Source: Candidatus Iainarchaeum sp. (GTDB lineage: Archaea > Iainarchaeota > Iainarchaeia > Iainarchaeales > CSSED10-239). Taken from it: a DNA stretch of 5,785 nt. The DNA lies in assembly GCA_937968065.1 (NCBI GenBank), contig CALBUD010000063.1:1-5785 (forward strand), given 5' to 3'. Every line of letters starts with the position of its first letter. Within the stretch, counting starts at the first letter, position 1. Under the pieces are notes generated by a model, which was not told where the DNA came from, ran no database searches, and saw only the letters and a program-made list of their open reading frames with translations. Of this stretch, positions 1 through 5,785 are shown one piece after another. A program made the position numbers and the translations under genes.

Positions 1-1
1 C

Positions 2-877
2 AAAAAAAAAGAGTCTGCAAAAAAATATTGGAAAGCTGTTTGTGAAAATAATCTTTTAGGAACATCTATAACTGAATACAATAATTTAAATCCTTATAAA
101 GCATATTTAGAATTATTAAAACATAAACCTAAAGATAAAGTATTAATTCCAGGTATAAAAGTTATAACCGATTCAGGAGAAGTTTTAATTTATTCAAATA
201 CTCCTGAGATTTATAATTATTCTATACTTTATGAAAATAAAGTTTCTTTAAAAAGAATAATTGATTTTTGTAATAAAAAAAATTATTTAATATCAATTGC
301 ACATCCTTTTGGTCTTATTTCAAATTCAGCAACATATATTCTTGGACTTGATAAATTAGAAAAATTAGTTAAAGAAAAAAAAATAGGAGTGGAAGCATAT
401 ACTGGAATTATTGGTTATTTAACTTATTATTTATATGATTCTTTTTTTTTAAGAAAAACAAGACATCTTTTAGATTATCTTGAACTTCATAGGTTATTTA
501 AAACTATTGGATTTTCAAGACTTAGTGAGTCTTTAACAAATAAACTTGATCAAAAATGTTATGATGTTGTATATAGATTTGAAGCTGCGATAAAATTAGG
601 TAAATCTGCAAAATATGTAACTGCAGGTTCTGGTGGATATAATGTTGATGATATTGGAAGTGGAATTTTAACTTTAGATCTTCCAAAATCTTTTTTTGAG
701 ATTAAAGATGATTTTTCAAAAAATAAATTTTTGTTAAATAAAATTAAATCTAAAAAAATAAAAGCAGTTGGACCTCCTGGAAAATATACTGACAATCTTT
801 TTGAAAGATCAACTGCAAGAAAAACTAAAAGAAAAGCATACAATGATTTAATGTATCTTACAAAGAGATCTATTTAA
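2..877 (+). CDS. PHP (polymerase/histidinol phosphatase)-fold domain protein, 5'-partial (runs off the left window edge), with partly degenerate metal-ligand motifs
   Basis: Frame 2 is open from position 2 to TAA at 875-877, so the listed GTG start at 389 is probably internal. The translation has PHP-like blocks in canonical order: VLIPGIKVITDSGEVLIY (140-193, cf. 'v.GiEi....GH.l'), ISIAHPFG (293-313, cf. 'AHP'), IGVEAYTG (383-406, cf. 'iEv.N') and VTAGSGGYNVDDIGSG (617-664, cf. 'GSDAH....iG'). The C-terminal tail is basic. The family call is by eye only. Confidence 0.55.
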   Translation, partial: KKKESAKKYWKAVCENNLLGTSITEYNNLNPYKAYLELLKHKPKDKVLIPGIKVITDSGEVLIYSNTPEIYNYSILYENKVSLKRIIDFCNKKNYLISIAHPFGLISNSATYILGLDKLEKLVKEKKIGVEAYTGIIGYLTYYLYDSFFLRKTRHLLDYLELHRLFKTIGFSRLSESLTNKLDQKCYDVVYRFEAAIKLGKSAKYVTAGSGGYNVDDIGSGILTLDLPKSFFEIKDDFSKNKFLLNKIKSKKIKAVGPPGKYTDNLFERSTARKTKRKAYNDLMYLTKRSI

Positions 878-889
878 TGTGAATAAATT

Positions 890-1621
890 ATGGATATTTT
901 ATATGTGCCTTTAATTGTTTTTACTTTAATTATTTTATTATATGTAACTTATCAAGATATAAAATATAGAGAGATAAATGTTATCTCTTTGTTAATTTTA
1001 GCGGTTGTAAGTGTTGTTTATCTTGGAATTTTTATTTTTAAAAATAATTCTTTTTTATGGTATAATTATGTTTTACAATTAATTATAACTTTTTTGTTTT
1101 TATTTATATTTTATCTTTTAGGAAAATTAAGTAATCTTACATATATTGGAGAAGGAGATTTATATATAATTCTAGGAATCTCTTTTACCAATATTTTTGA
1201 TATTTATTTTTCTATGTTTATTTTTATTTCTGCTTTGTTTTTAAATTTGTTAATACCAATAGGTATCTTTTTATTTAATCTTTTATCTAAAAATTATCCA
1301 AAACATTCTTTTTTAAAATCGATTTATTTGATGTTTTTAGGATATCCTCTAAAGTTAAATAAGATAACTAACTTTTATACTCCTTTAGAGAAATATGTTT
1401 TAGAAGAAGGTATTTTAAAATATAAAACAACTATTAAACCAAATATTGAACCTGAAAAAGAATTAAAATTACTTAAATCTTTTGCAAAAAAAAATAACAT
1501 CTCCCAAATTTGGGTTTCTCCTTTAGTTCCTTTTGCAATACTTATCTTTTTAGGTTATGTTCTGGTTATTTCTCTTTATCTTTTAGATATTATTAATTAT
1601 TTGTTAAGTTTCTTCATATAA
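890..1621 (+). CDS. Archaeal-type A24 family aspartic peptidase (prepilin/preflagellin peptidase, FlaK/PibD/EppA-like)
   Basis: 243-aa polytopic membrane protein. The first catalytic Asp sits right after TM1 in YQDIKYREI (D23, codon 956-958; cf. 'D.K.R.IP'). The second Asp sits in a GxGD motif, IGEGDLY (D90, codon 1157-1159). There is no N-terminal methyltransferase or Cys-rich domain as in bacterial PilD. A soluble insert followed by IWVSPLVPF resembles the archaeal A24 C-terminal domain. It lies directly upstream of FlaI-like and FlaJ-like genes. Confidence 0.85.
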   Translation: MDILYVPLIVFTLIILLYVTYQDIKYREINVISLLILAVVSVVYLGIFIFKNNSFLWYNYVLQLIITFLFLFIFYLLGKLSNLTYIGEGDLYIILGISFTNIFDIYFSMFIFISALFLNLLIPIGIFLFNLLSKNYPKHSFLKSIYLMFLGYPLKLNKITNFYTPLEKYVLEEGILKYKTTIKPNIEPEKELKLLKSFAKKNNISQIWVSPLVPFAILIFLGYVLVISLYLLDIINYLLSFFI

Positions 1622-1651
1622 ATCTTGTTTGTATATATATAAAGATTTATA
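1617..1651. repeat. 10-bp perfect inverted repeat (TATAAATCTT / AAGATTTATA) with a 15-nt (TA)-rich loop, overlapping the peptidase stop codon
   Basis: Read directly: 1617-1626 tataaatctt and 1642-1651 aagatttata are reverse complements. The loop at 1627-1641 is gtttgtatatatata. It could be a weak all-AT-but-one stem terminator or a protein-binding site. Function is unknown. Confidence 0.4.
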
Positions 1652-1706
1652 AATATAATGAACTATATCTATATAGATTAAAATATATTTTACAAATAAG
1701 ATATTT
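1652..1706 (+). promoter_or_regulatory. Putative archaeal promoter region for the 977-aa gene (TATA-like elements, 12-bp palindrome, no Shine-Dalgarno)
   Basis: This lies in the only sizeable intergenic gap (85 nt). It holds a perfect palindrome ATCTATATAGAT at 1667-1678. A TATA-like TTAAAATA at 1678-1685 is centred ~26 nt upstream of the ATG at 1707, the spacing expected for a leaderless archaeal mRNA. No GGAGG-like motif precedes the ATG. TATA-like strings are common by chance in sequence this AT-rich. Confidence 0.3.
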
Positions 1707-4640
1707 ATGGGTAATAAAGAAGATTCTTTAGAATTTAAAGTAATTAAAAGAATTCCTTTATCTACAGGTGTATCTTCTAAAACAACTTCTAAAAATATTG
1801 ATTCTCTTAATATTAAAAGATTAGATTCTATAGATATTAAAGAAACTAATATTAAAGAAACTAATCTTAAAAAAACAACTCCAGATTTTAAACAAAATTT
1901 AAAAGACATAAGAGATATTACTTTTAAAAAAGTTTCAAAATTAGATGATGTTGAAAATAATTTAAAAGAAGAAGTTCCATTTAAAATAAAAAAAGGTTCT
2001 TTAGAATTAAATAATTTTAAAAAAGAACCAAATGTTTTGAAAAATAAATCTTTAGAAGAAAATAAATCTTTAGAAAAAGTATCTTCTTTTACTCTTGATG
2101 ATATCAAACAAAATAAAATTAAACCTAAAGAAAAAAAAAAAACTATAAAAAAAATTGAAGTTATTGATAATTTAATAAGTCACGATGCTTCTTTAAAAAA
2201 CCAAGAAACTTCATATCCTTTACATTTTAGTAATGAAATTTATAAGGAAGGACGTATAATTAATTCTTTAGAAAATATTTTAAAAAATATTGATAATCCT
2301 TTTACTATAAAAGAACTTTCAAAAAAAGAAGAATTTATAGATCAATTTAATCAAGAACAAAATAATGTAGATACTCTTTTATTAGAATTAAATAAAAAAA
2401 CAAATAAACTAGATGAAGATGTTTTTTTAGAATCTTTTTCTTTTCTTGATAATAAACCAAAAATTGAAAAAATAAAATACCCTTCATATAATGTAAAACA
2501 TCTTTATTCAAAGATAGATAGCTTAAATAAAGAAATAATTTCTGAAAATAAAGAAAAAATAAATGAAAAAGAAAAGCAAGTTTTTAAAAAAGATGATTTT
2601 AATAATTCTTTAATTGAAGAAATTGAAATTCCTGATGTTTATCCTCTTGAAGATAATGTTGAAGATGTTAATCATATTATTGAAAATAGATATGTAAAAG
2701 ATTCTTTAGAGGATTTAGAAGATACTAAGATATTAAATCAAGATTTGAACGAAATTCCAAAAATAAAAACTAATGAAAGTTCTTCAAAAATACCTAATTT
2801 TGTTTTAGAAAATAAAAAAATTAAATTAAATAAAGATATTGAAGAAAATATTAATAGAACACAAAAACCATTAAATAAAAATAATAACCCTTCAGAAAAA
2901 TTTAATATTAATAAATTTTCTGATAAAATAAAAGAAGATGATGACCATACAAAAGATATTTATTCTAAAATAAATGTAAATAAAGAAGATGATCAAAAAA
3001 TAGAAACTAAGTATAAAGAATTAAAAGATCCTTTAAATATTAGAAAACAAAAGAAAATAAAAAAAGAATATATTGTTATTAAAGAAAAACCAAAAGTTAA
3101 AAAAGATTTAATTTCTGAAAAATATTCTGATTTTAAAGAAAAAGGAATTGATTATATTCTTCCAAGAGATGTTGGTAAAGAAAAAATAAAAAAACAACAA
3201 ATATATATAGAATCAAAACCTGAAAAAGACTCTAATTTTTCTTCACTTGTATATACTGATCCACTCTATGTTTCAAATAAAGAAGTTTCTCAAATTTTTG
3301 AAAAATATTCAATTGATGAATTTACATATGTTACTATTTATTATGATTCTGAAAAAGGTTTGTTATATAACTTAGTTCAACCAGAAATTCCTTTAGATGA
3401 AGAAAAAGAATATTCTCAAATTAAAAAAATATTTTTTAATACTATAGATCAAAACTATTATTCTTTTAATGGAGATAAAAAAAGTCTTGAAAAATATATT
3501 GAAAAAATATATGATATTTCTCTAAATAAATTATCTTATTCTTTAAATAATCTTCAAAAAAAACTTTATTTTAAATTTATTCAAAGAGATTTTTTTGGAC
3601 TTGGAATTTTAACTAATCTTTTGCAAGATAAAAAAATATTAGAAATAACTTGTTCTGGAGAAAAATCAAGTATTTTAGTAAACCACATAGAATATGGAAA
3701 TTTAAAAACAAACATTAGTTTTTCAAGTATTAGAGAACTAAATAATTTTGTAGAAATATTAACTAAAAATATGGGCCTTTTTATAACTGAATCTCACCCT
3801 GTAATAGATGGTTATCTTCCAAATGGATATAAAGTTGAAGGACTTTATTCTTCAGGAGATACCAGTAGTAAAGGATCCTCATTTGTTATTAAAAAATATT
3901 TAGATGAACCTCAATCTCCAGTATCTTTAATTAAAACAAGTATTGGTTCTATTGATTTATTTACATATATATGGTCTGCAATTTCAGAAGACTATAAAGT
4001 AATTATTGTTGGTCTTGATGACTCTTTTACAATATTTAATTCTATTTTATTATTTTATCCAAATAAAAAAATAATAACTGTTCAATCATATGATCGTTTA
4101 AAACTTCCACAACAAGAGTGGATTAATAGAGTTTTTACGAATAATCCAGATATTGATAAAAAGTTAATAATAAATCAAACAATTTCACAAAAACCAGATT
4201 ATTTTATAGTTGATCAATTTCAAGAAGATATTTTTGATGTTTCTTGGCATAATATAAATATGTTTTCAATATCTCCAATAGTCTATAATGAAGTTTTAGA
4301 AAAATTAAAACAAATAAATCAAAAAACTATTGTTATAGAGTTAAGAAATATAAAACAAGAAATTAAAGAAAATATTCAAATAATATCAATTAAAGAAATT
4401 ATTTCAAATCACGAAATTTTAATTTCAGAAATTGATATTAATAAGAAAGTTTATTCAATTAATCTTTTATCTTCAAACATAAACATTGTTGATTTCTTAA
4501 AACGAAAAAAATTATTAAGATGGATGTTTGATTCTAAGATATATAATTATATAGATTTTAATAATATTGTTTCTGAGTTTTATTTTCAAAAAGACAATAT
4601 TTTTAAAAGATTAAACATTGATATAGATGAGGATAAATAA
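1707..4640 (+). CDS. FlaI/ArlI-PilB-like (GspE/VirB11 superfamily, T2SSE) secretion NTPase homolog with degenerate nucleotide-binding motifs and a ~500-aa low-complexity N-terminal extension
   Basis: 977-aa ORF. From ~aa 520 it is colinear with archaeal FlaI-type ATPases: FTYVTIYYDSEKGLLYNLVQPEI (cf. 'v.I..d.....Y.v.EP.l'), QRDFFGLGILTNLLQDKKILEITCSG (cf. 'rd.vGyG.i..lm.D..iEDIsc.G'), VNHIEYGNLKTNISF, PVIDGYLPNGYKVEG...KGSSFVIKKY (cf. 'PivDa.LpdGsRi......GssFtIRKF') and a C-terminal LKRKKLLRWM block. The Walker A, Asp-box, Walker B and His-box positions are substituted (see findings). Confidence 0.85.
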   Translation: MGNKEDSLEFKVIKRIPLSTGVSSKTTSKNIDSLNIKRLDSIDIKETNIKETNLKKTTPDFKQNLKDIRDITFKKVSKLDDVENNLKEEVPFKIKKGSLELNNFKKEPNVLKNKSLEENKSLEKVSSFTLDDIKQNKIKPKEKKKTIKKIEVIDNLISHDASLKNQETSYPLHFSNEIYKEGRIINSLENILKNIDNPFTIKELSKKEEFIDQFNQEQNNVDTLLLELNKKTNKLDEDVFLESFSFLDNKPKIEKIKYPSYNVKHLYSKIDSLNKEIISENKEKINEKEKQVFKKDDFNNSLIEEIEIPDVYPLEDNVEDVNHIIENRYVKDSLEDLEDTKILNQDLNEIPKIKTNESSSKIPNFVLENKKIKLNKDIEENINRTQKPLNKNNNPSEKFNINKFSDKIKEDDDHTKDIYSKINVNKEDDQKIETKYKELKDPLNIRKQKKIKKEYIVIKEKPKVKKDLISEKYSDFKEKGIDYILPRDVGKEKIKKQQIYIESKPEKDSNFSSLVYTDPLYVSNKEVSQIFEKYSIDEFTYVTIYYDSEKGLLYNLVQPEIPLDEEKEYSQIKKIFFNTIDQNYYSFNGDKKSLEKYIEKIYDISLNKLSYSLNNLQKKLYFKFIQRDFFGLGILTNLLQDKKILEITCSGEKSSILVNHIEYGNLKTNISFSSIRELNNFVEILTKNMGLFITESHPVIDGYLPNGYKVEGLYSSGDTSSKGSSFVIKKYLDEPQSPVSLIKTSIGSIDLFTYIWSAISEDYKVIIVGLDDSFTIFNSILLFYPNKKIITVQSYDRLKLPQQEWINRVFTNNPDIDKKLIINQTISQKPDYFIVDQFQEDIFDVSWHNINMFSISPIVYNEVLEKLKQINQKTIVIELRNIKQEIKENIQIISIKEIISNHEILISEIDINKKVYSINLLSSNINIVDFLKRKKLLRWMFDSKIYNYIDFNNIVSEFYFQKDNIFKRLNIDIDEDK
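1836..1865 (+). repeat. Perfect 15-bp tandem duplication (attaaagaaactaat x2), in frame, encoding IKETN-IKETN
   Basis: Read directly: 1836-1850 and 1851-1865 are identical. It lies inside the low-complexity N-terminal extension. Confidence 0.9.
2043..2078 (+). repeat. 18-bp-period tandem repeat (aataaatctttagaa + 3 nt, x2), in frame, encoding NKSLEE-NKSLEK
   Basis: Read directly: 2043-2057 equals 2061-2075. The trailing triplets differ (gaa vs aaa). Confidence 0.9.
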
Positions 4641-4678
4641 TTTTTAAATAAAAATAATTTATTAAAAAAGAGGAAAAT
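4641..4678 (+). promoter_or_regulatory. Short intergenic spacer with a Shine-Dalgarno-like AGAGGA and a TATA-like TTTAAATA upstream of the platform gene
   Basis: AGAGGA at 4669-4674 lies 4 nt before the ATG at 4679, so it is a plausible RBS for an internal operon gene. TTTAAATA at 4643-4650 matches the archaeal TATA consensus but may be chance in AT-rich DNA. The two signals imply different transcript architectures and cannot be resolved from sequence. Confidence 0.45.
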
Positions 4679-5521
4679 ATGTTTAGTAAATTTTTAACAA
4701 AAATATCTAGTTATTTTTTTAAAGATCTAATCATAAAATTAAAACCAAATTTAACTGGTTTTGAAAAAGTGTTAAGTTATACAGAAATAAATGAAGATAC
4801 AGTTACATATCTTTCAAACATATTATTTTTATCTTTATTTTCTTTAATCATCATAGAATTTGGTCTAATCTTTTTAATGATAAGATTAAATATCTTATTT
4901 AATCTTTTAAGTTTTTTTATAACTATTGTTATTTCTTTTACATTTTCTTTTATGATTTTCTTGCTATTATATAAATATCCTTATTATCTACTAGATATAA
5001 AAAAGAAAAAGATAGATGAGGAATTTACAAGAAACATAAGACATCTATCTGTTTTAAAAGATGAAAACTTAAGTATACAGGATGTTTTAAACATTTTTAA
5101 AAACTTAGAAAATAATGATCTTTTAAGTAAAGAAGCAAGAAAAATAATCTCTTTAACAAAACAAAACCATAACTTAAGAGATACTTTTAAAGCAATTATT
5201 TCAGAAACTTACTCGGAAGTTGAAAAAAACTTTTTTAGAAAGTTGATAAGTGTTATTGATAAAAAAGAAGATTTAAACCAAGTTGTTTCAGATTTTCTAA
5301 ATTCTTTAGAACAATCAAGAAAAGAGATTAGTGAACAGAAAAAAAGTAGAGTTAACCTTTTATTCTTAATTTCTATATTTTTATTTTTCTTTTTTATAAT
5401 TATTTTAATATTAATTTTTATGACGGTTACAAATTTATCTTTATTAAAAGAAATGTTAATGATTTTTGCAATAGTTTTTTCAATTGTTGAGTTTATATTA
5501 GTATTAATATTATTTAAATGA
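4679..5521 (+). CDS. Single-repeat type II secretion system F-like (FlaJ/TadC/PilC family) polytopic membrane platform protein
   Basis: 280 aa. Predicted topology is two N-proximal TM helices (about LSNILFLSLFSLIIIEFGLIFLMI and LLSFFITIVISFTFSFMIFLLLY), then a ~115-aa charged helical cytoplasmic domain, then two C-terminal TM helices. The helical domain contains LSKEARKII...NLRDTFKAI...YSEVEKNFFRKLISVIDKKEDL, resembling the T2SSF pattern 'l..e...i......l..al.....ps..l..f...l....G.dl'. It sits immediately downstream of the FlaI-like gene, the canonical FlaI-FlaJ order. The call rests on topology plus synteny. Confidence 0.6.
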   Translation: MFSKFLTKISSYFFKDLIIKLKPNLTGFEKVLSYTEINEDTVTYLSNILFLSLFSLIIIEFGLIFLMIRLNILFNLLSFFITIVISFTFSFMIFLLLYKYPYYLLDIKKKKIDEEFTRNIRHLSVLKDENLSIQDVLNIFKNLENNDLLSKEARKIISLTKQNHNLRDTFKAIISETYSEVEKNFFRKLISVIDKKEDLNQVVSDFLNSLEQSRKEISEQKKSRVNLLFLISIFLFFFFIIILILIFMTVTNLSLLKEMLMIFAIVFSIVEFILVLILFK

Positions 5522-5785
5522 GTGTAGAGTATATGAATTTTAAAGATAAAAACGGAACAATTGCTTATTTTGATAAGATAAATGGTGATAGTTTTATTGA
5601 ATTTATTAAAGAAAGGCTTTTATTTTTAAAGGAAATTTTAACTGATGATGGAAGTTTATTTATTCATTTAGATTATAGAATGTCACATTATATAAAAATT
5701 GCTTTAGATGATCTGTTTGGGTTTTCATCATTTAGAAATGAAATAATTTGGAAATATAATTGGGCTAGTACAGTCAAAAAATATT
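5518..5785 (+). CDS. N6/N4 DNA methyltransferase (beta-class, PF01555-like), 3'-partial; apparently lacks the N-terminal (D/S)PP(Y/F) motif
   Basis: The frame is open from ATG 5518 (or ATG 5533) to the window end. An in-frame TAA at 5515-5517 sits just upstream. Translation: MSVEYMNFKDKNGTIAYFDKINGDSFIEFIKERLLFLKEILTDDGSLFIHLDYRMSHYIKIALDDLFGFSSFRNEIIWKY. This matches the MTase block 'y..fm..Rl.e..RvLk.dGsl.iH.D....hy.k..lD.iFG..nF.NEIiW.Y'. ATG 5518 overlaps the upstream TGA (5519-5521) as ATGA. Confidence 0.7.
   Translation, partial: MSVEYMNFKDKNGTIAYFDKINGDSFIEFIKERLLFLKEILTDDGSLFIHLDYRMSHYIKIALDDLFGFSSFRNEIIWKYNWASTVKKY

Follow-up and report, generated by a model that had tools for sequence, protein, structure and literature searches.

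The window, by which we mean the whole stretch of 5,785 nucleotides analysed here, covers the 5' part of an Epd/Tad-like type IV filament gene cluster that is conserved in Iainarchaeota (DPANN archaea). Its central gene encodes a homologue of the FlaI/GspE2 ATPases in which all four catalytic motifs are missing, hereafter called the pseudo-ATPase. This gene is preceded by an A24 peptidase gene and followed by a membrane platform gene, T2SSF-a; the three are consecutive + strand entries in the ORF list of the window, with gaps of 85 nt (peptidase/pseudo-ATPase) and 38 nt (pseudo-ATPase/T2SSF-a) between them (Table 1). An earlier note on this DNA had read the three adjacent same-strand genes as the processing peptidase, the ATPase-family component and the platform of an archaeal type IV filament machine. 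The ORFs and the profile and structure matches bear out these identities, and the assignment to such a machine is likewise supported. Intergenic DNA of the window amounts to 135 nt in total, and Rfam and tRNA scans of the window are empty. The DNA has a GC content of 20%, with TATA-like strings throughout.

Table 1. Features of the 5,785-nt window; positions count from its first nucleotide.
Feature	Position	Strand	Basis or remark
PHP-like (metallohydrolase-like) gene, 3' 291 codons	2..877	+	Lineage-restricted; homologues of 303-333 aa are encoded immediately before the peptidase in Iainarchaeota loci
A24B class III (prepilin/preflagellin-type) signal peptidase, FlaK/PibD-like, 243 aa	890..1621	+	Pfam, NCBIfam, FlaK alignment
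Catalytic Asp D23	956-958	+	Alignment to FlaK 3S0X
Catalytic Asp D90, motif 'GEGD'	1157-1159	+	Alignment to FlaK 3S0X
Pseudo-ATPase, FlaI/GspE2 homologue, 977 aa	1707-4640	+	
N-terminal extension of pseudo-ATPase, residues 1-508, K/E/N-rich, repeat-bearing, predicted disordered	1707..3230	+	AF2, composition
FlaI/GspE2-like two-domain body of pseudo-ATPase, residues 509-977	3231..4640	+	PDB phmmer, AF2, Foldseek
Walker A / P-loop remnant 'GLDDSFTIF', residues 769-777	4011..4037	+	Alignments to 2OAP, FlaI and 11 intact Iainarchaeota ATPases
Asp box remnant 'IITVQSYDRL', residues 789-798 (canonical I.(E/D)(D/E)..E)	4071..4100	+	Same alignments
Walker B remnant 'KPDYFIVDQFQED', residues 829-841 (canonical RPD..(I/V)VGE(I/V)R)	4191..4229	+	Catalytic Glu lost
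T2SSF-a, first half of split (TadB/TadC-like) platform, 280 aa, one T2SSF domain	4679..5521	+	Pfam, NCBIfam
5'-truncated N6_N4 DNA methylase ORF, outside the system	5518..5785	+	Occupies the T2SSF-b position of relatives

Residues 528-846 of the pseudo-ATPase match GspE2 2OAP (E=9e-36) and FlaI (E~1e-27; 7e-28) in a phmmer search of the PDB. The NCBIfam FlaI profile is matched with 132 bits (cut-off 550) over positions 23-358 of 527, and Pfam T2SSE (PF00437) gives no match at E<=1. Judged by these matches, the protein is a homologue of the family by descent and not a functional member. In the alignments the P-loop GETASGKTTT corresponds to GLDDS--FTI, with a two-residue deletion, no Lys and no GK[ST]; the Asp box IEDT.E is replaced by VQSYDR, the VGE of Walker B by VDQ (VDQFQ), and the His box is absent. 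The 11 intact ATPases from this lineage that were aligned with it carry the canonical VEEVRE, IGEIR and TTFH. The earlier note's observation of a 'motor' without ATPase motifs is thereby extended to all four; it had also considered that proper alignment might restore them, and against 2OAP, FlaI and the intact ATPases they are gone. Because Walker A, Asp box, Walker B and His box are lost in every member, the pseudo-ATPase is predicted from its residues to be unable to hydrolyse ATP by the family's mechanism, and may bind nucleotide without hydrolysis via non-canonical residues. The two-domain (NTD+CTD) fold of the family is retained in the AF2 model of the body (pLDDT 83, pTM 0.79), for which Foldseek returns 2OAP (E=4e-31, TM 0.73) and FlaI (E~1e-30) over about 500 aligned columns.

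The folded body is joined to an N-terminal extension of lysine (19%), glutamate (11%) and asparagine (11%) rich sequence containing short tandem repeats; the full-length AF2 model has a pLDDT<50 across nearly all of residues 1-508. Disordered extensions of about 300-650 aa occur across the family, and a few short motifs, 'FLESFSFLDNKPK', 'LIEEIEIPD' and 'DYILP.D' among them, are recognisably conserved in alignments. Among relatives the pseudo-ATPase is 788-1132 aa long, with intact ORFs in about 30 loci and more than 90 invariant positions in its alignments; on one contig (L017) the gene is split into two ORFs. In close, unsaturated pairs the folded domain has a dN/dS of 0.03-0.04 and the extension one of 0.39-0.45, values that indicate strong purifying selection on the former and fast evolution of the latter. 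The family forms a discrete clade of about 18 representatives among 1.84 billion (E<=1e-108), with the next match at only 1e-45, and a separate sequence search yields 19 family matches. None of the clade representatives has a P-loop, and the motifs are also missing in all 14 species. Two family members, P0008 and P0010, are annotated as 'ATPase' by JGI. In Makarova 2016, the 2026 TFF census preprint and keyword literature searches we found no archaeal TFF locus with a PilB/FlaI paralogue lacking the motifs. The dead ATPase is the new element of the system; the split platform was already known.

The peptidase matches Pfam Arc_PepC_II with 46.6 bits (cut-off 29.9; 5e-12), Peptidase_A24 with 26.0 bits, just under the cut-off of 26.5 (1e-5), and NCBIfam FlaK with 43 bits (3.7e-11) vs an equivalog cut-off of 330. 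On these scores it is classed as a member of the A24B family and not as a FlaK orthologue. Both catalytic aspartates are kept, as the earlier note had stated: D23 and D90 align with those of FlaK 3S0X and are invariant across 14 species, and the enzyme is predicted to be catalytically competent. In relatives the cluster also encodes candidate substrates, with N-termini such as KKA|ISP and KKS|ISA. Upstream of the peptidase, the PHP-like gene opens the cluster in all Iainarchaeota relatives whose upstream region is visible, and is missing from a distant locus (L032). Its product has a weak CehA/McbA metallohydrolase match (E=0.004) and no match in Pfam or PDB sequence searches; one distant homologue carries PF13263.

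T2SSF-a contains exactly one T2SSF domain (PF00482, 43.5 bits, cut-off 25.2, 3.8e-11) at residues 120-246, flanked by hydrophobic segments at 41-101 and 222-280. The single repeat reported earlier for the 280-aa protein is thus confirmed, and the reservation that it might have no T2SSF similarity at all is removed by a profile score above cut-off. In NCBIfam the protein matches the first half only of ArlJ/FlaJ (profile positions 12-242 of 555; 42 bits vs a cut-off of 550). Nearly all complete orthologues measure 279-287 aa, most of them exactly 280. T2SSF-b (~375 aa, range 371-390) lies directly after T2SSF-a in every relative with downstream sequence, the exceptions being the window itself and one species without either T2SSF gene; in relatives the cluster accordingly has a split platform of two genes. 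The earlier note's view of a half-size platform as an atypical design is not supported: T2SSF-b follows in relatives, and platforms made of two genes have been described before, both for archaeal TFF System 1/Epd and for some DPANN loci (bioRxiv 10.64898/2026.04.22.720090).

The place of T2SSF-b is taken in the window by a methylase ORF, which matches Pfam N6_N4_Mtase with 31.1 bits (cut-off 26.7) beginning at profile position 19, and the PRK11524 profile at positions 53-114. It has an in-frame stop immediately upstream and no DPPY motif, and no homologue of it occurs in any related locus. Since this ORF stands in the T2SSF-b position in the window only, a breakpoint or assembly join lies near 5520, and the window copy of the cluster is either rearranged or assembly-joined after T2SSF-a.

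Comparison of gene order in relatives, as the earlier note had proposed, covers 12 species representatives and 19 metagenome loci. About 30 independent related loci share the order, all of them from Iainarchaeota where the taxon is named; the same order in so many independent loci is not a chance pattern. The full order is PHP-like, A24 peptidase, pseudo-ATPase, T2SSF-a, T2SSF-b, DUF192, one or two class III pilins and a large PKD/LamG adhesin-like protein. Exact-protein look-ups of all three window proteins gave no match, and the closest relatives of these proteins found in metagenome and genome scans are about 70% identical at best. The pseudo-ATPase always lies beside the peptidase, even in the 31%-identical P0155, in whose locus (L032) peptidase, pseudo-ATPase, T2SSF-287 and T2SSF-377 are all retained. 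DUF192 is absent from that locus, which suggests that it is perhaps only a neighbour of the system, and the DUF192 literature holds nothing relevant to pili. One species possesses peptidase and pseudo-ATPase with no adjacent T2SSF genes, and the role of the pseudo-ATPase may therefore be independent of the T2SSF-a/b platform. In relatives the cluster is situated among the housekeeping genes rpL10e/L16, NDK, aminoacyl-tRNA synthetases and NMD3, on which ground a mobile-element or viral origin was rejected.

Pilins and adhesins follow DUF192 in the closest relatives. The pilins (175 aa) look like ordinary filament subunits and have the N-termini KKA|ISPIISVVLL and KKS|ISAIISVVLLILV, with a class III signal peptide followed by a hydrophobic N-terminal helix. 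One of them (L003, 14965-15492) reaches 21.4 bits with the TIGR02537 profile, above its cut-off of 20, and its homologues in L005-L007 and L051 have an N-terminus of the KKS|ISAIISVVLLILV type. The PKD/LamG proteins further downstream include large PKD proteins with pilin-like N-termini. A narrow regular-expression scan finds no credible class III signal peptide ORF in the 5,785-nt window. The earlier statement that no pilin gene is in view holds for the window and fails as a trait of the system: it is an effect of the window edge, as the closest relatives encode class III pilins some 2 kb farther downstream. Nor is the reading of a 'minimal' module supported, the cluster continuing beyond T2SSF-a in about 30 related loci.

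A second, canonical ATPase-platform pair, which the earlier note had suggested looking for, is present in the lineage and in one relative (L013) lies beside the cluster. The intact ATPase of L013 (10080-11870; GNTGSGKTT, EEVRE, GEIRN, TTFH) is encoded directly after DUF192, on the same contig as the cluster, and is followed by its own two T2SSF genes; it matches the pseudo-ATPase of L013 with E~1e-14. This ferredoxin-fused (Fer4-T2SSE) family is widespread in Iainarchaeota, with the conserved locus ATPase / T2SSF / T2SSF / VTT. No peptidase match occurs in the 5-8 kb flanks of the Fer4-ATPase locus (L052-L054 read, others from Pfam lists), and no class III signal-peptide ORF in the scanned loci L018-L031. 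Linkage of intact ATPase and cluster on one contig is seen directly in L013 only; we infer two more cases from matching contig fingerprints (63,384 bp with 6 contigs each; 41,531 bp). The contigs or MAGs of the intact ATPases P0053, P0031, P0099, P0068 and P0025 differ from those with the pseudo-ATPase. The platform pair of the pseudo-ATPase is only distantly related to that of the active system, and a Fer4-ATPase with its own platform pair does not obviously need, or serve, the platform of the pseudo-ATPase. The alternative, raised earlier, of a set depending on a canonical ATPase elsewhere nonetheless finds the most support, intact Fer4-fused ATPases being common in the lineage and, in the case of L013, located on the contig that carries the cluster.

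Of the known systems, the System 1/Epd pilus of Methanococcus maripaludis comprises an ATPase of EpdL type, two platform genes, the dedicated peptidase EpdA and several pilins. The cluster resembles it in its split two-T2SSF platform, its own class III peptidase and its pilins and adhesin-like proteins, and differs in an ATPase homologue without the four catalytic motifs but with a disordered extension, as well as in the PHP-like and DUF192 neighbours. System 1 has been reported in DPANN (10.64898/2026.04.22.720090). Bacterial Tad/Flp systems (CpaF/TadA ATPase, TadB and TadC platform, TadV/CpaA peptidase) share the two-gene TadB/TadC-like platform and a short A24 peptidase without methyltransferase domain, and CpaF is among the structural matches of the pseudo-ATPase (8RKD, 9E24, Foldseek E~1e-18). 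In contrast to the dead protein of the cluster, CpaF is an active, bifunctional motor; the cluster, moreover, is archaeal and lacks a secretin, TadZ and an RcpA-type component. The core of the archaellum is approached in that the pseudo-ATPase best matches FlaI and GspE2, the peptidase FlaK, and T2SSF-a the first half of FlaJ. However, FlaJ unites two domains in one protein, FlaI is active as an ATPase, and NCBIfam scores stay far under the equivalog cut-offs (132 vs 550, 43 vs 330, 42 vs 550). The Pfam family lists of the 10-kb flanks on each side contain no archaellins and no FlaF/G/H/X; with these scores, the absence of archaellins and Fla accessory genes led us to reject archaellum identity. 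FlaH/ArlH, the RecA/KaiC-like partner of FlaI, binds ATP, barely hydrolyses it, and is an essential scaffold or regulator of the type IV filament motor. Its likeness to the pseudo-ATPase is one of functional analogy only, as a non-hydrolysing ring component of P-loop fold: FlaH belongs to the KaiC/RecA family and keeps Walker A, whereas the pseudo-ATPase belongs to the GspE/FlaI family and has no P-loop. The Fer4-T2SSE systems (Fer4-T2SSE, two T2SSF, VTT/DedA) are of the same lineage, with a split platform and a paralogous ATPase family, but have four intact motifs and an N-terminal 2x[4Fe-4S] domain instead of the disordered extension.

We consider it somewhat more probable than not that this conserved Iainarchaeota filament cluster uses the dead paralogue as a scaffold, is powered in trans by an intact ATPase, and serves an adhesive pilus or adhesin display. 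The pseudo-ATPase would then be a non-catalytic cytoplasmic scaffold or adaptor docked on its own T2SSF-a/b platform, probably coupling the platform to the peptidase, with the disordered N-terminal extension recruiting or spacing other partners. Energy for membrane extraction and polymerisation of the processed pilins or adhesins would come in trans from the ferredoxin-fused ATPase of the second locus, via mixed rings or alternate docking. The product would most likely be an adhesive pilus or an adhesin-display filament for attachment; DPANN archaea are typically host-attached. A bolder version, which we think unlikely, sees a new class of machine: a dead FlaI-fold ring dedicated to its own split platform and peptidase would couple processing to assembly, with power from a redox-sensing ferredoxin-fused ATPase in trans, or no ATP at all, for regulated adhesin or pilus display by host-dependent DPANN cells.

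Power in trans would be superfluous if the cluster were a self-contained, ATP-independent display apparatus, a static complex that processes and anchors class III-signal adhesins or pseudopilus stubs with no processive extension and no motor. Peptidase, platform and substrates all come with the cluster, and the substrates include large PKD proteins whose N-termini resemble those of pilins; the cluster never has an intact ATPase of its own, that of L013 being a neighbouring separate system, and the intact ATPase already has its own platform. A preprint also proposes that class III-signal binding proteins functionalise TFF machineries (10.64898/2026.04.22.720090). Still, such an apparatus is rather improbable: the 175-aa pilins resemble ordinary filament subunits, and a mere plug is hard to square with a hexameric ATPase fold held at a dN/dS of 0.04. 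It is, furthermore, general knowledge that characterised type IV filament systems all require an ATPase for pilin extraction. The dead ATPase might instead be a regulatory paralogue, i.e. a brake or switch which competes with or caps the active ATPase or platform (dominant-negative), or gates the peptidase. Long, fast-evolving disordered extensions with short conserved motifs are typical of regulatory or interaction hubs, and peptidase and pseudo-ATPase are the most invariant pairing, persisting without adjacent T2SSF and at 31% identity; but a co-encoded, co-conserved dedicated platform pair fits a structural partner better, and Pfam and NCBIfam detect no sensor or signalling domain. We regard a regulator as decidedly unlikely.

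Two further readings have very little left to them. The literal one, in which three genes make up a minimal machine whose platform is half-size by design and which lacks a dedicated pilin, agrees with the window, which displays just three genes and no T2SSF-b at the expected position. It has become very improbable, given that T2SSF-b follows T2SSF-a in related loci (except for the species without both), that pilins and adhesins are found in the closest relatives, and that a truncated methylase ORF without relatives elsewhere indicates a breakpoint and not a design. That the cluster is a decaying, non-functional relic and the ATPase homologue an ordinary pseudogene is very unlikely as well; for the family as a whole, decay is effectively refuted by conservation and dN/dS. 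The loss of all catalytic motifs, the interrupted cluster of the window and the split gene of L017 would agree with it, but intact ORFs of 788-1132 aa in about 30 loci, the 90 and more invariant positions, dN/dS values of 0.03-0.04, a confident AF2 fold and synteny kept down to 31% identity do not.

In all type IV filament systems characterised so far (pili, archaella, T2SS, Tad), the platform is, to our knowledge, coupled with an active hexameric ATPase. The present cluster has retained peptidase, platform, pilins and adhesins, and its ATPase-fold protein has been dead throughout the history of a DPANN lineage, yet is tightly constrained. If, as in the scaffold reading we favour, this protein recruits a separate Fe-S-containing motor, rings of secretion ATPases would be usable as non-catalytic adaptors, and two TFF systems would be able to share one motor. 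Annotation pipelines which label any FlaI/VirB11 homologue as 'ATPase' will over-predict functional motors in Iainarchaeota genomes. Iainarchaeota are a DPANN group for which we know of no cultured representative. For this group, in which contact with a host is the main question, the cluster is a candidate attachment apparatus.

The long central ORF of the window, a homologue of the secretion ATPases FlaI and GspE2 (hereafter pseudo-ATPase), is very probably a pseudo-enzyme. Its residues 528-846 match GspE2 (2OAP, E=9e-36) and FlaI (4II7/4IHQ, E~1e-27) in a PDB sequence search. In the same alignments the P-loop GETASGKTTT faces GLDDS--FTI, the Asp box IEDT.E faces VQSYDR and Walker B VGE faces VDQ, beyond which point the alignment ends. 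Pfam T2SSE does not match the pseudo-ATPase at all. In a joint alignment the four catalytic motifs are missing in 14 of 14 pseudo-ATPase species and present in all 11 intact secretion ATPases of the lineage, so that the 'motor' without ATPase motifs of the earlier note is confirmed. The AF2 model of residues 501-977, built from shallow alignments of 14-16 sequences, is confident (pLDDT 83, pTM 0.79), and full-length GspE2 and FlaI can be superposed on it over ~500 columns (E~1e-30, TM up to 0.73), so that the protein still has both its N-terminal domain and its RecA-like C-terminal domain, including the stretch that sequence alignment does not reach. Possessing this fold and none of the catalytic features of GspE/PilB/FlaI members, the protein is filed as a pseudo-enzyme derivative and not as a member. 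Outside the family, the ATPase homologues P0181 (GDAGTGRT / VGD / TFD) and P0285 (AGKAKSGKH / ILD) carry independently degenerate motifs, so that archaeal secretion ATPases may have lost catalysis on more than one occasion. Three related archaeal secretion ATPases (P0203, P0210, P0226) contain large inteins within the Walker A P-loop (GKC...HNT).

Relatives of the pseudo-ATPase form a compact family (43-72% identity), assigned by genome scan to DPANN archaea of the Iainarchaeota/Diapherotrites; among the carriers are Ca. Iainarchaeum and Ca. Forterrea multitransposorum, whose complete genome (CP045477.1) measures 840 kb. Three JGI contigs of 813, 699 and 368 kb (Ga0116249_10000002, Ga0210034_1000002 and Ga0334884_1000004) also carry the gene cluster, whose source habitats include groundwater and anaerobic digesters. 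When 1.84 billion representatives were searched exhaustively with HMMER, 18 sequences scored E<=1e-108 and the next 1e-45, and none of the 18 above this gap has a P-loop. P0155, just under the gap, shares the architecture at 31% identity and lacks the motifs. The N-terminal extension is K/E/N-rich with short tandem repeats, e.g. 'KETNIKETN' in the window and four copies of 'DNLDVKK' in the metagenome locus L017. It varies strongly in length among relatives (~300 to ~650 aa) and is predicted to be disordered except for a few small islands, the sites of short conserved motifs. According to the Ca. Forterrea genome paper, repeats caused assembly errors within 'a secretion-related ATPase' (PMC5905446); this is plausibly the pseudo-ATPase gene, although the paper itself does not say so. 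On the 4.7-kb contig of L017 the pseudo-ATPase is frameshifted into two overlapping ORFs, with a PAS-like ORF before it in place of the peptidase; sequencing error, contig chimerism or degradation of the copy accounts for the split gene.

The window (GC ~20%) is almost wholly coding on the + strand, with 135 nt of intergenic DNA in total, and peptidase, ATPase homologue and platform gene are indeed consecutive on one strand, as the earlier note had described. Comparative synteny, the check it had named, yields one gene order in 12 species representatives and 19 metagenome loci (see table), followed 3' of DUF192 by the housekeeping genes rpL10e/L16, UPF0020 methyltransferase and NDK. The identity of the cluster is considered almost certain. 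The P0155 locus (L032), from a 32%-GC genome, contains A24 peptidase, pseudo-ATPase and two T2SSF genes (287 and 377 aa), with neither a PHP-like nor a DUF192 gene at the locus, so that four genes make up the conserved core; directly 3' of them in L032 is a HicA/HicB toxin-antitoxin pair. The most invariant pair is peptidase and pseudo-ATPase, kept even where T2SSF genes are missing. One species (L001, L002, L015, L047, L048) possesses PHP-like gene, peptidase, an intact pseudo-ATPase ORF of 833 aa and DUF192, but no T2SSF in the cluster; either its platform genes are relocated or the pair works independently of a platform.

Features of the window and of related loci (positions refer to the window unless a locus is named)
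Feature	Position	Strand	Length in window	Place in cluster and length in relatives	Basis
PHP-like ORF, 5'-truncated	2-877	+		gene 1, 303-333 aa	ORF calling
A24 peptidase, complete ORF	890-1621	+	243 aa	gene 2, 243-252 aa	
Pseudo-ATPase, complete ORF	1707-4640	+	977 aa	gene 3, 788-1116 aa in synteny loci; to 1132 aa among HMMER-search representatives	
N-terminal extension of pseudo-ATPase	1707-3230	+	residues 1-508		disorder prediction, composition
T2SSF-a, complete ORF	4679-5521	+	280 aa	gene 4, 280 aa	
N6_N4 DNA methylase ORF, runs off right end	5518-5785	+			Pfam
T2SSF-b				gene 5, 371-390 aa	
DUF192	e.g. L003 14516-14866			gene 6, 113-121 aa	
PHP-like gene of a relative	L005 6719-7630				
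Locus of T2SSF-less species	e.g. L001 8186-12924				
Frameshifted pseudo-ATPase	L017 985-3967				
HicA/HicB pair	L032 12460-12877				
Intact Fer4-ATPase with its two T2SSF genes and VTT/DedA gene	L013 10080-14113				
Pilin-headed large proteins	L006 10014-; L033 13857-16292; L034 13842-16658; L039 13724-16324; L042 4923-				

The peptidase matches Pfam Arc_PepC_II with 46.6 bits (cut-off 29.9) and Peptidase_A24 with 26.0 (cut-off 26.5), and its NCBIfam FlaK match is sub-threshold. Both catalytic aspartates claimed for it, D23 ('YQDIKYREI') and D90 ('IGEGDL'), align to the FlaK structure 3S0X and are invariant across 14 species. The platform protein contains the one T2SSF domain that had been noticed (43.5 bits, Pfam) and matches the first half of ArlJ/FlaJ only. 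Its reading as a half-size platform is not upheld, for it is the first of a two-gene platform, with T2SSF-b 3' of it in relatives. The window alone departs from its relatives at the T2SSF-b position. Here the stop codon of T2SSF-a overlaps (ATGA at 5518-5521) with a fragment of an N6_N4 DNA methylase (31.1 bits, cut-off 26.7). The ORF is rejected as a designed feature: its match starts at Pfam position 19 and PRK11524 position 53, an in-frame stop codon lies directly upstream, the DPPY motif is missing, and no related locus contains a homologue. It is probably a 5'-truncated remnant marking the site (~5520) of a break by rearrangement or insertion, or of a chimeric join in the assembly.

In each Iainarchaeota locus whose upstream part is covered, the PHP-like gene comes first; it is restricted to the lineage and often overlaps the peptidase start. 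Its product has no Pfam match and a weak CehA/McbA metallohydrolase match, with PF13263 in one distant homologue. Every Iainarchaeota locus has DUF192 (COG1430) 3' of the platform genes, and the T2SSF-less species has it too; no connection to pili was found in the literature, and it may be an accessory component or just a conserved neighbour. An ORF scan of the window reveals no credible class III signal peptide, in agreement with the earlier note. The clade nearest to the window encodes, 3' of DUF192, one or two proteins of ~175 aa whose signal peptides are of the textbook archaeal class III type, MKLTNLSKSTNKKA|ISPIISVVLLVLVAAIL and MNRKKS|ISAIISVVLLILVTAVL, as judged by a regular expression and one profile match; the L003 protein exceeds the curated TIGR02537 threshold (archaellin/type IV pilin N-terminal domain). 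The apparent lack of a pilin is therefore an effect of the window's end, and neither the split platform nor the missing pilin is unusual. Further 3' of these pilins lie large proteins with PKD or LamG domains, and in several loci proteins of 389-938 aa begin with a pilin-like class III N-terminus themselves, as putative pilin-headed adhesins. These agree with a recent proposal (10.64898/2026.04.22.720090) that archaeal type IV filament (TFF) machines are functionalised by class III-signal proteins.

In locus L013, an intact 596-aa secretion ATPase (GNTGSGKTTTLNA, VEEVRE, IGEIRNKDE, TTFH) with an N-terminal 2x[4Fe-4S] ferredoxin domain is located directly 3' of DUF192; two T2SSF genes that belong to it and a VTT/DedA gene come next. 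Members of this Fer4-ATPase family occur widely both in Iainarchaeota and in other DPANN (e.g. L018, L028, L052, L055, L058) with conserved locus architecture, and the family's platform proteins are only distant relatives of T2SSF-a and T2SSF-b. Peptidase matches are lacking within 5-8 kb per side (by search in L052-L054, by Pfam lists in the others), and the narrow class III screen, which covered L018-L031 and not L052-L061, is empty. Direct look-up in genomes other than L013 finds no intact ATPase on a record with a pseudo-ATPase. Exact contig fingerprints place the protein matches P0057 and P0332 each on 6 contigs, the longest of 63,384 bp (NCBI, JGI, Logan), and P0049 and P0296 each on one 41,531-bp ENA contig, which suggests that intact and pseudo-ATPase share a contig in two further lineages. 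That a pilus motor carries an Fe-S domain points tentatively to assembly under redox control.

With modest confidence, we favour an explanation in which the cluster would produce an Epd/Tad-like adhesive type IV filament. The peptidase would process the cluster's own pilins and pilin-headed adhesins, and T2SSF-a and T2SSF-b would form the membrane platform. The dead FlaI-fold protein would sit on the cytoplasmic face of this platform as a non-catalytic scaffold or adaptor, probably also tied to the peptidase, with its disordered extension as interaction arm, and the intact Fer4-ATPase would provide ATP hydrolysis in trans. The trans-powered scaffold is the tentative part and could well prove wrong. 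A display or anchoring complex working without ATP is an unlikely reading of the same dead motor, and a pseudo-ATPase acting as regulatory brake or gate is somewhat less likely still. The literal minimal three-gene machine of the earlier note is very improbable next to the two-gene platform and the pilins of the relatives. Hardly any room is left for a decaying relic, which is effectively excluded at family level: the pseudo-ATPase is real, old and constrained, with dN/dS of 0.03-0.04 in the folded body and 0.39-0.45 in the extension, obtained by the simple Nei-Gojobori counting method from close unsaturated pairs (dS 0.06-0.21) of AT-rich genes.

The favoured adhesive filament would work like archaeal System 1/Epd-type and Tad-type machines and derive from them, sharing the split platform, the dedicated short A24 peptidase, pilins and adhesins. 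Two-gene platforms are already described for System 1 (Epd pilus) and some DPANN loci (bioRxiv 10.64898/2026.04.22.720090), and are likewise familiar from bacterial TadB/TadC. A conserved motif-less paralogue is described neither in Makarova et al. 2016 (PMC4858521) nor in the 2026 archaeal TFF census (bioRxiv 10.64898/2026.04.22.720090), and keyword searches are empty, an absence within the searchable literature and not a proof. What stands out is a dead 'motor' present throughout the lineage, with a disordered arm and a tight link to the peptidase.

Follow-up and report, generated by a model that had tools for sequence, protein, structure and literature searches.

A predicted pseudo-ATPase encoded where the motor gene would lie in a type IV pilus-like cluster of Iainarchaeota-type DPANN archaea

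The gene described here probably encodes a catalytically dead, selectively maintained descendant of the FlaI/GspE2/PilB-type ATPases, a type IV pilus-like "motor" subunit of Iainarchaeota-type DPANN archaea that likely serves as a non-catalytic scaffold. It lies in a 5,785-nucleotide stretch of DNA from Candidatus Iainarchaeum sp. (GCA_937968065.1 CALBUD010000063.1:1-5785), which is referred to here as the window. Every residue for binding and burning ATP has been lost, and so the protein is probably now a non-enzymatic machine part. In type IV pili, archaella, type II secretion, and competence systems, the secretion ATPase is regarded as a universal engine that cannot be dispensed with. Here, a whole lineage appears to have lost the conserved catalytic residues and to keep, under selection, the shell of that engine at its normal site in the operon. 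We found no earlier description in the literature of a catalytically dead FlaI/GspE2/PilB-type protein in a pilus operon.

RESULTS

The core is a full-length homologue of FlaI/GspE2/PilB-type ATPases

The reading frame of the predicted pseudo-ATPase is open over 977 codons in DNA of ~20% GC, with no internal stops (Table 1). Its start codon is conserved in the ortholog at locus L003 (MGNKEDSLEFKVIKRIPLS in the window versus MSEIDGSLDFKVIKRIPLS in L003). The C-terminal core of ~460 aa is a full-length homologue of the FlaI/GspE2/PilB-type secretion ATPases. In a phmmer search of the PDB, the core matched afGspE (2OAP, 3e-36) and FlaI (4II7, 4e-28, core query residues 9 to 327), and the window protein matched the NCBIfam FlaI model at 2.3e-38. 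Comparison of the family profile with a canonical profile by hhalign gave a probability of 100% (E, 7e-56; 447 aligned columns). An AlphaFold model of the core (pLDDT, 85.6; pTM, 0.81) had afGspE and FlaI as its best Foldseek matches (E, ~1e-29 to 5e-30). These alignments covered 488 to 497 columns of 2OAP and 4IHQ, with a TM score of 0.73 to afGspE and ~0.6 to 0.7 to Sulfolobus acidocaldarius FlaI. The two-domain fold of the T2SSE superfamily, an N-terminal domain (NTD) and a RecA/ASCE-like C-terminal domain (CTD), was therefore recovered along its full length by hhalign, AlphaFold, and Foldseek. Pfam T2SSE (PF00437) had no match to the window protein at E<=1 or to 15 family members at E<=0.1, and its gathering threshold was not passed by the window protein.

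TABLE 1 Features of the window (positions counted from its first nucleotide)
Feature	Position	Strand	Basis or remark
PHP/CehA-like metallohydrolase-like gene, 3' part	2..877	+	Frame 2 open from base 2; runs off window 5' end
A24 prepilin (class III signal) peptidase, FlaK/PibD type	890..1621	+	Pfam Arc_PepC_II, Peptidase_A24; NCBIfam FlaK
Predicted pseudo-ATPase gene, whole	1707..4640	+	977 aa plus stop, ORF intact
N-terminal extension, residues 1-512	1707..3242	+	AlphaFold, ortholog alignments; predicted disordered, Lys/Glu/Asn-rich
Extension island FKVIKRIPLS	1731-1763	+	Ortholog alignments
Extension island LLxxLNKxT...FLESFSFLDxxPKIxKI...LYSKID	2367-2525	+	Ortholog alignments
Extension island LIEEIEIPD	2610-2660	+	Ortholog alignments
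Extension island PNFV...NxxIExxI	2790-2852	+	Ortholog alignments
Extension island DYILPxD	3147-3170	+	Ortholog alignments
Core NTD, residues ~513-750	3243..3956	+	FlaI/GspE NTD homologue; phmmer, hhalign, AlphaFold
Former arginine-finger hairpin: LPNGYKVEG 3816-3842, SKGSSFVIKKY 3867-3899	3816..3899	+	Motif table
C-terminal RecA/ASCE-like domain, residues ~751-977	3957..4637	+	hhalign covers whole domain; Foldseek
Former Walker A, GLDDSFTIFNS	4011..4043	+	Three alignments, motif table
Former Asp box, VQSYDRL for IEDTxEL	4080..4100	+	Motif table
Former Walker B and catalytic Glu, FIVDQFQED for hhhhGE[VI]RG	4203..4229	+	Alignments
Former His box, VSWHNINMFSISP	4239..4277	+	Alignments
C-terminal helical bundle, PilB3_C-like (KLLRWM...DFNNI...KRLNI)	4509..4619	+	Pfam PF23989, alignment to canonical C-termini
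T2SSF_1, half-size FlaJ/TadC-type platform membrane protein, one T2SSF domain	4679..5521	+	Pfam, NCBIfam

The NTD is the best-conserved portion of the protein and contains the invariant block PxIxGYLPNGYKVEGLYSxGDxSxKGSSFxIKKY. Relative to canonical enzymes, the CTD has several internal deletions in addition to its predicted dead active site. The helical bundle at its C terminus matches PF23989 weakly in the window protein (E, 0.011 to 0.023); 14 of 15 family members match it, the best at 1.6e-4. A reading made from the sequence alone had proposed an intact ORF with a conserved FlaI/PilB-type fold, and the modeling and searches agree with it on both counts. The structural blocks that it named are where it placed them (PVIDGYLPNG, 3798-3827; GSSFVIKKY, 3873-3899; PDYFIV, 4194-4211; and LLRWM, 4512-4526), and all of its motif strings and positions are exact. 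However, the start that it gave for the feature, 3265, is off frame by one base; the codon starts at 3264.

The N-terminal extension is predicted to be intrinsically disordered. In a full-length AlphaFold model, pLDDT is <50 over most of residues 1 to 512, and stretches near residues 221 to 257 and 362 to 385 reach only ~46 to 67. The extension varies from ~340 to 680 aa among orthologs.

The residues for ATP binding and hydrolysis are replaced

Walker A, Walker B, the catalytic Glu, the Asp-box Glu, and the arginine fingers are reportedly completely conserved among PilT-like ATPases. The Asp-box Glu has a role in Mg coordination, and both finger arginines are invariant (PMC5424180). The residues lost in the pseudo-ATPase are exactly these. 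Walker A, the Asp-box Glu, GE[VI]RG, the His box, and the arginine fingers, all characteristic of T2SSE proteins, are each missing from the window protein. Three independent alignments, including those by phmmer and hhalign, agreed on the placement of the motifs.

Two residues have been deleted from the former P-loop, which contains neither Lys nor Thr and in which a conserved acidic residue is new. It aligns as GGTasGKTT versus VGLD--DSFT, with the gap placed as VGLDDS--FT in the phmmer alignment to afGspE. A pattern scan of all 977 aa found no GK[ST], GxxxxGK[ST], or relaxed [AG]xxxx[GAS][KR][ST]. In the Asp box, the Mg-coordinating Glu has become Gln793 and a new Asp796 is present. Neither residue varies within the core family; P0035 and P0031 differ. 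At Walker B (IVGEVRG versus IVDQFQE), the Gly has become Asp836, which is Asp in nearly all orthologs and Glu in two, and the nearby Phe838 is near-invariant. The His box aligns as TGHxxxSTxHA versus SWHNINMFSIS, with a family consensus of W-Y and no second His. The former box has an invariant Trp847 across the core family and has kept no conserved His. H848 of the window protein does align with the first His-box histidine in hhalign, but it is Tyr in most orthologs and is therefore not a conserved His. Lastly, the two arginine fingers, which are invariant in the canonical proteins of our alignment, are both Lys (DGSR to NGYK and IR[KR]F to IKKY, the latter within RGxxFxIRKF to SKGSSFVIKKY). 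The finger hairpin is the most conserved block of the family, and its fingers are Lys in nearly all members.

The sequence-only reading had called Walker A lost with no alternative GxxxxGK[ST], the Asp box replaced by VQSYDRL, and the His box replaced. The pattern scan and alignments bear out all three, and the profile-profile comparison placed neither an intact P-loop nor a Gly-Glu Walker B in the protein. Its statement that the catalytic Glu is Gln is true of the window protein, but the orthologs have E, N, D, H, Y, or V at this position. Therefore, the position is unconstrained rather than specifically Gln. We infer from these substitutions that the pseudo-ATPase would be unable to bind or hydrolyze ATP in the canonical way.

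The losses are shared by intact orthologs under purifying selection

The same catalytic losses were found at ~38 orthologous loci from independent metagenomes, and Walker A and GE[VI]R are absent from all family ORFs at these loci. Motif loss was seen in an alignment of 12 orthologs, and all 29 of the family sequences tabulated have no GK[ST]. When 1.84 billion proteins were searched exhaustively, 16 clusters (50% identity) reached >=598 bits, compared with 282 bits for the best canonical sequence. A close relative with 71% identity is labeled Candidatus Iainarchaeum. Former active-site positions are now conserved as new residues (the acidic residue of the former P-loop, Gln793, Asp796, Asp836, Phe838, and Trp847). 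P0035, a distant member at locus L009 in the same cassette, is also dead by motif and has kept canonical loop lengths, which indicates that inactivation was ancient and stepwise.

A decaying relic or an artefact of sequencing, assembly, or alignment might be suspected from the missing catalytic motifs and from the lack of a Pfam T2SSE match. However, the family ORFs, of 770 to 1,130 codons in DNA of 20 to 37% GC, are intact on ~38 independent contigs from many samples. In comparison with L003, the N-terminal arm has a dN/dS of 0.70, whereas the NTD has 0.15 and the dead CTD 0.21, which puts the core at ~0.15 to 0.2. Furthermore, 58 columns are invariant across 15 family sequences, and the three alignment methods agree on the motifs. 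Together these refute a pseudogene or artefact, to which we assign next to no probability. The sequence-only reading had itself named shared substitutions in related genomes as a check and assembly error as its possible undoing. The substitutions are common to the ~38 loci, and assembly error is excluded because that many independent contigs carry them. The dead domain is under purifying selection and is hence no pseudogene. In the terms used for pseudoenzymes, this is a homologue of an active family without its catalytic residues and with purifying selection across the lineage.

About half of the orthologs have hhhhDE at the Walker B position, which is a classical ASCE Walker B, and Lys might partially substitute for an arginine finger. 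Therefore, a non-canonical nucleotide site is conceivable. The protein would then still be an NTPase, or a sensor of nucleotide or another ligand, and the conservation of its pocket residues, which are not random, would fit. We consider this highly improbable. The E of DE gives way to Q, N, D, H, Y, or V in the other orthologs and so lacks conservation. A P-loop Lys, Ser, or Thr occurs nowhere, the loop itself is shortened, Gln has replaced the Mg-ligand Glu across the core family, and the His box has been lost.

The gene occupies the motor position of a pilus-type cluster

Almost always, a PHP-like gene and an A24 prepilin peptidase gene precede the pseudo-ATPase, which is followed by a pair of half-size FlaJ/TadC platform genes, then by DUF192, and then by pilin-like genes. 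The PHP-like gene precedes the peptidase in nearly all loci and is a conserved upstream neighbor of the cassette. Its fragment in the window is 78% identical to a 303-aa protein of L003 (6668-7579), and its sole family match is a weak one to NCBIfam CehA/McbA (E, 0.0037). The peptidase matches Arc_PepC_II (5e-12), Peptidase_A24 (1e-5), and NCBIfam FlaK (4e-11). It retains the two catalytic Asp contexts, one around D23 (YQDIKYRE) and the other in GEGD (residues 87 to 90), and is apparently active. T2SSF_1, which immediately follows the pseudo-ATPase gene at nearly every locus, matches Pfam T2SSF (3.8e-11) and NCBIfam ArlJ/FlaJ (5.6e-11, profile positions 12 to 242 of 555). A T2SSF platform protein and a prepilin peptidase are therefore encoded alongside, as for T2SSE-family proteins. 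The window does not have the second T2SSF gene where it normally lies, and loci L032 and L033 keep the pseudo-ATPase with both adjacent T2SSF genes absent. This weakens the case for obligate coupling to neighboring platform genes.

We rejected identity as an archaellum motor. The window protein scored 132 bits with the NCBIfam FlaI equivalog (NF058587), which has a cutoff of 550, and FlaH/F/G/X or other archaellum genes were not noted among the annotations of the six loci with Pfam tables; the other loci were searched for a fixed set of cassette genes only. Judged from its genes, the machine is a predicted type IV pilus-like system and not an archaellum. The sequence-only reading had put the gene in the motor position of a pilus or archaellum machine. 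The position stands, between the A24 peptidase and T2SSF, but the archaellum part does not.

In other ring ATPases, non-catalytic subunits co-assemble with catalytic ones. The pseudo-ATPase might similarly join a canonical FlaI/PilB paralog in a mixed ring, modulating or anchoring that motor and forming no ring of its own. We think this unlikely, although several observations fit it. The fold and NTD are strongly conserved, canonical T4P ATPase loci (L005 and L040) exist in co-occurring DPANN archaea, and a census of archaeal T4P found duplicated ATPase/tadC operons with common pilins (PMC4858521). However, no canonical T2SSE ATPase was found within the flanks examined at ~38 loci, and none of the 120 listed of 7,908 canonical matches was tied to a family contig, which is a weak test. 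Also, to our knowledge, a non-catalytic subunit wholly unable to bind nucleotide would be unusual.

DISCUSSION

Our preferred explanation is that the pseudo-ATPase is a non-catalytic scaffold. It would most likely still dock on the split FlaJ/TadC platform from the cytoplasmic side, where, as a ring or ring subunit, it might act as a structural scaffold or adaptor. Its disordered N-terminal arm of ~500 aa, with conserved short motifs, could recruit other partners. Energy for pilin extraction, if needed, would come from another protein, such as a canonical paralog encoded elsewhere. We infer both platform docking and ring formation from homology. FlaI hexamerization is reported to be nucleotide dependent, and therefore a protein without a P-loop may form no ring at all.

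A different kind of ring is suggested by the three acidic residues conserved at the former P-loop, Asp box, and Walker B, and by the Lys fingers of the highly conserved hairpin. The P-loop Asp/Glu, Asp796, and Asp836 might pair with the finger lysines and hold the NTD-CTD interface permanently closed. The ring would then mimic the nucleotide-bound state as a static clamp on the platform, with no dedicated pilus ATPase needed, and a second ATPase was indeed in none of the examined neighborhoods. We regard this arrangement as very unlikely. The pairing is read purely from sequence, the extreme AT bias would also favor Arg-to-Lys changes, and we know of no type IV filament system that works without an ATPase. 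It is also quite unlikely, in our judgment, that these DPANN archaea have no canonical T2SSE-family ATPase and that, together with the conserved peptidase, platform, and pilin module, a ring locked in an ATP-like closed state by carboxylate-Lys pairs holds or assembles the filament without using ATP. If that were the case, no earlier type IV filament machine would have lacked a dedicated ATPase, and this one would be static or driven by some other source of energy.

The pseudo-ATPase lineage offers a natural experiment on the non-hydrolytic roles of ATPase rings, namely, platform docking, ring architecture, and partner recruitment. If these genomes have no canonical paralog, models of type IV filament assembly would need revision. 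Public annotation calls the family proteins "flagellar protein FlaI," "VirB11/archaellum ATPase," or "hypothetical protein." Therefore, inferences about DPANN metabolism and lifestyle that treat these proteins as a working pilus motor may be wrong.

Comparison with known systems

FlaI/ArlI of S. acidocaldarius (4II7/4IHQ) has the same two-domain architecture and fold as the window core, and a FlaJ-type platform gene adjoins in both cases. However, the pseudo-ATPase has lost Walker A, the Asp box, the Walker B Gly-Glu, the His box, and the arginine fingers. It has an extra, probably disordered N-terminal arm of ~510 aa and a CTD shortened by several deletions, and no archaellin genes were noted near it. 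The best sequence and structure match is afGspE (GspE2 of Archaeoglobus fulgidus, 2OAP; Foldseek 4.8e-30, TM 0.73, 488 columns), which binds AMP-PNP via an intact GETASGKTT P-loop where the window protein has VGLDDS--FT.

The PilB3-type adhesion-pilus ATPases (T2SSE plus PilB3_C PF23989; for example, P0013 and P0016) share the C-terminal helical domain with the family. Like the family, P0013 and P0016 carry an N-terminal extension rich in Lys and Glu, and both groups are in pilus-type, not archaellum-type, operons. However, the PilB3-type proteins score with PF00437 and carry GGTASGKT, IEDT, GEVRG, and TGH...T.HA, none of which the pseudo-ATPase has, and identity between the two is only ~25%. 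The CpaF/TadA Tad-pilus ATPases (8RKD and 9E24) belong to the same superfamily (Foldseek 1e-16 to 1e-17; phmmer 3.5e-5) but are more distant, active enzymes with a TM score of only ~0.45 to the pseudo-ATPase.

Among the non-hydrolyzing or degenerate subunits of secretion and motor machines are FlaH/ArlH, which binds ATP although its Walker B is atypical, and EccC with its degenerate ATPase domains. These examples come from other families and can, as a rule, still bind nucleotide. They keep an ATPase fold for a structural or regulatory role, which is the same concept as we propose by analogy for the pseudo-ATPase. The difference is that here the protein that has lost its entire P-loop is the primary motor of the T2SSE family.

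Genes of the window

The window has a G+C content of ~20%, and all of its genes are on the plus strand (see table). No tRNA genes or Rfam families are present in it. The A24 prepilin peptidase retains both catalytic aspartates (D23 and the GEGD motif at residues 87-90). A PHP/CehA-like gene lies 5' of the peptidase in nearly all loci that we retrieved. AAIKLGKS (584-607) in its protein is the one string in the window, all frames considered, that matches [AG]xxxxGK[ST], and it is also kept in the ortholog at L003, the locus of a close relative. This is probably a chance match in a non-P-loop fold.

Genes in the 5,785-bp window
Feature	Position	Strand	Domain matches
PHP/CehA-like gene, 3' part	2-877	+	
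A24 prepilin peptidase	890-1621	+	Arc_PepC_II (5e-12), Peptidase_A24, NCBIfam FlaK
Pseudo-ATPase ORF, 977 aa	1707-4640	+	
T2SSF_1, single-domain FlaJ/TadC-type membrane protein, 280 aa	4679-5521	+	
DNA-methyltransferase-like ORF, start only (runs off window)	5518-5785	+	

The window protein has the fold of a secretion motor ATPase but not its catalytic motifs

The window protein is a full-length, folded homologue of the pilus/archaellum motor ATPase. Its C-terminal 458 residues match afGspE (2OAP; E 3e-36) and FlaI (4II7/4IHQ; about 4e-28 to 9e-28), with CpaF weaker. The NCBIfam FlaI model scored 132 bits (2.3e-38) against a cut-off of 550, and Pfam T2SSE (PF00437) did not match the protein even at E<=1. 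We modelled the core (the C-terminal ~460 aa) with AlphaFold2 from a 15-sequence alignment of the family, meaning the window protein and its orthologs. The model had a mean pLDDT of 85.6 and a pTM of 0.81. Its best PDB match was afGspE (E 4.8e-30, TM 0.73, 488 columns), with FlaI next (about 1e-29, TM up to 0.71) and then CpaF, PilB, VirB11, and PilT. Profile-profile comparison of the family with canonical DPANN-type ATPases, which have intact motifs, gave a probability of 100% and E 7e-56 over 447 columns. Therefore, the colinearity with canonical ATPases reaches the C-terminus.

A sequence-only reading had predicted a FlaI/PilB-type pseudo-ATPase at 3265-4640. The peptide strings and nucleotide coordinates that it quoted were all exact, except that 3265 is one base out of frame. 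It had also reported the absence of GxxxxGK[ST], and when all 977 residues were searched there was neither GK[ST] nor any relaxed P-loop pattern. At Walker A, VGLDDS--FTIFNS of the window protein aligned opposite VGETASGKTTTLNA. VQSYDRLKL was opposite IEDTREIKL at the Asp box, and PDYFIVDQF was opposite PDYIIVGEV at Walker B. The same motif columns were obtained in the profile-profile comparison, where the first His-box histidine aligned with H848 of the window protein, a position at which the family consensus is Tyr. The profile alignment that had been proposed as a check has now been run. It contained no intact GxxxxGK[ST] and had the motif columns replaced as predicted. The finding is real, and its interpretation as a pseudo-ATPase is supported.

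The pseudo-ATPase family is conserved without its active site

A word-index search found 12 relatives with 43 to 72% identity, none of which (0/12) had a Pfam domain. Family members scored at least 364 bits in this search, versus at most 126 bits for canonical proteins bearing PF00437. Two further members came from a profile search, and a metagenome scan added 30 more loci. An exhaustive HMMER search covering 1.84 billion cluster representatives gave 3,177 hits at E<=1e-3; 16 clusters scored at least 598 bits, and canonical proteins scored no more than 282 bits. A scan of a genome collection with the single window sequence found two close loci. One of them, at 71% identity, lies in a MAG that bears the label Candidatus Iainarchaeum (kingdom Nanobdellati/DPANN, phylum Iainarchaeota), the only taxonomic label obtained.

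We aligned 29 family and 18 canonical sequences to the family HMM. In the 29 family sequences the former P-loop lacks GK[ST], has a two-residue deletion, and carries a conserved Asp/Glu within the shortened loop, and the Asp box IEDTxE is replaced by [IV]Q[SAPE][YFH]D. GE[VI]RG has become [VL]D-x-F in the family (x being E, N, D, Q, H, Y, or V), the former His box is W-[YHQFN], and the arginine fingers DGSR and IR[KR]F are NGYK and IKKY. Neither GxxxxGK[ST] nor GE[VI]R was found in the family ORFs of about 38 loci. McCallum et al. (PMC5424180) report complete conservation across PilT-like ATPases of Walker A, Walker B, the catalytic Glu, the Mg-coordinating Asp-box Glu, and two Arg fingers, and these are exactly the residues that the family has lost. 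The pseudo-ATPase has lost all elements with which motor ATPases bind phosphate and Mg, activate water, and sense the gamma-phosphate. We infer that canonical ATP binding or hydrolysis would be absent in the pseudo-ATPase.

The family is maintained under selection. Across 15 sequences there are 58 invariant columns, which include the former active-site positions Q793, D796, D836, F838, and W847. Between the window protein and the L003 ortholog, dN/dS was 0.15 for the NTD, 0.21 for the dead CTD, and 0.70 for the N-terminal extension, rough ratios because dS is about 1.1 and near saturation. We quote ratios for this pair only, as dS was near saturation or saturated in all pairs but the closest. 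Family ORFs are intact at 770 to 1,130 codons in DNA of 20 to 37% G+C.

A distant family member, P0035 (824 aa; L009 8043-10517, GCA_043821385.1, with higher G+C), scored 237 bits and is about 29% identical. Its motifs are also lost, with KKDNRKC(DE) for the P-loop, IESKPEL, VLDYL, and SQGQ...WTNA, and with no His. Its loops have retained their canonical lengths, and its gene is part of the same cassette of peptidase, ATPase, and two T2SSF genes. Because P0035 is dead but has canonical loop lengths and the same cassette, the inactivation looks ancient and the deletions look secondary. P0035 itself has the look of an evolutionary intermediate. Just 3' of its cassette is a HicAB toxin-antitoxin pair.

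The N-terminal arm

Residues 1-512 of the window protein are rich in Lys, Glu, Asn, and Ile and are predicted to be disordered. A full-length AlphaFold run revealed no folded N-terminal domain; pLDDT was below 50 over most of residues 1-512 and was about 46 to 67 only near 221-257 and 362-385. Orthologs differ in arm length, which spans roughly 340 to 680 residues. Several short islands within the arm are conserved across the whole family: at the N-terminal end, FKVIKRIPLS or MVELKKL; further on, LLxxLNKxT...FLESFSFLDxxPKIxKI...LYSKID, LIEEIEIPE, PxFV...NPxIExKIK, and DYILPxD. A flexible arm with putative short linear binding motifs would be expected to show such a pattern.

In P0029, a family member of 1132 aa from locus L018, (I/V)(I/V)PQELP is repeated in tandem about nine times within the disordered arm. 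In the Ca. Forterrea genome paper, repeats within a "secretion-related ATPase" caused local mis-assembly, and the motifs of this protein get no comment (PMC5905446, Fig. 1F legend). It may be an ortholog, and its repeats may be the repetitive N-terminal arm.

Gene neighborhood of the pseudo-ATPase

Where contigs were long enough, the gene order was nearly always PHP-like, A24 peptidase, pseudo-ATPase, T2SSF_1 (about 280 aa), T2SSF_2 (about 375 aa), and DUF192, often with pilin-like genes. The cassette is surrounded by housekeeping genes (NMD3, beta-CASP RNase, TrkAH, ribosomal protein uL16, and NDK). T2SSF_1 corresponds to the first half of ArlJ/FlaJ, its match running from position 12 to 242 of the 555-position profile, and the second T2SSF domain is borne by T2SSF_2. 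Therefore, the platform looks to be split over two genes.

At L003, two tandem paralogs of 175 and 178 aa (13879-14406 and 14545-15081) encode proteins with a nearly identical N-terminus, KSISAIISVVLLILVTSVMVAGFLSWSKT. Nothing in Pfam matched them significantly, and NCBIfam UpsA was weak (E 0.08-1.4). We call them pilin-like because a hydrophobic helix comes after a charged N-terminal segment. The gene 3' of them encodes a 766-aa PKD/cadherin-like surface protein. No archaellum-specific genes were noted in the gene tables of the six loci with Pfam annotation, so the system is of the pilus type.

The close relatives L003 and L010-L013 all have T2SSF_2, then DUF192 and pilin-like genes, at the position occupied in the window by the methyltransferase-like ORF. 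Therefore, the window cassette appears to be interrupted or truncated after T2SSF_1. The ORF starts MSVEYMNFKDKNG... and overlaps the T2SSF_1 stop codon. It shares 40% identity with an internal segment of the N6/N4 DNA methyltransferase encoded at L007 10817-12730 and seems to begin 3' of the expected position of the DPPY motif. Two other loci, L032 and L033 (10001-11500; on 52-kb and 287-kb contigs), have an intact pseudo-ATPase of 856 aa and are missing both T2SSF genes. DUF192 starts about 100 bp after the pseudo-ATPase stop in both, and no T2SSF homologue was found within 10 kb. Together with the methyltransferase-like ORF after T2SSF_1 in the window, these two loci caution against strict dependence on adjacent platform genes.

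Canonical ATPases

When all ORFs of 40 loci were scanned with HMMs, canonical ATPases were found only in the unrelated loci L005 and L040. L040 was rejected as a paralog: this locus, recovered by chance via an RtcB peptide, comes from a different DPANN organism and is of the ordinary canonical T4P kind. Within flanks that reached up to 10 kb to either side, no family locus had a canonical T2SSE ATPase. In a protein search with the canonical DPANN profile, none of the 120 matches listed, from a total of 7,908, was on a contig that agreed in length with a family contig. The pseudo-ATPase gene is present on contigs of 977 kb and 699 kb from the metagenome scan. If closed genomes of the clade had no canonical paralog at all, the significance would be sharply higher. 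Assembly GCA_015657915.1 has at least two different family members (contigs NPIE01001998.1 and NPIE01071894.1), but its behavior is that of a metagenome, not of one genome, and it is therefore of no use for the paralog question.

Two canonical relatives from the exhaustive HMMER search have unusual architectures. In P0043 (1086 aa), the His box is separated from the Walker B region by a large insertion that appears to be an intein, part of it resembling a homing endonuclease. P0033 (1154 aa) consists of two entire canonical ATPase units fused in tandem.

Proposed role and comparison with known systems

The pseudo-ATPase is conserved in a dead state, at the motor's operon position, across the lineage. 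Most likely, it has been retained as a ring, or as a subunit of one, that lacks enzymatic activity and would dock on the split FlaJ/TadC platform. Its disordered arm would recruit partners, and the energy for pilin extraction, if any is spent, would come from another protein. No block in the family is more conserved than the former arginine-finger hairpin, now with Lys, and three conserved carboxylates have been gained in the former phosphate pocket. This combination suggests, speculatively, that the pseudo-ATPase might mimic the nucleotide-bound closed state.

Public pipelines label the orthologs "flagellar protein FlaI," "VirB11/archaellum biosynthesis ATPase," or "hypothetical protein." In the open-access literature that we searched, no inactivated, degenerate, or pseudo-ATPase form of FlaI, PilB, or GspE is described in archaea or DPANN. 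A degenerate clade is not described in the archaeal T4P census (PMC4858521), the DPANN "dark matter" review (PMC6393860), or the PilB review (PMC11656802). The pseudo-ATPase differs from the active family in lacking every sequence feature that defines membership and in falling below the Pfam and NCBIfam thresholds. It resembles the archaeal secretion ATPases of the FlaI/GspE2/PilB3 group in how it works and is descended from them; it is a lineage-wide pseudo-ATPase derived from a type IV filament motor.

Follow-up and report, generated by a model that had tools for sequence, protein, structure and literature searches.

The 977-aa protein encoded in the window, by which we mean the whole 5,785-nt stretch of Candidatus Iainarchaeum DNA analysed here, consists of a long charged N-terminal extension and a degenerate core related to the secretion ATPases FlaI and GspE2 (Table 1). 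We propose, with moderate confidence, that this protein is a catalytically dead, lineage-specific paralogue of FlaI/GspE2 that would serve a pilus-like operon as a scaffold equipped with a flexible docking tether. Full-length homologs sharing 46-55% identity with the protein were found, and all of the relatives were of Iainarchaeota/Forterrea-type DPANN archaea. As a comparison of ortholog lengths in related genomes showed, all 28 non-redundant relatives possess both an extension of 308-679 aa (315-686 aa as delimited in a set of 26 members) and a core of 442-448 aa, and no member of the family lacks the extension. When 1.84 billion proteins were searched exhaustively with the HMM of the extension alone, 18 clusters were retrieved, all of the same architecture or fragments of it, and no extension outside this family. 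No description of the family turned up in literature searches on inactivated ATPases of archaeal type IV pili, pili of Forterrea and Iainarchaeota, pseudo-ATPases in pili and degenerate Walker A motifs in DPANN, or in a term search of Makarova et al. (2016; PMC4858521).

Table 1. Coordinates of the gene, its conserved elements and its neighbours in the window
Feature	Position (nt)	Strand	Remarks
Upstream neighbour, archaeal A24 prepilin peptidase (FlaK/PibD type)	890..1621	+	Arc_PepC_II E 5e-12; Peptidase_A24 E 1e-5
Conserved upstream cis element	1640..1692	+	Two AT palindromes; 15-67 nt before ATG
Box 1, TTTATAAATATAATG	1646-1660	+	AT palindrome of upstream element
Box 2, AAAATATATTTT	~1676-1687	+	AT palindrome of upstream element
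Whole gene	1707..4640	+	977-aa protein, N-terminal extension and degenerate FlaI/GspE-like core
N-terminal extension, aa 1-522	1707..3272	+	No Pfam or PDB match
N-terminal motif FKVIKRIPLST, aa 10-20	1734..1766	+	Block conservation 0.54; supports ATG 1707
In-frame tandem repeats, IKETN x3	1792..1876	+	Periods 24 + 15 nt; TRF; hypervariable distal spacer
Further in-frame tandem repeats	2041-2075, 2525-2570, 2807-2850	+	TRF
Island A, aa 220-275, NVDxLLxxLNKKTxKL..FLESFSFLDDKPK..Y.VKNLYSKID	2364..2531	+	~55-aa module
Island B, aa 301-325, LxEEIEIPDIxxIEDD	2607..2681	+	Acidic motif; conservation 0.55-0.64
Island C, aa 361-385, KIPNFVxxNxKxKLNxxIExNI	2787..2861	+	Alignment conservation
Island D, aa 481-490, DYILPxD	3147..3176	+	Conservation 0.64
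Island E, aa 511-520, SSLVYxDP	3237..3266	+	Runs into core
FlaI/GspE2-fold core, aa 523-977	3273..4637	+	NTD, CTD, C-terminal helical domain; homology and fold
Walker A remnant GLDDSFT, aa 769-775	4011..4031	+	Gly-Lys of GxxxxGK[ST] deleted
Asp-box remnant VQSYDR, aa 792-797	4080..4097	+	Replaces IEDTxE
Walker B remnant DYFIVDQ, aa 831-837	4197..4217	+	Catalytic Glu of 'VGE' is Gln
His-box deletion site WHNINM, aa 847-852	4245..4262	+	5-residue deletion
Downstream neighbour, single-domain T2SSF platform protein (TadB/TadC/FlaJ-like), 280 aa	4679..5521	+	Pfam T2SSF E 4e-11; syntenic

The initial annotation had described a K/E/N/D/I-rich extension of ~500 aa in frame with an ATPase-like core, and the reading frame bears this out. 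No stop codon interrupts the ~522 aa of the extension, whereas 2000 shuffles yielded 57 on average and never fewer than 33, and the other five frames contain 12-103. The boundary placed at nt 3264 was right to within ~10 nt, as the homology to FlaI/GspE begins at aa 523-528. Met codons occur in the 977-aa ORF only at positions 1, 689, 852 and 940, in line with the claim that no in-frame ATG lies between codon 1 and about codon 690. The methionine-free state of the extension, true as an observation, is a compositional accident and nothing special, because the base composition by codon position (A1 0.46 x T2 0.28 x G3 0.02) predicts only ~1.3 ATG among 521 codons; the extensions of the relatives contain 0-9 internal Met. 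No credible internal start was found either: there is no in-frame GTG in the ORF (1707-4640), and the only in-frame TTG are codons 111, 347, 552 and 639, none of which is preceded by a Shine-Dalgarno-like motif at a useful spacing. The start at ATG 1707 is supported by the conserved FKVIKRIPLS directly after Met1. The conserved N-terminus, the same architecture in every intact relative and the conserved upstream block agree with the earlier claim that the core is made only as a fusion. Thus, the extension and the core are a single polypeptide translated from ATG 1707. As the nearest relative of the window protein is only ~55% identical, synonymous sites are saturated in that comparison.

If translation began internally near nt 3200, or if a frameshift had joined two genes, the extension would be a separate gene or an artefact of annotation or assembly. 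Split or short database entries, namely P0017 (523 aa), P0029 (151 aa), P0035 (241 aa) and the pair P0010 and P0012, may be taken to favour this explanation, but inspection of P0017, P0029 and P0035 at the DNA level traced them to one frameshift in L016, two in L019 and a stretch of N in L020. These defects lie inside the gene at the same syntenic position and none at the extension/core boundary, and we rejected the three entries as extension-less or stand-alone forms. P0010 and P0012 share a 4671-bp contig, on which the break falls ~50 aa into the core. Furthermore, one continuous frame was found in more than 25 independent assemblies, and codons 347 to 552 enclose no start codon. We regard a separate gene or an assembly error, which the initial annotation had itself named as fatal to its reading, as largely refuted by the DNA-level inspection and these assemblies, and give it almost no credence.

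The relationship of the core to FlaI and GspE2 is clear from both homology and fold. The core matched the NCBIfam FlaI model (NF058587) with an E-value of 2e-38, but its score of 132 bits is below the cut-off (550), and it matched the PDB sequences of 2oap and 4ii7 with E-values of 9e-36 and 7e-28, respectively. Foldseek on the AF2 model, in which the pLDDT of the core lies for the most part between 80 and 95 and falls to 63-80 in a few blocks, recovered 2oap (E 3e-32) and 4ihq (E 4e-30) over ~500 aligned columns with TM-scores (target) of 0.57-0.72, and the two-domain fold of an NTD and a RecA-like CTD was recognized. Pfam T2SSE (PF00437) gave no match on the protein at E<=1. The nucleotide motifs had a different fate. 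Walker A carries a deletion of 2-3 residues in all 26 members checked, where active relatives retain GATASGKT, and the Asp-box position reads [IV]Q[SA][YF][DE]x throughout the family. The position of the Walker B Glu (E336 in S. acidocaldarius FlaI) is occupied by Q, E, N, D, H, Y, T or V, and the His box (TGHxxxxTxHA) is gone by a five-residue deletion in all members. The core has the FlaI/GspE fold without the Gly-Lys of Walker A, the Asp box, the conserved Glu of Walker B and the His box, and we infer that the protein cannot hydrolyse ATP. No other part of the protein is as conserved as the NTD-CTD junction (GYLPNGYKVEGLYSxGDxSSKGSSFxIKKY; 0.87-0.90). This junction contributes to ATP binding in active relatives, and the core may still hold a non-canonical nucleotide site as far as sequence alone can tell.

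It was supposed originally that the extension is attached to a FlaI/PilB-type ATPase. An active motor of this type, with an N-terminal arm recruiting partners or the membrane, would explain the homology and the fold, the peptidase and the platform protein in the same operon, and the public annotations, in which the relatives are named 'type II/IV secretion system ATPase'. Nevertheless, the four motifs are lost or not conserved in every member of the family while the active relatives in the same alignment retain all of them, and the Pfam and NCBIfam results above point in the same direction. We therefore regard an active motor as very improbable. That part of the initial annotation does not stand except for the retained fold, and, with all four nucleotide motifs lost, ideas on the motor function of FlaI are not directly transferable to this protein.

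The prepilin peptidase gene was syntenic in all of the loci. In the window, the contig ends after a DNA methylase gene located behind the first platform gene, and thus the full operon context is known only from the relatives, in which the operon includes one or two TadC-like platform genes (with a second T2SSF gene, platform proteins of 280 and ~380 aa), DUF192 and PKD proteins. Altogether, a type-IV-pilus-like operon comprising the peptidase, T2SSF and pilins can be recognized, albeit weakly for the pilins: the 174-aa 'pilins' of the relatives have an E-value of 0.05 to UpsA and an N-terminal hydrophobic segment. No archaellum gene (ArlB/F/G/H/J/X or C/D/E) was found within +/-10 kb of the gene in the loci L001 and L002, and the NCBIfam equivalog cut-off was missed; an identity as the archaellum motor ArlI/FlaI was rejected on these grounds. 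In related genomes, an active TadA/CpaF-like ATPase with a 4Fe-4S ferredoxin domain is encoded 2.5-12 kb off. The active ATPase lies at 10080-11870 in L012, and P0055 is encoded 12 kb from the family member P0003 on NPID01000316.1. Active ATPases were also identified on the Forterrea chromosome (P0169) and on the contig of the family member P0004 (P0173).

The composition of aa 1-520 (K 18.7, E 10.8, I 10.8, N 10.4 and D 8.5%, with Pro at 3.8% and no Cys) makes the extension a balanced polyampholyte with an FCR of 0.39 and an NCPR of 0.01. Across the family, the FCR ranges from 0.27 to 0.45 and the NCPR stays within +/-0.06. Neither a TM segment nor a signal peptide was found in the extension, as had been stated before, the highest Kyte-Doolittle mean over 19 residues being 0.14. 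Disorder was judged from charge-hydropathy and the AF2 pLDDT. The hydropathy of the extension (0.385) is below the Uversky boundary (0.417), and the pLDDT is <50 across most of the extension, very low in aa 1-220, with most of the region at 25-45 and devoid of predicted secondary structure. Consequently, the extension is predicted to be mostly disordered, one of the two forms of arm (disordered or coiled-coil) suspected in the initial annotation. The term low-complexity does not suit its whole length, as the extension is interrupted by a ~55-aa module of fixed spacing and by four or five short conserved motifs.

A structured coiled coil or helical stalk, spacing the core from the membrane or building a cytoplasmic cage, could be considered instead for this K/E-rich sequence, since AF2 placed helices at aa 221-236, 267-287 and 401-450. 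On the other hand, most of the region lacks predicted secondary structure, Pro residues are scattered in it, and the linkers that contain the helices differ widely in length and are frequently missing from the relatives (occupancy 0.2-0.7). We consider such a stalk quite improbable. As the poorly conserved helices of aa 401-450 reach a pLDDT of 65-86, a part of the 'linker' may nonetheless be structured.

The short in-frame tandem repeats reported earlier were recovered by TRF at four sites with periods of 15, 18, 21 and 24 nt, each divisible by 3. Repeats specific to a lineage also occur in this distal spacer region of the relatives, and among Forterrea strains that are at least 90% identical the copy number of a 15-aa repeat unit varies by 2-5. 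The variable linkers in the family are 104-369 and 33-169 aa long. Thus, the distal 100-370 residues and the linker between islands C and D vary in length through the gain and loss of in-frame repeats.

Conserved elements punctuate these spacers in a constant order in the alignment, namely FKVIKRIPLS, the ~55-aa module, EEIEIPD, PNFV..KLN, DYILPxD and LVY. Island A shows a conservation of 0.47-0.72 at full occupancy, and its anchors keep a constant spacing of 22-25 and 21 aa in 28 sequences. AF2 modelled this island as a helix, a beta-hairpin and a helix, with a pLDDT of 54-70 in the first helix and the hairpin and <50 in the last helix. Island C was modelled as a hairpin and a helix (pLDDT 70-74), and Y483, P486 and D488 of island D are invariant in alignment A1. 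With its low hydropathy, high and balanced charge, low pLDDT, rapid length change and islands, the extension bears the marks of an intrinsically disordered region with short linear motifs.

Neutral filler from slippage and AT-bias in a genome of ~20% GC, with the core being the only part that matters, is another explanation of the extension. Other AT-rich genomes do carry low-complexity inserts, and the extreme variation in length, the lineage-specific repeats with copy numbers changing among strains, the very low pLDDT of aa 1-220 and the block conservation of 0.10-0.33 outside the islands (except 0.54 for the N-terminal motif, aa 11-20) are all consistent with filler. However, the same ordered islands with fixed internal spacing were found in 28 of the 28 members down to ~40% identity, the extension is missing from none of them, and the neighbouring proteins in the same genomes are of ordinary sizes. 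Besides, the composition is not simply AT-driven: codons for Phe and Tyr are AT-rich, yet Phe and Tyr, together with Gly and Ala, are depleted relative to the local background, Ile is not enriched, and K, E, D and N are enriched. The family-wide charge balance argues against filler as well. We find this explanation unlikely for the whole region, and it probably fits the distal spacer segments.

No known N-terminal module (MshEN/GSPII, N1E, Cys-rich or Fer4) was detectable in aa 1-522. Pfam searches with 9 extensions gave only noise below the thresholds, and the best E-value in a profile search of PDB with the extension was 0.32. KaiA_N (E 0.01-0.03), PACSIN F-BAR and Lpp (E>0.3), which came up when the extension was compared with Pfam, NCBIfam and PDB, were rejected as homologs of the extension and regarded as noise. 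The 1049-aa active archaeal ATPase P0011 has a long N-extension of its own, but kinship was rejected with an hhalign probability of 0.2%, and the resemblance of acidic motifs in alignment A3 is accordingly a coincidence.

Under the preferred interpretation as a pseudo-enzyme scaffold, the protein would sit on the cytoplasmic side of its cognate platform, where its part would be structural or regulatory. Its disordered arm may act as a long flexible tether, of which the conserved motifs would dock partners, as the pattern of conservation suggests. Such a role of the arm in recruitment or scaffolding is plausible and the one we prefer. The active ATPase with the ferredoxin domain encoded 2.5-12 kb away is the obvious candidate partner, and the peptidase, pilins or platform loops may be the partners alternatively. 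More specifically, islands A-E could capture this TadA-like ATPase and couple it to the platform in trans, an elaboration that we hold only tentatively and consider rather doubtful. If so, the Iainarchaeota would have turned the FlaI/GspE2-type motor of their main pilus operon into a dedicated pseudo-enzyme, the ferredoxin-domain ATPase may sense redox, and the design may possibly be linked to host attachment of these archaea with small genomes.

The usual description of a type IV filament machine comprises a motor ATPase and a platform, and we know of no such machine for which a two-protein design of an adaptor and an engine has been described. The protein shares with FlaI/ArlI (PDB 4IHQ and 4II7) and GspE2 of A. 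fulgidus (2OAP) the fold composed of the NTD, the RecA-like CTD and the C-terminal helical domain, as well as the position beside a prepilin peptidase and a T2SSF platform gene. In contrast to the canonical proteins, which are ~510 aa in length and have no extension, it has lost the four nucleotide motifs and carries the extension. An N-terminal module on the NTD-CTD core is also known in PilB/MshE (MshEN), Thermus PilF (three GSPII domains) and GspE (N1E), and the neighbouring active ATPase follows the same principle with its 4Fe-4S ferredoxin domain. Those modules fold into domains and belong to active motors, whereas the extension found here is mostly disordered by prediction, matches no known domain and precedes a presumably inactive core. 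ArlH/FlaH, a KaiC-like protein, binds ATP and regulates ArlI, and GspL/PilM are cytoplasmic adaptors. By analogy, the protein may share with them a role as a non-hydrolysing cytoplasmic organiser or regulator of the motor at the platform, although those proteins are of other folds and origins, and the protein studied here was derived from a motor by inactivation. With the bacterial Tad/Flp systems (TadA/CpaF, TadB and TadC), the relatives share a platform split into two single-domain T2SSF genes, and a TadA/CpaF-like active ATPase is also present in these genomes. Unlike in Tad/Flp, the context of peptidase and pilins is archaeal here, and the operon's ATPase-like gene is of the probably dead FlaI/GspE2 type. 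Among archaeal secretion ATPases, those of subclade 4F bear an N-terminal Cys-rich domain (Makarova et al., 2016; PMC4858521).

A conserved DPANN pilus operon retains only a probably dead copy of the motor, with a predicted disordered arm of 300-700 residues that was found nowhere else. If the interpretation as a scaffold is true, pilus assembly would offer a natural case of a pseudo-ATPase, specific motifs would be identified as candidates for binding partners, and automatic labels such as 'type II/IV secretion system ATPase' and 'FlaI' would mislead inference on the metabolism and lifestyle of DPANN. We regard the impact as moderate, as no long-standing question is opened and the organisms are uncultured.

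Finally, a conserved element precedes the gene. It is 94-98% identical to those of L001 and L002, compared with 76-80% in the flanking coding DNA, and can be aligned across 16 loci. A search of the window against Rfam gave nothing credible. In 12 loci, a 15-mer of the element occurs in exactly one copy per locus, always before this gene, and the element probably represents a TATA/BRE promoter, from which an mRNA with a short leader or none would be made.

The 977-aa target protein is a single polypeptide starting at position 1707. The ATG at this position is the first start downstream of an in-frame stop and is directly followed by conserved residues. There was no stop codon in the frame of the N-terminal extension (aa 1-522), against a mean of 57 (minimum 33) in shuffled sequences, and the other five frames contained 12-103. 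It follows that selection keeps the frame open. The alternative that the extension is a separate gene is contradicted by the data. Besides codon 1, Met occurs only at codons 689, 852 and 940; no in-frame GTG was found in the target ORF, and in-frame TTG is restricted to codons 111, 347, 552 and 639. None of these TTG codons is preceded by a Shine-Dalgarno-like motif at a useful spacing, unlike the T2SSF gene 3' of the target, which has GAGG at -5. The factual statements of the initial annotation all held, namely the Met positions, the composition of residues 1-520 (K 18.7, E 10.8, I 10.8, N 10.4 and D 8.5%), the low hydrophobicity (0.14 in the most hydrophobic 19-residue stretch of the extension, far under transmembrane values), the in-frame repeats (periods of 15, 18, 21 and 24 nt in TRF) and the start of FlaI/GspE homology at aa 523-528. 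The emphasis on a methionine-free extension was correct in that no internal Met is present, but this feature is not meaningful, as only approximately 1.3 ATG are expected per 521 codons because G occupies only 2% of the third positions. The extensions of the relatives contain 0-9 internal Met.

The core (aa 523-977), initially annotated as an ATPase homolog, is predicted not to be an ATPase. We aligned the target protein with Archaeoglobus fulgidus GspE2, Sulfolobus acidocaldarius FlaI and three active archaeal proteins (P0011, P0020 and P0021), and found all four ATP motifs lost or replaced: Walker A has lost its Gly-Lys by deletion (GLDDS--FT), VQSYDR stands in place of the Asp box, "VGE" of Walker B is changed to "VDQ" (a position variable within the family), and the His box is removed by a 5-residue deletion. 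All four changes hold in every family member, and the view of the core as an active motor is contradicted by these data. The Pfam T2SSE model did not match the target protein, and the NCBIfam FlaI model scored 132 bits, where the cut-off is 550. On the other hand, the FlaI/GspE fold is kept in the AlphaFold2 model of the core, in which pLDDT is mostly 80-95 with a few blocks at 63-80, and Foldseek aligned approximately 500 columns to 2OAP and 4IHQ/4II7 (E-value of approximately 1e-30; TM score on the PDB target of 0.57-0.72). Block conservation of 0.6-0.9 in the core points to clear constraint. The most conserved stretch in the family (0.87-0.90) is the NTD-CTD junction, GYLPNGYKVEGLYSxGDxSSKGSSFxIKKY, in which Arg of the active relatives is mostly Lys; this junction is highly conserved although the ATP site normally formed with its help is gone. 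The core's C-terminal domain contains a degenerate in-frame tandem repeat with periods of 27 and 9 nt (IKQEIKENIQIISIKEII), in a region that carries additional segments in canonical ATPases.

Across 28 non-redundant members, the extension comprises conserved islands amid gap-rich variable sequence (see the table). The anchors of island A are separated by fixed spacings of 22-25 and 21 residues, unlike the segment preceding this island, which varies from 104 to 369 aa; the linker between islands C and D ranges from 33 to 169 aa. The variable parts bear lineage-specific tandem repeats. In the Forterrea population, the copy number of a 15-aa unit, KKEVPLDKVDNSNIS, is 2, 3, 4 or 5 among proteins at least 90% identical, yielding variants of 1071, 1086, 1101 and 1116 aa; these reflect either genuine differences in copy number between strains or repeats collapsed during assembly. 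The extension is a balanced polyampholyte, with FCR of 0.39 and NCPR of 0.01 in the window; family-wide, FCR ranges from 0.27 to 0.45 and NCPR stays within +/-0.06. AT bias alone would not account for its composition: compared with other ORFs from these genomes, it is rich in K, E, N and D and poor in G, A, F and Y, and it lacks C and W. The hydropathy of the extension in the window (0.385) is below the Uversky boundary (0.417), and that of the core is above. In the AlphaFold2 model, aa 1-150 lack secondary structure and have pLDDT of 25-45; moderate confidence was given to island C, helices at aa 401-450 and, within island A, the first helix and the hairpin. A rigid helical stalk is a rival reading of the extension. 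Disorder, for which prediction had been recommended in the initial annotation, was predicted for much of the extension from low hydropathy, balanced charge and low pLDDT. Altogether, the N-terminal region is predicted to be largely disordered and evolves by in-frame indels while carrying a fixed series of conserved elements; pure compositional filler probably describes the distal spacer, not the islands. No relative of any part of the extension was found in Pfam, NCBIfam or PDB.

A protein search retrieved full-length relatives of 940-1101 aa with 46-55% identity, and a second search with the core alone added relatives of 757-791 aa. When 1.84 billion representative proteins were searched exhaustively with HMMER, the extension-only profile matched only 18 clusters, all of which had the same architecture or were its fragments. 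The comparison of ortholog lengths, also recommended earlier, found the extension in all 26 members checked, at 315-686 aa against a constant 442-448 aa for the core. The family is lineage-restricted and defined by a dead FlaI/GspE2-fold core and the N-terminal region. According to genome records, the hosts are Candidatus Iainarchaeum, 'ainarchaeum' sp., Candidatus Forterrea multitransposorum and unclassified MAGs of archaea, all within Iainarchaeota/Diapherotrites of the DPANN group. We rejected apparent short or stand-alone versions as true forms, since each traces to a defect inside the gene at the same syntenic position: one frameshift in L016, two in L019 and a run of N in L020.

FlaI/ArlI and archaeal GspE2 are the closest known proteins, and the target is an evolutionary member of their superfamily, none of whose catalytic motifs it retains intact. 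Known N-terminal additions to secretion ATPases, namely MshEN/GSPII, N1E and the Cys-rich domains of archaeal subclade 4F (Makarova et al., 2016, PMC4858521), are folded domains on active enzymes, unlike the extension described here. Among archaeal secretion ATPases with intact motifs, P0011 (1049 aa) and P0118/P0132 (1040 aa) have N-terminal regions of approximately 550 aa; that of P0011 is K/E-rich and not homologous to the extension of the target. Public records label the family proteins as "hypothetical" or "secretion system ATPase," and no description of the family was found in the literature searched, including a term search of Makarova et al. (2016). The family is real, conserved and confined to uncultured organisms.

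The 5785-bp window (G+C of approximately 20%) contains five genes, all on the + strand, and no tRNA or Rfam element was found in it. The ORF listed at 389-877 with a GTG start is really part of the longer 303-aa gene, of which the full-length product in relatives starts with MLYNIDMHTHL and matches CehA/McbA metallohydrolases only weakly (E-value of 0.001). This gene is always upstream of the A24 peptidase gene.

Features of the window, the target protein and related loci
Feature	Location	Strand	Remark
Conserved 303-aa gene, 3' part	2-877	+	runs off window start
Archaeal A24 prepilin peptidase	890-1621	+	Arc_PepC_II, E 5e-12
Conserved upstream block	1640-1692		53 nt, intergenic
Target ORF	1707-4640	+	977 aa
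NTD-CTD junction	3810-3900 (aa ~701-730)		
Tandem repeat in core	4352-4418		
Single-domain T2SSF platform protein	4679-5521	+	280 aa, E 4e-11
N6/N4 DNA methylase, gene start	5518-5785	+	PF01555, E 3e-7; overlaps T2SSF gene stop
FKVIKRIPLS	aa 10-20		conserved, 28 members
Island A, NVDxLLxxLNKKTxKL..ESFSFLDDKPK..VKNLYSKID	aa 220-275		conserved, 28 members
Island B, EEIEIPDIxxIEDD	aa 301-325		conserved, 28 members
Island C, PNFVxxN.K.KLN..IE.NI	aa 361-385		conserved, 28 members
Island D, DYILPxD	aa 481-490		conserved, 28 members
Island E, last island	aa 511-520		conserved, 28 members; runs into core
15-aa repeat, P0160/P0164/P0005/P0162 (Forterrea cluster)	aa ~115-190		
173-175-aa proteins	L001 15759-16283; L002 15505-16707		
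Second pilus-type module near pseudo-ATPase operon	L012 10080-13475; L017 6001-9231		

In relatives, the conserved gene order is the 303-aa protein, A24 peptidase, target homologue, T2SSF (280 aa), T2SSF (~380 aa), DUF192, one or two 174-aa proteins and a large PKD-domain protein. As the methylase in the window stands where the relatives have the second T2SSF gene, either this organism has a rearranged operon or the short contig is a chimera. The proteins of this kind in L001 and L002 (173-175 aa), which are preceded by DUF192 in the order above, start with K(K)SISAIISVVLLILVT, resembling an archaeal class III (pilin) signal and hydrophobic N-terminus; they match UpsA-pilin weakly (E-value of 0.05) and no Pfam family. 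No active ATPase was found within the operon of the relatives. A second module nearby comprises a TadA/CpaF-like ATPase that retains its Walker motifs and bears a 4Fe-4S ferredoxin domain at its N-terminus (Fer4-ATPase), followed by two small membrane proteins (one with a weak T2SSF match) and a DedA/VTT protein. The Fer4-ATPase gene lies 2.5 kb downstream in locus L012 and 12 kb downstream in NPID01000316.1; in Forterrea and in the contigs carrying P0004 and L014, it shares a chromosome or contig with the pseudo-ATPase gene. We infer that the target protein may serve the pilus machinery as a structural or regulatory subunit without catalytic activity, and that its arm would act as a flexible tether on which docking motifs are displayed. 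Among candidate partners, the nearby Fer4-ATPase would be the most obvious.

The block upstream of the target ORF is 94-98% identical to the orthologous spacers of two relatives (L001 and L002), above the most conserved coding DNA in the same comparison (76-80%), and is alignable in 16 loci. In 12 loci, the 15-mer TTTATAAATNTAATG from this block is present as a single copy, in every case ahead of the pseudo-ATPase gene. The block consists of two AT palindromes (TTTATAAATATAATG ... AAAATATATTTT) resembling archaeal TATA boxes, and probably acts as a promoter or regulator site specific to the target gene. The second palindrome in the window is centred approximately 26 nt before the ATG, a position that would fit a leaderless or short-leader mRNA.
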